Source: Clostridiales bacterium (GTDB lineage Bacteria; Bacillota; Clostridia; Peptostreptococcales; Anaerovoracaceae). Taken from it: a stretch of 64,000 nucleotides of DNA. A model generated the notes under the pieces. It did no database searches. It saw nothing but the letters and a program-made list of their open reading frames with translations, and was not told where the DNA came from. Position numbers and translations under genes: made by a program. Positions within the stretch are counted from its first letter, which is position 1. The number at the start of each line of letters is the position of its first letter. The DNA is taken from the NCBI GenBank assembly GCA_009776955.1, contig WRMW01000002.1, positions 187,154 to 251,153 of the forward strand, given 5' to 3'. Shown piece by piece: positions 1 through 64,000 of the stretch.

Positions 1-339
1 ACCCCAGAAGAAATCGAAAGCCTGAACAATCAAAAGCTCGAAGTCCCGGACTATACGGGCTGGACGTTGGAGGATGCAAAGGCCTCTCTGGAGCGCTTTG
101 GGCTGAAGACAAACATAGGCGTCTTTCTCGGCGATGTGGCAGAGCTGAATGAGGGGGGGGATGATGGCGACGAGGACGGCGAGGACGGCGAAGACGGGGA
201 CGCATCTGGGTCGCTCAGCCTGGTCGACAGCAGCTATCTCGTGAATCATCTTCGCAAGGACCTTGCGGTTGTCGACCAGTACCCGAAGCCAGGCATGAGG
301 GTTTCGCCGGGCGGGACGGTGTTCCTGTATTGGGATTAG
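1..339 (+). CDS. C-terminal end (partial, runs off the window) of a penicillin-binding transpeptidase (SpoVD/PBP2B-like), PASTA-type domain with an acidic GDDGDEDGEDGEDGD insert
   Basis: Frame 1 is open from nt 1. The tail ...VPDYTGWTLEDAKASLERFGLK...YPKPGMRVSPGGTVFLYWD looks like a PASTA domain. It lies immediately upstream of murF in a dcw cluster. Confidence 0.6.
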   Translation, partial: TPEEIESLNNQKLEVPDYTGWTLEDAKASLERFGLKTNIGVFLGDVAELNEGGDDGDEDGEDGEDGDASGSLSLVDSSYLVNHLRKDLAVVDQYPKPGMRVSPGGTVFLYWD

Positions 340-2063
340 AGGCGGTGGAGAGCATGGGGGCACGGTTTACGATTGGCGAGATAGCGGAGGCTACGGGCGG
401 GGTGCTGCCCGGAGCTCTAGGTTTTGGTTCGGGTCGTTCCGGTCTTATGTCCGTATCTACGGATACGAGGACGTTGGCTGGGGGGGAGGCGTTCTTTGCG
501 CTGGCGGGCGAGAACCACGACGCACATGACCATCTTGCGGAGGCTGCGGCGAATGGGGCGGCGATGCTTGTCGTGAGCGATGCGGGCAGGGTGCCTGCCG
601 GTTACGGAGACGCAGTCTTGGTGGTGGCTGATGTGCTCAGGGCGTACCAGGATTTGGCGGCGTACCATAGGAAGCGTCTGGGCGTGCCGGTGATAGGGGT
701 GACGGGCAGCGTCGGCAAGACGACGGCAAAGGATATGATTGCCTGCATTCTGGCAGGCCGAGCGCATGTTCACAAGACTGCGGGAAACTTCAACAACCAG
801 GTAGGGCTGCCTAAGACCATTCTTGAGGCGGGTGAGGAAGTGGAAGCGTTGGTGCTCGAGATGGGGATGGAGCGGGCAGGCGAGATGAAAAGGCTTGCAG
901 GGATAGCGCGGCCGAATGTGGCGGTGATTACAAGCATAGGGGTGTCGCACAGGGAGAATTTTGACTCGGACGAAGGGATATTGAACGCCAAGTTCGAGAT
1001 TGCGTCGTATATGGGGGCGGGTGATACGCTTGTGATCGACTCGGGGGGGGATATCCGCTTGGTGAAGCTTGCAGAGGCGGGGAGCCGCAAGCAGGGGTAT
1101 GCGGTGGTGTGTGCCGCTGAGGAAGGGACGGCGGCGGCTTCTTCTGCGGATTATTTGGTCAGCTCGGTGAGGGTTTGCGGGCAGGATGCGGGGACGGCAC
1201 GGTTTGCGATAGAGGCGAAAGGGACTGGCGAGCGCACGGAGTTTGCGGTGCCGTTGCCTGGGTCATATGCGGGAATAAGCACGGCTTTGGCGGTAGCGGC
1301 TTGCGGCGCAGTTACGGGGGCACAGTGCGGCGCTCTCGATTTTGGTGCGGGTCGCAAGGAGGGACTTTCCTGCGCAGGTCAGACTTTGCGCCGCGTCCGC
1401 AGGGGTGCTGCCGAAAGGCTCGCTACGGCTTCGCAAAGCTCCGCCTCCGCCTCGCTTTCGGAGACCCCTTGCTCCGCCTCGCGCCTTCGGCACTCGACGC
1501 AAAGTCCCTGCTACAGTACGCAAGACACGGACTGCCGCACTGCTCCCTCGGGCGATGCCCTCGCCATTGCTGCGGAGGCGCTCAAGGGGCTTGCGAGGAC
1601 ACCGCACAGGCTTGAGCCCATACGGAAGGGCGGCGTGTTGATAATCGACGACACATACAATGCGAGCCCAGACAGCGCGAAAAGCGGCCTGGCTTATCTT
1701 GCGGCGGTTCCAGCGGAGCGGCGAATAGCTGTGCTGGCGGATATGAATGAGCTTGGTGATATGTCAGAGGGGTTTCACCGTGAGGTGGGGGAGGAAGCGG
1801 CACGGCTAGGCACGGACGTGGTCTTTGCCTATGGCGATAAGGCGCAGGCGATTGCGGAAGGGGCGCGAGACGGCGCTCTCAATTTTGATGCGAGCGGTGC
1901 TGAGGTCCGCTACTATGGCACGGGTGCGAAGACGGAGCTCATTGCCGAGTTGTGCTCGATGGTCAAGGATGGCGACGCTGTCTATGTCAAGGGTTCGCGT
2001 TCGATGAAGATGGAAGAAGTGGTGCAGGCGCTCGTGGCGTGCGAAGCAGGGGAGGGCAAGTAG
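330..2063 (+). CDS. murF: UDP-N-acetylmuramoyl-tripeptide--D-alanyl-D-alanine ligase MurF, carrying a ~78-aa in-frame insert
   Basis: Mur ligase motifs are present: VIGVTGSVGKTTAKDM (P-loop) and IIDDTYNASPDS. It is 577 aa, whereas I expect roughly 450 aa for a typical MurF. The start is TTG 330 or ATG 354. Confidence 0.9.
   Translation: MGLEAVESMGARFTIGEIAEATGGVLPGALGFGSGRSGLMSVSTDTRTLAGGEAFFALAGENHDAHDHLAEAAANGAAMLVVSDAGRVPAGYGDAVLVVADVLRAYQDLAAYHRKRLGVPVIGVTGSVGKTTAKDMIACILAGRAHVHKTAGNFNNQVGLPKTILEAGEEVEALVLEMGMERAGEMKRLAGIARPNVAVITSIGVSHRENFDSDEGILNAKFEIASYMGAGDTLVIDSGGDIRLVKLAEAGSRKQGYAVVCAAEEGTAAASSADYLVSSVRVCGQDAGTARFAIEAKGTGERTEFAVPLPGSYAGISTALAVAACGAVTGAQCGALDFGAGRKEGLSCAGQTLRRVRRGAAERLATASQSSASASLSETPCSASRLRHSTQSPCYSTQDTDCRTAPSGDALAIAAEALKGLARTPHRLEPIRKGGVLIIDDTYNASPDSAKSGLAYLAAVPAERRIAVLADMNELGDMSEGFHREVGEEAARLGTDVVFAYGDKAQAIAEGARDGALNFDASGAEVRYYGTGAKTELIAELCSMVKDGDAVYVKGSRSMKMEEVVQALVACEAGEGK
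1317..1550. repeat. GC-rich palindromic insertion, in frame within murF
   Basis: Several other reading frames are also open here: track ORFs 1175..1615 and 1342..1641 (+) and 1263..1607, 1151..1357 and 1582..1803 (-). Long-range inverted repeats are GACTTTGCG 1382-1390 / CGCAAAGTC 1498-1506 and GGGACTTT 1361-1368 / AAAGTCCC 1501-1508. A GNRA-type mini-hairpin GCCGAAAGGC lies at 1410-1419. The encoded peptide is Ser/Arg/Cys-rich and unlike Mur ligases. Confidence 0.45.
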
Positions 2064-3134
2064 ATGGGACTGATAAGCATAGAGGCAAACCTGGCGTTGT
2101 CCGTAGCAATCCCGTTTGCTGTTTCGCTGGTGGTGACTGCGGTTGTTACCGCGCTCCTCATACCATTTCTCAAGCGCATCAAAAGCACCCAGGCAATCTA
2201 TGAATTGGCGCCTGAGGAACACAAGCAGAAAAGCGGGACGCCGACGATGGGCGGCATCGGCATACTTTGCGGGACTGCGGCGGGCTGTGTCGCTGCCGTG
2301 ATAGTGCTTGGGGCTATGAGCAATCTGCTCTTTATACTTGCCATTACGCTCGTGTTCGGCGGCATCGGCATGATTGACGACATGAAAAAAATAACGAAGC
2401 GCCAAAATCTTGGGCTCAAGGCACGTCACAAGCTTGTGCTGCAAATAGTTATAGCACTTGCATGCGTGCTGTACTACCTTTATGCGGCGGATATGGGCAC
2501 ATATATCATTCTGCCTTTCGTGTGGAATGTCGTGGACATAGGCCCGTGGATTTATCCGTATATGATCTTTATAATCGTAGCGATGGTCAATTCCGTCAAT
2601 CTGACGGACGGCCTCGACGGGCTTGCTTCGGGGACCTCTTTCGTTGTCGCCATATTTTTTCCGGTGTTTGCGTTGCTCGGGTTTTCGCTTTCGCTTACTG
2701 GTGGCGGCGAAGTCGTGATAGAGGGGGTCAGCCGCAGCATGGTAGATGCGATGATCTTCCCGGCTCTTGCTGGCGCGTGTATCGGCTTCCTTATATTCAA
2801 TAGACACCCAGCGAAGATTTTTATGGGCGATACGGGCTCGCTTGCCCTAGGGGGTGGGCTTTCTGCGGGAGCGATTTTTACGCATGTCGAATTGTTTCTG
2901 CCGCTCGCCGGCTTTGTTTTTGTCGCGGAGGCGCTGTCGGACATTATCCAGGTCGGGAGCTACAAGCTAAGGAATGGGAAGCGCGTGTTCAAGATGGCGC
3001 CGCTCCATCACCACTTCGAGCTTTCGGGCTGGCATGAGAAAAAAGTCGTGGCCGCTTTCGTGACTGTCACGCTTGTGATGTGCGTTGTCTGCACGGTGGT
3101 GTTGGTGCTGCAGGGAAGGGCGATGGATCTATGA
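2064..3134 (+). CDS. mraY: Phospho-N-acetylmuramoyl-pentapeptide transferase MraY
   Basis: Polytopic membrane protein with the motifs MGGI, DDxxK (MIDDMKKI), NLTDGLDGLA and FMGDTGSLALGG. dcw context. Confidence 0.95.
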   Translation: MGLISIEANLALSVAIPFAVSLVVTAVVTALLIPFLKRIKSTQAIYELAPEEHKQKSGTPTMGGIGILCGTAAGCVAAVIVLGAMSNLLFILAITLVFGGIGMIDDMKKITKRQNLGLKARHKLVLQIVIALACVLYYLYAADMGTYIILPFVWNVVDIGPWIYPYMIFIIVAMVNSVNLTDGLDGLASGTSFVVAIFFPVFALLGFSLSLTGGGEVVIEGVSRSMVDAMIFPALAGACIGFLIFNRHPAKIFMGDTGSLALGGGLSAGAIFTHVELFLPLAGFVFVAEALSDIIQVGSYKLRNGKRVFKMAPLHHHFELSGWHEKKVVAAFVTVTLVMCVVCTVVLVLQGRAMDL

Positions 3135-4519
3135 GCGGTGAGTTCGGCAATCAAAGGATTTTGGTCGTTGGCCTTGGGAAGTCGGGGATGGCCGCCTTTG
3201 ACGCGCTTGTAAGCATAGGCGTGCGGCCTTATGTGTATGACAAGAGGGACATAGAACTTGAAGAACACGCGTTCTTCAAAAAGGTTGCAGAGGCAGGCGC
3301 AGGTTGTTACCTGAACGGGAGTGAAGTTCCAGACGAGGGCTGGGGTATCTTGGTGCTAAGCCCTGGCGTGCCGCCAGACCTTCCCTTTGTCGAAAGAGCA
3401 CGGGAGCGTGGCGCCGAAGTCATAGGCGAACTGGAGCTTTCGTATAGGATAGGGAGCGGTTTATGTGCGGCTATTACGGGAACAAATGGAAAAACGACGA
3501 CGACGACCCTCGTGGGGGAGATTTTTTCAGATGCGGGGCTGAAAGCCGCCGTCTGTGGCAATATCGGGACTCCTGTAGCGGCAATGGCTATGGATGCGGA
3601 CGACGACACATGGCTCGTCACGGAAGTGTCAAGTTACCAGCTTGATACGGCAAGGCTCTACCGACCTAGGATAGCTGCGTTTCTTAACCTTACGCCTGAC
3701 CATATGGACAGGCACAAGACCATGGAGGCCTACGGGGCGGCAAAGGCGAAAATATTCGCGAACCAAGGAGAGGACGACGTGCTTGTCTACAACGCGGACG
3801 ATCCATTGGTGGCGGAGCTTGCAGAGGGGGCGAGGGCAAGGAAGCTGCCGTTCAGCCACACGCGTGAATTGACGAATGGGGCGTTCGTACGGGACGGGTG
3901 GATCATGTTTGCGGAAGGCAATAAGGATATCTCCGTAGCGCAGGTGGGTGAGTTGCGGATACCAGGAACCCATAATATAGAGAACGCGCTGGCGGCGACG
4001 GCCGTGGCGTTCGCGGCGGGAATAAGGCCGGAAGTCATAGCGGCGACGCTGAGAAGGTTTAAGGGTGTTGAGCATAGAATTGAGTTTGTTGCGGATATCA
4101 GGGGCGTGCGATATGTGAATGATTCAAAAGGAACGAATCCGGATGCCTCAATAAAGGCGGTTGAAGCGGTAGGCGACGGGGAGAACCCGGATATCCTGCT
4201 CATCGCGGGAGGCTATGACAAAGATGCGGACTTCACCGACTATATAAAGGCCATAAAGGGCCGGGTGAAAAAACTCATACTGCTTGGGACGGTTGCCGAA
4301 AAGATGCAGGAGCGTGCCATTGCTGAAGGATTTTTGCAAGAAGATGTGCCTATAGCCAGGGATATGGGAGAGGCTGTACGGCTTGCGGCAACGTCTGCAG
4401 GGCCAGGCGATACGGTGTTGCTATCACCGGCCTGCGCAAGCTGGGATATGTATAAGGATTACGAGGAACGTGGCATGCATTTCAAGGATGAGGTCTGGAA
4501 GTTGGAGGGACGTAAATGA
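3131..4519 (+). CDS. murD: UDP-N-acetylmuramoylalanine--D-glutamate ligase MurD
   Basis: N-terminus MSGEFGNQRILVVGLGKSG and P-loop ITGTNGKTTTT. The ATGA overlaps the mraY stop. The track ORF start at 3080 was trimmed to ATG 3131. Confidence 0.93.
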   Translation: MSGEFGNQRILVVGLGKSGMAAFDALVSIGVRPYVYDKRDIELEEHAFFKKVAEAGAGCYLNGSEVPDEGWGILVLSPGVPPDLPFVERARERGAEVIGELELSYRIGSGLCAAITGTNGKTTTTTLVGEIFSDAGLKAAVCGNIGTPVAAMAMDADDDTWLVTEVSSYQLDTARLYRPRIAAFLNLTPDHMDRHKTMEAYGAAKAKIFANQGEDDVLVYNADDPLVAELAEGARARKLPFSHTRELTNGAFVRDGWIMFAEGNKDISVAQVGELRIPGTHNIENALAATAVAFAAGIRPEVIAATLRRFKGVEHRIEFVADIRGVRYVNDSKGTNPDASIKAVEAVGDGENPDILLIAGGYDKDADFTDYIKAIKGRVKKLILLGTVAEKMQERAIAEGFLQEDVPIARDMGEAVRLAATSAGPGDTVLLSPACASWDMYKDYEERGMHFKDEVWKLEGRK

Positions 4520-5673
4520 TCAAGGCTCAGGGAAAACTTGATCCGCTTCTTTTGATCGTTGTTGCGATCCTTGTCATCTTCGGCATCGTGATGGTGTTCA
4601 GCGCGAGCTTTTACAGCACGATCAGCGAAGAAACCGGACCGTATCACTATCTGAGGCTTGCGGTTCAGTGGGCTATTTTCGGCTTTGCTGTAATGATTAC
4701 TGTATCGTTTCTGCCTTATAAGGTATATTACAATCTGACGCCCCTTATCATAGGCGCATCGCTGATATTTTTGCTCTTGCTTTTCACGCCGCTTGGCGTG
4801 GAAATCAACTACGCGACGCGCTGGCTGCCGCTTGGCCCTTTGACGTTTATGCCGGGTGAGTTCGCAAAACTTGCCGTTATTCTGGGCTGCGCTTGGTACT
4901 ATACGAAGTATGCGGACAAGACCAAGACGTTGCTTAATGGCTTTCTTCCGGTAATTATGGCCGCCTTGATATATTTCTACCTTATTTATAGGCAGCCAAA
5001 CCTTTCGACCGCGGTAATAGTGGTATTGACCGTGCTTGTGATGATGTTTATCGCGGGGGTGCCGGTCGCTTATTTGATAGGCATTCTTGTTGTCGGCGTT
5101 GCGGGGGTGTATTTCATGATACAGTCTGCGGCAGGGTTTCATATGTCGCGCATCACGGGCTACCTCAATCCATTCTCGGACGCACAGGGAGATTTCTTCC
5201 AGACTGTGCAAGGGCTGCTTGCGTTAGGTTCGGGGGGACTTGGAGGTGTAGGGCTCGGCAATAGCGGCGCAAAGGCATTCTGGCTTCCCTATGCCCAAAA
5301 TGATTTTATATTTGCAATTATCGGCGAAGAGACAGGGTTTATTGGCAGCATTCTTCTGCTTGTCGGATTTATTATACTCGTATGGCGGTGCATGCTCATT
5401 TCAATGCGGTGCAAGGATCGCTTCGGCATGCTGCTTGGTAGCGGGATAAGCATCATTTTTGCGATTCAGGTGGCTTTGAATATTGGGGTCGTTACTGCGG
5501 TTCTGCCGCCTACCGGCGTCATACTTCCGTTTATTAGCTATGGCGGCAACGCGATTGTGCTGTTTATGTTTTTGATCGGGATTGTATTGAATATTTCCCG
5601 AGGGGAAACGCTTGGGAAGGCATCGCGGCGTAAGCAAAAGGATCATGAGCTTGAGGAGGACGAGGCTGCATGA
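4516..5673 (+). CDS. ftsW: SEDS-family peptidoglycan glycosyltransferase FtsW/SpoVE
   Basis: About 10 TM segments. Motifs FQPSEFAK-like (FMPGEFAKL) and PFISYGG. Its ATGA start overlaps the murD stop; the murG start overlaps its own stop at 5670-5673. Confidence 0.9.
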   Translation: MIKAQGKLDPLLLIVVAILVIFGIVMVFSASFYSTISEETGPYHYLRLAVQWAIFGFAVMITVSFLPYKVYYNLTPLIIGASLIFLLLLFTPLGVEINYATRWLPLGPLTFMPGEFAKLAVILGCAWYYTKYADKTKTLLNGFLPVIMAALIYFYLIYRQPNLSTAVIVVLTVLVMMFIAGVPVAYLIGILVVGVAGVYFMIQSAAGFHMSRITGYLNPFSDAQGDFFQTVQGLLALGSGGLGGVGLGNSGAKAFWLPYAQNDFIFAIIGEETGFIGSILLLVGFIILVWRCMLISMRCKDRFGMLLGSGISIIFAIQVALNIGVVTAVLPPTGVILPFISYGGNAIVLFMFLIGIVLNISRGETLGKASRRKQKDHELEEDEAA

Positions 5674-6782
5674 GGGCGTTGATTGCGAGCAGCGCGACAG
5701 GCGGACATATCTATCCGGCCTTGGCAATCGCAGAGGAGATATCAAGGCGCGCGCCGGAGGCCGAGTTCTTGTTTGTGGGCGCGAAATGGGAGATAGGCAA
5801 GGATATAGTGAGGGCTGCGGGGTACCGCCAAGAGTTCATTGATGTCAGCGGCTTTGACCGTCGCAATCCGCTGAAAAGCATAAAGGCTTTGTGTGGCCTT
5901 ATGCGGGCGTCCGGCGAAATAAAAAAAATAATCAGGGATTTCAAGCCCGATATATGTATAGGGACGGGCGGGCATGTGGCAGGTCCTGTTATCCGCATGG
6001 CAAGGAAGGCGGGCGTGCGTACGATGATACAGGAGCAGAATGTCATACCTGGAATGGCAAACAAGCTTGCTGAGAAATACGCAGAACGCGTGTTCGTAGG
6101 CTTTAAAGAAACGGCAGGATATTTCAAGGATGGAGCCAAGGTTGTTGTAAGCGGCAACCCGGTGCGTGCGGCTTTTGCCGAGGCTGCGGCAAGGCGAGGC
6201 GAAGTGAGAGCCCTGTACGGTATTTCGGAAGGGGCTTTCTGTGTATTCTTTTTCGGCGGCTCTCAAGGCGCGGGAGCCATAAACGATGCGGCAATAGATG
6301 CGATGACGTTGCTCGGCTCGTCTGGCGAAACGGAGCCCGGTGCGGAATACTATTTTTTCCTTGTAACGGGGCGGGACTACTACGGCGATATAAAGGCTAA
6401 GGCCGGAAACATGGCGAGCTGCACGGTGATGGAGTATGCTGACGCAATATACGAGCTTTATGCGGCGGCAGACCTTATCGTTTCACGGGCGGGCGCGCTG
6501 ACAGTGACGGAGATCGTGGACAGCGGCAAGGCGTCAATCCTTGTTCCGTCTCCCAACGTTACAAACAACCATCAGTATTACAATGCAAAGGCTTTGGCGG
6601 ACGGGGGAGCCGCCGTATTGTTGCCTGAGGATGAGCTTACGGGCGAAAGGCTTGCCGTTGAGATGCAGGCGCTCGCGGCGGACAAAGAAGTGTTTGAGGC
6701 TATGAGCGTGGCGGCGGCGGGGCTTGCAAGGGCGGACGCGGCAAAGGTGATTGCGGATGAAATATTCGGAAGCCCAGCGTAA
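5670..6782 (+). CDS. murG: UDP-N-acetylglucosamine--N-acetylmuramyl-(pentapeptide) pyrophosphoryl-undecaprenol GlcNAc transferase MurG
   Basis: N-terminal GTGGHIYPALA-like motif (SSATGGHIYPALAIA) and C-terminal SRAGALTVTE and NHQ..NA motifs. Confidence 0.93.
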   Translation: MRALIASSATGGHIYPALAIAEEISRRAPEAEFLFVGAKWEIGKDIVRAAGYRQEFIDVSGFDRRNPLKSIKALCGLMRASGEIKKIIRDFKPDICIGTGGHVAGPVIRMARKAGVRTMIQEQNVIPGMANKLAEKYAERVFVGFKETAGYFKDGAKVVVSGNPVRAAFAEAAARRGEVRALYGISEGAFCVFFFGGSQGAGAINDAAIDAMTLLGSSGETEPGAEYYFFLVTGRDYYGDIKAKAGNMASCTVMEYADAIYELYAAADLIVSRAGALTVTEIVDSGKASILVPSPNVTNNHQYYNAKALADGGAAVLLPEDELTGERLAVEMQALAADKEVFEAMSVAAAGLARADAAKVIADEIFGSPA

Positions 6783-7509
6783 AAAGCGCGGGAAGCGCAA
6801 AAAGAAAAACTATTTCCGGAATATCGTCATTGCGGTGCTGGTGGTTCTGGGGTCGTATTACATAGCGTTCCACTCTGGCATTTTCGATATCAAGGAAGTG
6901 AAAGTGGAAGGCAATGTGCATTATACGACGGGTCAGGTCAAGGAGCTGTCGGGCGTTGTGTATGGCGACAATATCTTCAGGACGCGCGTTTCGGAAGTCG
7001 CGAAGCGGCTTGAGCTTGACCCATATATAAGGAAGGCAGAAGTAAGCTGGGCGCTTCCGGCGGGCATAGACATTTTGCTTGACGAACGTAAGGAAAGCGT
7101 GTTGATCGCCTACGAAGAAGGCTATGTGGTCGTCGACTACGACGGGGTGATATTGAGGACGACGCGAGAGCACCTGAAGATGCCTGTAATGGCAGGCTTG
7201 ACACCCATCGAACCTGAGCCAGGACTTGCGCTCAGGGCCGAGGAAGCGGGGCAGCTCAAGCCGGGGCTGGACTTTATGAAATTTATTGAAGACAATAATT
7301 TTTATATAAAGCGGCTCGACTTGAGTGGCGTAGTGCCCAAAGCCTACGTGTTTGACAGACTGGTGGTGGAGGGCGATCTGAGGAATATGGAGAAGAATAT
7401 TCGCGAAATCAAGCGGGTTGTCGCCGATCTTGACTCGAAAGGCATTGAACGCGGCACAATAAGCGTAGGCAGCACATCGTGTTCATTCTCTCCGGAAATT
7501 CGCAGTTGA
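6751..7509 (+). CDS. ftsQ: Cell division protein FtsQ/DivIB (POTRA domain)
   Basis: Basic N-terminus, one TM segment, then a POTRA-like segment FDIKEVKVEGNVHYTTGQV. Located between murG and ftsZ. Confidence 0.8.
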   Translation: MRMKYSEAQRKKRGKRKKKNYFRNIVIAVLVVLGSYYIAFHSGIFDIKEVKVEGNVHYTTGQVKELSGVVYGDNIFRTRVSEVAKRLELDPYIRKAEVSWALPAGIDILLDERKESVLIAYEEGYVVVDYDGVILRTTREHLKMPVMAGLTPIEPEPGLALRAEEAGQLKPGLDFMKFIEDNNFYIKRLDLSGVVPKAYVFDRLVVEGDLRNMEKNIREIKRVVADLDSKGIERGTISVGSTSCSFSPEIRS

Positions 7510-7527
7510 TATTCAATTATTCAATAA

Positions 7528-7555
7528 TTGCACAGCAGATATTGTGTGGTATACT
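7528..7555 (+). promoter_or_regulatory. Candidate sigma-A promoter for ftsZ
   Basis: TTGCAC (7528-7533), 16-nt spacer, then extended -10 TGgTATACT (7547-7555). The RBS GAGGAGGA follows at about 7573. Confidence 0.5.
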
Positions 7556-7588
7556 ATCGTAGGAGATTAAGCGAGGAGGATAAAAGAA

Positions 7589-8830
7589 ATGACGCATGAG
7601 GGTATCTTGTTCGAGACAGCCGATACGTCAATCGCGAATATAATTGTAATAGGCGTTGGCGGCGGTGGCGGCAACGCGGTGAACCGCATGATTGAGTGCG
7701 GAATTCGCGGTGTTGAATATGTTGCAATAAATACGGACAAGCAGGATCTGGATCACAAGTCCAATGCTGAGGTCAAGGTCCAGATTGGGGCGAAGGCGAC
7801 GGGCGGGCTCGGAGCGGGAGGAAACCCCGAGATAGGGCTTTTGGCTGCAGAAGAAAATCAAGAGCAGATCGAGAACGCTATACGCGGAGCCGATATGCTT
7901 TTTATTACAGCCGGAATGGGTGGAGGCACCGGGACTGGCGCCGCGCCTGTGGTGGCGAAGATAGCCCGTGAGCTTGGGATACTTACCATAGCGATTGTGA
8001 CAAAGCCCTTTAGCTTTGAGGCGAAGAAGCGGAGAGCCTTCGCGGAGCAGGGCATAGAGTACATGAAGGACTATGTGGACTCGCTTGTGGTGATACCTAA
8101 CGACAAGCTGCTTATGCGCAGCGATCAGGAAACGAAAATGGTGGACGCCCTGAATATGGCAAACGAAGTCCTGAAGGACGGCGTGCAGGGCATCACGGAG
8201 ATAATCACGGGCGCAGGATTTATCAATGTCGATTTTGCGGATGTCAAGGCTGTGATGTCACGGCAGGGTTTGGCGCATATGGGCATCGGACGCGGCCAGG
8301 GCGAGGGGCGCGTAAAAGAGGCGGTCAAGTCCGCGATCAACAGTCCGTTGCTGGATACGTCCGTGGCTGGCGCAAAGCATATACTACTGCGTATCGCGGG
8401 CGATGAAAACCTAGGTATGCTTGAGTTCAGCGAGGCAGCCGATATGATAGAGCAAGAAGCGGACGGCGAAGCGGATGTCAGGATCGGCATGTCGATAGAC
8501 AGTTCGCTCGGCGACGAGATTGTCATCACGGTAATAGCGACAGGCTTCACTGATATGAACGACAGGGGTGGTGGCGGCGGCACGGTTATCAAGTCGGCAC
8601 AGGCTCTTAGCGATTTTGAGTTGCCCAAGGGAGTGGCTTCTAGCGGCTTTGACGTGGACTACGGATCCGGCTCCGAATCTCATGGAGGCGATGTAGGGGC
8701 TGATTATGATGAGTATGAGCCGTCGTCATGGGCACAGAAGAATGTCCTGCCGTCTGAAGATGAAAGTGACGCAAGCGTTGACGGCGAAGGGTTTCCCATA
8801 CCTGAGTTTCTGCGCGGGGATGACTCGTAG
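7589..8830 (+). CDS. ftsZ: Cell division GTPase FtsZ
   Basis: Tubulin signature [11 protein letters not shown] and N-terminal [16 protein letters not shown]. Long disordered C-terminal linker ending in FPIPEFLR. Confidence 0.97.
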
Positions 8831-8845
8831 CAATCCCAAGGGGCA

Positions 8846-9865
8846 ATGAAAGAGATAAGGACGCAGGATGCCGTAGGGCATATCATTTCGCATGATATCA
8901 CGCGGATAATACCGGGCGGGGAGAAATCGGTCGCATTCAAGAAAGGCCATGTGGTTCGCGAGGAAGACATAGAGGAACTGCTGAAGGTCGGGAAGTCGCA
9001 CTTATATGTTTGGGAAAACGACGGCAGCGTGCTGCATGAGAATGAAGCGGCTGCTGTTTTGGCGTCCTTGGTGGGGGGCGATGAGCTGATACGCGGCGAG
9101 GTCAAGGAAGGGAAGATAGAGCTGTTTGCGGACAGGAGTGGGCTGCTGCGTGTGGACAAGGAAAAGCTTGCCGTACTGAATGCGTTCGGTGAAGTGATGG
9201 TTGCGACGCGCCACGACCTGTCGCCAGTGAGGCCGGGGGACAAGCTTGCGGGCACGCGGATAATACCGCTGGCGATTTCAGCGGAGCGGATGGATGAAGT
9301 CTGTCAGGCGGCTGCTCCTTCATCGGTGCTTGCCATCCTGCCGTATTTGCGAAAGCGGGTGGCGATAGTTACGACGGGCAGCGAGGTCTTTGAGGGGCTT
9401 ATCGAGGACGGCTTTACGCCGATAGTGCGAGAGAAGCTTGAGGATTTTGACGTAGAGGACATAGGCAATCTCAAGGTGCCCGACAACCCAGAAATGACGA
9501 CGAACGCGATTATGCGGATGGTTGAGAATGGGGCGGACGTGGTCTTTGTCACGGGAGGGATGAGCGTGGATCCTGACGACCGTACGCCGCTTGCGATAAA
9601 GAATACGGGTGCGGAGGTCGTTTCCTATGGGGCACCGGTGCTGCCGGGGGCTATGTTTATGGTGGCGTATCTGGGGGATGCGGCGATACTCGGGCTGCCG
9701 GGGTGCGTGATGCACGCGAAGCGGACGATACTTGATCTGGTGCTGCCGCGCGTGATGGCAGGGCTGCGCGTAAGTTTGGAGGATATCAATGGGCTCGCGG
9801 CAGGGGGGCTGTGTTTGAGCTGTAAGGAGTGCATATTCCCCGCGTGCGGCTTCGGCGCGGTTTAA
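8846..9865 (+). CDS. Molybdopterin-binding (MoeA/MoCF-biosynthesis-like) protein with a Cys-rich C-terminus
   Basis: Core segment VAIVTTGSEV...VFVTGGMSVDPDDRTP resembles the MoCF_biosynth domain. C-terminus is CLSCKECIFPAC. Adjacent to modABC. Confidence 0.6.
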   Translation: MKEIRTQDAVGHIISHDITRIIPGGEKSVAFKKGHVVREEDIEELLKVGKSHLYVWENDGSVLHENEAAAVLASLVGGDELIRGEVKEGKIELFADRSGLLRVDKEKLAVLNAFGEVMVATRHDLSPVRPGDKLAGTRIIPLAISAERMDEVCQAAAPSSVLAILPYLRKRVAIVTTGSEVFEGLIEDGFTPIVREKLEDFDVEDIGNLKVPDNPEMTTNAIMRMVENGADVVFVTGGMSVDPDDRTPLAIKNTGAEVVSYGAPVLPGAMFMVAYLGDAAILGLPGCVMHAKRTILDLVLPRVMAGLRVSLEDINGLAAGGLCLSCKECIFPACGFGAV

Positions 9866-9985
9866 TACGCGCTATTTCCGCGAATCTCTGCGTTGCTCCT
9901 CACTCGCCTCGCGCACGTACGTCTAGTACGCTTGCGTCGGCTCGTTGCGGTGTGCCTTGACCTTCACGAAAATTTCTGCGTATTA
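9863..9985. repeat. ~120-nt GC-rich element bounded by the inverted repeat TAATACGC / GCGTATTA
   Basis: TAATACGC at 9863-9870 and its exact reverse complement at 9978-9985. Internal hairpin CGTAC-gtcta-GTACG at 9916-9930. It shares ordered short motifs with the murF insert (see findings). Confidence 0.35.
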
Positions 9986-10010
9986 CATTCATAAATAATT
10001 CCGATATATA
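9983..10010 (+). promoter_or_regulatory. Candidate promoter for modABC
   Basis: TTACAT (9983-9988), 16-nt spacer, TATATA (10005-10010). Confidence 0.4.
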
Positions 10011-10018
10011 AACAGCAA

Positions 10019-10036
10019 ATGTTGGCGTGCCAACAT
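10019..10036. promoter_or_regulatory. Candidate operator palindrome between the mod promoter and the modA RBS
   Basis: ATGTTGGC-gt-GCCAACAT, a perfect 8+2+8 inverted repeat just downstream of the predicted -10. Confidence 0.4.
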
Positions 10037-10081
10037 ACTTGTGTGGTTGGGCGTGGTAGGATTGTGGCTATAAGGAGGCTT

Positions 10082-10945
10082 ATGGCTATGAAAAAACGAA
10101 TGAAAACATTATTGGCGCTTGTTATGGTGGCTGCTGTTGTGGCGGGTTTGGCGGGCTGCGGGACGCCTGCTCCGGCGGAGGAGCCTGCACCTGCCCCTGC
10201 ACCTGCCCCTGCACCAGCTCCTGAGCCGGTGCCCGAGCCTGAACTGACAGGCGAGATAATGCTTGCGGCGGCGGCGAGCCTTGAGAACGCCTTTGTAGAA
10301 GAATTGATACCGCTGTTCAATACGGAATATCCAGGCGTGAGGGTCGTCGGCGTTTATGACAGCTCAGGCAGATTGCAGACGCAGATAGAGGAAGGCCTTG
10401 ATGCACAGCTGTTCTTCTCGGCGGCCACAAGGCAGATGAACGCGCTTGTGGATGGAGGGTTTATTGACGGCTCCACTGCCGTGAACCTGCTCGAAAACGA
10501 AGTCGTGCTTATCACGGGAATCAATACGGAGACGGAAGTGACGGGTTATGAAGATATTATGCTCGCTGCCAGCATCGGTATAGGCGACCCCGGCAGCGTC
10601 CCTGCGGGGCAGTACGCGGAAGAAGTCCTGACGAGCCTTGGGGTCTGGGGCGAGGTTGAGGCGAAGGCCAGCCATGGGACAAATGTGACCGAGGTGCTTG
10701 CGTGGGTCGCCGAGGGGAGCGCAGAGGTCGGCATAGTCTATATGACCGATGCGGCGAGCATGCCGGACAGGGTGAGGGTGATCGCGTCCGCGCCCGAGGG
10801 CACCCTTGTGACGCCAGTGTACTATCCCATAGGGCTACAAGCTGGCATGGGTGACAAGGCGGAGGCGGCACATGCGTTTATGGATTTCTTGCAAAGCCCG
10901 GCGGCGCTCGGCGTGTTCCGTTCCTACGGGTTCAGCACCCTGTAA
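10082..10945 (+). CDS. modA: Molybdate ABC transporter substrate-binding lipoprotein ModA
   Basis: RBS AGGAGG, then ATG 10082. Lipobox LAGC. (Pro-Ala)n linker. ModA-like core (AAASL...VYDSSG...GDPGSVPAGQYA). Confidence 0.85.
   Translation: MAMKKRMKTLLALVMVAAVVAGLAGCGTPAPAEEPAPAPAPAPAPAPEPVPEPELTGEIMLAAAASLENAFVEELIPLFNTEYPGVRVVGVYDSSGRLQTQIEEGLDAQLFFSAATRQMNALVDGGFIDGSTAVNLLENEVVLITGINTETEVTGYEDIMLAASIGIGDPGSVPAGQYAEEVLTSLGVWGEVEAKASHGTNVTEVLAWVAEGSAEVGIVYMTDAASMPDRVRVIASAPEGTLVTPVYYPIGLQAGMGDKAEAAHAFMDFLQSPAALGVFRSYGFSTL
10184..10222 (+). repeat. Tandem 12-nt repeat (CCTGCACCTGCC, about 3 copies) encoding the PAPAPAPAPAPAP linker of ModA
   Basis: Direct reading of 10184-10222. Confidence 0.8.
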
Positions 10946-10964
10946 GATGTAAGTTTCTTCTCTA

Positions 10965-11006
10965 TTATCCGGCGTGGGGTCGAGTGATATTCCCTGCGCC
11001 GGATAA
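10965..11006 (+). other. Intercistronic stem-loop between modA and modB
   Basis: 10-bp stem TTATCCGGCG (10965-10974) / CGCCGGATAA (10997-11006) with a 22-nt loop, followed by a weak T-run. Confidence 0.5.
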
Positions 11007-11043
11007 CCTCATATTTTAGCGCTTGTATGATAGAATTGACGGG

Positions 11044-11727
11044 ATGGATATAACACCGGTTTTGTTATCGCTAAAGACGGCGTCCGTGGCGATCCTTTTC
11101 ACCTTTGTGATAGGGACGGTCTTGGCGTACCAAGTCTGCCGCATGAAGAACGAGCATTCCAAGGCGGTGCTTGACGCATTGCTTACGCTGCCGCTCGTGC
11201 TGCCGCCGACCGTGGCGGGTTTTTTCCTGCTTTATCTATTTGGGGTGAACCGTCCGCTTGGGGCGTTTTTGGCGGAGCTTGGCATAAAGCTGGTGTTCAA
11301 TTGGGAGGCGACCGTGCTTGCCGCCGTGGTCATTTCGCTTCCGCTGATGTACCGCTCGGCAAGGGCGGCCTTCGAGCAGGTGGACCCCGTCTACCTTGAG
11401 GCAGCCCGCACCATAGGGCTGTCCGAGAGGAAGATCGCGACAAAGATACTTATCCCGCTCTCCGCGCCGGGGCTAACTTCGGGGACGATACTTTCGTTTT
11501 CGCGGGCCCTTGGCGAGTTCGGCGCCACCATTATGATTGCAGGGAATATCGCGGGCGTGTCACGCACTATGCCGCTTGCGATTTATTCCGCAGTGATGGG
11601 TGGCCGCGAGGAGGAGGCATATGGCTATATAATAATCTTGGTATTGGTGTCGTTTCTCTTTGTGTGGAGCCTGAATGTTTTCACGGAGGCCCGGTGGGGC
11701 AGATATAGGTTGAGGACGCGCAGATGA
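11044..11727 (+). CDS. modB: Molybdate ABC transporter permease ModB
   Basis: Multi-TM protein with an EAA-loop-like motif EAARTIGLSERKIATKILIPL. An alternative TTG start lies at 11023. Confidence 0.88.
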   Translation: MDITPVLLSLKTASVAILFTFVIGTVLAYQVCRMKNEHSKAVLDALLTLPLVLPPTVAGFFLLYLFGVNRPLGAFLAELGIKLVFNWEATVLAAVVISLPLMYRSARAAFEQVDPVYLEAARTIGLSERKIATKILIPLSAPGLTSGTILSFSRALGEFGATIMIAGNIAGVSRTMPLAIYSAVMGGREEEAYGYIIILVLVSFLFVWSLNVFTEARWGRYRLRTRR

Positions 11728-12773
11728 GCCTTTATGTGGATGTAAGGAAAAAGTACAAGGGCTTCGAGCTTGAAACGGCGTTTTCCTCGGAGCAGGGGAC
11801 GCTTGCGTTGCTCGGCGCATCGGGGAGCGGCAAGAGCATGACGCTCAAATGCATCGCGGGGCTTATCTCGCCAGACGAGGGCGTAATAAAGCTGGACGGG
11901 CGCGTGCTGTTCGACAGCGCGGCGAAGGTAGACCTGCGACCGCAGGAGCGGGGCGTGGGATATCTGTTTCAGTCCTATGCGCTGTTCCCGAATATGACCG
12001 TAAGGCAGAATATCGCCATAGCGCACCGCGGGGACGTTGCAGGGCGGAATGCGGAAGTGGATGCCTTGCTCGCACGCTATGAGATAGAGGGGCTTGCCGA
12101 TCGCTACCCGGTGCAGCTTTCCGGCGGCGAGCAGCAACGTGCGGCGCTCGCTCGGATATTCGCATACAGGCCGCAGGCGCTTCTGCTTGACGAGCCTTTT
12201 TCGGCGCTCGACGCCTTCTTGCGCGAGAATATGCAGGCGGAGCTCAAGCGTATCATCCGTGACTATGGCGGGAGCGTGGTGCTTGTGACGCATAGCCGTG
12301 ACGAGGCGTACAGACTTGCGGACGATTTGGTTATACTCGACGGGGGGCGGCCTGCGGCGGCGGGGTCTATACGTGAGGTGTTTTCAAAGCCAGGCAATGT
12401 GAGGGCGGCACGTATCACGGGATGCAAAAATATCTCGGCGATAGAGAGGACGGGCGAGCGGAGCTTTTATGCAAAGGACTGGGGGGTGGAGCTGCGGACG
12501 GCGGAGACCGTGCTTGACGAACATGCGTTCGCAGGAATACGGGCGCATGATTTTATGGCTGCGGATGGGGGTGCGATGGGGGCAGGCGGGAGCCCAAACG
12601 TCTTTGCTATCGAGCGGCTTGACGAGATAGACGGGCCGTTTGAGAAAGATGTCATCTTCAAGGCGGCGGGGGGCACAGGCCGGATGTGGTGGATAGTCGG
12701 ACGCGACGCAGACGTGAGCGGAGTGGGGGCGTTGGGGGTGGCGCCGGAAGCGATAATGCTGCTGGAAGGGTGA
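11724..12773 (+). CDS. modC: Molybdate ABC transporter ATP-binding protein ModC with a C-terminal TOBE-like extension
   Basis: Walker A GASGSGKS, signature LSGGEQQR, Walker B LLLDEP. The ATGA overlaps the modB stop. Confidence 0.85.
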   Translation: MSLYVDVRKKYKGFELETAFSSEQGTLALLGASGSGKSMTLKCIAGLISPDEGVIKLDGRVLFDSAAKVDLRPQERGVGYLFQSYALFPNMTVRQNIAIAHRGDVAGRNAEVDALLARYEIEGLADRYPVQLSGGEQQRAALARIFAYRPQALLLDEPFSALDAFLRENMQAELKRIIRDYGGSVVLVTHSRDEAYRLADDLVILDGGRPAAAGSIREVFSKPGNVRAARITGCKNISAIERTGERSFYAKDWGVELRTAETVLDEHAFAGIRAHDFMAADGGAMGAGGSPNVFAIERLDEIDGPFEKDVIFKAAGGTGRMWWIVGRDADVSGVGALGVAPEAIMLLEG

Positions 12774-12781
12774 ACGTGGCG

Positions 12782-14257
12782 TCACAAGTACGTGGACAGC
12801 CTCTGATACGGCAACCCAATCACGTTTTCAATATCGCCACATAGCTCCAGCACATGACGCCCCCATTCGCTCTGGATGGCGTATGAGCCTGATTTGTCGT
12901 AGGGCGGGTTCGCCCGCACGTAGGCAAGGATTTCCTCGTCGGTATAGTCGCCGAGGCGTATGGTGGTGATATCGGCGAAGCTATGTCTTTCAGTGACGCG
13001 GAAGCGGCCGCCCGCCTCGTCATCGCCGCCGCCCGCCTGCCCATTGTCAGGGACGGCGTGGATGAGGCAGGCTCCGCTTATTACTTCGTGTACGCCATTT
13101 TTGAGCGACCGCAGGATAGAGAGGGCGTCCGCTTCGTCCACGGGCTTCCCTATTATGCGGTCCTTGTAGACGATGGTATCGACCCCCAAGACCCTGCATC
13201 CATCGGGCCAGTCCTTGGGGTCCAGATTGCCTAGCACCGTATCGGCTTTCAGCTCCGCTAGATATATGGTGACCTCCGCGGGGGTAAGGGGGCTGTCATC
13301 AGCTATGGTCTCGTCCGCATCGGCGGGTATGACCACATGCTTGTGGCCGTGCGCCGCAAGTATCTCCGTGCGGCGGGGCGAGGCGGACGCGAGGATAAGG
13401 GGCGCTTGCAGCTTCATATTGTCGATAAGGCGGACATCGCCTATATATGCGGCGAGCATAAGCAAGTCGCCTGGGCGGGCAGGCCTGCCTATGGGCGGTT
13501 CAAAGGTGAGAGGATCCACAATAGTGGCATAGTCTAGGCGGGCGAGCGGCGTGGCTTCAATGCCGTCCGCAAGGTGAGCCGTGAGCTTCCTGGCGTCTTT
13601 TTCGCCGGCATCGAACAAGGTTCTTGTCTCGGCAAGGGATTTGTACAGGCAGAGAGCGGCGGCGCGTTCGTCTGCTGAAAGCCTTGCGTTCCTTGAGCTC
13701 ATAGCGAGCCCGTCCGCCTCCCTGATGGTAGGGCACCCTACGACTTCCACGGGTATGGATAGCTCGTCCGCCATCTTCTTTACGATGGCAAGCTGCTGCG
13801 CGTCCTTTTCGCCGAAGTATGCGCGGTCAGGGGCGCATATGCCGAACAGCTTGGCAACCACGGTAAGAACGCCTTTGAAGTGGGAGGGGCGCGAGGAGCC
13901 GCATAGACGCTCCGAGGGCCCCGTCATGTCGACGAAGGTAGAGAAGCCATCGGGATATATATGCTCCACGCTCGGCGCAAAGACGATATTCGCTCCTGCG
14001 GAAAAAGCCGCATCGGCATCGGCGGACAGCGTCTTGGGGTAGGCGGCAAGGTCGTTTTGATCGTCGAATTGCATAGGGTTGACAAATATGCTCACCACCA
14101 CGGTGTCATTTTCGTCGGTTGCACGCCGGACTAGCGAGAGGTGACCCTCGTGGAGCGCACCCATCGTCGTGACCAGGCCGATGCTCTCGCCATGCCTGCG
14201 GGCAGAGGCAGAAAGCCTGCGAATTTCGCCTGGATCGTGGATTATTGTTTTTTCCAT
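12782..14257 (-). CDS. panC: Fusion protein: pantoate--beta-alanine ligase (PanC, N-terminal ~285 aa) plus a Maf-family nucleoside triphosphate pyrophosphatase / septum formation protein (C-terminal ~205 aa)
   Basis: PanC motifs are TMGALHEGHLSL, FGEKDAQQ, SSRN and the usual C-terminal RLIDN. Only about 5 residues later the Maf N-terminus LILASASPRRTEIL begins, and the protein ends with YDKSGSYAIQ...NVIGLP. Confidence 0.85.
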   Translation of the reverse strand: MEKTIIHDPGEIRRLSASARRHGESIGLVTTMGALHEGHLSLVRRATDENDTVVVSIFVNPMQFDDQNDLAAYPKTLSADADAAFSAGANIVFAPSVEHIYPDGFSTFVDMTGPSERLCGSSRPSHFKGVLTVVAKLFGICAPDRAYFGEKDAQQLAIVKKMADELSIPVEVVGCPTIREADGLAMSSRNARLSADERAAALCLYKSLAETRTLFDAGEKDARKLTAHLADGIEATPLARLDYATIVDPLTFEPPIGRPARPGDLLMLAAYIGDVRLIDNMKLQAPLILASASPRRTEILAAHGHKHVVIPADADETIADDSPLTPAEVTIYLAELKADTVLGNLDPKDWPDGCRVLGVDTIVYKDRIIGKPVDEADALSILRSLKNGVHEVISGACLIHAVPDNGQAGGGDDEAGGRFRVTERHSFADITTIRLGDYTDEEILAYVRANPPYDKSGSYAIQSEWGRHVLELCGDIENVIGLPYQRLSTYL

Positions 14258-15111
14258 AGCAATGAAACCATTTCCGAGTAGTCGCGACTGGGGTTTTTCT
14301 GCTTCGCCATCTCTACGAGGGTGCGCGACAGCAAGACATAGATTTCGCGTGTATCGTCTGAGAGTATATCAAGATGGCTGGCGACGGTCGCGGTGTCGCA
14401 GCGTTCGACGGGGCCGGTGAGGGCCTGGACGGCGCCGACGTCCGAGATGCTTTCCGCATTTTTAAGATAGTATGAGCGCCAAGAGCTATTTGCGAAGTCT
14501 GTATCGAGGCCGCATGATTCAAAGACCTCCGCACCTACATAGGTCAGGGCGCATGAGAGGTTGCAGATTATGGCACAAGCTGCGTGGTAGAGCATTTTTT
14601 TGGAAGCGTCCACTTCGCTGAAAGGATTGCCGAGCGCTTTAAGGAGGCCTGAAACAAAATCAATAAAAGCGGGGTCGCCTTCTATGGTGCAGGCCGCACC
14701 GAAATATTTTTTGTAGCTGGTATGGCGATCCGGGACGGCCTGCAAAGGGTGGATCGAGCCGAAAGACACGCCAGGCGGCTTTGGCTCAAAGACCTCTGTG
14801 CTCAGGCTGCCGCTGCAATGCGCGACGTATAATGCGGCATCACGATTGGAAGGCAGGGCCTCCGCCAAGGCCGCCCATACGCCTGCGATCTGCCCATCCG
14901 GTACGGTCAAGAACAATAAATCGCATTCAGCGGCCAGCTCTGCTGGGCTTCCGAAAGCCCGCCCGTTGGCGAACTCAGCCGCCGCACGCGCTGAATCCGC
15001 GCTAAGACTATAATAGCCGCAGACCTCGTAGAGCCCGCCGCAGTTCTCCTTTATATGCCGACCGAACGACCAGCCGACCTTGCCCGCACCGATAAAGCCG
15101 ATTTTGTTCAT
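14242..15111 (-). CDS. Rossmann-fold NAD(P)-binding oxidoreductase, DUF2520-like
   Basis: N-terminus MNKIGFIGAGKVGWSFG (GxGxxG). About 290 aa. Overlaps the panC start by 16 nt. Confidence 0.7.
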   Translation of the reverse strand: MNKIGFIGAGKVGWSFGRHIKENCGGLYEVCGYYSLSADSARAAAEFANGRAFGSPAELAAECDLLFLTVPDGQIAGVWAALAEALPSNRDAALYVAHCSGSLSTEVFEPKPPGVSFGSIHPLQAVPDRHTSYKKYFGAACTIEGDPAFIDFVSGLLKALGNPFSEVDASKKMLYHAACAIICNLSCALTYVGAEVFESCGLDTDFANSSWRSYYLKNAESISDVGAVQALTGPVERCDTATVASHLDILSDDTREIYVLLSRTLVEMAKQKNPSRDYSEMVSLLWKKQ

Positions 15112-15200
15112 TCACATATTGTATCACGTTGCCAAAAATATGATACAATGTGCCCGCAGGAATTTAGCAGGCGTTTATGGCGCATGGAGGATTATCACAT

Positions 15201-15668
15201 ATGGCGGAAGAAATACTTTTAACAAAAGACGGTTATGCTGCGAAGGTTGCGGAGCTTGATGAGCTTAGGACGGTCAAGCGCCCCTATATCGCGGAAAGGC
15301 TCAAGGAGGCCATCGCGTACGGAGACCTTTCCGAGAACTCGGAATACGATGCGGCAAAAAACGAGCAGGCCGAGCTGGAATACAGAATCGGTGAACTGGA
15401 GTCGCTTATCAAGAACGCAAAAGTTATTCAAGAGGATACAAAGACCGATGTGATCCGGATTGGGCATAAAGTCAAGATCCGTAAAGTCGGGTCGAAAGAG
15501 GCGGTTGAATACATTATTGTCAGCTCGAGCGAGGCGGATCCGATTCACGGGAAAATCTCCAACGTGAGCCCGGTCGGCGCCGCTCTTATAGACAAGAGGG
15601 TCAAGGATAAGGTTGATGTGAAGCTGCCGGACGGTGCGGCCAAGTACGAGATATTGTCAATTGGATAA
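15201..15668 (+). CDS. greA: Transcription elongation factor GreA
   Basis: LTKDGY...ENSEYDAAK coiled-coil tip motif. RBS GGAGGA precedes ATG 15201. Confidence 0.92.
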   Translation: MAEEILLTKDGYAAKVAELDELRTVKRPYIAERLKEAIAYGDLSENSEYDAAKNEQAELEYRIGELESLIKNAKVIQEDTKTDVIRIGHKVKIRKVGSKEAVEYIIVSSSEADPIHGKISNVSPVGAALIDKRVKDKVDVKLPDGAAKYEILSIG

Positions 15669-17199
15669 TCAGGAAGAACGGGAACTATCCTTTGAAGAAC
15701 TGAATGAGATGCGGCAGATACGCCGCGAAAAGCTTACGGCACTGCGCGAAAGCGGCCGCGATCCTTTCTTGGCGGAATGCTTTGAAGTGACCCATAAGAG
15801 CACGGTTGCCGTGCGTGATTTCGAAGCCCGTGAGCGTGAGCGCGAGGAAGCAGGCTTGGCTGAAACGCCGGACGACGAGCCGATACGCGTACAGATAGCG
15901 GGCCGCATTATGGCAAACCGCCATATGGGCAAGGCTTCATTTATAGATGTGGCAGACTCCGAGGGAAAGATACAGGTCTATGTGCGTAAAGACGGCATAC
16001 CTGATGGGGAGTACGACGTTTTCCTGACCTACGATATCGGCGATATTGTAGGGGTGAGAGGAAGCGTATTCCGTACACGGCATGGTGAGATTTCCGTCAA
16101 GGCGGAGGAGGTGGAGCTGCTTGCAAAAAGCCTGCAGATACTGCCGAACAAATGGCAGGGCTTGAAAGACCCGGATTTGCGCTACCGCCAGCGATATGTT
16201 GACCTTATCGTGAATCCCGAAGTGCGCGAAGTATTCAAAAAGCGTGCGCTTGTCATACGCGAAATAAGGAGATATCTTGAGGAAGACGAAGGCTTTCTCG
16301 ATGTCGACACTCCGATACTTACAATCATTGCGGGCGGTGCGAACGCAAGGCCTTTCGAAACGCATCATAATACGCTCGACATAGACATGAAGCTGCGTAT
16401 TTCGAACGAGCTGTTTCTGAAGCGCCTTATAGTCGGCGGCTTTGACCGCGTATACGAGATGGGCAAGATGTTCCGCAATGAGGGCATGGACAGGAATCAC
16501 AACCCGGAGTTCACGTCCATGGAGCTTTATCAGGCATACGGACAGATGGAGGATGTGATGCGCCTTACCGAGGAGGTCGCCTCGCGTGCGGCGATAGCGG
16601 CGAATGGCACGGCCGTCATCGAGTACCAGGGCAAGACCTTTGACCTAAATCCGCCTTGGGCAAGGGTCAGGATGCAGGACTTGGTCAAGGAAAAGCTGGG
16701 GGTGGATTTTGACGCCATCGACACTGACGAGGAGGCCCGCGAAGCAGCGAAGCCATATGACTTGGAAAACATACGTTCGCTTACCCGCGGGCATATCATC
16801 GCCGAACTTTTTGAGAAGTATTGCGAGGACGGTCTTGACGGCCCTGTTTTCGTCACCGGGCACCCTGTAGAGATAAGCCCGCTGTCCAAGCGCGACCCAG
16901 AAGACCCGCGTATCACTAGGCGTTTTGAAGCCTACGTGAATTGCTGGGAGATAGCGAACGGATTCTCGGAGCTGAACGACCCGATAGACCAGCTTCAGCG
17001 TTTCAAGGAGCAGCAGGCGGCGGCGACCCGCGGCGACGACGAGGCGCACCCTATGGACGAGGACTTTGTGAATGCCTTGGAAGTGGGGATGCCTCCGACG
17101 GGCGGCCTCGGAATCGGCATCGACAGGCTTGTGATGCTTGTGACGGATGCGCCGTCGATACGCGATATCATTTTATTCCCGACCATGAAGCCATTATAA
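15634..17199 (+). CDS. lysS: Lysine--tRNA ligase (class II)
   Basis: OB-fold N-domain plus class II motifs (FRNEG, GLGIGIDRLVM). The start is uncertain; an in-frame TTG at 15661 would remove most of the overlap with greA. Confidence 0.93.
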   Translation: MRPSTRYCQLDNQEERELSFEELNEMRQIRREKLTALRESGRDPFLAECFEVTHKSTVAVRDFEAREREREEAGLAETPDDEPIRVQIAGRIMANRHMGKASFIDVADSEGKIQVYVRKDGIPDGEYDVFLTYDIGDIVGVRGSVFRTRHGEISVKAEEVELLAKSLQILPNKWQGLKDPDLRYRQRYVDLIVNPEVREVFKKRALVIREIRRYLEEDEGFLDVDTPILTIIAGGANARPFETHHNTLDIDMKLRISNELFLKRLIVGGFDRVYEMGKMFRNEGMDRNHNPEFTSMELYQAYGQMEDVMRLTEEVASRAAIAANGTAVIEYQGKTFDLNPPWARVRMQDLVKEKLGVDFDAIDTDEEAREAAKPYDLENIRSLTRGHIIAELFEKYCEDGLDGPVFVTGHPVEISPLSKRDPEDPRITRRFEAYVNCWEIANGFSELNDPIDQLQRFKEQQAAATRGDDEAHPMDEDFVNALEVGMPPTGGLGIGIDRLVMLVTDAPSIRDIILFPTMKPL

Positions 17200-17202
17200 G
17201 GT

Positions 17203-18150
17203 GTGAGTATGCTGCACTTGGTGAAAAGCGGAGCGTTCAAGGGGCTGCGGACTGCCGGCATGTTGTTGCGGATTGTGGTGCCGGTCTACATAATCGTCGT
17301 TTTGGTGGGGTATACCGGCGCATATCTGTGGCTTGCAGGCGCAGTGGAGCCGGCGATGCGTATCTTTGCGTTGCCGGGCGAAGCGGTGGTACCCCTTATC
17401 ACAGGCGTCTTTTCCGATGAATACGGGGTCGTGGCAGCTATGGGCGCATTTTCGTTCAGCCATGTGCATATAACAATTATTGCGATGATAAGCCTGTGCT
17501 TTCACAGCATTCCGGTCGAAACGGTAGTCGCGCGAAAAATAGGGCTACCGCCGTGGAGGACTATGCTGTTCCGGTTTGTGCTGGCAGTGGCGACCGGAAT
17601 CCTCGTTGCCCTATTGATGTCGGCTTACTCCAGCGGGGCATCCGCTGCGTTTACGTCTGCGCCTGTTTCGATAGCGGGCGAACTGACCTTGGATTTTGAC
17701 TGGGGCGCAATCCTCCCTGCGATTGGATTCGGGGTGCTGAATATCTGCCTCACAATTCTGCGGATAGTAATACCTATGATGATTGTTATCGAAATCATGA
17801 TCGCCTATAAAATAGTACATATGATCGCTGAAAAGTTGGCGCCGGTCTGCAGGCTTCTCGGGATTGGACAGGACGCGCTGCTCCCCCTTATTATCGGGCT
17901 GCTGCTTGGCGTGACCTATGGTGCGGGTGCCATTATGGAACTCAACCGCTCGCAACCGCTGCCGAAGCGGGACATCACATTGCTTGGCATTTTCCTTTTT
18001 TCGTGCCACGGCATAATCGAAGTCACATATCTTTTTACGGTGGCCGGCGGCAACGCTTTTGTGATAAGCATAGTGCGTTTGGCCATTGCGGTGGGTGTGA
18101 CGGCCGCCGCCGCACGGCTTTTCGCCGCCAAAACCCAAAAACCGGACTAA
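17203..18150 (+). CDS. Nucleoside-recognition (Gate) domain membrane protein
   Basis: Polytopic membrane protein with two gate-like halves (VPLITGVFSDEYGVVAAMG). The call is by family resemblance only. Confidence 0.6.
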   Translation: MSMLHLVKSGAFKGLRTAGMLLRIVVPVYIIVVLVGYTGAYLWLAGAVEPAMRIFALPGEAVVPLITGVFSDEYGVVAAMGAFSFSHVHITIIAMISLCFHSIPVETVVARKIGLPPWRTMLFRFVLAVATGILVALLMSAYSSGASAAFTSAPVSIAGELTLDFDWGAILPAIGFGVLNICLTILRIVIPMMIVIEIMIAYKIVHMIAEKLAPVCRLLGIGQDALLPLIIGLLLGVTYGAGAIMELNRSQPLPKRDITLLGIFLFSCHGIIEVTYLFTVAGGNAFVISIVRLAIAVGVTAAAARLFAAKTQKPD

Positions 18151-18253
18151 AATCAAAGAAACAACCTTTTATTATTCTCAAAATGATGATAGTATATCTG
18201 GGCGTGTGAGTTATGCGCATTTTCAGAGTGCTGTATTTTTAGGAGATGAAAGA

Positions 18254-20194
18254 ATGAAAGGTTATACCAGCGAACAGATCAGGAACGTGATAATGCTCGG
18301 CCACGGCGGTGCGGGCAAGACGACGGTGATTGAGGCTGCTTTGATGCAGACCGGCGCCGTCAGCAGGATGGGCAAGGTGGAGGACGGCAATACCGTGTCC
18401 GACTACGAGAAGATGGAGAAGGAGAAGGGCTACTCGATTCAGACGACCGTTGTGCCTGTGGAGTACGGGAAGACAAAGATAAACTTTCTGGACACACCGG
18501 GCTTCTTTGACTTTGCGGGCGAGGTGAGCAGCGCGATACGTGCGGCAGAAGCGGCAGTGATCGTGGTCGATGCCTCGGGCGGCGTGCAGGTCGGCACCGA
18601 GAAGGCGTGGAATATCTGCAAGAAGAACGGGACGCCCCGAATTTTCCTTATAAACAAGACCGACAAGGAAAACGTGAACGTGGAAGAAGTCATCTCGCAG
18701 CTCAAGGCGAAATTCGGCACCTCAGTGGCGACGCTCGACGACAAGGACGCGCTCAACGAGGCCATCGCCGAAACTGACGAGGAACTTATGGAGAAGTTTT
18801 TCTCGGGCGACGATTTTACGGACGCGGAGTTTGCCCAAGGTTTGTCGAACGGGATATCTTCAGGCGATATCGCCATAGTGCTTCAGGCGAGCGCCATCAA
18901 CCAGGAGGGCATCAAGGAATTCCTGGATGCCATATTGAAGTACGTGCCGGCGCCGACGGCCGTTGCGGCTTTGAAGGCGGAGGATGCCAAGGGCGAGGCT
19001 GCTGAAGTGGAGTGTGACTCTTCGGGGACTGTGGCGGCTCTGGTGTTCAAGACGCTTGAAACGCGCAGCGGCAAGATATCGCTTGTGAAGCTTGTGCGCG
19101 GCAAGGTCGCGAAGGGCGTGGAACTGTTTAATTCCACCGAGGAAAAGCCCGAAAAGATTGGTAACATATCTTATATGCGCGGGCAGAACGTGGAAGAAGC
19201 GGTGGAGATCGTGGCCGGCGACATATTTGCGGCGACGAAGCTGGGAGTCGCGCGCACAGGAGATACCATATGCGACAAGGGCGCTGTGGTGAAGTTCCCG
19301 GCGATAGATTTCCCGAGGCCGTCACTCTTTATGGCTGTCGCCGCCAAGGCGAAGGGCGAGGACGAGAAGGTCGGTACAGGCCTTGGGCGCCTGCGCGAGG
19401 AGGATCCGTCCTTTGTCGTGGAGCGCAACCCCGAAGTAAGCCAGACGCTGCTTGGCGGGCAGGGCGAGATCCAGATAGGCATACTTACAGCCAAGCTGAA
19501 AGACCGCTTTGGCGTGGATGTGGAACTTATAGACCCCAAGGTTCCGTACCGCGAAACCATCAAAGGCTCGGCAGACGTGCAAGGCAAGCACAAGAAGCAG
19601 AGCGGCGGTGCAGGCCAGTATGGCGATGTGCATATAAAGTTCGCCCCGTCGCCGGAAGAGTTTGAGTTTGGCGAGGAGCTGTTCGGCGGTTCGGTGCCCA
19701 AGCAGTATGTGCCGGCGGTCGAGAAAGGGCTGCGCGAGAGCATGCAGAAGGGTCCGCTGTCCGGCTCAAGGGTCGTCAATATCAAGGCCACTCTCTATGA
19801 CGGGTCGTATCACGATGTGGACTCAAACGAGATGGCGTTCAAAATCGCCGCGTCACTTGCTTTCAAAAAGGGCATGGAGGAAGCCAATCCCATCCTGCTC
19901 GAACCCATCATGAAGGTGGAGATTACGGTGCCGGACGAGTACCAAGGCGATGTTATGGGCGACATGAGCAAAAGGCGCGGCCGTATACTCGGCTCGGAGC
20001 CGCAGGGCGGCGGCGTGACGAAGCTTATCGCCGAGGCGCCGCAGGCCGAGATGTTCAAGTACGCCATAAATCTTCGTTCTATGTCGCAGGCGCGCGGAAG
20101 CTTCACGATGGATTTTGAGCGTTACGACGAGGTGCCGGCGACCATCTCGCAAAAGGTGAAGGACGACTACAGGGCGTCGCAGGATAAGGAATAG
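18254..20194 (+). CDS. Elongation factor G paralog (EF-G2-like translational GTPase)
   Basis: G1 is GHGGAGKTT (non-canonical compared with AHIDAGKTT), G3 is DTPGFFDF, G4 is NKTD. EF-G domains III-V are recognisable. RBS AGGAGA precedes ATG 18254. Confidence 0.85.
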   Translation: MKGYTSEQIRNVIMLGHGGAGKTTVIEAALMQTGAVSRMGKVEDGNTVSDYEKMEKEKGYSIQTTVVPVEYGKTKINFLDTPGFFDFAGEVSSAIRAAEAAVIVVDASGGVQVGTEKAWNICKKNGTPRIFLINKTDKENVNVEEVISQLKAKFGTSVATLDDKDALNEAIAETDEELMEKFFSGDDFTDAEFAQGLSNGISSGDIAIVLQASAINQEGIKEFLDAILKYVPAPTAVAALKAEDAKGEAAEVECDSSGTVAALVFKTLETRSGKISLVKLVRGKVAKGVELFNSTEEKPEKIGNISYMRGQNVEEAVEIVAGDIFAATKLGVARTGDTICDKGAVVKFPAIDFPRPSLFMAVAAKAKGEDEKVGTGLGRLREEDPSFVVERNPEVSQTLLGGQGEIQIGILTAKLKDRFGVDVELIDPKVPYRETIKGSADVQGKHKKQSGGAGQYGDVHIKFAPSPEEFEFGEELFGGSVPKQYVPAVEKGLRESMQKGPLSGSRVVNIKATLYDGSYHDVDSNEMAFKIAASLAFKKGMEEANPILLEPIMKVEITVPDEYQGDVMGDMSKRRGRILGSEPQGGGVTKLIAEAPQAEMFKYAINLRSMSQARGSFTMDFERYDEVPATISQKVKDDYRASQDKE

Positions 20195-20195
20195 C

Positions 20196-21605
20196 CTAGA
20201 CTTGCAATAAGGCGATGGCTTCCTGAATATTCGAGACCCCGGTAAGGCGCAGGCCTGCCGGGGTTTTTAGTTTTTCGATGTTTTTTGCGGGCAATATAAA
20301 ACGGTTGAAGCCGAGGGCGGCGGCCTCTGACACCATCTTGTCCGCACCCCGAACCGAGCGTATCTCGCCTGCGAGCCCTACCTCGCCTACGGCGACGACG
20401 CCTGCGGGCACTATGACGCCTTTGGCGGACGACCAGATGGCGAGCGCCGCCGCCAAATCCGCCGACGTGCCTTCGGGCTTTAGGCCGCCCACGACGTTGA
20501 GATATACGTCCGCGGACGAGAGATCCAAGCGGGCTTTCTTCTCCAGCACGGCGAGTATCATGCTGAGGCGAGCGGCTTCCACGCCGATGGACGAGCGCCT
20601 TGGGAAGCCTGTGCCTGCGCTGGCGGTAAGCGCCTGTATCTCCATAAGCAGCGGGCGCGTGCCTTCATAGACGGCGGTGGCTATGGTGCCCTCGGTCTTG
20701 CCGAGTGGGCCGTCGAGCAAAGAGCCTGAGAGATCCGCTATCTCCACAAGCCCCTCCTCGCGCATATCAAAGGCGCCCACTTCGCTCGTTGTGCCGAAGC
20801 GGTTCTTGCTTGCCGTAAGCAGGCGAAAGCCTTGGCTGCGTTCACCAGAAAAGGCGAGCACGCAGTCTACAAGATGCTCGATGACCTTGGGGCCGGCAAG
20901 CTCGCCTGCCTTGGTGACGTGCGCCACTATAAAGACAGGGATATTCCTGTTCTTGCCTATTCGCATAAGGACGTCCGTGCAGGTGCGAATCTGCGAAACG
21001 CCGCCTGCCGCGCCTGTTATGTCATCTGCGTACATGGTCTGTATCGAGTCTATTATAAGGAAGGAGGGCGACGTGTCCGTCACCGCATCCGCCACTGCGT
21101 CTATATTTGTCTCCGCCATGACCATAAGCGACGGCGGGATGGATTCGTCTGCGATACGGTCGGCGCGCATACGTATCTGTTCGGCGCTTTCCTCGCCGGA
21201 GACGTATAGCGCCACCATGCCTTGGCGGGCTATCTGTATGGCCGTCTGGAGTATAAGGGTGGACTTGCCGATGCCAGGCTCGCCTGCGATAAGCGTAAGC
21301 GTGCCCTTGGTAAGCCCGCCGCCGAGGACGCGGTTGAGCTCGCCGATCCCTGTGTCGATGCGGTCGGCTGTGCCTGAGGTGACCGAACCGAGGGGGGCGG
21401 GCTTCGCTGCGCCGCCGGAAGGCATATGCCCCGTTCCTGCAGGCATCCCTCTTTGCCCCCTCTGCCCTCCTGTCGAGGCGGAGACAGGCCTTATGCGTTC
21501 CTCCGCAAAGGCGTTCCACGCCCCGCATGGGCATTGCCCCATCCATTTGGGGCTTTCAAACCCGCATTCCGAACATATGAAAACGCTTTCAGCCTTCTTC
21601 GCCAT
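20196..21605 (-). CDS. radA: DNA repair protein RadA/Sms
   Basis: Zn-finger CSECGFESPKWMGQCPCG, Walker A GEPGIGKST, KNRFG motif and a Lon-like C-domain. The track ORF (to 21821) was trimmed to the MAKKAESVF start at 21605. Confidence 0.93.
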   Translation of the reverse strand: MAKKAESVFICSECGFESPKWMGQCPCGAWNAFAEERIRPVSASTGGQRGQRGMPAGTGHMPSGGAAKPAPLGSVTSGTADRIDTGIGELNRVLGGGLTKGTLTLIAGEPGIGKSTLILQTAIQIARQGMVALYVSGEESAEQIRMRADRIADESIPPSLMVMAETNIDAVADAVTDTSPSFLIIDSIQTMYADDITGAAGGVSQIRTCTDVLMRIGKNRNIPVFIVAHVTKAGELAGPKVIEHLVDCVLAFSGERSQGFRLLTASKNRFGTTSEVGAFDMREEGLVEIADLSGSLLDGPLGKTEGTIATAVYEGTRPLLMEIQALTASAGTGFPRRSSIGVEAARLSMILAVLEKKARLDLSSADVYLNVVGGLKPEGTSADLAAALAIWSSAKGVIVPAGVVAVGEVGLAGEIRSVRGADKMVSEAAALGFNRFILPAKNIEKLKTPAGLRLTGVSNIQEAIALLQV

Positions 21606-21609
21606 GCAA

Positions 21610-23193
21610 TCACTTCCCATCGCCTTCGTATGCGTCCGAGCCGTCCGTGGGTATCTCGAACCAAAAAGTGGAGCCTCGGCGGACGGCCGATTCCACTCCG
21701 AATTTCGCGCCGTGCAGGACGAGTATCTCCTTGACGATGGAGAGCCCGAGGCCTGTGCTGTCTGAGCGTGAGTGGTGCGCGCTTGTCTGGTAGTATCTGT
21801 CCCATACGCGTTTGAGGTCACGTTTGTGTATGCCTATGCCGTGGTCTGTCACCTCAACGTGTACATATTCGTTTCTTTCAAACATGCTGATTTTGACAGT
21901 CTTGTCCTTGCCGCCGTATTTCAGGGCGTTTGAGATAAGGTTGTCGAGGACTTGCTTTATGCGGGCCTCGTCAGCGCGTACGACGCCTTCGCCGCTATAT
22001 GTGAATGTAAGGGTGTAGCCGTCATGCTCAATATAGGCCTGGTATGCGCCTGTGGTAGCCTGGATAAGCTCCTTGAGCGAGAACGCGGTGCGGTTGAGCG
22101 GCAGTTCGCCGGTCTGGAGCTTCGATATGTCGAGGAACTCGGCGATCATGGCACTGAGACGGTCGGCTTCCTCAAGTATGACTTGCAGATGCTCGGCACG
22201 TTTTTCGGGATCGTCGCCGGAAAGGTCTCCTATCATTTCCGCATAGGAGCGTATCATCGTAAGGGGGGTTCTCAGGTCGTGGCTCACGTTTGCGATGATA
22301 TCCCGTTGCATATTCCGCGTCTCCGCAAGCTCGCTCGCCGCTATTGAGAGCGTGTCCGACAATCGCATGATTTCAGAATAGTGCGAGACGGGGAAGTCGA
22401 TGTCGTAATTGCCGGCGGCAAGGTCTTCCGCGCGCCCCGCGATTTCAGTGAGAGGTTTTGTGATCATTCGCGACAGATAGAATCCGAGCGCTATGGATAG
22501 CAACACCGCGATGATCGTGACATAACCAAGCTGGTCGGTGAGTATCTGTGATGTCGATTCCTGCGGGTAGAGCGGCGAGAACATATAGAGTATAAGACGC
22601 CCTCCATCATAAGGCATATAGTCCGGTGACTCAAGAAATACTGCGTACTCAAGGGTTTTTCTGTTGGTGTCTGGTTCCACCGTCTGCTTGATGATGCTGT
22701 TTGTCCCGCTCTCGATAAGCTGGTCTTTCAGGTTGTCGAGAGCAGCACGGTATACGGTCGGGTAAAAGGTTCCAGGCCTATGGGCAGGTATCTCCTCTAT
22801 TATGTTCCCGTCGGCGTCCGTGACGGTGGTTGTGACCTCGAAATTGACAAACGGTATGACCAAGGGCACCCCGCCCTCCTGCTCCACTTGTATGAAGATG
22901 CCGCTCTCCCTGTAGATTGAAGTTATATAGGAGCGTATGCTTGAAAGCGATTCCTCCCTTTGGAACATGCTTTCTATCTCCGCCACTATTTGTTGGGTCT
23001 CGCGTGCCTTCATGTTTTCATAGTAGTAATTGAAGAATACGACCTGAAGTATCCAGAGTATAATCACCAGAATGACGGCGAACAAGCCGAAGTATCCCCA
23101 AAGCCGTATCTTGAGGCTTCCCGGGTCCACGGCGCTGAGCAATGTGCCCAGCAACCTTCCAAAAACGCTTTGCTTACTGTCCTCAGGCTTCAA
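21610..23193 (-). CDS. Sensor histidine kinase (2 TM, extracytoplasmic domain, HAMP, HisKA, HATPase_c)
   Basis: H-box SHDLRTPLT, N-box NALKYG, G-boxes DHGIGI and GLGLSI. Confidence 0.88.
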   Translation of the reverse strand: MKPEDSKQSVFGRLLGTLLSAVDPGSLKIRLWGYFGLFAVILVIILWILQVVFFNYYYENMKARETQQIVAEIESMFQREESLSSIRSYITSIYRESGIFIQVEQEGGVPLVIPFVNFEVTTTVTDADGNIIEEIPAHRPGTFYPTVYRAALDNLKDQLIESGTNSIIKQTVEPDTNRKTLEYAVFLESPDYMPYDGGRLILYMFSPLYPQESTSQILTDQLGYVTIIAVLLSIALGFYLSRMITKPLTEIAGRAEDLAAGNYDIDFPVSHYSEIMRLSDTLSIAASELAETRNMQRDIIANVSHDLRTPLTMIRSYAEMIGDLSGDDPEKRAEHLQVILEEADRLSAMIAEFLDISKLQTGELPLNRTAFSLKELIQATTGAYQAYIEHDGYTLTFTYSGEGVVRADEARIKQVLDNLISNALKYGGKDKTVKISMFERNEYVHVEVTDHGIGIHKRDLKRVWDRYYQTSAHHSRSDSTGLGLSIVKEILVLHGAKFGVESAVRRGSTFWFEIPTDGSDAYEGDGK

Positions 23194-23848
23194 ACTTGTA
23201 TCCCACGCCTCTTAGGGTGATAATCTTGTCCCTATGCGCCCTGAGGTTGTTTCTGAGATTCTTGATATGCGTGTCGATGGTGCGCACGTCACCGAAATCG
23301 TATCCCCATATATCCGACAGCAGCACCTCGCGTGACAGGGCTATGTTTTTGTTCTGCACCAAGTACACGAGCAAGTCGTACTCTTTGGGTGTAAGGGCTA
23401 TTTTTTCACCGTCTATCGTCACTTCGCGGGCAAGGATATCGATAACGAGCCCGTCAAAAACAAGCCTGTCCTCTGTGTTTTCCTGAGGCGACGTACGGGA
23501 CACGACGACAGCGATGCGCGCCATCAGCTCCTTTGGGGAAAAGGGCTTTATCATATAGTCGTCGACGCCTACTTCGAAGGCAAAGAGCTTGTCGTACTCC
23601 TCAGCTCTGGCCGACAGCATGATGACGGGGATGTCCTTGATTTTCTTAATCTCCTTGACGGCAGAAAACCCGTCGAGCTTAGGCATCATCACGTCCATGA
23701 TTATCACGTCGTAATCGTTCTCTTTGCAGAGTTCGACGGCTTCCATGCCGTTTGTCGCCTCGCCTACTTCATAACCGTTCCACTCCGCATATTCCTTTAT
23801 CACCTCGCGGATTTTTTGCTCGTCGTCCACAATTAGCACTCTTGCCAT
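23183..23848 (-). CDS. OmpR-family response regulator
   Basis: Receiver domain (VLIVDDE...MDVMMPKLDG...KPF) plus a winged-helix C-domain (LTPKEYDLL...RGVGYKF). The downstream kinase gene overlaps its end by 11 nt. Confidence 0.92.
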   Translation of the reverse strand: MARVLIVDDEQKIREVIKEYAEWNGYEVGEATNGMEAVELCKENDYDVIIMDVMMPKLDGFSAVKEIKKIKDIPVIMLSARAEEYDKLFAFEVGVDDYMIKPFSPKELMARIAVVVSRTSPQENTEDRLVFDGLVIDILAREVTIDGEKIALTPKEYDLLVYLVQNKNIALSREVLLSDIWGYDFGDVRTIDTHIKNLRNNLRAHRDKIITLRGVGYKFEA

Positions 23849-23943
23849 AATATGCTCCTCCGTTGATTGCTATAATAATAGCACAAACGGCCATATATAT
23901 GCTACAATATAAGGACTTGCCGTAGCGAGAGAAAGGAGTGCTG

Positions 23944-24426
23944 ATGTTTTCGGTGGGCGAGAATGTCGTATATCCCATGCACGGCGCCGGCATGATTGAA
24001 GCAATCGAGGAGCGCGAAGTGATGGGCGAGAGTTGCGACTACTACGTGCTTTTGATACCGCAAAACGGGATACGCATAATGGTCCCTTGTGATCGTGCGT
24101 CCCAGGTAGGCGTGCGCCAGATAATACCTAAGTCGGATGTGGACGGGGTTCATGACACACTAAGAGGCGAGTCGACCGAGATGGCGAAGATATGGAACAG
24201 GCGATATCGCGACAATCTCGAAAAACTGAAGACAGGCAAGATAATTTATGTCGCGGAGGTGGTGAGAGACCTTATGAGGGTTGACAGCGAAAAACGGCTG
24301 TCGACGGGTGAGCGAAAGATGCTCTCGAACGCGAAACAAATATTGATCAGCGAACTGACGCTTGCATGCGGCAAGGGGGAAGCCGAGCTGATTGCACAGA
24401 TAGAAAAGGCGGTGATGGCTTACTAA
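23944..24426 (+). CDS. carD: CarD/CdnL-family RNA-polymerase-binding transcription regulator
   Basis: FSVGENVVYPMHGAGMIEAIEE matches the CarD_CdnL_TRCF N-domain. RBS AAAGGAG precedes ATG 23944. Confidence 0.88.
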   Translation: MFSVGENVVYPMHGAGMIEAIEEREVMGESCDYYVLLIPQNGIRIMVPCDRASQVGVRQIIPKSDVDGVHDTLRGESTEMAKIWNRRYRDNLEKLKTGKIIYVAEVVRDLMRVDSEKRLSTGERKMLSNAKQILISELTLACGKGEAELIAQIEKAVMAY

Positions 24427-24427
24427 A

Positions 24428-25567
24428 ATGTTCAAAAATTTAATAAGGGGTGGCGTCACCGGTATTGGGTTCTTGTTGGGCGTAGGCGTTTTTCAGCTTT
24501 TGAGGTATGTCTCAGAGAACGGATCAATAGATTTCCTTGGAGGTTTTTCCGGCACCACACTTGCGGTCATTACGATCGCGAGCGGCGTCGTTTTCGCACT
24601 ACTACTATTTTTATTATTTCCCGTCTTCGTCAAACAGAGCGCAAAGACGGCAAGCCGTCTCGACAAAGAGATACTCAATCTCTCTACGACTGAGCTTCTG
24701 ACGAGTGTCGCCGGTCTCATCATCGGACTTGTGATAGCTTATCTCGTTGCCAGCCCGATCGTGAACATTATCAATATTCGCAATACCTCGATGGCAGTGG
24801 TGGTCACAGTCGTCGTGTACTTGGTTTTTGTCTGGCTGGGCGTGGTGATAGGCAGGCGCAAGGGCAAGGACATCATAGCGGTTTTTGTCCGTATGCGGGA
24901 CGATGCAGTCATGGGTCGCACGGCACCGCAATCGAGAGCATCATCCTCAAAAAGCGGCATGGCTTCGCCCAAGGTGCTTGACACGAGCGTCATCATCGAT
25001 GGCCGCATCGCCGACATATTGACGACGGATTTTGTGGAAGGCCGAATAATAATACCTGACTTCGTCTTGGTGGAGCTGCGGCATATCGCGGACAGTAGCG
25101 ACGATCTGAAACGTGTGCGAGGGCGGCGCGGGCTTGACGTGCTAGGCCGTATGCAGAGCGACTTCGGCATCGAAATCTACCAGACCGCAGGCGACAAGTC
25201 GCTGAGCGAAGCGGCCGAAGTGGACATGAAACTGCTGAAGCTCGCAAAGAGCCTCAAGGGCAAGGTGGTCACGAACGACTTCAACCTAAACAAAGTCGCG
25301 CAGATACAGGGGGTGGGCGTGCTCAATATAAACGAGCTTGCGAACAACCTCAAGCCTGTAGTGCTGCCGGGCGAGGAGCTGAAGCTTTATCTCGTCAAAG
25401 AGGGCAAGGAGCAGGGGCAGGCGGTCGCATACCTCGATGACGGGACCATGATAGTGGTCGAGGACGGACGGGGGAAAATAGGCAACACGGTGGACGTGGC
25501 GGTCACGAGCGTGCTTCAGACGGCTGCCGGACGCATGATCTTTGGGCGGCTCAAGCAGAATGCGTAA
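24428..25567 (+). CDS. yacL: PIN/TRAM-domain membrane protein (YacL-like)
   Basis: N-terminal TM segments, a PIN domain (VLDTSVIIDGRI) and a C-terminal TRAM-like domain. Conserved position upstream of ispD/ispF, as in B. subtilis. Confidence 0.85.
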   Translation: MFKNLIRGGVTGIGFLLGVGVFQLLRYVSENGSIDFLGGFSGTTLAVITIASGVVFALLLFLLFPVFVKQSAKTASRLDKEILNLSTTELLTSVAGLIIGLVIAYLVASPIVNIINIRNTSMAVVVTVVVYLVFVWLGVVIGRRKGKDIIAVFVRMRDDAVMGRTAPQSRASSSKSGMASPKVLDTSVIIDGRIADILTTDFVEGRIIIPDFVLVELRHIADSSDDLKRVRGRRGLDVLGRMQSDFGIEIYQTAGDKSLSEAAEVDMKLLKLAKSLKGKVVTNDFNLNKVAQIQGVGVLNINELANNLKPVVLPGEELKLYLVKEGKEQGQAVAYLDDGTMIVVEDGRGKIGNTVDVAVTSVLQTAAGRMIFGRLKQNA

Positions 25568-25569
25568 CG

Positions 25570-26760
25570 ATGTATAAGGGCAGGCATGTAACCATAATAA
25601 TCGCCGCGGGCGGTATGGGGACGCGGTTTGGGTCGGAGAGGCCAAAGCAGTTTTTGCGCGTAGGGGGCGTAAGCATGATTTCGGCGGCCGCGGAGCCTTT
25701 TTTGTCGTGCGGCTATGCGGACGAGATAGTCTTTGTGGTGCCGGAGGGGGAGGAGGCGCAGACGCAGGAGATGATAGGGCGCGAGCTAGGGAATGGGTTT
25801 CGGGTGAGCGTCGTATGCGGCGGCGGGGACAGGGCGGCATCCGTGCGTGCGGGGCTGAATGCGATTGCGGCGGGCGACGAGGAGAGCAGCGACGAGGACG
25901 GGCTTGTGCTGATACACGATGCGGCACGTCCGTTCGTAAGCATCGAGGTGATAGAACGCGTGCTTGAGGCGGCATATGGACATGGGGCGGCGGTGCCGGT
26001 GATGCCGGTCAAGGAAACGGTATACGTATGCGGCGATGGCGGGTTCGCTGAGGAATGCCCAAGCCGCGAACGCCTTAAGGCTGCACAGACGCCGCAGGGC
26101 TTTGGCTATAAAGCGATTCGGGAAGCCCACGCATATGCGCTTGCGGAAGGGCTTGCAGTCACGGATGATGGAGCGCCTGTGCTTGCGATGGGTCGTCGCG
26201 TCGCCCTGGTGGAAGGAGAGCCGGAGAACAAGAAAATCACCACGCAGGACGATATGGCTTTGCGTGTGGGCATCGGCTTTGACGCACACCGTTTCTGCGA
26301 GGGGCGGCCGCTTATGCTCGGCGGGATCGAGATAGACTTTGAAAAGGGGCTTGACGGACATTCGGACGCCGATGTGCTTACGCACGCCCTTATGGACGCC
26401 ATTCTCGGCGCTATGCACGAGGGCGACATAGGGGGGATGTTCCCCGACACGGACCCTGCGTATAAAGGGGCGTCGAGCGTGGCGCTGCTCGGCGAAGTGG
26501 CTTCGCTGATGAACAGGCGCGGCTACAGGCTTGTGAACGCAGACCTTGTACTTGTGGCGGAGAGGCCACGGATGACGCCATATAAGGCATCTATCGAACA
26601 TATGTTCGCAAAAATATTGAACGCCGACCACGAAAGCATATCGCTGAAAGCTACGACGACCGAGAGGCTAGGGTTTACGGGGCGTGAAGAAGGGATCGCT
26701 GCAGAGGCGGTCGTATTGCTTGAATCAAAAGAGAAAGCGGAGGGCAAACAAGGAAAATGA
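25570..26760 (+). CDS. ispDF: Bifunctional IspD/IspF: 2-C-methyl-D-erythritol 4-phosphate cytidylyltransferase and 2-C-methyl-D-erythritol 2,4-cyclodiphosphate synthase
   Basis: The IspD N-terminus is IIIAAGGMGTRFG. The IspF half is GIGFDAHRF...GHSDADVLTHALMDA. Confidence 0.92.
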   Translation: MYKGRHVTIIIAAGGMGTRFGSERPKQFLRVGGVSMISAAAEPFLSCGYADEIVFVVPEGEEAQTQEMIGRELGNGFRVSVVCGGGDRAASVRAGLNAIAAGDEESSDEDGLVLIHDAARPFVSIEVIERVLEAAYGHGAAVPVMPVKETVYVCGDGGFAEECPSRERLKAAQTPQGFGYKAIREAHAYALAEGLAVTDDGAPVLAMGRRVALVEGEPENKKITTQDDMALRVGIGFDAHRFCEGRPLMLGGIEIDFEKGLDGHSDADVLTHALMDAILGAMHEGDIGGMFPDTDPAYKGASSVALLGEVASLMNRRGYRLVNADLVLVAERPRMTPYKASIEHMFAKILNADHESISLKATTTERLGFTGREEGIAAEAVVLLESKEKAEGKQGK

Positions 26761-28502
26761 GATTATCAAAACTGCATTTCACGACATTTCGCGAGGCGCC
26801 GAGCGAGGCGGAGATCCCTAGCCACGTATGGCTTATCAGGGCGGGTATGATACGCAAGAGCGTGTCGGGCGTCTACAATTTTATGACCTTCGGGTGGCGG
26901 ACGGTACGCAAGATAGAGCAGATCGTACGCGAGGAGATGGATGCGGCGGGCGCGCAGGAGATAATCACATCGCCGATCCAGCCTGCGGAGCTTTGGCATG
27001 AGTCCGGCCGTTGGTCTGTGTACGGCCCAGAGCTTTGGCGTGTCAAGGACAGGCATGGGCGCGAGTTTGCGCTTGGGCCTACCGCTGAGGAAGTCTTTAC
27101 GGACATAGTGCGGAACGAGATAGATTCATATCGCCAGTTGCCGCGCAACCTTTACCAGATACAGCTGAAGTACCGGGATGAAGCGCGCCCGCGCTATGGG
27201 CTGATGAGAGGCCGCGAGTTCATAATGAAGGACGCCTACTCTTTTGACCGTGACGCGGATGGGCTGCACGAGAGCTATATGCTTATGCGGGCGGCATACG
27301 ACCGTGTATTCAAGCGGTGCGGGCTTGAGTTCCGGCCGGTGGCGGCGGATTCGGGGGCCATGGGCGGCAAGGACACCGAGGAGTTTGTGGCATTTGGCGA
27401 ATATGGCGAAAGCGAGATCGTCTATTGCGGCGCCTGCGACTATGCGGCGACGACCGAGCAGGCGGAGGGCGTGGATGCCGCCGTTTGCGAAGATGCGATG
27501 ATGGCGCTCGAAGAAAAGCATACGCCCGGCACCAAGACGATAGAGGCGGTTGCGGGATATCTCGACCTGCCCAAGGAGCAGACGCTTAAGGCGTTGCTTC
27601 TCGTGGTGAGGGACGAGGCGGAAAAGGACGGGGTGTACCCGATAAAGGAATATGTCTGCGTCTTTGTCCGCGGCGACCGCGAGCTGAACCTTATAAAACT
27701 AAGAAACGCGCTCGGAGGCGTCGGCGAGCATTTGATCGAGTTTGCCGACGAGGCGGAAATGGGCCTGTTGACAGGGAGCGTGGCGGGCTTCACGGGGCCT
27801 GTCGGCTTGCACGACTGCCGCATAATCACTGACAGCGAGATACCAGGCCTGAAGAACCTATGTGCAGGAGCGCTGAAAGAGGACTGTCATTATACAAATG
27901 TGAATTATGGGCGCGACTGGACGGCTGACGTCGTATGCGACCTCAAGCTCGTGGGAAGCGGCGACCCCTGCCCTGTCTGCGGCGGGACGCTTACGGCCGC
28001 CAAGGGCATAGAGGTCGGGCAGATTTTCAAGCTTGGCACGAAGTACAGCGAGGCGCAGGGCGCCACATACAAGGACGAAAACCAACAGGAGCGGCTTATA
28101 TTGATGGGCTCCTACGGCATCGGCGTGACGCGCACCATGGCGGCGGTCGTGGAGCAGCACCACGATGAAAACGGAATTATCTGGCCTATGTCCGTTGCTC
28201 CTGCCCATGTGATCGTCTGCTTGGTGCAGAGCGCGGGCGAGGAAGCCGTGCGTATGGCGGACGAGATTTACGAAGGGCTGCTTGCGGCGGGCGTCGAGGC
28301 CGTGATAGATGACCGCGACGAGCGCCCCGGCGTCAAGTTCAAGGATGCGGACATATGGGGGATACCGATTCGCATAACGGTAGGCAAGACGGCCGCCGAG
28401 GGGCTTGTCGAGTACAAGCGCAGGCATAGCAATGACGTTGAAGGGCTTGGCGGGGCCGAGGCCATAAGCCGCGCCATCCGTGAAGTGGGCGAGGAACGCT
28501 GA
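26757..28502 (+). CDS. proS: Proline--tRNA ligase (bacterial type with INS editing domain)
   Basis: N-terminus MRLSKL..T.REAP.EAE..SH..L.RAG. Class II motifs are present. The ATGA overlaps the ispDF stop. Confidence 0.95.
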   Translation: MRLSKLHFTTFREAPSEAEIPSHVWLIRAGMIRKSVSGVYNFMTFGWRTVRKIEQIVREEMDAAGAQEIITSPIQPAELWHESGRWSVYGPELWRVKDRHGREFALGPTAEEVFTDIVRNEIDSYRQLPRNLYQIQLKYRDEARPRYGLMRGREFIMKDAYSFDRDADGLHESYMLMRAAYDRVFKRCGLEFRPVAADSGAMGGKDTEEFVAFGEYGESEIVYCGACDYAATTEQAEGVDAAVCEDAMMALEEKHTPGTKTIEAVAGYLDLPKEQTLKALLLVVRDEAEKDGVYPIKEYVCVFVRGDRELNLIKLRNALGGVGEHLIEFADEAEMGLLTGSVAGFTGPVGLHDCRIITDSEIPGLKNLCAGALKEDCHYTNVNYGRDWTADVVCDLKLVGSGDPCPVCGGTLTAAKGIEVGQIFKLGTKYSEAQGATYKDENQQERLILMGSYGIGVTRTMAAVVEQHHDENGIIWPMSVAPAHVIVCLVQSAGEEAVRMADEIYEGLLAAGVEAVIDDRDERPGVKFKDADIWGIPIRITVGKTAAEGLVEYKRRHSNDVEGLGGAEAISRAIREVGEER

Positions 28503-28503
28503 T

Positions 28504-28956
28504 ATGTGGGCAGGCGGCGTACGTGTGGCGGTGTTCGACGATGAAGGCCGTGTGCTGCTTGTGCGGCATCACTACGATGACGAGGGCAGGGATGTCTGGA
28601 TGCTTCCGGGCGGAGCGATAGAGGATGGCGAGACGAGCCGTGACGCAGCCGTCCGCGAAGCTTTGGAAGAAACAGGCTTGGCAGTGGAGGTCGGACGCCT
28701 GATCTGGCACGTCGAGGAAGCGGGCGAGCGGGGTCAGAGGTTCGTAAATTTTTTTGAAGCCAAGGTGATAGGCGGCAGCCTGGAGCTCGGCAGGGATCCC
28801 GAACTCGGCGAGTCGCAGGTGCTGGATGGCATCTCATTTTTTTCGCGGGATGAGGTTGCGGAGATCGATCACCTCTACCCCGAGTATTTGCGGGATGAAC
28901 TTTGGGAAGATATCCAAGATGAAGAACGAAGAAATATATATAAAATAAGGGAATAA
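28504..28956 (+). CDS. NUDIX hydrolase
   Basis: Nudix box GGAIEDGETSRDAAVREALEETG. The ATG lies 1 nt after the proS stop. Confidence 0.8.
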   Translation: MWAGGVRVAVFDDEGRVLLVRHHYDDEGRDVWMLPGGAIEDGETSRDAAVREALEETGLAVEVGRLIWHVEEAGERGQRFVNFFEAKVIGGSLELGRDPELGESQVLDGISFFSRDEVAEIDHLYPEYLRDELWEDIQDEERRNIYKIRE

Positions 28957-29006
28957 ATCTCAAATTTTCACAAAGTGAAGCTTTTGTGAAACATTAATGA
29001 CATATA

Positions 29007-29036
29007 TTGACTCAAATAGTAATCTTACTGTAATAT
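29007..29036 (+). promoter_or_regulatory. Candidate sigma-A promoter ahead of the M23 peptidase-cysS transcription unit
   Basis: TTGACT (29007-29012), 18-nt spacer, TAATAT (29031-29036). Confidence 0.5.
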
Positions 29037-29078
29037 TTGATTGAAAGTGAGAGCCTATGTTTTAGGCAGGAAGGAAGA

Positions 29079-30743
29079 ATGTCAGGGAAGACTAGTATAT
29101 CACGAAAAATGCTTATCAGGCTGGAGATAACCGGCTATGTCATTTGGAAGTCAATAGTTTCGTTTGGCAAGAGCATTGTTACTACTTTTGCTCCGGCGGT
29201 CGATAGGCGCGCCGGCGGCAGCTTTTCATTTGCGGCTCGTACGGTCTTTGGTGTAGTGACGCTTGAAGGCCCGCGTCTTATGCTGATTTCGCGCTACCGT
29301 GCAGCCCGTATGGAGCGCAAGACGAAGGTAGGCCTTTCCGCAATAGGCGGAACGGCGGTTGCCGCGATTGTGGTGGCGACGGTGCTGATAGGTTCGCAGC
29401 TTATTGCGGTGATGGTGGACGGCAGGATTGTTGGCTATGTTGAGAACGAGGAGCAATATGCCTCTCTCTTGCAGCAGGCGAGAGAAAGGATTTCCGAGCA
29501 GGTAGGCACAGAAAGCTCAGAAATAGTCATCCAGGACACCATTGTTTCGCTTGAGCCTGTCATCGCACCGCAACAGCAGCCGTTGACGACGGTGCCGGAA
29601 CCGCAGGCCGATGGGTCTGTAAGCGACGCAGAGCCCGGCGGCGAAGAGTCCCTTATGGATGCCATCATCGACTTGTTGATTGATGATGATGCAGTCAAGG
29701 CTACACTCTATACCATCATAATCAACGGGAAGGAGATGGCAACGCTCAGTACCATGGTAGAGGCGAGCGATGTGCTCAAGGCAATCGTGGACTACTATAT
29801 GCCTGTGGACGGTGAGTACACTGGAGAGTTCATGGACGATGTCGTTATAGAGGGGATCAAGGCTGAACTCAACAACATCAACACCCAAAACCCTGAGGAC
29901 GTCATAGACTTCCTGCTTGCCGGCGAAACGGAGGAGAGGCTTTATGTCGCCACGGAGGACGACAGCGCCGAGAGCATCGCGGAAGCGCTGGGGATTGGCG
30001 AGCATGCTCTCAGAGCTGCTTATCCTGATTACAATTTCCTGATTATAGAAGATGGCGACGTGTTCACGATCACGGTGAACAACCCCTATATAAACTACTC
30101 GATTGAAGGCCATGAGATTGTGACCGAAACCATCGAGTATGAAACGATTGAAGAAGATTCCCCCGAACTCTTCCTTGGGCAGAGGGAAACAAAAGAGGAG
30201 GGTGAAGAAGGGGAACGCTTGGTGACGTATTTCGTGACATGGGTCAATGGCGAAATCGCTTCAAAGGTCGAGGCGGAGTCTGAGGTCATAAGAGAACCCA
30301 AGCCCGAGGTGGTGTTCGTCGGCACTCAAATGGTGCGTGGCGAGGCGTATGTCGGTCCCAGCGATGGGTGGGGCGGCGGAGGCGATGGGCCGCTCGGAAG
30401 GCCGCTTAACAGCTGGTATCTCAGCCGTAGCATTGGCGGCGGGCACTTTGGGGCGGACATGCTTGCACCTCGTGGCACCCCGATTTTCGCTGCGGCGCAC
30501 GGGACGGTCAGTTTCTCAGGCTGGTACGGAGGCTACGGCAACCTCGTCATACTCGACCACGGCAACGGGCTTCAGACATATTATGCGCATTGCGATACGC
30601 TTAATGTGTCGGTAGGGCAGACCGTTGAACGAGGCCAGCAGATTGCCACAGTTGGCACAACGGGTCGTTCTACAGCCTACCATCTGCATTTTGAGGTCAG
30701 AATCAACGGATCGGTGCAAGATCCTCTGCAATGGATTAGTTGA
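29079..30743 (+). CDS. Membrane-anchored M23-family metallopeptidase with G5-like and LysM-like segments
   Basis: M23 motifs HFGADM (HxxxD) and HLHFEV (HxH). G5-like segment ETKEEGEEGERLVTYFVTWVNGE...VFVGT. RBS GGAAGGA precedes ATG 29079. Confidence 0.85.
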   Translation: MSGKTSISRKMLIRLEITGYVIWKSIVSFGKSIVTTFAPAVDRRAGGSFSFAARTVFGVVTLEGPRLMLISRYRAARMERKTKVGLSAIGGTAVAAIVVATVLIGSQLIAVMVDGRIVGYVENEEQYASLLQQARERISEQVGTESSEIVIQDTIVSLEPVIAPQQQPLTTVPEPQADGSVSDAEPGGEESLMDAIIDLLIDDDAVKATLYTIIINGKEMATLSTMVEASDVLKAIVDYYMPVDGEYTGEFMDDVVIEGIKAELNNINTQNPEDVIDFLLAGETEERLYVATEDDSAESIAEALGIGEHALRAAYPDYNFLIIEDGDVFTITVNNPYINYSIEGHEIVTETIEYETIEEDSPELFLGQRETKEEGEEGERLVTYFVTWVNGEIASKVEAESEVIREPKPEVVFVGTQMVRGEAYVGPSDGWGGGGDGPLGRPLNSWYLSRSIGGGHFGADMLAPRGTPIFAAAHGTVSFSGWYGGYGNLVILDHGNGLQTYYAHCDTLNVSVGQTVERGQQIATVGTTGRSTAYHLHFEVRINGSVQDPLQWIS

Positions 30744-32143
30744 GAATATATAATACTCTAACAAGGCAAAAGGAAGAGTTTGTCCCGCAAGAGACAGGCG
30801 AGATAAGGGTCTATGTCTGCGGGCCTACCGTTTACAATTATTTTCATATAGGCAACGCAAGGCCTTTCGTGGTCTTTGACACCTTTCGTCGGTATCTCGA
30901 GTACAGGGGGAGGCGGGTCGTCTATGTGCAGAACTTTACGGATGTTGACGACAAGATCCTCGCACGTGCACGCGAGGAAGGCGTGTCGCCGTTTGAGGTG
31001 GGCGAAAAATATATAGCGGAGTATTTTAAAGACGCGGAAGCGCTTGGGGTGCGAAAGGCGTCATATCATCCGAGGGTCACGGAGAACATTCCAGAGATAA
31101 TTGCATTTGTGGAAGCCTTGATAGACAAGGGCTATGCATATGTGCAGGGCGGGGATGTCTACTATGATACGGGGGCATACGAGGGATACGGCAAGCTTTC
31201 CGGCCAAGACTTGAGCGAGCTAAGGGCGGGCGCACGTATAGATATTGACGAACGCAAGAAGAACCCATTGGATTTCGCGTTGTGGAAAAGCGCAAAAGAA
31301 GGCGAGGACATGCACTGGGAGAGTCCGTGGGGGAGAGGTCGCCCAGGCTGGCATATCGAGTGCAGCGCGATGGCGAAGAAGTTTCTTGGCGATACTATAG
31401 ATGTCCACGCGGGAGGCCAGGACCTTGTCTTCCCCCACCATGAAAATGAGGTGGCACAGTCGGAGGCGGCAAACGGAACTACATTCTCAAACTACTGGAT
31501 GCATAATGGCTATATCACAATATCGGGAGAGAAGATGGCCAAGTCCAAGGGCAACTTCTTTACGGTGCGTGATATTTTGAATGAGTATGACGGTGAGGCC
31601 ATTCGGTATTTTCTGCTTGCAGGCCACTACCGAAGCCCTGTCGATTTCAGCCGTGAGCTGATGGGCCAGGCTAAAAGCGCGCTTGCCCGCATGCGCAATG
31701 CCAAGGAAAGCCTTGAGCATCTTGTCGCCAAATCAGAGATGGCGTTCTCGGATGACGAGCGTGAGGCTTTGGAAGGACTCGGCACGCATAAGGAAAAGTT
31801 TATCCGCTCCATGGACGACGACCTGAATACTGCAGATGCTATTGCTGCCATCTTTGAATTGATTGCAGACATCAACAAGCATGTGCGTGAGGGGGCATCC
31901 AAGAGATATGCAGATGGCGCAAGGGCTTTGCTTCTTGAGCTTGCGAATGTGCTCGGGTTGCTTGAGGAGCACGAGGATTCCATGGATGGGGAAGACGCGG
32001 GGCTTGCGAAGTTGATAGAGGAGCGTGGCAAGGCACGGGCGGATAAAGACTGGGCAAGAGCCGATGAAATCAGGGACATATTGAAGGCGAAGGGCATCGT
32101 CTTGAAGGATACGCCGCAGGGCGTCCAGATTATCAGGGAGTAG
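30740..32143 (+). CDS. cysS: Cysteine--tRNA ligase
   Basis: N-terminus MRIYNTLT, HIGN (HIGH) motif and KMAKS (KMSKS) motif. The TTG start overlaps the upstream stop as TTGA. Confidence 0.95.
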   Translation: MRIYNTLTRQKEEFVPQETGEIRVYVCGPTVYNYFHIGNARPFVVFDTFRRYLEYRGRRVVYVQNFTDVDDKILARAREEGVSPFEVGEKYIAEYFKDAEALGVRKASYHPRVTENIPEIIAFVEALIDKGYAYVQGGDVYYDTGAYEGYGKLSGQDLSELRAGARIDIDERKKNPLDFALWKSAKEGEDMHWESPWGRGRPGWHIECSAMAKKFLGDTIDVHAGGQDLVFPHHENEVAQSEAANGTTFSNYWMHNGYITISGEKMAKSKGNFFTVRDILNEYDGEAIRYFLLAGHYRSPVDFSRELMGQAKSALARMRNAKESLEHLVAKSEMAFSDDEREALEGLGTHKEKFIRSMDDDLNTADAIAAIFELIADINKHVREGASKRYADGARALLLELANVLGLLEEHEDSMDGEDAGLAKLIEERGKARADKDWARADEIRDILKAKGIVLKDTPQGVQIIRE

Positions 32144-32145
32144 AA

Positions 32146-32526
32146 TTGAATACAGTTACGCTTGCATTTTTGGGCGACGCGTTCTTTGAGCTTTCAGTGC
32201 GCCGTAGGCTGGCCGAAAGCGGTTCTGTGCTTGCTGCTGACAGGCTTCATCGTACGGCGGTGAGGTATGTGAAGGCATCGTCGCAGGCGGCTGCGATACG
32301 CAGCATTATGTCACGTGAGGAGTTGTCAGAGGATGAGCTTGATGTGGTGCGCAGAGCCCGCAACCGCAAGCCCAAAAGCGTGCCGAAAAATACAGACCCG
32401 GTGGACTATAAGCTTGCGACTGGGTTTGAGGCGCTTATTGGCCAGCACTATATCGCCGGCAACACGGGCAGGGCGGAAGAGCTGGTAGGGATGGCAATGG
32501 GTATCATAGATGGATCGGAAGGATAG
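32146..32526 (+). CDS. mrnC: Mini-ribonuclease III (MrnC)
   Basis: LAFLGDAFFEL motif, 126 aa, in the conserved position after cysS. Confidence 0.85.
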   Translation: MNTVTLAFLGDAFFELSVRRRLAESGSVLAADRLHRTAVRYVKASSQAAAIRSIMSREELSEDELDVVRRARNRKPKSVPKNTDPVDYKLATGFEALIGQHYIAGNTGRAEELVGMAMGIIDGSEG

Positions 32527-33295
32527 CCGGGACAGGACAATGACGGGAAAAGATATGGAGTCAGCGAAAATAGTCTACGGACGCAATGCAGTGACGGAAG
32601 CGATACGGGCAGGTACAGGCGTCGAAAAGCTTATAATGCAAAAAAACATCGAGGGCGAGGGAAAGAAGCTTTTTTCGCTTGCGAAAAGGGCCAGGATTCC
32701 CGTGCAGATCGTTCCTAAGTTTGTGTTGGACAAAGAGAGCGGAGGCGGTGCGCATCAGGGCGTGGCTGCGATTGTCGCGGACTATCAGTATTCGGACATC
32801 GACGCTATTTTTGCTGAGGCAGCGAAGCGGGGCGAGCCTCCTTTTATTGTCGTGCTGGACGGGATCGAGGATCCCCAGAACCTTGGAGCCATTATCCGCT
32901 CTGCCGAGGGAGCAGGCGTACATGGCGTGCTTATCCCAAAGCATAGAGCGGCTTCGGTGAACGCTACTGTTATGAAGACATCGGCGGGGGCGGCGGCACA
33001 CATAAAAGTGGCAAAGGTGCCAGGCATAAAAGCGGCGCTTGACGAACTGAAGGAGAAAGGGCTTTGGATTTACGGGCTTGATATGGGAGGCGCATCATAC
33101 CGCGAAATTGATTTCAGTGGCGGGCTATGTTTGGTTGTAGGCTCCGAAGGGCAGGGGATGAGCCGCCTTGTGCGGGAGACATGCGATTTTCTGGTTTCCA
33201 TACCTATGCGTGGAAGCATAGGCTCGCTCAACGCTTCTGCGGCATCGGCCATCGTGATGTTTGAGGTGTCGGTGAAATGGCGAAGTCAAGGCTAG
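32510..33295 (+). CDS. rlmB: 23S rRNA (guanosine-2'-O-)-methyltransferase RlmB (SpoU/TrmH family)
   Basis: VYGRNAV.EA, LDGI.DPQNLGAI.RSA and GSEG.G motifs. The start may be at an internal Met (32540 or 32555). Confidence 0.88.
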   Translation: MDRKDSRDRTMTGKDMESAKIVYGRNAVTEAIRAGTGVEKLIMQKNIEGEGKKLFSLAKRARIPVQIVPKFVLDKESGGGAHQGVAAIVADYQYSDIDAIFAEAAKRGEPPFIVVLDGIEDPQNLGAIIRSAEGAGVHGVLIPKHRAASVNATVMKTSAGAAAHIKVAKVPGIKAALDELKEKGLWIYGLDMGGASYREIDFSGGLCLVVGSEGQGMSRLVRETCDFLVSIPMRGSIGSLNASAASAIVMFEVSVKWRSQG

Positions 33296-33843
33296 ACAGA
33301 TTTGCCATTCTTGCAAAGGGCGGTGACGAGGATGCTTTGCGCCTTGTCTATGAGGAGAGCAGGGATATGCTCAGGAGCAAGGCAAACCTCTACTTTATGG
33401 TCGGTGCCGACAGGGACGATGTAATTCAGGAAGGGATGATTGGACTGCTCTATGCAGTGCGCACCTTTGACCCTGATGCGGGGGCATCCTTCAAGACCTT
33501 TGCCGAGCTTTGCGTCAAGCGGCGGATTATCAACGCTTTAAAAATGGCCGGCCGCAAGAAGCATATGCCACTGAATGAGTCCGTTTCAATAGAGACCGCA
33601 CTGGGTACCCGGGACGAAAAGGCGGATCCCGAGGAAATAGTATTGCTTGCGGATTTGCTCGCTTTTGTCGAAAGCAACGCGCCGATGCTGTTTTCTGGAA
33701 TGGAACGTGCGGTTTGGGATGCCTATTCGCGGGGAGCCAGTGTTTCAGGGATTGCGGAAAAGCTTGAAAAGAGCCAGAAGTCCGTCGAGAATACGCTTAC
33801 ACGAATCAAAACTAAAATAGAAAGGCTAGTTTCGTTCTACTAA
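33277..33843 (+). CDS. sigH: RNA polymerase sigma factor SigH-like
   Basis: GADRDDVIQEGMIGLLYAVRTFD....SFKTFAELC..R.I....K...RKKH.PLN closely parallels B. subtilis SigH. Synteny after rlmB also fits. Confidence 0.85.
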   Translation: MAKSRLDRFAILAKGGDEDALRLVYEESRDMLRSKANLYFMVGADRDDVIQEGMIGLLYAVRTFDPDAGASFKTFAELCVKRRIINALKMAGRKKHMPLNESVSIETALGTRDEKADPEEIVLLADLLAFVESNAPMLFSGMERAVWDAYSRGASVSGIAEKLEKSQKSVENTLTRIKTKIERLVSFY

Positions 33844-33867
33844 TTATGATAGAATGGTCAAAGCTTT

Positions 33868-33943
33868 GCTGCCCTAACTCAGTCGGTAGAGTACCTCCTT
33901 GGTAAGGAGGAAGTCGGCGGTTCGAGTCCGCTGGGCAGCTCCA
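33868..33943 (+). tRNA. tRNA-Thr (anticodon GGU), CCA encoded
   Basis: Manual cloverleaf: acceptor GCTGCCC/GGGCAGC, D-stem ACTC/GAGT, anticodon stem CCTCC/GGAGG with loop TTGGTAA, T-arm GGCGG-TTCGAGT-CCGCT, 76 nt in total. Confidence 0.9.
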
Positions 33944-33944
33944 T

Positions 33945-33967
33945 AACCCGCGATTGCGGGTTTTGTT
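33945..33967 (+). terminator. Rho-independent terminator after tRNA-Thr
   Basis: AACCCGC-gatt-GCGGGTT followed by TTGTT. Confidence 0.7.
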
Positions 33968-33978
33968 GAATAGAAGAG

Positions 33979-34635
33979 ATGAATATCAATGAGGAAAGCA
34001 CAAGGCTTATCAAGGAGCTAGAAGAAGAACTCTCCGATGACAGGATTGCGGAGATTTTTCGGCTGGACGAAGACAGAGCCGCTCACGTCAGCTCCAGAAA
34101 GGGCAGATTGACAGGCAGAACAGTCGTCAAGCGTCTGATTGTCCTTGCGGTTGTGTTCGTGTGTGTCGTCGTGACGCTTCAGTTTTTCGAGCCTATGGTC
34201 ATTATCGAACCATCCATGCGGGAAGCCATCATGCCGAAAGATTGCATCGTTCTGGCGACGCGAGCATATTCTTTTGGAGATATAGGGTACGGCGACATCG
34301 TAGTGCATGGCTCGGGCATCCAAGACGGGAGCGGAGGGGCTCTGAGTCTATGCGGACGCGTGATTGGGCTTCCTGGGGATGAGGTCGAAATCAGGGATGG
34401 AAGCGTTTTTCGCAATGGCGTACGGCTTTATGAACCCTATGTAATGGAAGGCGTAACAGATGGCAATATGGCTTTGTCGGTGGTGCCGGAGGGGCATTGT
34501 TTTCTGTTGGGGGATGCCCGTCAGAGCAGTGTCGACAGCAGAGACGGCAGGATTGGCTTCGTTCCCGTCGAGGAAATTATGGGGAAAGCGGTTTTCCGCA
34601 TCTTGCCCGTCAGCAAGGCTGGAAGAATTGAATAA
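33979..34635 (+). CDS. Signal peptidase I (S26) homolog lacking the catalytic lysine
   Basis: Single TM segment. The Ser box is PSM and Box E is GDARQSSVDSR. In Box D the expected K-R-[VI]-IGLPGD reads C-G-R-V-I-G-L-P-G-D (codon GGA at 34347-34349). Confidence 0.8.
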   Translation: MNINEESTRLIKELEEELSDDRIAEIFRLDEDRAAHVSSRKGRLTGRTVVKRLIVLAVVFVCVVVTLQFFEPMVIIEPSMREAIMPKDCIVLATRAYSFGDIGYGDIVVHGSGIQDGSGGALSLCGRVIGLPGDEVEIRDGSVFRNGVRLYEPYVMEGVTDGNMALSVVPEGHCFLLGDARQSSVDSRDGRIGFVPVEEIMGKAVFRILPVSKAGRIE

Positions 34636-34644
34636 CGATATTGT

Positions 34645-34673
34645 TTGACATAAGAGCGAAAAAGTAATAGATT
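34645..34673 (+). promoter_or_regulatory. Candidate promoter for the bactofilin operon
   Basis: TTGACA (34645-34650), 17-nt spacer, TAGATT (34668-34673). Confidence 0.45.
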
Positions 34674-34705
34674 ATAGGCGTGAGAGTTTGTCATGTTAAA
34701 ATTGA

Positions 34706-35482
34706 ATGGAGGCTAAGGCTATTGTGATAAATCTAAAAGATTTGCTTCGCAGCGGAAGACCCGAAGAAGGAACCCCTCAGACAGAGGATGTCAGTGTGGA
34801 AAACGTGCCTCCGGAGGGCGAGAGGCTGGTGCCGGATTTCACGGTCGCTGGCGACTACATAGAGGATGTGCATGAGGAGATCGCTGAGCACGCATATGCG
34901 CCAAGCGAAGCTTACACGCCGCCATATGAGCCAGAGCCAGAGCCTGAGGCAGAAGAGCCCGTGAGGGCTGTGACTCAGCCTGCTTGGCAGGGCGACCAAA
35001 GCGATGCCCCTTATGTGGAAGAAAGCGAAGAGGAAATCCCTATGGGAGTCTCCCTTATTTCCAGGGAGGCCACGGTGCTTGGCGATATCATAACGGAAGG
35101 CCATATCGATGTAGTAGGCAAAGTGCGCGGCAATGTGGAAGCAGAAGGCAATGTCGCCGTGCGCGGACTTGTGAGCGGCGATGTCTCGGGCGAGAAAATA
35201 GGGCTTTACCATTGCCGCGTAAAAGGCGACCTTAATGCCGGGACGGGCGTGGTCATAGATTCTGACTCGGTCGTCATCGGCGATGTTGACACGGACAATG
35301 TGGTGCTTGGCGGCAAGCTGAAGGGCGACATTAAAGCGACCAGGATGGCGGTGCTCAGAAGCGATGCCTATTTCATAGGCGATGTTGAGACGGAGTCCAT
35401 TGCTGTCGAATCCGGTGCGGTGGTCAACGGCAATATAAGGACGCTGATACAAGGAGACCTTGAAGCGCCCTTTGACGATTGA
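34706..35482 (+). CDS. Bactofilin-family cytoskeletal protein with a ~110-aa acidic, Pro-rich N-terminal region
   Basis: The C-terminal half is the typical beta-helical repeat pattern (G.I.G.V.G.V.A.G.V...G.V.G...). An alternative GTG start lies at 34724, downstream of a GGAGG. Confidence 0.85.
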   Translation: MEAKAIVINLKDLLRSGRPEEGTPQTEDVSVENVPPEGERLVPDFTVAGDYIEDVHEEIAEHAYAPSEAYTPPYEPEPEPEAEEPVRAVTQPAWQGDQSDAPYVEESEEEIPMGVSLISREATVLGDIITEGHIDVVGKVRGNVEAEGNVAVRGLVSGDVSGEKIGLYHCRVKGDLNAGTGVVIDSDSVVIGDVDTDNVVLGGKLKGDIKATRMAVLRSDAYFIGDVETESIAVESGAVVNGNIRTLIQGDLEAPFDD

Positions 35483-36093
35483 CGTATTACACGAAGACCC
35501 TATCCCAGACTTTTGATACGGATGACTTTATAGCGCCGGACACCCTTTCTGTTGTCAACGGCAGTGTTCGGGCAGCCGCAGAGGACGTGCTTGTGCGTGG
35601 CGGGCTGTCTGAGGAGCTAAACCGAGTATTCAAGACCAAGACATACGACCCTGTTTTATTGAAGGCAGTCGTAAGCGCCGCCGTCCCATCACTTGACCCA
35701 GATGAGTTCATGCACTATGAGGCGCCGGAGGCGCCTGTCATTGCGGACTATGCACCGCCTCCGCCTCTTCCGGCGGAAGCCCCTGCCGATATGGATGTCG
35801 ATGTCGACGCCGGCCTTGAGGCCGGTCTGGATCCTGGCACGGATATCGGAATAGAAGCTGAAATTGAGATTGCGGAAGCGGAAATGCGGGACGATCCCGT
35901 ATTAATGGAGGGAGATATCTCCATAGAATTGCCGCAGATTTCGCGTATCAACAGGGGAATGATGCGGTTGAAGCTGGACACGCTTACATTCGAGAAGGGC
36001 TTTCGGCAGAGTCTGCGCGATATAGGGGCTATTGCGGGTATCTCGATAACAATCATCATACTGGTGTATTATTTGCTCAATCACACTTGGTGA
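35479..36093 (+). CDS. Hypothetical tail-anchored membrane protein with an acidic, Pro-rich middle region
   Basis: The TTG start overlaps the bactofilin stop (TTGA). A single C-terminal TM segment (IAGISITIIILVYYLL) is present. I recognise no family. Confidence 0.55.
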   Translation: MTYYTKTLSQTFDTDDFIAPDTLSVVNGSVRAAAEDVLVRGGLSEELNRVFKTKTYDPVLLKAVVSAAVPSLDPDEFMHYEAPEAPVIADYAPPPPLPAEAPADMDVDVDAGLEAGLDPGTDIGIEAEIEIAEAEMRDDPVLMEGDISIELPQISRINRGMMRLKLDTLTFEKGFRQSLRDIGAIAGISITIIILVYYLLNHTW

Positions 36094-36185
36094 AGAATAT
36101 GAAGCATGGTGAAAGTATTGTGAAAACATTCGGCTTCCGCTTGCATTGCGGGGAAAATATACTATAATGGGCGAGGAGCGAGTGA

Positions 36186-37442
36186 ATGTCTAAAATGAAA
36201 GTCTTTTCTTCCTGTGTTTTGGTAATATTGCTGATGGTATGTGCGGTCTTTTTGTTTGAGCTGCATGGATGCACGCCCAGAGTTTCAGTTCCGGATGATG
36301 CGGTAGCCGGAGAGCGGGAGTCTGAAGGGTCTGGCCCTGCGGTTGTGAGCAGGCAGGATTTTCCCCTGCCTATAGTGGAGGAGTGGGTTTTGCCCACCGT
36401 GGTGTCAATCACTGGAGCCGATTCGGAAGCGGGACTCGCGGCTGCTTGGGGTTTTGATTATGGGGTAAAGACCGTCAATGAGCAGGGCGGGATTCGCGAG
36501 CTCCCTGTCAGGATTGCAATTCGTGACGCGGCATCTAGCGAAAACGCAGTCAGAACTGAGATAGGCCAGGCGGCGGCCGACAGCGCATTGATTGTTTTGG
36601 GACCGTCCACCGAGGAGTCATATACGGCTGGGGGACAGACCTTCTATAGTGTCGGGATGCCGGCTCTGGGTGCGGCTACGGATGATATGAGCAGGGACAG
36701 ATATCAGCCTTTTGCTATATCCTGCATTGCTGATCCTGGCAGTGAGGCTGTTTCCGCAATAGAGACTTGGGTGCGTGCCGAGCAATTTACGAGGGTATTT
36801 ATTTTCAATTCCTATATATATGATGACCGAACAAAATTGGCAGAGGAAGCGCTGCTGGCTTCAGGGAAAGAGGTTGCTGAAAGATTTGAGGTTGGGCACG
36901 ATGCGTTTGACGCTGCTAGTGTTGCCGAAAGAGCTATTGCGTCAGGCGCAGACGCCTACTATATCGATATGAGTGGCGAGGATACTTTGCGGATAATAAG
37001 GCAGCTTCATTTTCTTGCGGGCGAGGCTGCAAGCGCCCTGAAAATCCTTTGCGGTCCGCAGGCAGCCGATATGGCTTTGATTGAATCGGCGGAAGACGGG
37101 GAAATGCTAGGCGTACGCGTCTGGGCTACGCTTGACCCGAACAGGGGCGTAGAAAAGCGCAGAGCCTTTGACGAAGCTTTTGAAAGAAGCGTTGGCGATC
37201 TTGCATATTACAGCCTTGCCGTGGACTATTACCAGGCGGCGCTTATGCTTAAAGAGGCTTTTGACGAGCTTAGGCTTACGGGCGCGCCCGAGGAACTTGA
37301 GAGCGAGCGCAGGAAGCTCGCACTGCATCTTTATAATACAGGCTTCATAGCCACTGACCAAGGAGATTTTATTATCGAGGCTGGGAGCAAGTTTACAGCG
37401 GCTAAATTGTATACGATTACGGAAAACGGCTTCCAATCATGA
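36186..37442 (+). CDS. Lipoprotein, type-I periplasmic-binding-protein fold (LivJ/Peripla_BP_6-like substrate-binding protein), orphan
   Basis: Signal peptide with lipobox LHGC. The segment VNEQGGIRELPVRIAIRDAASSENAV resembles branched-chain amino acid SBPs. No permease or ATPase gene is adjacent. Confidence 0.6.
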   Translation: MSKMKVFSSCVLVILLMVCAVFLFELHGCTPRVSVPDDAVAGERESEGSGPAVVSRQDFPLPIVEEWVLPTVVSITGADSEAGLAAAWGFDYGVKTVNEQGGIRELPVRIAIRDAASSENAVRTEIGQAAADSALIVLGPSTEESYTAGGQTFYSVGMPALGAATDDMSRDRYQPFAISCIADPGSEAVSAIETWVRAEQFTRVFIFNSYIYDDRTKLAEEALLASGKEVAERFEVGHDAFDAASVAERAIASGADAYYIDMSGEDTLRIIRQLHFLAGEAASALKILCGPQAADMALIESAEDGEMLGVRVWATLDPNRGVEKRRAFDEAFERSVGDLAYYSLAVDYYQAALMLKEAFDELRLTGAPEELESERRKLALHLYNTGFIATDQGDFIIEAGSKFTAAKLYTITENGFQS

Positions 37443-37590
37443 AGCAATCGTGAAGAAACGGTGAAGAAATAGAGAAAATTACATTATATGGTTGAAAAGC
37501 CATTCCTTTTCGGTGTAAATTTGTAAAACACTTGTAACGCTTCTGTAATATAACAGGGTTTTGCGAGTACGCCGAAAGGAGAGGCAGCAA

Positions 37591-38136
37591 TTGCGTAATT
37601 TTATTGTCAACTATTTTAAGAGAAACGGAGTGCTGGCAGGAGTGCTGTCGGTGGTCTGCGTGATTTTCTTCTTTATGGCCATCATACCAGCGAACGCTGT
37701 TCTGTCTTCGGGCACTTTCTCTTACACGCAGAAGTATGTGGGCGGCATAAATGTCGAGAGGACGGACATGAATGTGGCACACGATGCAAGCATACCGCGC
37801 AACGCGGATGGCGAGAGGCTTGTACGCGTCGGGAATTTCAAGGTGACGCATTATTGCGCATGTACAATCTGCACCTGGGGGTCTGGCATCACGGCTTCGG
37901 GCAAGCCTGTAAGGGTAGGGATGATCGCCTCCGACTGGCGCGTGCTTCCCAAGGGCACGACGGTATATGTGCAGCGCGGCGACACGCTTCTTGAAAAAGT
38001 GGTGGAGGATCGCGGCGGCGCCATACAGGGCAATATAATAGATATATATGTGGAGTCGCATTACCAAGCGCTTCAGCTTGGGGTGTATTACGCGGACCTG
38101 TACGTAGATCCGGGCACGGAAATGCCTGAGCGTTAG
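37591..38136 (+). CDS. 3D-domain (MltA/RlpA-like double-psi beta-barrel) cell-wall protein
   Basis: Matching segment: VTHYCACTICTWGSGITASGKPVRVGMIASDWRVLPKGTTVYV...VEDRGGAIQGNIIDIYV. RBS AAAGGAGAG precedes TTG 37591. The track start is 37561. Confidence 0.75.
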   Translation: MRNFIVNYFKRNGVLAGVLSVVCVIFFFMAIIPANAVLSSGTFSYTQKYVGGINVERTDMNVAHDASIPRNADGERLVRVGNFKVTHYCACTICTWGSGITASGKPVRVGMIASDWRVLPKGTTVYVQRGDTLLEKVVEDRGGAIQGNIIDIYVESHYQALQLGVYYADLYVDPGTEMPER

Positions 38137-38146
38137 TCCTTTCCGA

Positions 38147-39202
38147 CTAAAGATTTAATTTGAAGTCCTCGTCCTTGAACCGGCCGAGGGCTTTTATTAT
38201 AAGGTAGAAAACATAGGAAAGCGCCGCCGGCAGTGCGAAGTGCAGAAGCAGGACTTTCCAGAGCGTATCCATCGAGAAGCCCATGGAGGTGAATGTGCCT
38301 ATTTGGCCGACAAAGCCGGACGTGCCCATGCCGGCGCCGGCAGCGATGTTTGTCATCTTGAACACAATGGTGGCGATGGGTCCGAGGATGGCCGCCGCTA
38401 TGGTCGGGGGGGCGAGTATCCAGGGGTTTTTTATGATGTTTGGCACCTGGAGCATGGATGTGCCGATGCCTTGTGCGAGCAGGCCGCCTATGCCGTTCGC
38501 ACGGAAGCTTATGACGGCGAAGCCTATCATCTGGGCGCAGCAGCCGACGGTGGCAGCGCCTGCAGCGATTCCTGAGAGGTCTAGCATGATGCAGAGAGCG
38601 GCGCTGGATATAGGTGCCGTCAGGACGAGGCCGACTACGACGGCTACGATGATGCCCATCCAGAAGGGCTGTAGCTCTGTGGCGTTCATTATGACCCTGC
38701 CGAGGCCTGTCATGAGGGCGCCTATGCCGGGGCCGATAAGCTTGGCTACCAGTCCGCCGGCTATGATCGTGACGAGTGGGGTGACTATGATATCGACCTT
38801 GGTTTCCTTGGAGACGAGTTTGCCAAGCTCGGCCCCGATGACGGCGGCGACGAAGGCGCCCGCCGGCCCTCCAGCGCCGCCCCCTTCTGTCCATGCCATA
38901 TTGCCCATATAGCCTGTGGCGATGCTCGCAAAGATGACTAGCGGGGGGGCTTTGAGCCCGTACGCCACGGCCACGCCTATCGCCGGTCCTACCATTGCCA
39001 TCGCTGCGCCCCCGATGGTGACCAACAAAACGGTGAAGGCGTTCTCCCCTGCGTGAAGCCCTATCTGCTCGCCGATGGTTCTTATTATCAGCCCTATAAG
39101 CAGCGAGGCGAAAAGCCCAAGCGTCATTGCCGAAAGGGCGTCGATGGCATATCTCCTTACGGAAATCTCAATATTTTTGCGTTCAAGAAACTCTTTCATC
39201 AT
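38147..39202 (-). CDS. PTS EIIC-like (PTS_EIIC_2 family) membrane transporter, orphan
   Basis: Gly/Ala-rich polytopic membrane protein of 351 aa whose N-terminus resembles stand-alone EIIC proteins. No EIIA or EIIB gene is nearby. Confidence 0.6.
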   Translation of the reverse strand: MMKEFLERKNIEISVRRYAIDALSAMTLGLFASLLIGLIIRTIGEQIGLHAGENAFTVLLVTIGGAAMAMVGPAIGVAVAYGLKAPPLVIFASIATGYMGNMAWTEGGGAGGPAGAFVAAVIGAELGKLVSKETKVDIIVTPLVTIIAGGLVAKLIGPGIGALMTGLGRVIMNATELQPFWMGIIVAVVVGLVLTAPISSAALCIMLDLSGIAAGAATVGCCAQMIGFAVISFRANGIGGLLAQGIGTSMLQVPNIIKNPWILAPPTIAAAILGPIATIVFKMTNIAAGAGMGTSGFVGQIGTFTSMGFSMDTLWKVLLLHFALPAALSYVFYLIIKALGRFKDEDFKLNL

Positions 39203-39224
39203 AACAATATTCTTTCGTTATACA

Positions 39225-39917
39225 TTATAGAATCATCGCCCAGAACTTCTGGAAAGAGGTCAGGAGCGACCCCATTGCAGGGCCGAGCAGCATGCCTGTG
39301 ATGCCGAATATGATAAGCGCCAAAAGTATGAATGTGCCGTTGTTGTAAAGCGGCGCATACCAACTGAAGCGACGCAGGTCAAACAGCTCGGTGATTATGC
39401 CGAAGCCGTCAAGCGGGGGCACAGGCAAGAGGTTGAAAATCATAAGCATAAGGTTGATGGCGACAATATTGTACAGGACCATGAACAGGATCGGGTCACG
39501 GACGAAGAAAAGGGTGGCAGTGCAGAGAAAGGCCACTATGAAGTTGGTGATTACGCCTGCTACGTTCACGATAAGGCTTGCCGCGCGCCTGTTGCCCTTG
39601 AAAGCGTAGGGGTTCACCTGGACGGGGCGGCCCCATCCGAAGCCAACGAAAATAAGGGTGATGAGGCCTATCGGGTCGATATGGGCGAGAGGGTTCAAGG
39701 TGATGCGACCCTGCTTCTGGGGCGTCTTGTCGCCGAGCTTCCATGCTGCGTAGGCGTGTGCGAACTCGTGAAGCGTTATGCCAATCACGATGGCGGGAAG
39801 CATTATAAGCGTATGCTGCAGCCATTGTGCTGGGTTGGCAAAACGCCCGGACTGGAACGCGCTTAGCAGCATTATCGCGATGAAAAAGATAAATACGAAT
39901 GAGCCGGATTTTCTCAT
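39225..39917 (-). CDS. Site-2 protease family (M50) membrane metalloprotease, no PDZ domain
   Basis: HEFAHAYAA (HExxH) and NLLPVPPLDG motifs. The track ORF was trimmed to MRKSGSF at 39917. The start overlaps the upstream gene's stop as ATGA. Confidence 0.8.
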   Translation of the reverse strand: MRKSGSFVFIFFIAIMLLSAFQSGRFANPAQWLQHTLIMLPAIVIGITLHEFAHAYAAWKLGDKTPQKQGRITLNPLAHIDPIGLITLIFVGFGWGRPVQVNPYAFKGNRRAASLIVNVAGVITNFIVAFLCTATLFFVRDPILFMVLYNIVAINLMLMIFNLLPVPPLDGFGIITELFDLRRFSWYAPLYNNGTFILLALIIFGITGMLLGPAMGSLLTSFQKFWAMIL

Positions 39918-41191
39918 TGTGCAAGCCCTCCCTCGCCGATCTTCCTCAATCCTGCCATATGGTCTATAAATTGCTGTGCCGTGCGGCCTGAACGTCCGCC
40001 GTGCCGTATCTCCCATTTGAGCGCCTCTGCCGCAAGCTCCTCGTCGGGCATGGACAGCCCTGCTCTGTCCGCTATGCCGCGTACTATCGCAAGGTACTCC
40101 TGTTTGTCGGGTGCGGGGTATACGAGCGTGAGGCCGAAGCGGTCGGACAGTGAGCGTTTTTCTTCCATATTGTCGCGACGCCTTACATCGTCCTCGCCCC
40201 CTCTGTCGCTCCAGACATCCTTGACTATGTTTTTGCGGTTGGTCGTAACGATGAATATGGCGTTTTGTGGCCTTGGCGCAACACGTCCTTCCACTATGGA
40301 CTTGAACAGCTTGTACTCGTGCTCGTTCTCGTCGAATGAGAGATCGTCGATAAATATGATGAACTTCATGCCACGGCCCGCGATGCTTTCAAAGACGCCG
40401 GGGAGCAGATGTAGCCTGTCCTTGGTGATGCTTATGAGCTTGAGCCCATTTGAAGCGTAGAGGTTTAGCAATGCCTTTACGGAGGACGACTTGCCCGTGC
40501 CGCTGTCGCCGTAAAGAAGCACGTTGTTCGCCCTTGCACCCGACAGCAGGATTTTTATATTGTCTGTCAGGATGCGTTTTTGCCTTTCGTAGCCTACAAG
40601 ACCGTCCATGACGATAGCGTCCATATGGCGGACGGGCACGAGACCGCCTTCTTCGGCGGTCATGGCGGACGATGCCTCAAAGACGCCCGAACCGTATCCG
40701 TGATAGTGGCGGGTGAGAAGTACGGCGGCTTTTGTGCCGCTGTCTTTCATCATGGCCAGATGGATAGTCTCGCGATGCGAGGTTTCGTTCCCGTTCGCCG
40801 CGGGCAGAGTCAAGAACGTATGTTCTGAATAATCGTGACGATATATGTTCGAGATTATTTCGATCTCGCATATCGCCTGCATAAAGACAGCCTTGGCTTG
40901 TGGGCTTGGCAGGGCTTTGATTGCGGAATCGTCCATGTCTGCTTCCATCTCGCTGAAAGCGCCTGCCTCAGCCATTCGCGCGAAAACGTTTTCTTCGCCC
41001 GCCATAAGGCGGCATATGCGGTTTTGGAGCAATGAACCGGAAATTCCGCCACCGTGGAGGAGGCCGCCTGCCTCGTCTGCCAAGAGCCGTTGCGCCGCAT
41101 TGAAGTCGTGCTTTGACAGAAGGCTTAAAACCCCGTCCTCCCTTATCGTATTGAATAAAATCAATTGGTCAATATTTTGAAGCATTGTCAT
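39914..41191 (-). CDS. DUF815-type P-loop ATPase
   Basis: Walker [10 protein letters not shown], Walker [11 protein letters not shown], and a C-terminus typical of DUF815. The ~190-aa N-terminal region is uncharacterised. Confidence 0.75.
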
Positions 41192-42431
41192 TCTTGTATA
41201 GCGGATGCGATTCCGTCAGCCCCTTTACTATGGTGCGCGCCTTTTCGTGGTTTGCGGATTTTGCAGGGTCGTTCAGCACGAGGGCGATGGCGTAGGCCGT
41301 CTGCTCCACTTCGGCTTCTTTGAACCCGCGTGTCGTCATGGCGGGGGTGCCGAGGCGTACGCCGCTTGTGACGTTCGGGCCGTTCGGGTCGCCTGGGACG
41401 GCGTTTTTGTTGGTTGTGATGCCTACCTCGTCAAGCAGGTTTTCAGCCTCCTTGCCGGTGATGGCCTTGCCGATAAGCGAAAGCAGTACGAGGTGGTTGT
41501 CCGTGCCGCCGGATACGAGCTTGAAACCGGCCTGCACAAGGCAGTCCGCAAGCACGGCGGCGTTTTTCACGACTTGCTCCTGATACGTCTTGAAGGCGGG
41601 CTCTGCCGCTTCCTTGAAGCATACGGCCTTGCCTGCGATGACGTGCTGGAGCGGGCCGCCCTGTATGCCTGGGAATATCGCTTTGTCTAGCTTTTGGCTG
41701 TACTCGGCGTCGGCGAGTATAAGGCCTCCGCGCGGCCCCCTGAGCGTCTTGTGCGTCGTGGACGTCACTATCTGGGCGTGGCCGACGGGCGTAGGGTGCT
41801 GCCCTGCGGCGACAAGCCCCGCTATATGAGCCATGTCGACCATAAGGATGGCGCCTACTTCGTCGGCGATGGCACGGAACTTGGCAAAGTCGATGATGCG
41901 CGGGTAGGCGCTGGCGCCGGCCACGATCATCTTGGGCCGATGCTCCTTGGCAAGCGCCAAGACATCGTCATAGTCGATTTGCTCAGTGTCAGATGTAAGG
42001 CCGTAAGAGACGAAGCTGTAGTATTTTCCCGAAAGGTTTGCCTTGCTGCCGTGCGTCAGATGGCCGCCCTCGGCGAGGTTCATGCCCATGACGGTGTCGC
42101 CAGGCGCGAGCAGGGCGAAGTAGACGGCAAGGTTTGCGCTTGCGCCGCTATGGGGTTGCACATTGGCATAGTCTGCGCCGAACAGCTTTGTGACGCGCTC
42201 TATCGCAAGCGACTCGACTTCGTCGATATGCTCGCAGCCGCCGTAGTAGCGATTGCCGGGATAGCCCTCGGCGTATTTGTTTGTCAGGGCGCTGCCCATG
42301 GCCTCCATCACGGCCGCAGACGTAAAATTCTCCGAAGCTATCATTTCGATTTTGTTTTCCTGACGGCTTATCTCGCGGCGGATCATGTCCGCTACGTCTT
42401 TGTCTGTCTTGTCAATATGATAGAAATACAT
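41169..42431 (-). CDS. glyA: Serine hydroxymethyltransferase
   Basis: The motif [14 protein letters not shown] carries the PLP lysine. Homology to SHMT is recognisable along the whole length. Confidence 0.96.
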
Positions 42432-42454
42432 TGTGCCCTTCCTCGTTATTCTAA

Positions 42455-43087
42455 CTATTCGATATCCAACAACTCGACGCCTCTTGCAAACTTGGTCTTG
42501 ACTTCGGGTTCGAGGCCGTATTTGCCGGCTATCTTCTCGCCGATGTCGAGCAGATCCTCCTTGGTGCCCGAATATATCTCAATCTCCAGTTCGCGGAATT
42601 GGAGGCTGTTGTGTCCAGCGACTATTACGCCTTCATCGACCGCAAGTTCAAGGATGCTTTTCTCGTAGTCTATGCGGATGCTCTTGCGCGTGAAGATCAT
42701 GTCGAAGATGTTTACGAGCGGGTTGCCGTCGATGATGTCGAGCAAGTCCTTCCCTTCGGCGCTCTCGATGAAAACGCTTGGGTCAGGGTTGAAGAAGCAG
42801 CATTGGTCGGAAATGGGGATATTGATTTCCGAGCGGATGTAAAGGCCGCTGATGTCGTTGTCGTCATCACGCCATTTGAGGGTCGCGACGGTGCGCTCGC
42901 TTTCGTTGCGGATGCGGAACGCGATGTTGCGTCTTATGAGCGTAAGATCCTCGGTGTCGAAATACGCCGCTTTCATCTTGATGACCTCCGGCGCCCTGTG
43001 GTCCGAGAGGGCGGCTATCCAAGGGTCGGCTAGGATGCCCTCGTATTGTTCGATATTGTCGATTCGGTATTTGAGTTCAATTTCCAT
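42455..43087 (-). CDS. CYTH-domain protein (triphosphate tunnel metalloenzyme)
   Basis: N-terminus MEIELKYRI (ExExK signature). About 210 aa. Confidence 0.75.
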
Positions 43088-43135
43088 AATGAGATATGAT
43101 ACCATAGAAGCGGAGACGAAGAAAGGATTATAGAA

Positions 43136-43909
43136 TTGAACATATTGATTACTGCGGGGGGCACGTCGGAGAGGATCGACGATGTGCGTCGAATAACGAA
43201 TCTGGGTACGGGGGCGCTAGGGGCTCGCGTCGCTGAGGCGTTTGCGGGGGCGTTGGCGTCTGAGGGGCAGGAGTGTTGTATTACATACATATGCTCAAAA
43301 GGTTCGGTACGTCCAAGTGTGTCTGTGGACGTGCGGGTGGCTGACGATGTGGGGGCTGTGGAGGCGACGGTGCGGCAGGCGTGCGCGGAGCGGGAGTATG
43401 ACATCGTGGTGCATAGCATGGCGATAGGGGACTATAGGGTGCGGGCGGTGAGCGATGCGGGGCTGATGACGGGCGCCGTGATGGAGCGTCTTTCGTATCT
43501 GGCGTGCGGGGATTCGTCGTCGCCAGAAGAAGCGGTGCGGGATGCGCTGCTTTCGCCGCCGGATATCAAGGCCGCAAAGATATCGTCCGACAAGGAGGAT
43601 TTGGTGGTGGTGCTTGAAAGGGCGCCCAAGATAATCGCGTTGTATCGGGAGCTTGCGCCACGGGCTGTGCTGGTCGGGTTCAAGCTGCTGTCGGATGCGA
43701 GCGAAGATGATCTGGTGTCCGCGGCGTGCGCCTTGCTCGAAAAAAACGGCTGCGACTTCGTGCTTGCGAACGATATGGGGACGGTACGAGCAGGGGCGCA
43801 CGAGGGGCTGCTTGTGGGGCGGAGCGGGACTTGCGAGCGGGCGGAGAGCAAGGAGGGCATAGCGGGGCTGATAGTGAGGCATGCGCTAGAGAGCGTACGG
43901 CAGGCGTAG
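43136..43909 (+). CDS. coaB: Phosphopantothenate--cysteine ligase (stand-alone CoaB)
   Basis: N-terminus ILITAGGTSERIDDVRRITNLGTG. TTG start. Confidence 0.8.
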   Translation: MNILITAGGTSERIDDVRRITNLGTGALGARVAEAFAGALASEGQECCITYICSKGSVRPSVSVDVRVADDVGAVEATVRQACAEREYDIVVHSMAIGDYRVRAVSDAGLMTGAVMERLSYLACGDSSSPEEAVRDALLSPPDIKAAKISSDKEDLVVVLERAPKIIALYRELAPRAVLVGFKLLSDASEDDLVSAACALLEKNGCDFVLANDMGTVRAGAHEGLLVGRSGTCERAESKEGIAGLIVRHALESVRQA

Positions 43910-44013
43910 GGGGGTGTGAAAAAACCTATGAAACCTCCTATGCTTTCTCAATGCTATCATACATATGGAGGCCGCTTGTGCCAAAGTATGCACAGGGAAG
44001 CCGGTAATAAGTT

Positions 44014-44571
44014 CTAAGAGTGTTTTGACAAGTCGTGAAGAAGGGTGAGGATTTTGTCCGGGTCTGCCAGACGACCTTGCCCTTCGGTGCCGCAGGCCAG
44101 CCGACCGGTATCGGGTTCGACGACCGTCCATCCAAGGGCTTTCAGGGTTTCGAGGTTTTTTTGGACGATGGGGTTTTCCCACATCGCGGTGTTCATGGCG
44201 GGGCATAGTATGCGGGGCTTTTTGTGGACGGCGAGCAGCACCGTGGTCAAAAGGTCATCCGCTATGCCGGCGGCCGCTTTGCCTATAAGGTTTGCGGTGG
44301 CGGGGCAGATTACTACGATGTCCGCGCGCTCGGCGAGCGAGATATGTTCGACGGAATAGTCCTCTATTGGGGCGAAGGTGTCTGTGTAGACAGGGGATTT
44401 TGTAAGGGTCTGGAAGGTGAGCGGCGTTATGAACTCGCAGGCGTTCTTCGTCATCACGACGTCGATCGTGAAGCCGTCCTTGGCGAGCCGGCTTGCGAGA
44501 TCGGCGGTTTTGTAGGCCGCTATGCCGCCTGTCACGCCCAATAAAATTCTATTGTTTTTTTTGCTTTCCAT
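44014..44571 (-). CDS. coaC: Phosphopantothenoylcysteine decarboxylase (stand-alone CoaC flavoprotein)
   Basis: ILLGVTGGIAAYK, PAMN and ACG motifs. Confidence 0.88.
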   Translation of the reverse strand: MESKKNNRILLGVTGGIAAYKTADLASRLAKDGFTIDVVMTKNACEFITPLTFQTLTKSPVYTDTFAPIEDYSVEHISLAERADIVVICPATANLIGKAAAGIADDLLTTVLLAVHKKPRILCPAMNTAMWENPIVQKNLETLKALGWTVVEPDTGRLACGTEGQGRLADPDKILTLLHDLSKHS

Positions 44572-44592
44572 ACTTGCATTATACCATGATGG

Positions 44593-46425
44593 GTGTATAA
44601 TACGACGGTGAAACTTTTAGGAATATTATTCAAAGACAAGAGATATATCCCGCTTATAGTGTGCATAGTGGCGTTGCTTATGGTGCAGGCGTATTGCGAA
44701 TTGGTGCTTCCGAGCTATATGAGCAGGATCGTTGACATAGGCATAGCGCAGGGCGGCGTTGAGGACGCGGCGTATTTCAACAGCGACGAGTATGCGGCGC
44801 TGGACGCGGACACCAAGGCAGGGATGCAGAGGGACTATATGACCCAGGCGGCGCTGATGATGATAGTCTTTACGCTGCTTGCCTGCGTTGTGGGCGTGGT
44901 TGTGGGGCTTCTTGCGAGCCGAATGTCGGCGGCGGCGGCCAGGCGGCTCCGGCGGGAGGCCTTTACGAACATTATGGGCTTTTCCAGCGTAGAGGTGGAC
45001 AAGTTTGGAGTGTCTTCCATTATAACGCGATGCACGAACGACATACAGCAGGTGCAAATGGCGTTGATGTACGTTCTGAGGGTGGTGCTGTTCGCGCCCA
45101 TAATGGCCATCGGCGGCATCTATATGGTGGCAAACACGGGCGCGGGGCTGTCGTGGGTCGTGGTGGTCACCATCGTGATGCTCGCCGCCGTGATAGGCAC
45201 GCTTCTGGGGCTGGCGCTACCCAAGTTCAAGCGGATGCAGATCCTTATAGACAAGGTGAACCTTGTGAGCCGCGAGGTGCTGACGGGGCTGCTGGTCATC
45301 CGCGCTTTCAACCGTGAGAATTACGAAAAAGACCGTTTCGACGGCGCGAACACGACGCTTTTCAAGAACCAGCTTTTCACCACCAAGGTTATGAGCATGT
45401 TCCTGCCGTTCGTGTATTTCATAATGAACATAATAATGGTGATAATCGTCTGGGTGGGCGGCCCTGCCATAGACGCGGGGGACTTGAACGTGGGCGATAT
45501 GATGGCCGTTATGAGTTATATGATTTTCATCGTGATGGCGTTTATGCTGCTTTCCGTGGTCGCGACCATGCTGCCGCGCGCAAACGTCTCGGCGGGGCGC
45601 GTGATGGACATAATAGATACGGAGTCCTCGATAATTGACAGGCCCGCTGCGGAATTGCTTAATGAGGAGCGTGAGTTCGAGGGGAGGGTGGTGTTCGACG
45701 ATGTGTGCTTCCGCTACCAGAACGCGGACGAGGACATGCTTTCGCATATCAGCTTCACTGCCGAGCCTGGGCATATGACAGCCATAATCGGCGGGACGGG
45801 CAGTGGCAAATCGACGCTTATAAACCTTGTGCCGAGGCTCTTTGACGTCACGGGCGGCAGCATCACGATAGACGGCGTGGACGTACGCGACCTCTCTTTG
45901 CGCAAGCTGCGTTCGTTCATAGGCGTGGTGCCTCAGAGGGGCGTGCTTTTCTCGGGGACGATAGAGTCGAACATCAAGTATTCGGGTGATGACGTCACGG
46001 ACGAGGCGATGGCTAAGGCCGCGGAGATCGCGCAGGCGGCGGATTTTATAGGCACGAAAGAGGGCAAGTACGAAAGCGAGATTTCGCAGGGCGGAACGAA
46101 TGTTTCGGGCGGTCAGCGCCAGAGGCTCGCCATCGCGCGCGCCGTCGCCAAAGATCCCAAGGTGTGCATTTTCGACGACAGCTTTTCGGCGCTTGACTAC
46201 AAGACGGATTCAAGGCTCAGGAAGGCGCTTGCGAAGAACCTTGGCGACGCTACTATACTGATAGTGGCGCAGCGTATCGCGACCATCCTTCGCGCGGACA
46301 AGATAATCGTGCTTGACCAAGGCAAAGTCGTGGGCGAGGGGACGCATGGCGAGCTCCTTAAAACCTGCGAAGTATACCGTGAGATTGCTGAGAGCCAGCT
46401 TTCCGAGGAGGAATTGAACAAGTGA
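44593..46425 (+). CDS. ABC exporter, fused permease/ATPase (half transporter A)
   Basis: 6-TM domain plus NBD (GGTGSGKST, SGGQRQR, IFDDSFS). An alternative GTG start lies at 44608. Confidence 0.88.
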   Translation: MYNTTVKLLGILFKDKRYIPLIVCIVALLMVQAYCELVLPSYMSRIVDIGIAQGGVEDAAYFNSDEYAALDADTKAGMQRDYMTQAALMMIVFTLLACVVGVVVGLLASRMSAAAARRLRREAFTNIMGFSSVEVDKFGVSSIITRCTNDIQQVQMALMYVLRVVLFAPIMAIGGIYMVANTGAGLSWVVVVTIVMLAAVIGTLLGLALPKFKRMQILIDKVNLVSREVLTGLLVIRAFNRENYEKDRFDGANTTLFKNQLFTTKVMSMFLPFVYFIMNIIMVIIVWVGGPAIDAGDLNVGDMMAVMSYMIFIVMAFMLLSVVATMLPRANVSAGRVMDIIDTESSIIDRPAAELLNEEREFEGRVVFDDVCFRYQNADEDMLSHISFTAEPGHMTAIIGGTGSGKSTLINLVPRLFDVTGGSITIDGVDVRDLSLRKLRSFIGVVPQRGVLFSGTIESNIKYSGDDVTDEAMAKAAEIAQAADFIGTKEGKYESEISQGGTNVSGGQRQRLAIARAVAKDPKVCIFDDSFSALDYKTDSRLRKALAKNLGDATILIVAQRIATILRADKIIVLDQGKVVGEGTHGELLKTCEVYREIAESQLSEEELNK

Positions 46426-48296
46426 GCGACAATGCGGTGAAACAGCAGACGCGCAGCCAGGGGCCGAGAATCCCCGGCTCGAGCGGTCCTGGCGAAAAGG
46501 CCAAGGACTTCAAGGGCGCTATCAAAAAGCTGCTCAATTATATGAAAAAATACCGCATTGCGTTGATTGTTGGCATAACCTTTGCGGTGCTGTCGGCGGC
46601 GTTCAACATCTTTGGGCCGAGGATACTTTCCGGCGCAATTACGGAATTGTTTAACGGGCTAGTGATGAAGAACGCGGGGACGGGCGGCATCGACTTCGAC
46701 AAGATTGCCGGCATTTTGATCTCGCTCGCGCTCGTCTATATAGTGGCTCTGGTGTGCGGGATAGTGCAGGGGTGGATGTTGAGCACCATCGCTCAGAAAA
46801 CCAGCTACGACATGAGGAAGCAGATAAGCGAGAAGATACATCGGATGCCGGTGGGGTATTTCGAGCGGAACAGCGTGGGCGACGTGCTTTCGCGGATAAC
46901 GAACGACGTGGACATGATGACGCAGACGCTTGGGCAGAGCGTGACGCAGCTTGTGCTGAGCACGGCGAGCCTTGTTGGGGCGCTTATAATGATGCTTATC
47001 ATCAGCCCGACGATGACGCTTATCGCGATTGCGATACTGCCGGTCTCCATCCTGGTGGTTGTAGGCATCACAAAGTTTTCGCAGAAGTTTTTCTTCCGTC
47101 AGCAGGAGTATTTGGGCAAGGTCAACGGCCAGGTCGAGGAGGAAGTGTCGGGGCATAGCGTCGTCAAGCTTTTCAACCATGAGGATGAATCGATGGGCGA
47201 GTTCAACGACACGAACGACAAGCTTTACGATGCCGCGTGGAAAAGCCAGTTCTTCTCAGGCCTCGTCTACCCGCTTATAAACCTTGTGGGCAATATGGGC
47301 TATGTGGGCGTGGCTGTCTTGGGTGGCCTGATGGCTTTCCGCGGGTCGATCACGGTGGGCGATATACAGGCCTTCGTCGTGTATATCCGCAACTTTACGC
47401 AGCCCATCACCATGATGTCGCAGGTGGTCACGCAGCTCCAGACCATGGCGGCGGCATCCGAACGTGTGTTCGAGTTCTTGGAGGAGGAGGAAGAAGTGCC
47501 GGATGCTGACGGCGCTGCTGTCGTTGGCGGTGCTGCGGGCGGTTCGGGCGGCGATGTCGGCCGCGTCACATTCGAGAACGTACGCTTTGGCTACGACCCT
47601 GAGAAAATCATAATCAAAAACTTTTCGCAAGACGTGAAGCCTGGCCAGATGGTGGCAATCGTGGGGCCGACGGGCGCAGGCAAGACGACGCTCGTAAAGC
47701 TGTTGATGCGGTTCTACGATGTCAATGCGGGCGCGATAATCGTGGACGGCAACGAGATACGCACCATAAGAAGGGCGAGCCTGCGAAACGATTTTGCGAT
47801 GGTGCTGCAAGATACATGGCTGTTCAAGGGCACCATTATGGAGAACATCAAGTACGGCAAGCAGGACGCGACGGACGAGGAAGCGATAGAGGCTGCAAAG
47901 GCGGCGTATGTCGACCAATTCGTCAGGGCGCTGCCGGACGGCTACAATATGATGCTGTCGGAGGACGCCGACAATATCTCCACTGGCCAGAAGCAGCTGC
48001 TCACGATAGCGCGCGCAATTCTTGCGGAGAGCCCCATGCTGATTCTCGACGAGGCGACAAGCTCGGTCGATACACGTACGGAGGCGCTTATCCAAAAGGC
48101 GATGAACAACTTGAAGGCGGGTCGCACATCGTTCGTGATCGCGCACAGGCTTTCGACCATAAAGGACGCGGACATAATACTCGTGATGAACGAGGGCGAC
48201 GTGATAGAGCAGGGCACGCACGACGATTTATTGGCGGCAGGCGGTTTCTACGCCGATCTTTATATGTCGCAGTTTGATACCTTAGAGGAAGAATAG
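46422..48296 (+). CDS. ABC exporter, fused permease/ATPase (half transporter B)
   Basis: 6-TM domain plus NBD (GPTGAGKTT, STGQKQL, ILDEATS). The GTGA start overlaps the stop of partner A, suggesting a heterodimeric exporter. Confidence 0.9.
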   Translation: MSDNAVKQQTRSQGPRIPGSSGPGEKAKDFKGAIKKLLNYMKKYRIALIVGITFAVLSAAFNIFGPRILSGAITELFNGLVMKNAGTGGIDFDKIAGILISLALVYIVALVCGIVQGWMLSTIAQKTSYDMRKQISEKIHRMPVGYFERNSVGDVLSRITNDVDMMTQTLGQSVTQLVLSTASLVGALIMMLIISPTMTLIAIAILPVSILVVVGITKFSQKFFFRQQEYLGKVNGQVEEEVSGHSVVKLFNHEDESMGEFNDTNDKLYDAAWKSQFFSGLVYPLINLVGNMGYVGVAVLGGLMAFRGSITVGDIQAFVVYIRNFTQPITMMSQVVTQLQTMAAASERVFEFLEEEEEVPDADGAAVVGGAAGGSGGDVGRVTFENVRFGYDPEKIIIKNFSQDVKPGQMVAIVGPTGAGKTTLVKLLMRFYDVNAGAIIVDGNEIRTIRRASLRNDFAMVLQDTWLFKGTIMENIKYGKQDATDEEAIEAAKAAYVDQFVRALPDGYNMMLSEDADNISTGQKQLLTIARAILAESPMLILDEATSSVDTRTEALIQKAMNNLKAGRTSFVIAHRLSTIKDADIILVMNEGDVIEQGTHDDLLAAGGFYADLYMSQFDTLEEE

Positions 48297-48350
48297 GGCG
48301 GGACACCGCAAAACCACAAATTAGCCATACGAATTTTATGCGGAAAATTG

Positions 48351-48377
48351 TTAGCACTCTACTTGAGTGAGTGCTAA
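48351..48377. promoter_or_regulatory. CIRCE element (HrcA operator)
   Basis: TTAGCACTC-tacttgagt-GAGTGCTAA is a perfect match to the CIRCE consensus TTAGCACTC-N9-GAGTGCTAA. Confidence 0.88.
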
Positions 48378-48382
48378 TTTTG

Positions 48383-48391
48383 TGTTATAAT
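48383..48391 (+). promoter_or_regulatory. Extended -10 element (TGtTATAAT) of the clpB promoter
   Basis: TGTTATAAT lies immediately downstream of the CIRCE element and 89 nt upstream of ATG 48480. Confidence 0.6.
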
Positions 48392-48479
48392 CTCTTTGTT
48401 GCTTCAATGGTGGGGCGATAATGGCGAATGGGTGCCGGTATGGTTGCAAGGCACGAATCGAACGCGGAAGGAGGCAGTT

Positions 48480-50588
48480 ATGAACTTTGAGAATACACAG
48501 GACTATACAAAGTACGGGCGTGACCTCGTGCAGCTTGCGCGTGAGGGGAAGCTTGACCCGGTCATAGGGCGCGACGAGGAGATACGGCATACGATACAGA
48601 TACTCTCGCGGCGGACGAAGAACAACCCTGTGCTGATAGGCGACCCTGGCGTCGGCAAGACGGCCGTGGTGGAAGGCCTGGCGCAGCGTATATTGGCGGG
48701 CGACGTGCCAGAGGGCATAAAGGACAAGACGATATTCGCGCTCGATATGGGGGCACTTATCGCAGGCGCAAAGTATCGCGGCGAGTTTGAGGAACGGCTA
48801 AAGGCCGTGCTAGGCGAGGTCGAGAAGTCGGATGGCCGCATCATCCTTTTTATCGACGAAATACACAATATCGTCGGAGCGGGCAAGGCCGAGGGCTCAA
48901 TGGACGCGGGCAATCTGCTCAAACCAAAGTTGGCACGAGGCGAGCTCCACTGCATCGGCGCCACGACGCTTGACGAATACCGCAATTATATAGAAAAGGA
49001 CGCGGCGCTCGAAAGGCGGTTCCAAAAGATTCTTGTGGACCAGCCCACGGTCGAGGACACTATCTCGATACTCCGCGGGCTCAAGGAGAGGTTTGAGATA
49101 CATCATGGGGTGCGTATAACGGACGCGGCCTTGATCGCGTGCGCGGTGCTGTCCGACCGCTATATCAGCGACAGGTTTTTGCCGGACAAGGCGATAGACC
49201 TGATGGACGAGGCGGCGAGCAAGATACGCATAGAGATAGACAGCCGCCCTGCGGAGCTTGATATGATAGGCAGGGACATCCTGAGACTGGAGATAGAGAA
49301 GCAGGCGCTGCTAAAGGAGGATGACGAGGGCTCGCGTGAGCGCGCGGCGAATATTGAGAAGGAGCTTTCAGAGCTTAAAGAGAAGAACGACGCCATGAGC
49401 GAGCAATGGGAAGCTGAGAAAAAGCTTATCGGCGACGTGAAGGGGACGAAGCAGCGTATCGAGGACATAAGGCTTGAGATGGAGCAGGCAGAGCGCGCAT
49501 ACAATCTTGAGAAGCTTGCAGAGCTGAAGTATGGGACTTTGCCTAAGCTCGAAAAGGAGCTTGAGGAGGCTAAGGAGAAGGCCGAGGCGGGCGAGGAAAA
49601 GCGTCTGCTCAAAGAGGAAGTGACCGAGGATGAAATCGCAAGCGTCGTGGCGGGGTGGACGGGCATACCCGTAAGCCGCCTTGTGGAGTCGGAGAAGGAT
49701 AAGCTGCTGAGGCTGCCGGATATACTGCATGGTCGCGTGATAGGTCAGGACGAGGCGGTGGTCAGCGTTTCGGAGGCGGTGCTTAGGGCGCGTGCGGGCA
49801 TGAAGGACGAGGGGCGGCCCATAGGCTCGTTCATATTCCTTGGGCCTACGGGCGTGGGCAAGACCGAGCTTGCGAAGGCATTGGCGGAGGTGTTGTTTGA
49901 CAGCGAGAAAAATTTAATCCGCATAGATATGAGCGAGTATATGGAAAAGTTTTCGGTGTCGAGGCTTATCGGGGCGCCGCCTGGCTATGTGGGCTATGAG
50001 GAAGGCGGGCAGCTTACCGAAGCCGTTCGGCGAAGGCCTTACAGTGTCATATTGTTTGACGAGATCGAAAAGGCGCACCCTGACGTGTTCAACACGCTGC
50101 TGCAATTATTGGATGACGGGCGGCTGACGGACAATCAGGGGCGTACGGTGGATTTCAAGAACACGATAGTGATAATGACGAGCAATATCGGGAGCCCGTT
50201 CTTGATTGAGAGCATTGAGGCGGACGGAACGATAAGCGACGACGTTAAGGACAGGGTGCGTGACGAAATGAGGCTGCATTTCAGGCCGGAGTTCCTTAAC
50301 CGTATAGACGATGTGGTGGTGTTTTCGCCGCTGTCAGAGACAGAGGTGGTCAAGATCGTGGAGATACAACTTGCGGAAATCGCAAGGCGGCTTGCGGAGC
50401 GTGACATCACGGTGGAGTTCACCGAGGGGACAAAACGCTTTATCGCAAAAGAGACATACTCGCCGCAATACGGAGCAAGGCCTATCGCACGCTATCTCAA
50501 GAAATACATCGAGACGGACATAGCGGCGAAGCTCGTACGCGGCGAGGTGAAGGAAGGGGACGTGTTTACGGTGGATATCACCGAGTGA
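48480..50588 (+). CDS. clpB: ClpB-type AAA+ disaggregase lacking the N-terminal domain
   Basis: It starts at [35 protein letters not shown], equivalent to about residue 150 of E. coli ClpB. Two AAA+ modules ([16 protein letters not shown]) and a long coiled-coil M-domain are present. RBS GGAAGGAGG precedes the start. Confidence 0.9.
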
Positions 50589-50602
50589 ATGTCTGGCATA
50601 TG

Positions 50603-50640
50603 AAAAGGCGCCTGGGAATCCCAGGCGCCCAAGTGTTTTT
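50603..50640. terminator. Rho-independent terminator between convergent clpB and the DUF4190 gene
   Basis: GGCGCCTGGG-aat-CCCAGGCGCC followed by CAAGTGTTTTT. AAAA lies on the 5' side. Confidence 0.8.
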
Positions 50641-50658
50641 GATTGAATAAGGCGGAAG

Positions 50659-51123
50659 CTACAGCAGCCCCATAAGCCCGAGCCCCATCGAACCGAGGAG
50701 CGCAAAAGTTGCGATAAAGATAATGGTGATGATAGCTCCGATGATAAGCCCTGCGAGACTAAGGCCAAATCCGACCCCTGTCTTGTACTCGTTCTTGGCC
50801 TTCTTTGCCATGACGACACCGACGATGCCAAGAATCAAGCCGACAAACCCAGTTGTAAGGGCAAAGACCAATGCCAAGATGCCGACAACGAGCGACGGCA
50901 CATGCAAAGGCGGCTCGGCGTACATGGGTGCTTGGTACTGCGGCGGCGGCTGATATGGCGGGGGTGGCGGTGCTTGGTATTGCTGTGCCACTTGCTCGTA
51001 GGCAGCCTCGGCCTCTGGCGCGACAAACTCCGCTGCGGGCTCTGCTTCCAGCGCGGCGGCCTCGGCAGCCTCTGCCGGCTCTGGGGCGGCATCCATTCCA
51101 TGCTCTCTGTCAAACTCGTTCAT
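50659..51123 (-). CDS. Small membrane protein with a Pro/Gln-rich N-terminus and a DUF4190-like double-TM C-terminus
   Basis: RBS AAGGAGGG precedes ATG 51123. The N-terminal region contains PPPPPYQPPPQYQ, followed by two TM helices. Confidence 0.6.
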   Translation of the reverse strand: MNEFDREHGMDAAPEPAEAAEAAALEAEPAAEFVAPEAEAAYEQVAQQYQAPPPPPYQPPPQYQAPMYAEPPLHVPSLVVGILALVFALTTGFVGLILGIVGVVMAKKAKNEYKTGVGFGLSLAGLIIGAIITIIFIATFALLGSMGLGLMGLL

Positions 51124-51199
51124 AATTCCCTCCTTTATTATTACACTATCATTCAATTGCAAAACAATAATGAGAGTATATTACGATATGGCAGGAAAA

Positions 51200-51847
51200 T
51201 CAAACCTTTGCGCGTTTCATCGAATTTTCGATATGCTTCTTCATCGCCGCGGAGCCGGCTTCGGGGTCGCTTGAGCGAAATGCCTTGAAAATCGCACGGT
51301 GCTCTCGCAAAATGGCGTCGAGGTCGGTCTCAAGATAGGGGCGTATATGTACGCTATACCTTATATAGTCCTGGATGCGTGACAGGGTGCTTTCCAAAAT
51401 GCGGTTGTGTGCGGCGGCGGCGATGGCTTTGTGGAAGCCCGCATTTATCGAACGCATACGCGTCGAGTCGGCACGTTCTGTGTAGAATCGCATAAAGTCC
51501 AGGTTTTCTTCGATGGATGCCATTTCTTCTTTTGTGCGGCGTTCAATCGCCCAATGCACGGCCTGCATCTCGCTCTGTATTCTTAGCGTGTAAAGGTCGC
51601 GGATATCGTTTTCGGACAATCCGACGACGAATGCCCCGCGGTTTGGGATTATTTCGATAAGCCCTTCGGCATCAAGGTTTTTCAAAGCCTCCCGAACAGG
51701 AGTTCGTGACACGTTATAGCTTGCGCAAAGGGCTTGCTCGGTCAGTTTTTCGCCTGGTTTAAGCTGTTCGCCCAGAATTTCGATGCGCATTTTGTCGGCG
51801 AGGTCTGTGCTGAGCGTACGCCCGCCTTCCATCGTTTCCTCTCTCAT
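51200..51847 (-). CDS. GntR-family (FadR/FCD subfamily) transcriptional regulator
   Basis: wHTH segment L.E..L...Y.VSRTPVREAL..L..EGL plus an FCD-type helical C-domain. The ATGA overlaps the aconitase stop. Confidence 0.85.
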   Translation of the reverse strand: MREETMEGGRTLSTDLADKMRIEILGEQLKPGEKLTEQALCASYNVSRTPVREALKNLDAEGLIEIIPNRGAFVVGLSENDIRDLYTLRIQSEMQAVHWAIERRTKEEMASIEENLDFMRFYTERADSTRMRSINAGFHKAIAAAAHNRILESTLSRIQDYIRYSVHIRPYLETDLDAILREHRAIFKAFRSSDPEAGSAAMKKHIENSMKRAKV

Positions 51848-53808
51848 TTTGCGTCCCGCCTTATGGCGTTGATCTTGCCGCCTGCAAGAATGATATCTTT
51901 TTCGGGCGCGCTCAACGTGTTGAGGAAGCTGTATGCCTCGCCGCTTTGGGTTTTTACGATGACGGTGTCCGATTCGATCTGGGCGGGTGCGTTCTCGATG
52001 GTCAGCACATCGCCGAGGCGCAGCTTGCCGTAATCGCTTGGGTCTCTGAACACGAGCGGAAGTATGCCGCTGTTGATCAGGTTGGATCTATGGATGCGTG
52101 CGAAGGATTTGGCGAGGACGGCGCGAGTGCCCAGTTGCAGGGGCGCGAGCGCCGCATGCTCCCTTGACGAGCCCTGCCCGTAATTGTCGCCGCCCACTAT
52201 GATGCCGCCGCCATGCGTGCTGGCCTTGGCTGCTTCCGCGCGTGCGGCAAAGCCCGCGTCGATTTTTTCAAAGCAATAGTTGGCGAGGTGTGGGACGTTG
52301 CTGCGATATGGCAGGAGGCGGCTGTCCGATGGCATGATATCGTCGGTGGTGATATTGTCGCCGGCTATCAGCGTGACCTCCGCCGTAAGGGTCTGCCCAA
52401 GCGCCTCGCCGTGCGGGAAAGGCTTGATGTTCGGGCCCATCTCTATATTCGGCATATCGCGTTTTTCGGGCGGCATGGCCGGAGGCATGACAACGAAATT
52501 CCGGTTTTGCTCAAAGCGGTCGGGAAGCTTGACGGCAGGGTAGGCGATGCCAAGGTCTTCGGCCTCCGACATCGGATCCGTAAGCACGCCTGTGACGGCG
52601 CTTATCGCAGCGGTCTCAGGGCTTACAAGGTAGACATCGGCATCGAGCGTGCCGCTGCGACCTTTGAAGTTGCGGTTGAATGTCCGTAATGAGACCGCGC
52701 CGGATTTCGGCGACTGGCCCATGCCTATGCAAGGGCCGCAAGTGTTTTCCAGAATGCGTGCGCCTGCGTCGATCATGGCTGCAAGTGCGCCGTTTTCCGC
52801 AAGCTTCGAGAGGATGGCGGCGGAGCCTGGCGACACGACGAGGCTGACGCCTTCACTGACGCTACGCCCCTTGAGTATCGCAGCCGCTTTCATCAAGTCC
52901 GTGAACGAGGCGTTTGTGCAGCTTCCGATGGCGACTTGGTCCACTTTGATGTGGCCTATGTTTTTTATGGTGTCCACGTTGTCAGGGCTATGGGGCATGG
53001 CCGCCAAGGGGACTATTTGCGAGAGGTCCACTTTCAGGCTTTCATCGTATACGGCGCCTTCGTCCGCTGCAAGTGGGCGCCAGTCTTTTTCACGTCCTTG
53101 CTGCGAAAGAAAAGCCCGCGTGTTTTCGTCGGATGGGAACACCGTCGTCGTTGCGCCTAGCTCTGCGCCCATATTGGCTATCGTGGCGCGGTCGGTCACG
53201 CTTAGGCTTTTAACCCCTTCGCCGTGATACTCCACTATCTTGCCCACGCCGCCCTTGACGGTGAGCTGTTTCAAAACATATAGAATAACGTCTTTTGCCG
53301 ATGCCCAGGGGCGCAGTTCGCCCGATAGCTCCACGCCTAGCACCTTTGGGACGGTCATGGTGTATGAGCCTTGCGCCATGGCGACCGCAACGTCAAGCCC
53401 GCCTGCGCCTATGGCTATCATGCCGATGCCGCCGCATGTGGGCGTGTGGCTGTCCGAGCCAAGCAAGGTCTTTCCAGGCGCTCCGTAGTTCTCAAGGTGC
53501 AGCTGATGGCAGATGCCGCCGCCGGGCTTGCCGAACAATATGCCGTGGCGTGCCGCCACGCTCTTGATAAAGGCATGGTCATCGGCGTTTTCAAAGCCTG
53601 TCTGCAAGGTGTTGTGGTCGATATAGGCGACCGAGAGCTCGGTCTTGACCATGCCGGGCTCCATAGCTTCAAGCTGCAGGTATGCCATAGTGCCTGTGCT
53701 GTCCTGGGTCAGCGTCTGGTCTATCTTGATTTTGATTGCCGCGCCGCTCGTTATCTCGCCTTCGAGCAAATGGTCTTTAAGGATTTTTATCGCAAGTGTG
53801 TCCGCCAT
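51844..53808 (-). CDS. Aconitate hydratase (~650-aa type)
   Basis: Aconitase motifs DQTLTQDSTG, GSDSHT, IGSCTN and CGPCIGMG, with a C-terminal swivel domain. Confidence 0.9.
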   Translation of the reverse strand: MADTLAIKILKDHLLEGEITSGAAIKIKIDQTLTQDSTGTMAYLQLEAMEPGMVKTELSVAYIDHNTLQTGFENADDHAFIKSVAARHGILFGKPGGGICHQLHLENYGAPGKTLLGSDSHTPTCGGIGMIAIGAGGLDVAVAMAQGSYTMTVPKVLGVELSGELRPWASAKDVILYVLKQLTVKGGVGKIVEYHGEGVKSLSVTDRATIANMGAELGATTTVFPSDENTRAFLSQQGREKDWRPLAADEGAVYDESLKVDLSQIVPLAAMPHSPDNVDTIKNIGHIKVDQVAIGSCTNASFTDLMKAAAILKGRSVSEGVSLVVSPGSAAILSKLAENGALAAMIDAGARILENTCGPCIGMGQSPKSGAVSLRTFNRNFKGRSGTLDADVYLVSPETAAISAVTGVLTDPMSEAEDLGIAYPAVKLPDRFEQNRNFVVMPPAMPPEKRDMPNIEMGPNIKPFPHGEALGQTLTAEVTLIAGDNITTDDIMPSDSRLLPYRSNVPHLANYCFEKIDAGFAARAEAAKASTHGGGIIVGGDNYGQGSSREHAALAPLQLGTRAVLAKSFARIHRSNLINSGILPLVFRDPSDYGKLRLGDVLTIENAPAQIESDTVIVKTQSGEAYSFLNTLSAPEKDIILAGGKINAIRRDAK

Positions 53809-53899
53809 GATTTAACCTCCAGCAAATTGTTTTTCTGTATGCAAGTATACATGAATACAATCCGCCACGCAATAATCAAGGCGATAATCACCGCAATTA

Positions 53900-54598
53900 T
53901 TAAAGCGAGGTGAGCTCTTTTGGTATCTTCGTGGTAAGGATTTTGCATCCGTCGTCTGTGATGACGACCATGTCCTCGATGCGTACGCCGCCAAGCCCTT
54001 CAATATATATGCCTGGCTCGATGGTCACGACCATGCCTGCTTCAAGGACGGCTTCGGACTTCTTGCCTATACGTGGGTCCTCGTGAACCTCTGTGCCTAC
54101 GCCATGCCCTGTGGTATGGACAAAGTACTCGCCATAGCCGTCCTTTTCGATAATGCCACGGCATACGGCGTCAAGCGCGATGCATGATATTCCTGCTTTT
54201 GCGGCGGCGATGCCTGCGGCCTGCGCTCGATATACCGAGTCGTAGATTTTGCGTTGAGTCTCCGTCGGCTCGCCGAGTATGAATGTGCGTGTCATGTCGC
54301 TTGCGTAGCCGCCAAGCTTCACGCCGAAATCGACGGTGACAAGGTCTCCTGTTTCGAGCGTGCGATCCGTCACCTCCGCGTGAGGCCCTGCGCTGTTTGG
54401 GCCGGATGCGACTATGGGAGGGAAAGCGAGTTCGGCAACGTCGGCAAGCTCCAAGGCATACTCCGTCATTCTGTCCGCGAGCTGGCGTTCCGTGATGCCT
54501 GCCTTTATAAACGGAAGCACGCGGACGAAAACCTTTTCAGTGGTTTTCGCCGCGCGCCTTAACATTGTTATTTCATGCGGTGTCTTTATCGACGCCAT
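53900..54598 (-). CDS. M24-family metallopeptidase, catalytic pita-bread domain only (Xaa-Pro peptidase-like)
   Basis: All metal ligands are present: VDFG, SDMTRT, HGVG, TIEPG and RIED. At 232 aa it has no creatinase-like N-domain. Confidence 0.85.
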
Positions 54599-54603
54599 CT
54601 AGA

Positions 54604-55998
54604 TTACATGCTGCCGAGATCTGGGGATTTCAGTTTGATGGGCTTGCAGGCCACGAATTTGCCGGCGCCTTTGCTGCCGTAGAACTTGCCGTCCTTGAAG
54701 ATGAGTTTGCCGCGGCTCCATGTCTGCACAGGGTAGCCCTTTAGGCTGACGCCCTCCCATATCGTGTGGTCGAGAGCGCCGTGCATGTCCTTGTTGGCGA
54801 TCGTGACCCTCTTGCTCTTGTCGTATACCACGATATCGGCTTCGCGACCGACTTCGATGGCGCCCTTCTTGTGGTCGAGCCCGAAGATCTTTGCGACGTT
54901 GGTGGAGCAGACCTCGACGGCCTTGCTGAACGTGATGCGTCCCTTGTTTGCCTCGCTGAGCATATATGGGTACATGTTCTCGATGCCCGCACAGCCGTTG
55001 GGGATCTTGCGGAAGTCCTTCGCGCCCCATTTCTTTTCGCTCTTGAGGAATGGGCAGTGGTCGGTCGCCACGACTTGCACGTCGCCGTCGGTAATGCCGT
55101 CCCAAAGCGCCACTTGGGAGTCCTTGCCCTTTATCGGGGGCGAGCATACGAAGTTGAGACCGTCGGGCCGCTTGTAGACTTCCTTGGTGAAGTTGAGGTA
55201 TTGTGGGCAGGTCTCCGCAAATATGGGATAGCCTTCGGCACGTGCCGCTTTGACGGCGTCCATGCCCTGTTTGTTGGCGAGGTGCACGATATAGAGCGGG
55301 GCGCCAGTGGCCTTCGCCCACTGAATGGCGCGTTCGTCAGCTTCGCCTTCGACAAATTCGGGGCGCGACATATAGTGATACCAAGCGGAGGTCTTTTTTT
55401 CATTTATATATTTGTTTGTAAGGTAGGTGACGAGGTCGCTGTTTTCGGCGTGTACCGCGATAAGGGCGCCGATATGCTTGCTATGCTCGAGCACCTGGTA
55501 GAAAACGCCGTCCGAGACGCCAAAGTCGTAGACCATAAAGACCTTGTAGCTGGGCACGCCCATCTTCACCGCGTCCTCCATTGTGTAGAGAAGCTTGTTC
55601 TCTATGTCTTTTACCGCCAGGTGGAAACTGTAGTCGACGACGGCCTGTGGAGCCGCGATGACGTCGCGCCGCTTGATGGCGTCCGGGAAAGTTTCGCCGA
55701 AGTCTTGCAGGATAAAGTCAAACACGGTCGTGGTGCCTCCAGCTGCCGCCGAGCGCGTGCCGGTTTCATAGTCGTCCGATGAAATGGTGCCGCCGAACGG
55801 CATCGCCAGATGCGTATGGGCATCGATGGCTCCGGGCAGGACGAGCTTGCCTTTGCAGTCGATTACTTGGGTTTTCGTGTCGGGCTTGATGCCGATGCCA
55901 ATCTGCGAAATTTTTTCGCCGGTGACTGCAACATCCGCTTTGTACATACTGAAGTCTGTAACGATGGTGCCGTTTTTGAATAGAACATCGATAGCCAT
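54604..55998 (-). CDS. Dihydropyrimidinase / D-hydantoinase
   Basis: DAHTHL motif, the carbamylated-Lys context SYKVFM, and the VHAEN and ATDHCPF motifs. RBS AAAGGAGAA precedes ATG 55998. The track ORF extension to 56085 was rejected. Confidence 0.88.
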   Translation of the reverse strand: MAIDVLFKNGTIVTDFSMYKADVAVTGEKISQIGIGIKPDTKTQVIDCKGKLVLPGAIDAHTHLAMPFGGTISSDDYETGTRSAAAGGTTTVFDFILQDFGETFPDAIKRRDVIAAPQAVVDYSFHLAVKDIENKLLYTMEDAVKMGVPSYKVFMVYDFGVSDGVFYQVLEHSKHIGALIAVHAENSDLVTYLTNKYINEKKTSAWYHYMSRPEFVEGEADERAIQWAKATGAPLYIVHLANKQGMDAVKAARAEGYPIFAETCPQYLNFTKEVYKRPDGLNFVCSPPIKGKDSQVALWDGITDGDVQVVATDHCPFLKSEKKWGAKDFRKIPNGCAGIENMYPYMLSEANKGRITFSKAVEVCSTNVAKIFGLDHKKGAIEVGREADIVVYDKSKRVTIANKDMHGALDHTIWEGVSLKGYPVQTWSRGKLIFKDGKFYGSKGAGKFVACKPIKLKSPDLGSM

Positions 55999-56066
55999 GG
56001 TCTTTCTCCTTTCAGGATTGGAATACACAACGTTTGGGGATAGTATACCACATACCCAGGACTGTC

Positions 56067-56924
56067 TTAGCTGAAAATTGTGCATAGGGCTGTTTTAATT
56101 TCCGGTTCGGAAGCCAGGCTACGGCAGGCATATTCGGCTGAGTAAACGGTTTCGGCGGGGATGGCCGGGATTGATATATAGCTTTTGGCCCCGGTGAAGC
56201 GGGTCGCTTCTCGCAGGTTGACGCCGGCGTTGAGCTTGTTGAACGCATATATGGCGGGCAGTCCGGCGGTCTCTGCGGCTCGGCAGACCTCGGTTGCGGG
56301 GACGGCGGCGAGCAGGCGGGAGGGCAGGGGGTCGAAGATGCAGACGATGCGGTCGAGGTCGGCAAGCAGCGCCAAAAGCGTATCACGCCCGGCTGCATCC
56401 TGCCCGCCGCTTCGCAGAAAACCCTGTGCGGAAATGTCGCATACGATGATATCGCCAGGCACATTGTTAAGAAGCCTGATTAGGGCTGCGGCAGAAGGGG
56501 CGGAATCAGGCTCGCCGGGGACGCGTAGCACCCAGCCTATGCCCCCGTCCATATTGTTAACACCGTGCAAAGGCTTTCCTTCGGCAGCGAGTCTGTAGTG
56601 CGATATAAAGCCGCGGCCTGCGAAACGGCGGTCGATGCCTATTTTGTCGTACGGCCTGCCAGCAGGGGCATCCGCTCCTGGATTGAGTTCGAGAAAAGTG
56701 ACGGTGCGTGTTCTCTTGGAGAGGGCGGCCAGATATTCTGCCGCTGCGAACGCCATAGTGGTGGCGCCTGCCCCGGCCGACAGCCCGACGAAGCCGATTC
56801 TGCTCCTGCCGCTTGAGCCGGGGCGGGCGGGGCGTCCGTTGTCCGCTGGTTTCATAGCCTCGTGCGTATGACGCCTCCCTATTGCCGCAATTTTTTCATT
56901 TGTCATTTTCATAAATTTGTGCAT
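56067..56924 (-). CDS. Hypothetical ParA/MinD-like (SIMIBI) protein with a degenerate Walker A
   Basis: IGFVGLSAGAGATTMAFAAA aligns with the deviant Walker A xKGGxGKTT, but both lysines are replaced (S49, A54). A Walker-B-like DIIVCD follows. No clear RBS, so the start is uncertain. Confidence 0.5.
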   Translation of the reverse strand: MHKFMKMTNEKIAAIGRRHTHEAMKPADNGRPARPGSSGRSRIGFVGLSAGAGATTMAFAAAEYLAALSKRTRTVTFLELNPGADAPAGRPYDKIGIDRRFAGRGFISHYRLAAEGKPLHGVNNMDGGIGWVLRVPGEPDSAPSAAALIRLLNNVPGDIIVCDISAQGFLRSGGQDAAGRDTLLALLADLDRIVCIFDPLPSRLLAAVPATEVCRAAETAGLPAIYAFNKLNAGVNLREATRFTGAKSYISIPAIPAETVYSAEYACRSLASEPEIKTALCTIFS

Positions 56925-56958
56925 TTTGTTATTGTTTGCAATATTGTTGTTGCCCCCC

Positions 56959-56985
56959 TTGACGCGGGGGTGCTTGTGTTATAAT
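56959..56985 (+). promoter_or_regulatory. Strong-looking promoter (TTGACG, 15-nt spacer, extended -10 TGtTATAAT)
   Basis: TTGACG at 56959-56964 and TGTTATAAT at 56977-56985. Confidence 0.55.
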
Positions 56986-56991
56986 GAATGC

Positions 56992-57085
56992 ATGGGACGG
57001 CTCGCCGGTTGGACGGCGGGCAACCCCTTCTAACTGTTAAAAGTGTAGAGATCGCCGCCCTCTAACTGGGGCGGCTATTTCTTTT
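56992..57085 (+). ncRNA. Candidate ~95-nt small RNA or orphan leader, defined by a promoter plus an intrinsic terminator
   Basis: It lies between the promoter above and the terminator at 57054-57085. It contains GGACGG twice and CTAACTG twice. I recognise no matching RNA family. Confidence 0.3.
57054..57085 (+). terminator. Rho-independent terminator
   Basis: GCCGCCC-tctaactg-GGGCGGC followed by TATTTCTTTT. Confidence 0.7.
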
Positions 57086-57212
57086 GCCGGATGTACATAA
57101 GCCAAGTCAGCCACAAAGCGACAAAAGCAAATAGCGTCTGGACGATGGCAAAGAAAAAAGTTTTTTTGTTTGCAGCCGTCCCGTGAACACCCGTTGACTT
57201 GCCAGGTGTCAC
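57075..57212 (-). CDS. Possible 45-aa single-TM small protein (below the ORF-track cutoff)
   Basis: Translation from the GTG start: VTPGKSTGVHGTAANKKTFFFAIVQTLFAFVALWLTWLMYIRQKK*. This is a hydrophobic helix flanked by Lys/Arg residues. No convincing RBS. Confidence 0.25.
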   Translation of the reverse strand: MTPGKSTGVHGTAANKKTFFFAIVQTLFAFVALWLTWLMYIRQKK

Positions 57213-57382
57213 AGAGACGGTACCATGAAATTAATTACTTGTCAACCATTAAATTCCATAAAATAATAAAAAATACATATTCCGTTGGTAAGTAAAACGT
57301 AATGCGAGCGTAATTCATATTGCAAAGCATAAAGGTATAATAATGGCGTATGCGCAAGGCATTGCGCTGAGGCAATGAAGAA

Positions 57383-58111
57383 ATGATTGAATATAAGAAT
57401 GTAAGCAAGAAATACGGAAAGAACATCGGCGTGGAGGACATATCCCTGCGCATCGATGGCGGCGAGTTTGTGTTCCTCGTCGGGCCTTCAGGCGCGGGTA
57501 AATCCACGTTTGTGAAGCTGCTTCTTAAAATGGTGGATGCCGACAGGGGGAGCATCATGTATAATGGCTACGACGTCACGAAGCTAAGACCGCGCACGAT
57601 ACCTGGGCACAGGCGTAGCATGGGCATCGTGTTCCAGGATTTCAGCTTGCTGCCCAAGAAGACGGTTTTCGAAAACATAGCGTTTGCGATGGAGATTGTG
57701 CAGAAGCCCAGAAACACCATAATGAAGCAAGTCCCCATGATGCTTGACATCGTGGGCCTCAGAGAGGAAGCGAAAAAGTATCCGCAGGAGCTTTCAATAG
57801 GGGAGCAGCAGCGCGTCGCCATCGCGCGTTCCATTATCAACAACCCGGGCGTCCTTATCGCGGACGAGCCGACAGGCAATCTCGACCCGGACACAGGCTG
57901 GGAGATAATGCGCCTGCTTGAGCAGATAAACCGGCGCGGCACCACCGTGCTTATGGTTACGCACAGCCGCGAGATAGTCAATGCCATGAACAAGCGCGTC
58001 ATAGCCATAAGGGACGGGCGCTTGGTGCGTGATGAGCGCGGTGGCCTATATCATCCTGAATACGATGACGAGCCTGAGCAGCCAAAACCAGAGGGGGCAC
58101 TGCCGTTATGA
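57383..58111 (+). CDS. ftsE: Cell division ATP-binding protein FtsE
   Basis: MIEYKNVSKKY..., Walker A GPSGAGKST, signature LSIGEQQR and Walker B LIADEPTGNLD. Confidence 0.93.
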   Translation: MIEYKNVSKKYGKNIGVEDISLRIDGGEFVFLVGPSGAGKSTFVKLLLKMVDADRGSIMYNGYDVTKLRPRTIPGHRRSMGIVFQDFSLLPKKTVFENIAFAMEIVQKPRNTIMKQVPMMLDIVGLREEAKKYPQELSIGEQQRVAIARSIINNPGVLIADEPTGNLDPDTGWEIMRLLEQINRRGTTVLMVTHSREIVNAMNKRVIAIRDGRLVRDERGGLYHPEYDDEPEQPKPEGALPL

Positions 58112-58998
58112 GTACAGTAAGGGCTATTCTCAGACAGGCGTTCGCGCAGATGAACCGCAACAAGATGATGGCGGCGGCTTCACTCTTTTCAATCGCGGCT
58201 ATATTGCTCGTGCTCGGCATATTTCTGATCATTGTTGTGAATATCAACGCAATGGCACGGGATGTCCAGGACAATTTCGACCAGGTGCAGATAAATCTCT
58301 TTGACGCTGTGTCGCCGGTCGAGAGCCAAGAGATGATGGATGAGATCGGCTTGATGCCCGGCGTGGCCAGCACGGAATATCAGACGCGTGAGGCCGCGCT
58401 CGAAAGCTGGAAGGTAAGGTGGGGCGAGAACGCAGACCTACTCGACCGCATGCCCACAAACCCGCTCCCCAACTCCATTATTATTACCCTTGCCGACATC
58501 GAATACGCAGAAGGCGTTGTAGAGAGCGTCAACGCGATGATAGGGGTAGAAAGCATCAATTATTCGCAGGATACCGTTGACCAATTGCTACATCTGGCAC
58601 GTGTCGTCCAGATAGTTTCGCTTATTGTTATACTCGTTCTCGTCGTGATTTCAATCACGGTCGTATCCAACACGATCAAGCTGACAGTGCTTGCGCGCGA
58701 GCGTGAAATTGTCATTATGCGCTATATTGGCGCCACAAACTGGTATATCCGCGGCCCGTTTTTGCTGGAGGGCATAGCAATAGGCATTATTGCGGCCGTT
58801 ATTAGCTCGGTCGCGATCGGCTTCATATATTATTACGCGATTGAGAATCTTGGGCACGATCTCGCCATGTTTATGCCGATGGGCTTCGTGCCGCTGCGCT
58901 TCGTGGTCGAAAACCTGGCCATCATCTTCGTGGCGCTCGGGGTCAGCATAGGCGCCTGCGGCTCGATTATCTCGATGCGCAGATTCTTGGAGCGCTAG
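58108..58998 (+). CDS. ftsX: Cell division permease-like protein FtsX
   Basis: One TM segment, an extracellular domain, then three TM segments, with the FtsX-like motif RREIVIMRYIGAT. The ATGA overlaps the ftsE stop. Confidence 0.9.
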   Translation: MSTVRAILRQAFAQMNRNKMMAAASLFSIAAILLVLGIFLIIVVNINAMARDVQDNFDQVQINLFDAVSPVESQEMMDEIGLMPGVASTEYQTREAALESWKVRWGENADLLDRMPTNPLPNSIIITLADIEYAEGVVESVNAMIGVESINYSQDTVDQLLHLARVVQIVSLIVILVLVVISITVVSNTIKLTVLAREREIVIMRYIGATNWYIRGPFLLEGIAIGIIAAVISSVAIGFIYYYAIENLGHDLAMFMPMGFVPLRFVVENLAIIFVALGVSIGACGSIISMRRFLER

Positions 58999-59064
58999 GG
59001 GCATACAAGAGCCGCAACGGAATCGTTATTGTGGAGTAATCGTGATAGATACGGGGAAGATACA

Positions 59065-60333
59065 ATGAAAAGAATTTTTTCGATAAGGAATAGGGTAAGC
59101 GTAAAGGGCTTGGCATTAGCGCTCTCGGTTTTGCTGGCACTGTCCGCATGCATCGCGTTGCCAGGCGCCTATGCCGTGGAGGAGGGCGGATCCGGTGAGG
59201 CAGGGCAGGAGGAAAACGGCGCTGCGGACACCAGCACCAACACCAACACAGGCAACAATGGCAACAACAACGCTTCTGCGATTACGGACATCCAAAACAG
59301 TCTCGTAGACATCAAGGACGAGCTCAAGGATGCAAAGGACGAGTTGGACAGGGCTGTCGCAGAGATAAAGTCGCTCAATGCGAGGATTGCGGAGCTTGAG
59401 GCGCAGATAGAGGAGACGGAGGCGGAAATAGAGTATATCCAAGGGGAGATAGTCATAGCGAACGGCATATTGTTCGAGATACAGGAGCGGATCGTATACC
59501 TCGACAGAGAGATTTTCGACCAAAACAGCGCGCTCAACAAAAGGCTTCGCCTTATGTACACGACGGGCGACCAGAGCATGTTGGCCGTATTGCTCAGTTC
59601 AGATTCGTTTATCGATTTTCTGACAAATATCGAGATGGTTCGGAAGATACATGAGAGCGATGTGGCATTTCTGATAGAGCTTGAGGCGATGCTCGACGAA
59701 GTGGAGCAGAAGAAGGTCGAAGCACAGAAGATCGAGGAGGATCTGAGGCTTCAGAGGGCCATACTCAATGAAAGAAAGGCTGAGCTTGAAGTGGACAGAG
59801 AGGCGCTTGCCGTGGCAAGAAACCGTGTGCGCGCGATCCGTGACGAGTGGCAAAGAAAGATCGATGAGCTGGAGAAGGAGTCGAAGCGGCTCGAACGCGA
59901 GCTTGTAAGCCTGACGAGCCAGTGGGGCGACTATGCTGGCGGTGCCATGGCATGGCCGGTGCTAGGCACGGTCACATCTGAGTTTGGCAACCGCATACAT
60001 CCGATTACAGGGCGTTGGGCGATGCACACAGGAATCGACATAGCCGCACGATCCGGAACGCCTATACATGCTGCCGCGGACGGCCTTGTATATTTCTCGG
60101 GTTGGAACAGCGGTGGCTACGGCAACCTTATAATAGTTGACAACGGCTCGGGCATATTCACTCTTTACGCGCACAATTCGGCAAACCTTGTTTCCAAAGG
60201 GGATGTCGTTCACCGCGGGAATGTCATAGGGCTTGTGGGCTCGACGGGCAACAGCACGGGCCCTCACATACACTTTGAGGTTCGCGTGAACGGTGTGCCG
60301 CAGAACCCGCGCGGTTGGCTCGGTGCAAGGTAG
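59065..60333 (+). CDS. Secreted coiled-coil M23 peptidase (EnvC/PcsB-like FtsEX partner candidate) with intact catalytic motifs
   Basis: Signal peptide and a long heptad coiled coil. M23 motifs HTGIDI and HIHFEV are intact. It lies immediately downstream of ftsEX. Confidence 0.85.
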   Translation: MKRIFSIRNRVSVKGLALALSVLLALSACIALPGAYAVEEGGSGEAGQEENGAADTSTNTNTGNNGNNNASAITDIQNSLVDIKDELKDAKDELDRAVAEIKSLNARIAELEAQIEETEAEIEYIQGEIVIANGILFEIQERIVYLDREIFDQNSALNKRLRLMYTTGDQSMLAVLLSSDSFIDFLTNIEMVRKIHESDVAFLIELEAMLDEVEQKKVEAQKIEEDLRLQRAILNERKAELEVDREALAVARNRVRAIRDEWQRKIDELEKESKRLERELVSLTSQWGDYAGGAMAWPVLGTVTSEFGNRIHPITGRWAMHTGIDIAARSGTPIHAAADGLVYFSGWNSGGYGNLIIVDNGSGIFTLYAHNSANLVSKGDVVHRGNVIGLVGSTGNSTGPHIHFEVRVNGVPQNPRGWLGAR

Positions 60334-60372
60334 CACGGGATATTTCGGAACAATACGGAATAGTATAGAGAG

Positions 60373-62106
60373 TTGCATCCTGATGAAATAGTGAGAAAAA
60401 TACTGGAGGGCCGCGGAATCGCCTCGGAAGAGGACATCCGTGAGTTCCTTTCGGAAAAACCCAAGTTGGCACATGATCCGTTCCTGCTTCCTGATGCGGA
60501 AGCGGGCGCGGATTTTTTGATAGGGGCGCTGTCGCGGGGCGACCGCATTTGCGTTTACGGCGATTATGACGTCGACGGCATTTGCGGCACGGCGATGCTC
60601 GTTCTGTTTTTCAGGGAGGCGGCTCGTGCGTTCGGCGTTGAGCCTTCGGTCACGTACTATATCCCATCTCGCATTGAGGAAGGCTATGGGCTGAACAATG
60701 CCGCCCTGCTCGCTGTGCGGGAGGAAGGGGCGGACGTCGTGGTTACCGTGGACTGCGGGAGCGTGAGCGCGGTGGAGGCGGCGTATGCGAAGGAAATAGG
60801 GCTGGAAATGGTGATAACCGACCATCACGACCCGGATATGGGGAGTCTGCCAGATTGTCTGCATATAAATCCTAAGCTAAAGGGAGCGGCTGGCGAGACG
60901 TATCCGTTTGAAAGGCTGTCCGGCTCCGGGGTCGCGTTCAAGCTTTGCGGGGCCATCGTGGGGAGGCTTGAGGCGAGAGGGGCTTTGGGCGATGCGCTGA
61001 CGACTGGCGGCGTGTCCACCCTGCGTAGCGCGCTGCGTTCGTTCGTCGACCTTGCCTGCGTTGCGACCATAGCCGATGTGATGCCGCTTGTGGACGAAAA
61101 CCGCACTCTTGTGAAGTACGGCCTTTCGATGCTAGGGCGGGGGTCAAGGCCTGCGTTTCGTGAGCTGCTTATGGCTGCGGACATAGACCCTGCCAGATTG
61201 AACGTCCGCGATGTGGCGTTTGGCATCGCGCCGCGCCTCAATGCGCTCGGGCGTCTGGGCGACGCTTCGGAGGGCGTCGAGTTTTTCTTGACCGAGGATG
61301 CGGAAAAGATGCGTGAGCTCGCCGTACGCATGGATATGATGAATACGGAGCGCCGGCGCATACAAGACGAGTGCTTGGATGCCTGCATGGCGATTTATGA
61401 GACAGGGCTCGATGGGGCGGGTGAGTCACGCCATAGGTTTTTGCTGCTTCGCCCTGAGAGCGCGCACGAGGGCGTGGCGGGCATCGTCGCGGGCAAGGTG
61501 CGCGAGGAGACGGGATGGCCGTGCGCGGTGCTGACGGAGAGCGGCGACCGCAGCGAGGAAGGAGGCTTCTTTTTGAAGGGGAGCGCGCGCAGCAGCGGCA
61601 GGCTAGACCTTATCGGGCTGCTTAGGCAGCACGCAGGGATGTTTGAGCGGCTCGGCGGCCATGCGGCGGCAGCGGGGTTTTTGATCAAAGCAGATAATGA
61701 GGGACCGCTTAGGGAGGCGCTTTCAGGAGAGCTTGACAGCCTGCTTGCGAAAGACCCAGATTTGCTCGACTGCAAGGAGAATCCCGAACTTGAGATAAAA
61801 TCTTGTGACATAGGGTTGCCGTTGGCAGAGGCCATAGAGGAGCTTGCGCCTTTTGGGGCGGGCAATCAGAAGCCGCTGCTTTCCTTGGCAGTGCCATCTG
61901 CAGAGATTTCGAACGTACGTTCGATAGGGCGGGGCGGGAAGCACGTGCGGTTTACGGCGGGCGGCATTTCCTGCGTGTTCTTCGGCGGGGGCAAGACGGT
62001 CTTTCCCGAGGACGGCATGGTCCGGATCGTCGGCTGCCCTGAGGCAAACGAATGGGGCGGCAGGCGGAGCGTTCAGCTTGCCGTAACATATGTTGATATG
62101 CTATGA
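60373..62106 (+). CDS. recJ: Single-stranded-DNA-specific exonuclease RecJ
   Basis: DHH motifs (GDYDVDG, DCG, TDHH) and DHHA1 (GGHAAAAG). TTG start. Confidence 0.9.
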   Translation: MHPDEIVRKILEGRGIASEEDIREFLSEKPKLAHDPFLLPDAEAGADFLIGALSRGDRICVYGDYDVDGICGTAMLVLFFREAARAFGVEPSVTYYIPSRIEEGYGLNNAALLAVREEGADVVVTVDCGSVSAVEAAYAKEIGLEMVITDHHDPDMGSLPDCLHINPKLKGAAGETYPFERLSGSGVAFKLCGAIVGRLEARGALGDALTTGGVSTLRSALRSFVDLACVATIADVMPLVDENRTLVKYGLSMLGRGSRPAFRELLMAADIDPARLNVRDVAFGIAPRLNALGRLGDASEGVEFFLTEDAEKMRELAVRMDMMNTERRRIQDECLDACMAIYETGLDGAGESRHRFLLLRPESAHEGVAGIVAGKVREETGWPCAVLTESGDRSEEGGFFLKGSARSSGRLDLIGLLRQHAGMFERLGGHAAAAGFLIKADNEGPLREALSGELDSLLAKDPDLLDCKENPELEIKSCDIGLPLAEAIEELAPFGAGNQKPLLSLAVPSAEISNVRSIGRGGKHVRFTAGGISCVFFGGGKTVFPEDGMVRIVGCPEANEWGGRRSVQLAVTYVDML

Positions 62107-62118
62107 TACATAGTTGCT

Positions 62119-62808
62119 ATGATAGGCGAGAAAAAAGGACGTTTATTTGTTGTGTCAGGACCCTCCGGGGCGGGCAAGAGCGCCATTTGCGCAGGGTTGG
62201 CAGAAGGCAGGGATGTCGTGCTTTCGGTGTCTATGACCACGCGCCCCCCAAGGGGGCATGAGGTGCAGGGCAAAAACTATTACTTTGTGGACAGGGAGAC
62301 GTTCGGCAAGGTCATAGACAATGGCGGCTTTCTTGAATATGCGGAGGTCTACGGCGAATGCTACGGGACCCCAAGGAAGCCTGTGGCCGAGCAGCTTGAA
62401 AAAGGCAAGAGCGTGATTCTTGAAATAGACGTGAATGGCGCCATGCAGATACGTGAAAATGCGCCAGACGCTGTCTTGGTATTCATTATGCCACCGTCTG
62501 CGGATGAGTTGCGGAGGCGCATTGAGGATCGCGGCACGGAAACACCTGAGCGTATAGCGCACCGCCTTGAGCAGGCAGAGAGCGAGATTTCGCAATTGGA
62601 GAAATACGATTATTGCGTGGTCAATGACGATCTGAAAAGGGCGACAAAAGACGTGCTCACAATAATGCACGCACAGAGGCAATTGGGCGCGGCCCCGTGG
62701 GAAGGCATGCTGGGGCTTTGGGATACCGGCGTGGTTCGCCAGATCGAGAAGCTGCTGGTCGGCGACAATGCTGAAAAAATTATTGGACGTTATCATAAAG
62801 AGACATAA
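62119..62808 (+). CDS. gmk: Guanylate kinase with a ~30-aa C-terminal extension
   Basis: GPSGAGKS P-loop, TTR.PR..E..G..Y.F motif, and the usual gmk-rpoZ synteny. Confidence 0.92.
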   Translation: MIGEKKGRLFVVSGPSGAGKSAICAGLAEGRDVVLSVSMTTRPPRGHEVQGKNYYFVDRETFGKVIDNGGFLEYAEVYGECYGTPRKPVAEQLEKGKSVILEIDVNGAMQIRENAPDAVLVFIMPPSADELRRRIEDRGTETPERIAHRLEQAESEISQLEKYDYCVVNDDLKRATKDVLTIMHAQRQLGAAPWEGMLGLWDTGVVRQIEKLLVGDNAEKIIGRYHKET

Positions 62809-62819
62809 AGGAGGCAGCC

Positions 62820-63056
62820 ATGTTACTTCACCCGCCAATCGACGAGATAAAGCAAAAGGCAGACAGCCGTTATACCTTGGTAATAATGGCTTCAAAACGT
62901 GCGCGCGACCTTGTTGCAGGCAAGCCGGCGTTTGTCGAGATAGAGAACAATGTGCCGATTTCGATTGCCGCAGAGGAGATTGCGAGGGACGAGATTGGCT
63001 ACAGGCGGCCTGTGCCCGAGCCTGAGCCGGAGCTTGATTCGGCCGAGGCGGTTTGA
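62820..63056 (+). CDS. rpoZ: DNA-directed RNA polymerase subunit omega
   Basis: SRYTLVIMASKRARDL motif. 78 aa, downstream of gmk. Confidence 0.9.
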   Translation: MLLHPPIDEIKQKADSRYTLVIMASKRARDLVAGKPAFVEIENNVPISIAAEEIARDEIGYRRPVPEPEPELDSAEAV

Positions 63057-63637
63057 GGCTGTACCACTATCCAGAAGGGGACAGTCGGGCGTTTTGCGAA
63101 GCGCTGGCCGATTATTTTGGGGTGTCTGGGCGGAATGTGCCGGCATCCCTCGCTTCCGGCGGGTCGCCTGAGACACGCAAGGGGGCATATGGCAAGCCGT
63201 ATTTTTCGGAGCCTGAATACGAGGGGCTGTTCTTCTCCCTGTCGCATACGCGAGGACGTGTCGCGGTGGGTTTTTCGGACGGCGAGCTAGGCGTGGACTG
63301 CGAGAATATAGAGGCACGGCCAGGGATCGAGTCAAGGTACGAGGGGATCGCGCGGCGGTGCTTCACCGATGATGAACGTGCGTATGTGGATGGCAAGGCC
63401 GCCGGGTCGCTGGACGCCGTGGGGCGGTTTTTTGAAATATGGACGGCGAAGGAAGCGTATATGAAATATACGGGCAGGGGGTTTTCCGAGGGGTGGAGAA
63501 GCTTTTCGGTGTTTGGCCTGCCGGGGGTGCGTATAGAGACGAGCAGGATTGAGGGGGCGGAGCATGTGGTGTGCTCGGTGTGTACGCAAGGGGCTGACGT
63601 TCGGGAAGGGCGTAACGGAGGCAGGACGTATGAGTGA
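63053..63637 (+). CDS. 4'-phosphopantetheinyl transferase (Sfp type)
   Basis: FSLSHT, GVDCE and WTAKEAYMK motifs. The TTG start overlaps the rpoZ stop (TTGA). Confidence 0.85.
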   Translation: MRLYHYPEGDSRAFCEALADYFGVSGRNVPASLASGGSPETRKGAYGKPYFSEPEYEGLFFSLSHTRGRVAVGFSDGELGVDCENIEARPGIESRYEGIARRCFTDDERAYVDGKAAGSLDAVGRFFEIWTAKEAYMKYTGRGFSEGWRSFSVFGLPGVRIETSRIEGAEHVVCSVCTQGADVREGRNGGRTYE

Positions 63638-63651
63638 GGTCGACAGATCGC

Positions 63652-64000
63652 ATGGGTGAGGTCGACAAGGCGTACGAGCGGGCGCTGTGGTTTCTTGAGA
63701 GGCGTGAGCGGACGGAGCGTGAGGTCTATGAGCGGCTGACGAAAGCGGGGTTCTCCGAGGATGCCGCGCTTGGCGTTCTGGAACGGCTAAAGGATGCGGG
63801 GCTTGTGGATGACGAGGGCTATGCGGTGCGGTATATGGAGGCGCTTGCCACGAAAGGGCGAGGGCGGCTCAGGATAGCGCAGGAGATGCGACGCAAGGGC
63901 TTGACGGACGAGCTTGTCAGGAATACGCTAGAGGACGGGCTTTTGGACGAGGACGAGCGGGAGCGGGCTATAGACGCGGCACGTAAGGCGTGGGCGGCAG
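63652..64000 (+). CDS. recX: Recombination regulator RecX (partial, runs off the window)
   Basis: Open frame with no stop, so it is absent from the ORF track. The translation begins MGEVDKAYERALWFLERRERTEREVYERL.K.GF.... The DDEGYAVRY and RGR.RI..E...KG motifs repeat as expected for RecX. Confidence 0.8.
   Translation, partial: MGEVDKAYERALWFLERRERTEREVYERLTKAGFSEDAALGVLERLKDAGLVDDEGYAVRYMEALATKGRGRLRIAQEMRRKGLTDELVRNTLEDGLLDEDERERAIDAARKAWAA

Follow-up and report, generated by a model that had tools for sequence, protein, structure and literature searches.

The segment at positions 1316 to 1550 of the window (the whole 64,000-nucleotide stretch of DNA analyzed here) is probably a copy of a short palindromic selfish element of a non-autonomous, MITE-like kind, which resides within murF and would be translated as a disordered loop that the encoded ligase tolerates (Table 1). 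This copy belongs to a family of eight copies and three to four fragments, distributed across six genes on at least three contigs of one metagenome-assembled genome (MAG) and identified by protein searches, HMMs, and a covariance model; the mobility of the element is deduced solely from this distribution. The source genome (55% GC) is an NCBI MAG labeled "Clostridiales bacterium" and is also represented in ENA and JGI assemblies.

Table 1. Features of murF and of the palindromic element within the window
Feature	Position	Strand	Evidence
murF (UDP-MurNAc-tripeptide--D-Ala-D-Ala ligase), host gene	354..2063	+	ORF list; Pfam Mur_ligase, Mur_ligase_M, and Mur_ligase_C; homologues; AlphaFold2
Full-length palindromic element copy, 234-235 nt, ends +/-3 nt	1316..1550	+	Absent in homologues and PDB MurF; family HMM; covariance model R1
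5' terminal inverted repeat arm, GGGCACAGTGCGGCGCTCTCG	1318..1338	+	Pairs with 1528-1547; inverted repeat I1; consensus helix 1
3' terminal inverted repeat arm, ...GGACTGCCGCACTGCTCC	1528..1547	+	Inverted repeat; consensus helix 1; 3'-module HMM
Conserved, internally palindromic core	1377..1512	+	Copy alignments; helices 2-8; identity matrix
Solo 5'-end remnant of a second element, GARDGALNFDAS	1860..1895	+	5'-module HMM (E = 0.002); orientation and phase as in full copy
Possible second 5'-end remnant, same phase (GALGFGSGR), weaker	401..435	+	blastn; 5'-module HMM (E = 0.07)

The listed murF open reading frame runs from a TTG codon at position 330 to position 2063 and specifies 577 amino acids, while its start is likely the ATG at position 354, which gives a product of 569 amino acids. 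The first-pass annotation had regarded this protein as overlong, and the comparison with homologues bears this out: a clean insertion of 78 residues (GAQCGALDF...DTDCRTAPS, encoded in the murF frame by positions 1317 to 1550) is apparent in the MurF alignment and occurs in 0 of 19 homologues (45 to 63% identity). E. coli MurF (PDB 1gg4) aligns on both sides of the insert, which the solved MurF structures lack, and the alignment of orthologues that had been suggested as a check revealed no conserved homologous segment. Because the relatives are without the insert, its presence is regarded as the derived state; the host protein itself groups with those of Clostridiales Family XIII/Anaerovoracaceae. 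Pfam assigns residues 116 to 316 to Mur_ligase_M and residues 418 to 549 to Mur_ligase_C, with no domain in between. In the AlphaFold2 model of MurF (mean pLDDT of 83, with confident domains), residues 325 to 396 fall below a pLDDT of 50 and are flanked on both sides by high-confidence domains, helices 306-327 and 401-410 bracketing the insert; the segment, which had been proposed for modeling as a potential surface loop, is thereby predicted to be disordered. GC skew amounts to about +0.25 to +0.4 in the flanking DNA and to -0.02 to -0.12 in the insert.

That the insert is an artefact of metagenome assembly or a chimera, as its origin in a MAG might suggest, is considered extremely improbable. 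ENA contig L001 is identical to positions 1 to 4609 of the window, insert included, and two murF assemblies thus agree. Furthermore, a gene encoding an Fe-S oxidoreductase with three copies of the element recurs in an independent JGI sample (3300002469), whose contig L007 is 99.94% identical to contig L006, lies 7 SNPs apart from it, and harbors the same three insertions, while the copies of the family are 4 to 16% diverged and each in frame, a pattern which collapsed or chimeric repeats would not give. The window and contig L001 part abruptly beyond position 4609, an observation which would fit an artefact and which points to some assembly or strain mosaicism nearby.

The murF copy matches the family HMM with an E value of 7e-75 and covariance model R1 with a score of 213 bits. 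The seven other copies are located in galE, ugd, ispG, the gene of an E2 lipoyl protein, and, three times, the Fe-S oxidoreductase gene; they derive from NCBI MAG proteins in the accession range MCL2110691-2111674 and from ENA sample ERZ27257348, and the same insert peptide was found by protein search in proteins P0121-P0124 and P0126/P0129. Full copies measure 180 to 243 bp and are translated as 60 to 81 amino acids. Among copies with the common core, core identity ranges from 84 to 96%, the closest pair being FeS_1 and FeS_3 (96%); the murF core is 84 to 91% identical to those of the six other copies of this type, compared with 38% for the alternate core of FeS_2. Since the cores differ by 4 to 16% among copies, present activity of the family is not demonstrable. 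In GalE, the insert (query residues 255 to 331) falls in a clean gap between residues 254 and 259 of 3enk, and in IspG (query residues 75 to 153) it falls in an equally clean gap between residues 80 and 87 of 3noy; wherever the host structure could be judged, the insertion site was a loop or linker.

The element starts with a G run, and its ends are of the type GGGGCGCAGTGCGGCG...CGCCGCACTGCGCCCC, with an imperfect terminal inverted repeat consensus of GGGGCGCAGTGCGGCGCTCTCGAT ... GGACCGCCGCACTGCGCCC. These inverted ends comprise approximately 16 to 20 nt and stretch imperfectly to approximately 40 nt in FeS_2. The terminal pair of the murF copy (1315-1331/1534-1550) extends over 17 nt with 82% complementarity, and the 3'-module HMM matches positions 1509 to 1546 (E = 7e-8). 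Internal inverted repeats, initially reported at 1382-1390/1498-1506 and 1361-1368/1501-1508, are present as parts of the pairs 1382-1396/1492-1506 and 1357-1368/1501-1512, respectively, while the inner stem of the core is formed by positions 1377-1387 and 1502-1512, and the core includes the GCCGAAAGGC mini-hairpin.

A consensus hairpin of 65 pairs was obtained from six full copies, in which 94.6% of cells are paired, compared with 36 to 46% in slid controls, and in which eight pairs display compensatory double changes, compared with 0 to 3 in these controls. Helix 1, formed by the terminal arms, contributes 19 pairs, four of them with compensatory changes. The covariation score was matched by 0 of 500 shuffles, and the minimum free energy z-scores of seven copies range from -1.6 to -4.95, the 5' end pairing with the 3' end in every one. 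Taken singly, the murF copy is not significantly more stable in its fold than shuffled sequences (z = -1.1 and -1.6 in two runs), and the structural signal reaches significance only at the level of the family. The palindromic structure described in the first-pass annotation is therefore upheld as a family hairpin with compensatory changes and not for the murF copy by itself, and the terminal repeats had been overlooked. Mismatches of the G-U and A-C types number 22 and 11, respectively (16 and 11 minus one shared pair), an asymmetry between strands which is not significant and which leaves constraint on DNA and constraint on RNA undistinguished.

All eight copies are inserted within conserved protein-coding genes, in sense orientation relative to the host gene, and share one common reading frame, in phase with that of the host. 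This frame (+1) contains no stop codon in any of the eight copies and is the only frame of which this is true, scattered stops being present in the others, and all length variants of the element are multiples of three. In murF, as had been remarked, the insert of 234 nt is an exact multiple of three, and all three forward frames and one reverse frame are open across it. The net charge of the encoded peptide ranges from -2 to +5 in frame +1 and from +4 to +17 in frames +2 and +3, where it is at least +10 in six of seven copies.

The single reading frame and the conserved peptide block LRRVRRGA.ERLA.ASQ..AS.SLSETPCSAS common to the copies might be taken to indicate a module with a function in the protein, for example a loop for regulation or localization, selected as protein and shuffled between enzymes. 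Variable core sites are, however, spread evenly over codon positions 1, 2, and 3 (16, 11, and 16 sites, respectively), and in approximately 28% of variable codons all changes are synonymous, which by our own estimate is about as expected without constraint. This even spread implies that the segment behaves as DNA and not as an evolved protein domain, and the codon pattern gives no sign of protein-level selection on the insert; together with the seven further copies, it sustains the original view of a repeat rather than evolved coding sequence. Conservation also tracks base pairing, with compensatory changes; no Pfam family matches the insert, for which AlphaFold2 confidence is low; FeS_2 has the same DNA ends but a different palindromic core and an unrelated core peptide, as befits a modular element; and the hosts are functionally unrelated. 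A protein module is thus judged very unlikely.

It is similarly improbable that the segment is absent from the mature protein through intron-like removal from the mRNA or through ribosome skipping, in which case its coding capacity would be irrelevant. The sense orientation of all copies, which a spliced element would need, and the strong end-to-end hairpin, which brings the junctions together, would agree with such a process; no Rfam 15 family, intron or ribozyme, was matched in positions 1100 to 1800 at an E value of 10 or below, and a stop-free +1 frame in eight of eight copies and length variants in multiples of three are expected only under translation. An intein is contradicted by the length of the insert (60 to 81 amino acids, whereas a Hint domain needs more), by the lack of an intein domain or motifs in Pfam, and by the pLDDT below 50. 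The readings of the insert as an intein, an intron, or an ordinary low-complexity linker were all rejected.

In addition to the full copies, solo ends of the element were detected. An end-motif scan returned four matches compared with 0.19 expected. The remnant at 1860-1895 is situated in a variable loop of the C-terminal domain of MurF, and over positions 1872 to 1895 a single mismatch in 24 nt separates it from the ispG copy's 5' end. The weaker candidate at 401-435, which matches the 5' modules of murF and FeS_2 along 27 nt at 85 to 89% identity (blastn), lies in a variable N-terminal loop without a net length excess over homologues. Further solo ends were found at L005:10536-10565 and L006:11773-11793, and remnants adjoin full copies. 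Weak motif matches at window positions 42756 and 59118 were dismissed as chance, one being in an antisense gene and the other in a different frame inside a signal peptide.

The search for other full copies in the 64-kb window by blastn, nhmmer, and the covariance model was negative. The copy search and structural controls which the first-pass annotation had called for yielded, respectively, copies in unrelated genes of the MAG and a family hairpin above controls. Beyond this MAG, the exact 21-mer of the invariant core had no match in GTDB genomes or viral contigs, and a match in JGI metagenomes (L008) was rejected as chance in a high-GC contig; the 5'-module pattern had no match in viral contigs, and plasmids gave no blastn match to the element. 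None of the 201 matches of a peptide-pattern scan of GTDB was confirmed, and two patterns run against 185,579 species genomes retrieved no related sequence. No empty-site allele was present in the databases searched.

Spread of the element is envisaged to proceed through some transposase acting in trans, which would recognize the inverted ends and often move the element over short distances; such short-distance hopping would account for the finding that the closest relatives are copies which share a gene or lie in neighboring genes. Insertions would survive in only one phase, that which is stop-free and whose peptide is hydrophilic, rich in Ser, Ala, and Arg, and almost without net charge, and the segment would then remain in the mRNA and be translated as a disordered surface loop of 60 to 81 amino acids tolerated by MurF. 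Copies would later decay through in-frame deletions, leaving solo ends such as that at 1860-1895.

Alternatively, the repeat might spread without a transposase, copies being made between nearby G-rich sites through recombination, through gene conversion, or, as DNA is replicated or repaired, through hairpin-driven template switching. This would account for the concentration of copies within single or neighboring genes, which is strong: three copies occupy one 2.7-kb Fe-S gene, galE and ugd are neighboring genes, and remnants lie beside full copies. Neighboring copies are moreover nearest relatives with common end variants, and neither inverted end is present in the E2 copy. Scans of approximately 160 kb with end motifs, HMMs, and the covariance model revealed neither a cognate transposase nor an insertion sequence whose ends match those of the element, and no consistent target-site duplication was evident at seven junction pairs, where G runs blur the boundaries. 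A likeness between the murF and ugd 3' flanks (..AAEA..) was rejected as a target motif, as this host sequence is conserved within each family. Against transposase-free spread, copies are also present on separate contigs in unrelated genes whose flanks lack homology, and the conserved ends show covariation as inverted repeats, as protein recognition of both ends predicts; it is, on balance, an unlikely account.

The covariance model and HMMs detected no intergenic copy in approximately 160 kb, of which an estimated 15 kb is intergenic, and no antisense or other-frame copy was seen. This pattern may reflect ascertainment, most copies having been detected via protein searches, or a mechanism more specific than random insertion plus selection. 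In the latter case, the element would be specialized for coding sequence, hopping locally and entering genes in a single orientation (sense) and a single codon phase, by a mechanism linked to transcription, to translation, or to the asymmetry of the replication strands, unlike random insertion followed by selection. We regard such specialization as unlikely; if true, the family would represent, in Firmicutes, a second and independent instance of the phenomenon seen with the Rickettsia palindromic elements (RPEs), with eight of eight known copies genic and in phase.

Translated intragenic palindromic repeats are known mainly from Rickettsia and Wolbachia, where they have been termed "unique but recurrent"; isolated examples come from enteric bacteria and archaea. 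The occurrence of an unrelated family in 55%-GC uncultured Clostridia, including the essential genes murF and ispG, indicates that such repeats are not confined to intracellular genomes undergoing reduction. To our knowledge, how such elements come to be in frame has never been resolved, and the clostridial family offers a second system in which this may be compared. Its insertion sites map permissive loops in MurF, IspG, GalE, and Ugd, in which 60 to 80 extra residues are tolerated, and they illustrate for annotation that MAG enzymes which appear "too long" can be genuine and need not be misassemblies.

Among known systems, the byps of yeast mitochondrial genes, reportedly described by Lang et al. 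in 2014 as GC-rich palindromic mobile inserts of 27 to 55 nt which break the frame and which the ribosome bypasses, resemble the element in being GC-rich, palindromic, and inserted in sense orientation inside protein-coding genes, whereas the element keeps the frame and is stop-free in every copy. With the RAYT-mobilized REP/BIME/REPIN sequences it has in common a palindromic, repeated, and hairpin-dependent nature, yet REPs are 20 to 40 bp long, extragenic, and marked by a GTAG or CGTC tag, while the element is approximately 10 times longer, intragenic, and bounded by G runs (PMC3733652). A closer parallel is offered by bacterial MITEs for which in-frame intragenic fusions have been described, namely, ERIC/IRU, YPAL, and the 107-bp Correia/NEMIS (Delihas 2007/2008, PMC2229807). 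Like these, the element is non-autonomous, of roughly 100 to 200 bp, equipped with terminal inverted repeats, and devoid of a transposase gene; their transcripts fold as long stem-loops (here predicted), and they contain contiguous ORFs with occasional in-frame host fusions. Those MITEs are, however, mainly intergenic, usually generate TA target duplications, and in some cases have known cognate insertion sequences, whereas no TA ends, target duplication, or cognate transposase were found for the element in the approximately 160 kb scanned, and its insertions are internal to essential enzymes, unlike the terminal fusions of those MITEs (PMC2229807).

The nearest counterpart in behavior is provided by RPE-1 to RPE-10 (Ogata et al. 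2000, 2002), which, as summarized in PMC2229807, PMC10969869, and PMC1779305, are small (100 to 150 bp), dispersed palindromic repeats with terminal inverted repeats and a long stem-loop. Both groups display an ORF that has joined, in frame, a variety of unrelated genes for conserved proteins, host tolerance of the derived peptides (guanylate kinase, encoded by gmk, stays active in the RPE case), and short decayed intragenic remnants (a 63- to 84-bp RPE-7-like insert in pheT in the RPE case). RPEs inhabit an AT-rich obligate intracellular alphaproteobacterium and are abundant in intergenic DNA, whereas the present host is a Family XIII-like Clostridia MAG of 55% GC, the element is longer (180 to 243 bp), and none of its eight copies is intergenic, approximately 15 kb of intergenic DNA having been scanned by estimate. 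It further differs from RPEs in that up to three copies occur per gene and the same ends carry two different cores, and no sequence relationship was detectable, as judged by pattern scans of species genomes. The early suggestion of an RPE-like in-frame palindromic element thus holds for how the element behaves and not for its sequence kinship: the likeness to RPEs is one of behavior, not of family membership.

The murF gene (ORF 330-2063) specifies a predicted product of 577 aa (569 aa if translation starts at the ATG at 354), in which the Pfam domains Mur_ligase_M (residues 116-316) and Mur_ligase_C (residues 418-549) flank an interval matching no Pfam family, while its nearest database homologues (45-63% identity; annotated as Clostridiales Family XIII or Anaerovoracaceae) comprise 475-537 aa. 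The first-pass annotation, made from sequence alone, had ascribed the excess length to a 78-residue in-frame insert (1317-1550), and alignment bore this out: the segment is cleanly inserted between '...ALAVAAC' and 'ALAIAAEAL...' and is carried by 0/19 homologues, and Escherichia coli MurF (1gg4) aligns to either side of it. GC skew changes from approximately +0.3 in the flanking murF sequence to approximately -0.1 within the insert, for which Rfam returned no match. As had been remarked, several reading frames (all three sense and one antisense) are open across the segment, and the inverted repeats originally listed were recovered together with a terminal pair that had been missed (1315-1331 with 1534-1550). 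No empty-site MurF allele was present among 5.8 billion proteins, the best match after the identical protein sharing 62% identity by the search table and 63% by the alignment.

Seven further genomic copies were retrieved, located in five other genes; no second full copy is present within the 64-kb window. A protein search in which the four open-frame translations of the murF insert were joined as the query identified, besides MurF, a nucleotide-sugar dehydrogenase (Ugd), IspG, GalE and a lipoyl/E3-binding E2 protein, all encoded on three contigs of ENA sample ERZ27257348 and each matching solely the MurF-frame peptide among the four translations. An Fe-S oxidoreductase of 884/897 aa harboring three insertions (FeS_1 to FeS_3) emerged in addition from an exhaustive profile search. 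Accessions link the 577-aa MurF and all element-bearing proteins to a single NCBI MAG, 'Clostridiales bacterium', the same proteins being present in ERZ27257348.

Positions of the element copies, named by host gene (L002 to L006, retrieved contigs); orientation matches the host gene in 8/8 copies
Copy	Location	Strand	Remark
murF	window 1316-1550	host-gene strand	
ugd	L002:10219-10462	host-gene strand	
galE	L002:9528-9745	host-gene strand	galE adjoins ugd
ispG	L003:8543-8748	host-gene strand	
E2	L005:10245-10392	host-gene strand	core only, without inverted ends
FeS_1	L006:10420-10632	host-gene strand	
FeS_2	L006:10861-11048	host-gene strand	
FeS_3	L006:11793-11999	host-gene strand	

An assembly artefact was ruled out as the source of the insertions because a JGI metagenome contig from an independent sample (L007, 3300002469; 99.94% identity to L006) carries the same three Fe-S oxidoreductase insertions, the ENA murF contig (L001) equals the window over 1-4609 without differences, and the copies have diverged from one another by 4-16%. 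In a self-comparison of 155 kb, the element was essentially the sole dispersed repeat. A 47-nt direct repeat (L004:4323-4369 and L004:6347-6393; 98% identity) is unrelated to it.

Full copies start with GGGG(C)GCAGTGCGGCGCTCTCGAT and end with CGCAAGACACGGACCGCCGCACTGCGCCC, the ends thus constituting inverted repeats. The stretch after the 5' end varies in length (by up to ~36-45 nt among copies), and the core of ~140 nt is 84-96% identical among copies. FeS_2 possesses the family ends with an unrelated, likewise palindromic core (fold z = -4.95); on this evidence, the ends seem to form a module compatible with more than one core. RNAalifold folded six full copies into a single long hairpin that pairs end to end (65 pairs), in which 94.6% of cells form a standard pair, versus 36-46% when the 3' partners are displaced by 1-3 columns, and eight pairs (four in the terminal stem) are changed on both sides, versus 0-3 in the displaced versions; the observed covariation score was reached by 0/500 shuffles. 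Individual folds of seven copies gave z values of -1.6 to -4.95, with 7/7 pairing the 5' end to the 3' end. The palindromic structure initially proposed is upheld across these six or seven copies but not by the murF copy alone, which folded no better than dinucleotide shuffles (z = -1.1 and -1.6). Hairpin mismatches (22 G-U versus 11 A-C) do not separate RNA from DNA constraint.

The host frame is stop-free in 8/8 copies, with stops scattered through the other five frames, and every length variant preserves the frame. Most copies came from protein searches, with the DNA-level scan covering ~160 kb, so ascertainment accounts in part for the finding that 8/8 copies are genic and in phase. Read in the host frame, the peptide is hydrophilic and carries almost no net charge (-2 to +5), versus +4 to +17 for the other sense frames (at least +10 in 6/7 copies). 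Variable core sites are distributed 16/11/16 over codon positions 1/2/3 and only 8 of 29 variable core codons are purely synonymous; the peptide thus shows no sign of purifying selection. The insertion sites in GalE, IspG, E2 and MurF are loops or linkers: the GalE insert (query 255-331) maps to the interval separating residues 254 and 259 of 3enk, the IspG insert (query 75-153) to that separating residues 80 and 87 of 3noy, and that of E2 to the inter-domain linker. For MurF, an AlphaFold2 model with confident domains (mean pLDDT 83) places the insert between helices 306-327 and 401-410, residues 325-396 scoring below 50.

End-specific HMMs detected solo ends in addition. One of them, a 5' end (window 1860-1895; E = 0.002), keeps the same phase, reads GARDGALNFDAS, and differs from the ispG copy at 1 of 24 nt over 1872-1895; a weaker 5' end at 401-435 (E = 0.07) reads GALGFGSGR. 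The 5'-end motif occurs four times in the window, three of these within murF, against 0.19 expected. The 1860-1895 remnant lies in a loop of the MurF C-terminal domain (window ~1850-1900, residues ~500-515), which in homologues P0007, P0010 and P0050 holds low-complexity repeats of 30-60 aa (PGTEKA..., AAAKEA...); this loop is generally permissive and hypervariable. A 3'-end fragment, GCAAGACACAG (L006:11773-11793), directly abuts the 5' end of FeS_3 and resembles a remnant in tandem or nested arrangement. Copies within one gene, or within neighbouring genes, are each other's closest kin (FeS_1 and FeS_3 cores, 96% identity; FeS_2 and FeS_3 3' ends, 82%; galE and ugd copies, variants in common), a sequence pattern suggestive of spread over short distances or of local conversion. 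A solo 3' end (L005:10536-10565) shortly precedes the premature end of the E2 gene, with whose truncation the element may be associated. The encoded protein (L005:10001-10627), of just 208 aa, is devoid of the catalytic 2-oxoacid_dh domain; the ORF stops ~50 nt past the fragment (L005:10533-10575), and dctP follows at 10794.

Elsewhere, the window (from 4610) and L001 (from 11520) diverge abruptly after 4,609 identical nt, near the start of ORF 4516-5673, presumably ftsW; this break could reflect recombination between strains or a chimeric assembly. The upstream penicillin-binding protein contains, close to its C-terminus, an acidic low-complexity run, GGDDGDEDGEDGEDGD (window 150-200).

Searches by the exact core 21-mer and by peptide patterns revealed no relative across 185,579 species (one genome each); none came from viral contigs or plasmids either, and the JGI metagenome collection yielded nothing related and one chance match. 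A selfish palindromic element of MITE-like character accords with the data: its insertions in genes would survive only at permissive loops and in the single benign phase, and would then be translated as a disordered loop. The initial observation is confirmed, and its interpretation as an insertion akin to the Rickettsia palindromic elements (RPEs) is supported. RPEs measure 100-150 bp, have inverted ends of ~12 bp, form a long stem-loop and occur as in-frame fusions within at least 19 protein genes; guanylate kinase (gmk) remains active with its insert, and pheT contains a 63-84-bp RPE-7-like insert (PMC2229807, PMC10969869, PMC1779305). Although its behaviour is the same, the present element is not a member of the RPE family, given its Clostridia host, its length of 180-243 bp and the lack of any sequence relation found. 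Protein-coding palindromic repeats, or intragenic MITEs, are a known kind, encountered here in a new phylum, where the location of all copies seen so far inside genes and in phase (in part by ascertainment), the presence of up to three copies per gene and the combination of the same ends with two different cores are noteworthy.

What the first reader, a model, noticed from the sequence alone, without database searches (positions are those of the whole stretch)
33979..36093. Signal-peptidase-I paralog without the catalytic lysine, next to a bactofilin gene translationally coupled to a tail-anchored acidic protein
Gene 33979-34635 has the S26 fold signatures: a TM anchor, the Ser box PSM, Box D RVIGLPGD and Box E GDARQSSVDSR.
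- The general-base lysine that precedes the Arg in Box D (K-R-[VI]-IGLPGD; K83 in B. subtilis SipS, K145 in E. coli LepB) is glycine here (LCGRVIGLPGD, GGA at 34347-34349).
- The protein has an unusual ~45-aa acidic cytoplasmic N-terminus.
- 70 nt downstream, behind a TTGACA-N17-TAGATT promoter, lies a bactofilin with a long acidic, Pro-rich N-terminal region.
- The bactofilin stop overlaps (TTGA) the start of a 204-aa protein that is acidic and Pro-rich and ends in a single C-terminal TM helix. That protein is a plausible membrane tether for the bactofilin polymer.
I recognise neither the pseudo-peptidase nor the tail-anchored partner as a characterised family. Together they could form an envelope-localisation module.
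Basis: partly seen in the sequence, partly recalled or inferred. Interest (0 to 1): 0.62.

Follow-up and report, generated by a model that had tools for sequence, protein, structure and literature searches.

The report
Inactive signal-peptidase copy beside bactofilin
An uncultured termite-gut Clostridia bacterium carries a duplicate of its signal peptidase that has lost the catalytic lysine and is encoded next to a cytoskeletal bactofilin gene and a small tail-anchored membrane protein; the three look like a new membrane-attachment set for the bactofilin scaffold, but contact between the parts has not been shown.

Summary
Gene 33979-34635 is a true S26 signal-peptidase homolog (TIGR02227, 116 bits). 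It has Gly where 35 of 35 sampled canonical relatives have the general-base Lys. The Gly codon is 34354-34356, not 34347-34349. A canonical SPase I lies elsewhere in the genome.

The gene belongs to a small, fast-evolving clade that arose by duplication of the housekeeping lepB. In 7 of 8 loci where the upstream DNA can be read, a member of this clade sits directly upstream of an orthologous bactofilin gene.

Catalysis is not conserved within the clade:
- Lys is Gly or Arg in most members.
- Two members keep Lys.
- Three members lost Box E.
- In one member the whole S26 domain is gone, leaving only the N-terminal cytoplasmic motif (IRELEEELSDERIAEIF) and the membrane helix.

The 204-aa ORF is real. 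It belongs to a family of about 25 sequence clusters, is largely disordered and tail-anchored, and starts in a TTGA stop/start overlap with the bactofilin gene in 9 of 9 loci.

Best reading (about 0.5): the bactofilin scaffold has two membrane partners that dock through their cytoplasmic N-termini, as PbpC and LmdC do. The peptidase fold would then be non-catalytic or vestigial. Binding is inferred, not shown. This is a new variant of known kinds, restricted to termite-gut lineages.

The parts
33868..33943 (+). tRNA-Thr(GGT); context only. It is followed by a terminator-like hairpin at about 33945-33965.
   Evidence: ARAGORN. The hairpin folds at -13 kcal/mol, z = -3.1.
33979..34635 (+). S26 signal-peptidase-I paralog (218 aa) with Gly in place of the general-base Lys. 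It is a bitopic N-in membrane protein.
   Evidence: PF10502 100.8 bits and TIGR02227 116.2 bits. AF2 model pLDDT 89. Best Foldseek hits are SpsB, LepB and SipA.
33997..34059 (+). Clade-specific cytoplasmic N-terminal motif (aa 7-27, STRLIKELEEELSDDRIAEIF), predicted to be helical.
   Evidence: Conserved in all 8 clade members whose N-terminus is readable, including the 66-aa remnant. Unique in the own genome. AF2 helices at 3-17 and 20-33.
34114..34185 (+). Transmembrane helix of the S26 paralog (aa 46-69).
   Evidence: AF2 helix 46-69. Kyte-Doolittle maximum 2.7 at residue 49.
34213..34215 (+). Ser79 codon (TCC); the nucleophile position is retained.
34354..34356 (+). Gly126 codon (GGA) at the general-base Lys column of Box D.
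   Evidence: Lys in 35 of 35 canonical paralogs.
34510..34542 (+). Box E, GDARQSSVDSR (aa 178-188). The canonical Asn180 is Ala.
34645..34673 (+). Sigma-70-type promoter-like site TTGACA-N17-TAGATT in front of the bactofilin gene.
   Evidence: 10 of 12 matches. The same site is conserved in 8 of 8 related loci.
34706..35482 (+). Bactofilin (258 aa from ATG 34706; more likely 252 aa from GTG 34724 behind GGAGG at 34708-34712). It has an N-terminal peptide (M)INLKDLL, an acidic Pro-rich linker, a beta-helix core at about aa 113-250, and a conserved C-terminal GDxEAPFDD.
   Evidence: PF04519 68.7 bits. Ortholog alignment. Start-codon argument. It is the only bactofilin in the genome.
35479..35482 (+). 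TTGA stop/start overlap: the TTG start of the tail-anchored gene overlaps the TGA stop of the bactofilin gene.
   Evidence: Identical junction GACGATTGAC in 9 of 9 loci.
35479..36093 (+). Tail-anchored acidic, Pro-rich protein (204 aa). Conserved motifs are TLSQxFDxxDFIAPD plus a helix (aa 7-39), VPSxDPDEFxxYE, and ExPxISRxN..K..DT..F. The C-terminal TM helix spans aa 181-200 (nt 36019-36078).
   Evidence: The profile search finds 25 cluster representatives, 22 of them at E <= 1e-10. Alignment. AF2: mostly disordered, TM pLDDT 97. No Pfam, NCBIfam, PHROG or PDB match.
36186..37442 (+). Peripla_BP_6 lipoprotein-like gene. It is often, but not always, syntenic downstream of the trio. Membership of the module is uncertain.
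   Evidence: PF13458 65 bits. Orthologs follow the tail-anchored gene in L082, L084 and L086, probably also L081, but not in G003, G002, L083 or L085.

Best explanation
This is a lineage-specific three-gene bactofilin module.

Shown:
- A duplicate of the housekeeping signal peptidase I landed upstream of an older bactofilin / tail-anchored-protein gene pair.
- It gained a conserved helical cytoplasmic N-terminal motif.
- It then came under relaxed selection on catalysis. In this genome the general-base Lys is Gly and the Box E Asn is Ala, so the protein cannot work as a Ser/Lys signal peptidase.

Inferred:
- The bactofilin polymerises on the inner face of the membrane.
- The S26-derived bitopic protein and the disordered tail-anchored protein both dock on it through their cytoplasmic N-terminal segments. 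This is how the bitopic clients PbpC and LmdC bind BacA.
- The tail-anchored protein is made in step with the bactofilin through the TTGA coupling and acts as its membrane anchor or adaptor.
- The S26-derived protein is a positioned client. Its ectodomain survives as a non-catalytic peptide-binding or scaffolding fold in most lineages and can be lost entirely.
For: Loss of catalysis:
- Gly126 sits at a column that is Lys in 35 of 35 canonical paralogs, and Ala180 at an invariant Asn.
- No Lys or His is conserved nearby.
- A canonical SPase I lies on C5 in the rluD-lepB-smpB context.

Origin:
- The clade is monophyletic (100/97, and 100/99 with L081 added).
- It nests within the housekeeping lepB of the own and sister genera (99/91) and has long branches.

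Linkage:
- An S26-derived gene lies directly upstream of the orthologous bactofilin in 7 of 8 readable loci. The outer flanks all differ: sigH/tRNA, MCP, SNF2 helicase, a membrane protein, a sugar-kinase-like gene.
- Among 30 bactofilin loci of the wider bacterial family, S26 adjacency occurs only in this genus.

What is conserved:
- The N-terminal motif is kept in all members whose N-terminus is readable.
- The active site varies. Lys is G, R or K; Ser is Thr once; Box E is lost three times.
- In L082 only the motif plus TM remains (66-74 aa). Against its full-length relative, the 24 motif codons show 10 synonymous and 3 conservative changes (codons counted by hand).

Tail-anchored partner:
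- It is a real family.
- The TTGA junction is present in 9 of 9 loci.

Precedent:
- PbpC and LmdC bind bactofilin through N-terminal cytoplasmic peptides, and client anchors can substitute for the bactofilin membrane-targeting sequence (PMC12448750, PMC10945521).
Against: - No physical interaction was tested. A multimer prediction could not be run here.
- Gene order alone can reflect the accident of where the duplicate inserted.
- Most members keep a well-folded, full-length S26 ectodomain with many structural invariants. This argues for an extracytoplasmic role that the docking model does not explain.
- The S26 gene and the bactofilin gene have separate expression signals. There is a conserved promoter between them, and the S26 gene starts 14 nt after a tRNA terminator-like hairpin.
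- Sister genera have the bactofilin / tail-anchored pair without the S26 gene, so the S26 gene is not needed for the pair to function.
- The 66-aa remnant could be a recent pseudogene.
Confidence: 0.5

Rival explanations
1. SipA-like extracytoplasmic helper. The dead peptidase fold binds a secreted or surface protein, as a chaperone or assembly factor would. Its position next to the bactofilin reflects co-regulation or chance, with no contact with the cytoskeleton.
For: - The full-length fold is retained with many structural invariants in most members.
- Foldseek matches SipA (4n31) about as well as it matches active SPases.
- SipA also has Gly at the Lys position and is needed for pilus polymerisation without catalysis (PMC4049620).
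Against: - No sortase, pilin or evident SPase-I substrate gene lies in the locus. The only sortase is on contig C12.
- The most conserved segment is cytoplasmic, not the ectodomain.
- One lineage dropped the ectodomain but kept the motif plus TM.
- Adjacency to the bactofilin persists while the flanks change.
Confidence: 0.2
2. Decaying duplicate. The copy is a redundant lepB duplicate on its way to loss. Its catalytic decay and its neighbourhood carry no functional meaning.
For: - Catalytic residues were lost repeatedly and independently.
- Branches are long.
- One lineage has a truncated gene.
- The gene has no promoter-like site of its own here.
- Its taxonomic range is narrow.
Against: - Eight or more lineages that differ by 0.3-1.8 substitutions per site keep open, full-length frames.
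- A new N-terminal motif, absent from the housekeeping paralog, is conserved. It evolves mainly by synonymous change.
- 25 of 42 canonical-invariant columns remain invariant or nearly so in the clade.
Confidence: 0.15
3. Still an active, specialised signal peptidase that uses another residue as general base.
For: - Ser79, Gly178, Ser184, Asp186 and Arg188 are retained.
- The close relative L081 keeps the full catalytic set and may be active.
Against: - There is no Lys or His at or near the base position. His110 is unique to this sequence.
- Relatives carry Gly or Arg at the Lys column, and some have lost Box E.
- A Ser-only S26 mechanism is not known (own knowledge).
Confidence: 0.05

Closest known systems
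SipA / LepA of Streptococcus pyogenes (PDB 4n31, 4k8w), an inactive S26 homolog needed for pilus polymerisation
   Same: S26 fold with the catalytic dyad not intact. Gly sits at the position of the general-base Lys (Gly85 in SipA). It coexists with a true SPase I. It is presumed to be a non-catalytic binding protein (PMC4049620).
   Different: - SipA also lacks the Ser (Asp48) and lies in a pilus/sortase islet.
- Here Ser is kept and the neighbours are a bactofilin and a tail-anchored protein.
- Here the conserved hallmark is a cytoplasmic N-terminal motif.
- This copy arose independently from the local housekeeping lepB.
Bactofilin client modules BacA-PbpC (Caulobacter) and BacA-LmdC (Hyphomonas, Rhodospirillum)
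   Same: [quoted passage not shown] For these precedents, binding through the N-terminal tail has been shown (PMC12448750, PMC10945521).
   Different: - The ectodomain here is an S26 peptidase fold without its base, not a PBP or an M23 endopeptidase.
- Binding is untested here.
- The host is a Gram-positive-type Clostridia lineage.
- A second, tail-anchored and disordered partner is translationally coupled to the bactofilin.
- No paper in the searched library links bactofilin with S26 proteins.
Housekeeping type I signal peptidase (LepB / SipS / SpsB; TIGR02227)
   Same: Sequence and predicted fold, N-in single-TM topology, Ser box, Box D RVIGLPGD and most of Box E.
   Different: The general-base Lys is replaced by Gly and the Box E Asn by Ala. 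Evolution is accelerated. It carries a specific N-terminal motif. The genome's real SPase I is the C5 paralog.
tapA-sipW-tasA operon of Bacillus subtilis (signal peptidase gene embedded in a fibre operon; own knowledge)
   Same: An S26-family gene is kept beside genes for a polymer-forming protein.
   Different: SipW is an active ER-type (Ser/His) peptidase that processes the exported fibre subunits. Here the polymer (bactofilin) is cytoplasmic and has no signal peptide, and the peptidase copy lacks its base.

Membership tests
Peptidase S26 / signal peptidase I homology family (PF10502, TIGR02227) | Profile score above the curated cut-off | tested here: met
   PF10502 100.8 bits vs 22.9; TIGR02227 116.2 bits vs 47.
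Peptidase S26 / signal peptidase I homology family (PF10502, TIGR02227) | SPase I fold with an N-terminal membrane anchor | tested here: met
   AF2 pLDDT 89, TM helix 46-69. Foldseek best hits are SpsB 4wvi (E 2.7e-8), LepB and SipA.
Catalytically competent SPase I (Ser/Lys dyad enzyme) | Nucleophile Ser in Box B (SM motif) | tested here: met
   Ser79 in PSM.
Catalytically competent SPase I (Ser/Lys dyad enzyme) | General-base Lys in Box D (K-R-[VI]-IGLPGD) | tested here: not met
   Gly126. Lys in 35 of 35 canonical paralogs and in the aligned PDB SPases.
Catalytically competent SPase I (Ser/Lys dyad enzyme) | Box E GDNRxxSxDSR intact | tested here: not met
   GDARQSSVDSR. Asn is replaced by Ala at a column that is invariant in canonical paralogs. 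Ser, Asp and Arg are kept.
Catalytically competent SPase I (Ser/Lys dyad enzyme) | Cleavage of signal peptides | not testable with these tools
   Needs an enzyme assay.
SipA-type inactive S26 pilus assembly factor | S26 fold lacking the Ser/Lys dyad | tested here: inconclusive
   The Lys position is Gly, as in SipA (Gly85), but Ser is retained where SipA has Asp.
SipA-type inactive S26 pilus assembly factor | Location in a pilus/sortase gene cluster | tested here: not met
   The neighbours are sigH, tRNA-Thr, bactofilin, the tail-anchored protein and a Peripla_BP_6 gene. The only sortase is on contig C12.
Bactofilin (PF04519) | Bactofilin beta-helix domain above the cut-off | tested here: met
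   68.7 bits vs 27.9. It is the only copy in the genome.
Bactofilin client of the PbpC/LmdC type | Bitopic membrane protein with a conserved N-terminal cytoplasmic peptide, encoded next to the bactofilin gene | tested here: met
   The motif at aa 7-27 is conserved in all members whose N-terminus is readable. Adjacency in 7 of 8 readable loci.
Bactofilin client of the PbpC/LmdC type | Direct binding of the cytoplasmic tail to bactofilin polymers, and bactofilin-dependent localisation | not testable with these tools
   Needs BLI or pull-down and microscopy.
Tail-anchored membrane protein | A single TM helix at the extreme C-terminus, no signal peptide, and the bulk of the protein cytoplasmic | tested here: met
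   The only hydrophobic segment is at 182-200 of 204 residues. AF2 helix 173-203, pLDDT 97. The same architecture is seen in all 19 aligned relatives.

The most novel reading that the evidence does not exclude
An essential secretion enzyme has been turned into a cytoskeleton adaptor. The duplicated signal peptidase gained a cytoplasmic bactofilin-docking helix. After that, its peptidase domain became dispensable. Natural relatives show each stage of the loss: intact dyad, Lys lost, Box E lost, domain deleted. Together with a new family of disordered tail-anchored proteins, it would form a previously undescribed way of fixing a bactofilin sheet to the membrane in Gram-positive-type bacteria.
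Probability: 0.35. Interest if true: 0.65.

Novelty: new variant of a known kind. Interest (0 to 1): 0.5.

Why it matters
Little is known about bactofilin partners outside Proteobacteria. The known clients are cell-wall enzymes held by short cytoplasmic tails.

If the docking model holds, this locus would add two things:
- a client built from a signal-peptidase fold;
- a new tail-anchored adaptor family.

It would also give a natural series showing how a duplicated essential enzyme is converted into a structural protein. This bears on how pseudoenzymes arise.

The practical reach is limited. The lineage is uncultured, from termite gut, and narrow. The central claim, binding, can nevertheless be tested with peptides and recombinant bactofilin.

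Tried and rejected
1. Word-based homolog search with the 204-aa protein found only itself. The exhaustive profile search was needed to find relatives.
2. Pfam, NCBIfam, PHROGs and a PDB profile search gave nothing for the tail-anchored protein. Its AF2 model is too disordered (pLDDT 64) to justify a fold search.
3. The genome-contig scan with the N-terminal motif returned only two MAG loci.
4. Neighbourhood look-ups are limited by very short metagenome contigs. Several MAG contigs break inside or just before the bactofilin gene, so some loci are uninformative (G002, G020, G110, G128, L076, L077, L080).
5. I searched for a second protein carrying the N-terminal motif in the own genome, as a possible further client. 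None was found.
6. I looked for RNA or other read evidence. Only one termite-gut DNA run holds a small share of the words and there is no RNA run, so transcription was not examined.
7. I considered His110 as an alternative base and rejected it, because it is not conserved.
8. I considered a general bactofilin-S26 linkage in the bacterial family and rejected it. Only 2 of 30 loci show it, both in the own genus.
9. A literature search for the MAG and sample codes gave nothing useful.
Full report
**What is there.** Window 33979-36093 holds three plus-strand genes.

- Gene 1 (33979-34635, 218 aa) is an S26 signal-peptidase homolog. It scores 100.8 bits on PF10502 and 116.2 bits on TIGR02227 (cut-off 47).
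- Gene 2 (34706-35482) is a bactofilin, 68.7 bits on PF04519. It is the only bactofilin in the genome.
- Gene 3 (35479-36093, 204 aa) matches nothing in Pfam, NCBIfam, PHROGs or the PDB.
- Upstream lie a sigH-like gene and tRNA-Thr. Downstream lies a Peripla_BP_6 lipoprotein-like gene.
- The genome is a 2.03-Mb, 91%-complete MAG. The closest named relatives are MAGs labelled 'Eubacteriales Family XIII incertae sedis bacterium'. The one public run holding part of the stretch is a termite-gut metagenome.

**The missing lysine is real.** HMMER alignments to solved SPases put LCGRVIGLPGD on YVKRIIGLPGD (4nv4) and on the corresponding segments of 4me8 and SpsB.

- I aligned the gene with 35 canonical paralogs from about 30 genomes of the same bacterial family. 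The Ser column and the Box D Lys column are 100% conserved in those paralogs.
- The window protein has Ser79 but Gly126. It also has Ala at the invariant Box E Asn, and Leu at a second conserved Lys four residues upstream.
- The Gly codon is 34354-34356.
- No Lys or His is conserved nearby. His110 is unique to this sequence.
- The AF2 model is confident (pLDDT 89). It shows two short cytoplasmic helices (3-17 and 20-33), a TM helix (46-69) and the S26 beta domain. Foldseek returns SpsB, LepB and the inactive homolog SipA.
- The genome has one other S26 gene, on contig C5. It carries HSM, LIKRVIGLP and GDNRQVSKDSR, and sits between a pseudouridine synthase gene and smpB, the same context as in a sister genus. 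This is the working signal peptidase.

**Origin and evolution of the copy.** A maximum-likelihood tree places the window protein in one clade (100/97) with five metagenome homologs (47-50% identity), one homolog from a same-genus MAG (G003) and one from MAG Po218_bin102.

- This clade nests within the housekeeping lepB of the own and sister genera (99/91) and has long branches. It is therefore a recent duplicate that evolves fast.
- The Lys column in the clade reads G in the window, P0002, P0004, P0006 and L077. It reads R in P0003 and P0005, and K in G003 and L081.
- Ser is Thr in P0002. Box E is destroyed in P0004, P0006 and G003.
- The L081 member sits beside the bactofilin and keeps Ser, Lys and Box E. 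It nests inside the clade (100/99 for the clade, 97/95 for the inner set).
- The base was therefore lost at least twice, since both Gly and Arg occur, and probably three times.
- What all members share is an N-terminal cytoplasmic motif, (E)NTxxIRELEEE(L/F)SDE(R/K)IAExF. The housekeeping paralog lacks it. It occurs nowhere else in the own genome.

**Linkage to the bactofilin.** Wherever the DNA upstream of an orthologous bactofilin can be read, an S26-derived gene is there in 7 of 8 cases.

| Locus | Gene upstream of the bactofilin |
|---|---|
| Window | Lys replaced by Gly |
| G003 | Lys kept, Box E lost |
| L075 | Lys replaced by Gly, Box E lost |
| L079 | Lys replaced by Arg |
| L081 | Ser, Lys and Box E intact |
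| L084 | C-terminal fragment only, Box E intact |
| L082 | Motif plus TM only |
| G063 (sister genus) | None (the exception) |

- The outer flanks differ in every case, which argues against simple inherited synteny.
- Among 30 bactofilin loci from 30 genomes of the wider family, S26 adjacency is seen only in the own genus.
- A TTGACA-N17-TA(T/G)A(A/T)T promoter-like site lies between the S26 gene and the bactofilin gene and is conserved in 8 of 8 loci.
- The S26 gene here starts 14 nt after a terminator-like hairpin behind tRNA-Thr and has no promoter-like site of its own.

**The remnant in L082.** There the gene upstream of the bactofilin encodes only MRIRELEEELSDEKIAEVF..., a basic stretch and one TM helix (66 aa; 74 aa if it starts at an upstream GTG). 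About 250 nt of unalignable DNA then precede the conserved promoter.

- I compared it with its full-length relative from the same sample (L079). The 24 motif codons differ at 13 codons: 10 synonymous and 3 conservative (R/K, L/V, L/I). This is my count from the alignment.
- The pattern fits selection on the cytoplasmic motif plus anchor after loss of the peptidase domain. A very recent pseudogene cannot be excluded.

**The tail-anchored protein is real.** An exhaustive profile search of 1.84 billion representatives finds 25 cluster representatives, 22 of them at E <= 1e-10.

- Nearly all aligned relatives share an N-terminal TLSQxFDxGDFIAPDILxxVDAxVRAAAxDIL segment, a VPSMDPDEFxxYE motif, a variable acidic Pro-rich stretch, a juxtamembrane ExxVEIPxISRxNxxxxKVxxDTxxF motif and a C-terminal TM helix ending ...YYLLxQ.
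- AF2 predicts a mostly disordered chain with a helix at 20-39 and a confident TM helix at 173-203.
- In all 9 loci with a readable junction, the bactofilin ends ...EAPFDD and its TGA overlaps the TTG start of this gene (GACGATTGAC).
- The pair without the S26 gene also occurs in sister genera (G020; a weaker look-alike in G063). The pair is therefore older than the S26 insertion.

**The bactofilin.** It has a conserved N-terminal peptide, a long acidic Pro-rich linker, the beta-helix core and an invariant C-terminal GDxEAPF(D/E)(D/E).

- Its start is probably GTG 34724, 11 nt behind GGAGG. That start is available in every locus, whereas one relative has an in-frame stop upstream of it.
- The mature N-terminus would then be M-I-N-L-K-D-L-L, a candidate membrane-targeting peptide. 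This is inference only.

**How it most likely works.**

Shown:
- The copy cannot be a Ser/Lys peptidase.
- The three genes are a conserved unit.
- The conserved feature of the S26 copy is cytoplasmic.
- The tail-anchored protein is coupled to bactofilin synthesis.

Inferred by analogy:
- Caulobacter PbpC and Hyphomonas/Rhodospirillum LmdC are bitopic proteins that bind BacA polymers through N-terminal cytoplasmic peptides. Overproduced client anchors can replace the bactofilin's own membrane-targeting sequence (PMC12448750, PMC10945521).
- I therefore propose that both membrane proteins dock on the bactofilin polymer. The tail-anchored protein would be a stoichiometric anchor or adaptor. The S26-derived protein would be a positioned client whose ectodomain is now non-catalytic.
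- That most members keep a full, well-conserved fold suggests the ectodomain still binds something outside the membrane. I cannot say what.
- The SipA precedent shows that such dead S26 folds can have essential non-enzymatic roles (PMC4049620). However, there is no pilus or sortase context here.

**Rivals.**
- A purely extracytoplasmic SipA-like helper, unrelated to the bactofilin (0.2).
- A decaying duplicate (0.15). Open full-length frames across deep divergence and the newly gained conserved motif argue against it.
- Residual activity with another base (0.05).
- The idea that the 204-aa ORF is not translated is rejected, given its conserved family and junction.

**Novelty.** Inactive S26 homologs and bactofilin clients with cytoplasmic docking tails are both known kinds. 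No paper in the searched library links bactofilin to S26 proteins. The tail-anchored family has no annotation. I rate this a new variant of known kinds, of moderate interest. It is a neat natural series of enzyme-to-adaptor conversion, but it sits in a narrow uncultured lineage and its central interaction is untested.

Noticed in passing
L025:2033-2596(-), L023:1664-2215(-), L035:919-1446(+), L027:953-1444(-), L027:2005-2517(-), L018:2060-2656(-): A second, independent clade of S26 paralogs with a broken dyad (Ser to Ala or Asn; Lys to Arg, Ala or Gly) sits in tandem arrays with canonical SPase I genes in other genera of the same bacterial family. Dead signal-peptidase copies therefore seem to recur in this group.
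   Followed up: partly
window 34706-34726: The bactofilin start is ambiguous. ATG 34706 has no Shine-Dalgarno sequence. GGAGG at 34708-34712 is followed 11 nt later by GTG 34724, which is the start chosen by gene callers in relatives. It is also the only start possible in L084, which has an in-frame stop upstream.
   Followed up: partly
window 33943-33979: The S26 copy begins 14 nt after a terminator-like hairpin that follows tRNA-Thr (-13 kcal/mol, z = -3.1). No promoter-like site was found for it, so it may be expressed only by read-through from sigH/tRNA-Thr.
   Followed up: no
window 36186-37442; L082:2292-2732, L084:1876-2709, L086:1379-2272: An orthologous Peripla_BP_6 lipoprotein-like gene (signal peptide with an LxGC-type box) follows the tail-anchored gene in several, but not all, related loci. 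It may be a fourth, looser member of the module.
   Followed up: partly
G020:C167, G110:C8, G128:C31, G002:C69, L077 (contig ends): Many MAG contigs end inside or just before the bactofilin gene. The likely cause is that its N-terminal acidic, Pro-rich region is repetitive and variable (568+ aa in G128). This hides upstream neighbours in most assemblies.
   Followed up: no
window 34699-34671 (minus strand): A minus-strand promoter-like site (TTAACA-N17-TATAAT, 11 of 12 matches) overlaps the plus-strand bactofilin leader. No minus-strand gene lies downstream of it, so it is probably a by-product of the AT-rich intergenic region.
   Followed up: no
other genomes (earlier notes e1-2751104, e1-2759834): Earlier AI notes of this scan describe an operon in insect-gut Erysipelotrichaceae made of a membrane-anchored bactofilin, an LRR surface protein and a catalytically intact signal peptidase I. 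If this holds, bactofilin-S26 pairing may have arisen more than once in Bacillota. I did not check it.
   Followed up: no
G003 = JAISJT010000145.1, L036:5477-6073: The same-genus ortholog keeps Lys at the base column. It has a 13-residue deletion just before that column and a destroyed Box E (ISDNQGDDGGAWDP). It has the longest branch of the clade, 1.7-1.8.
   Followed up: partly
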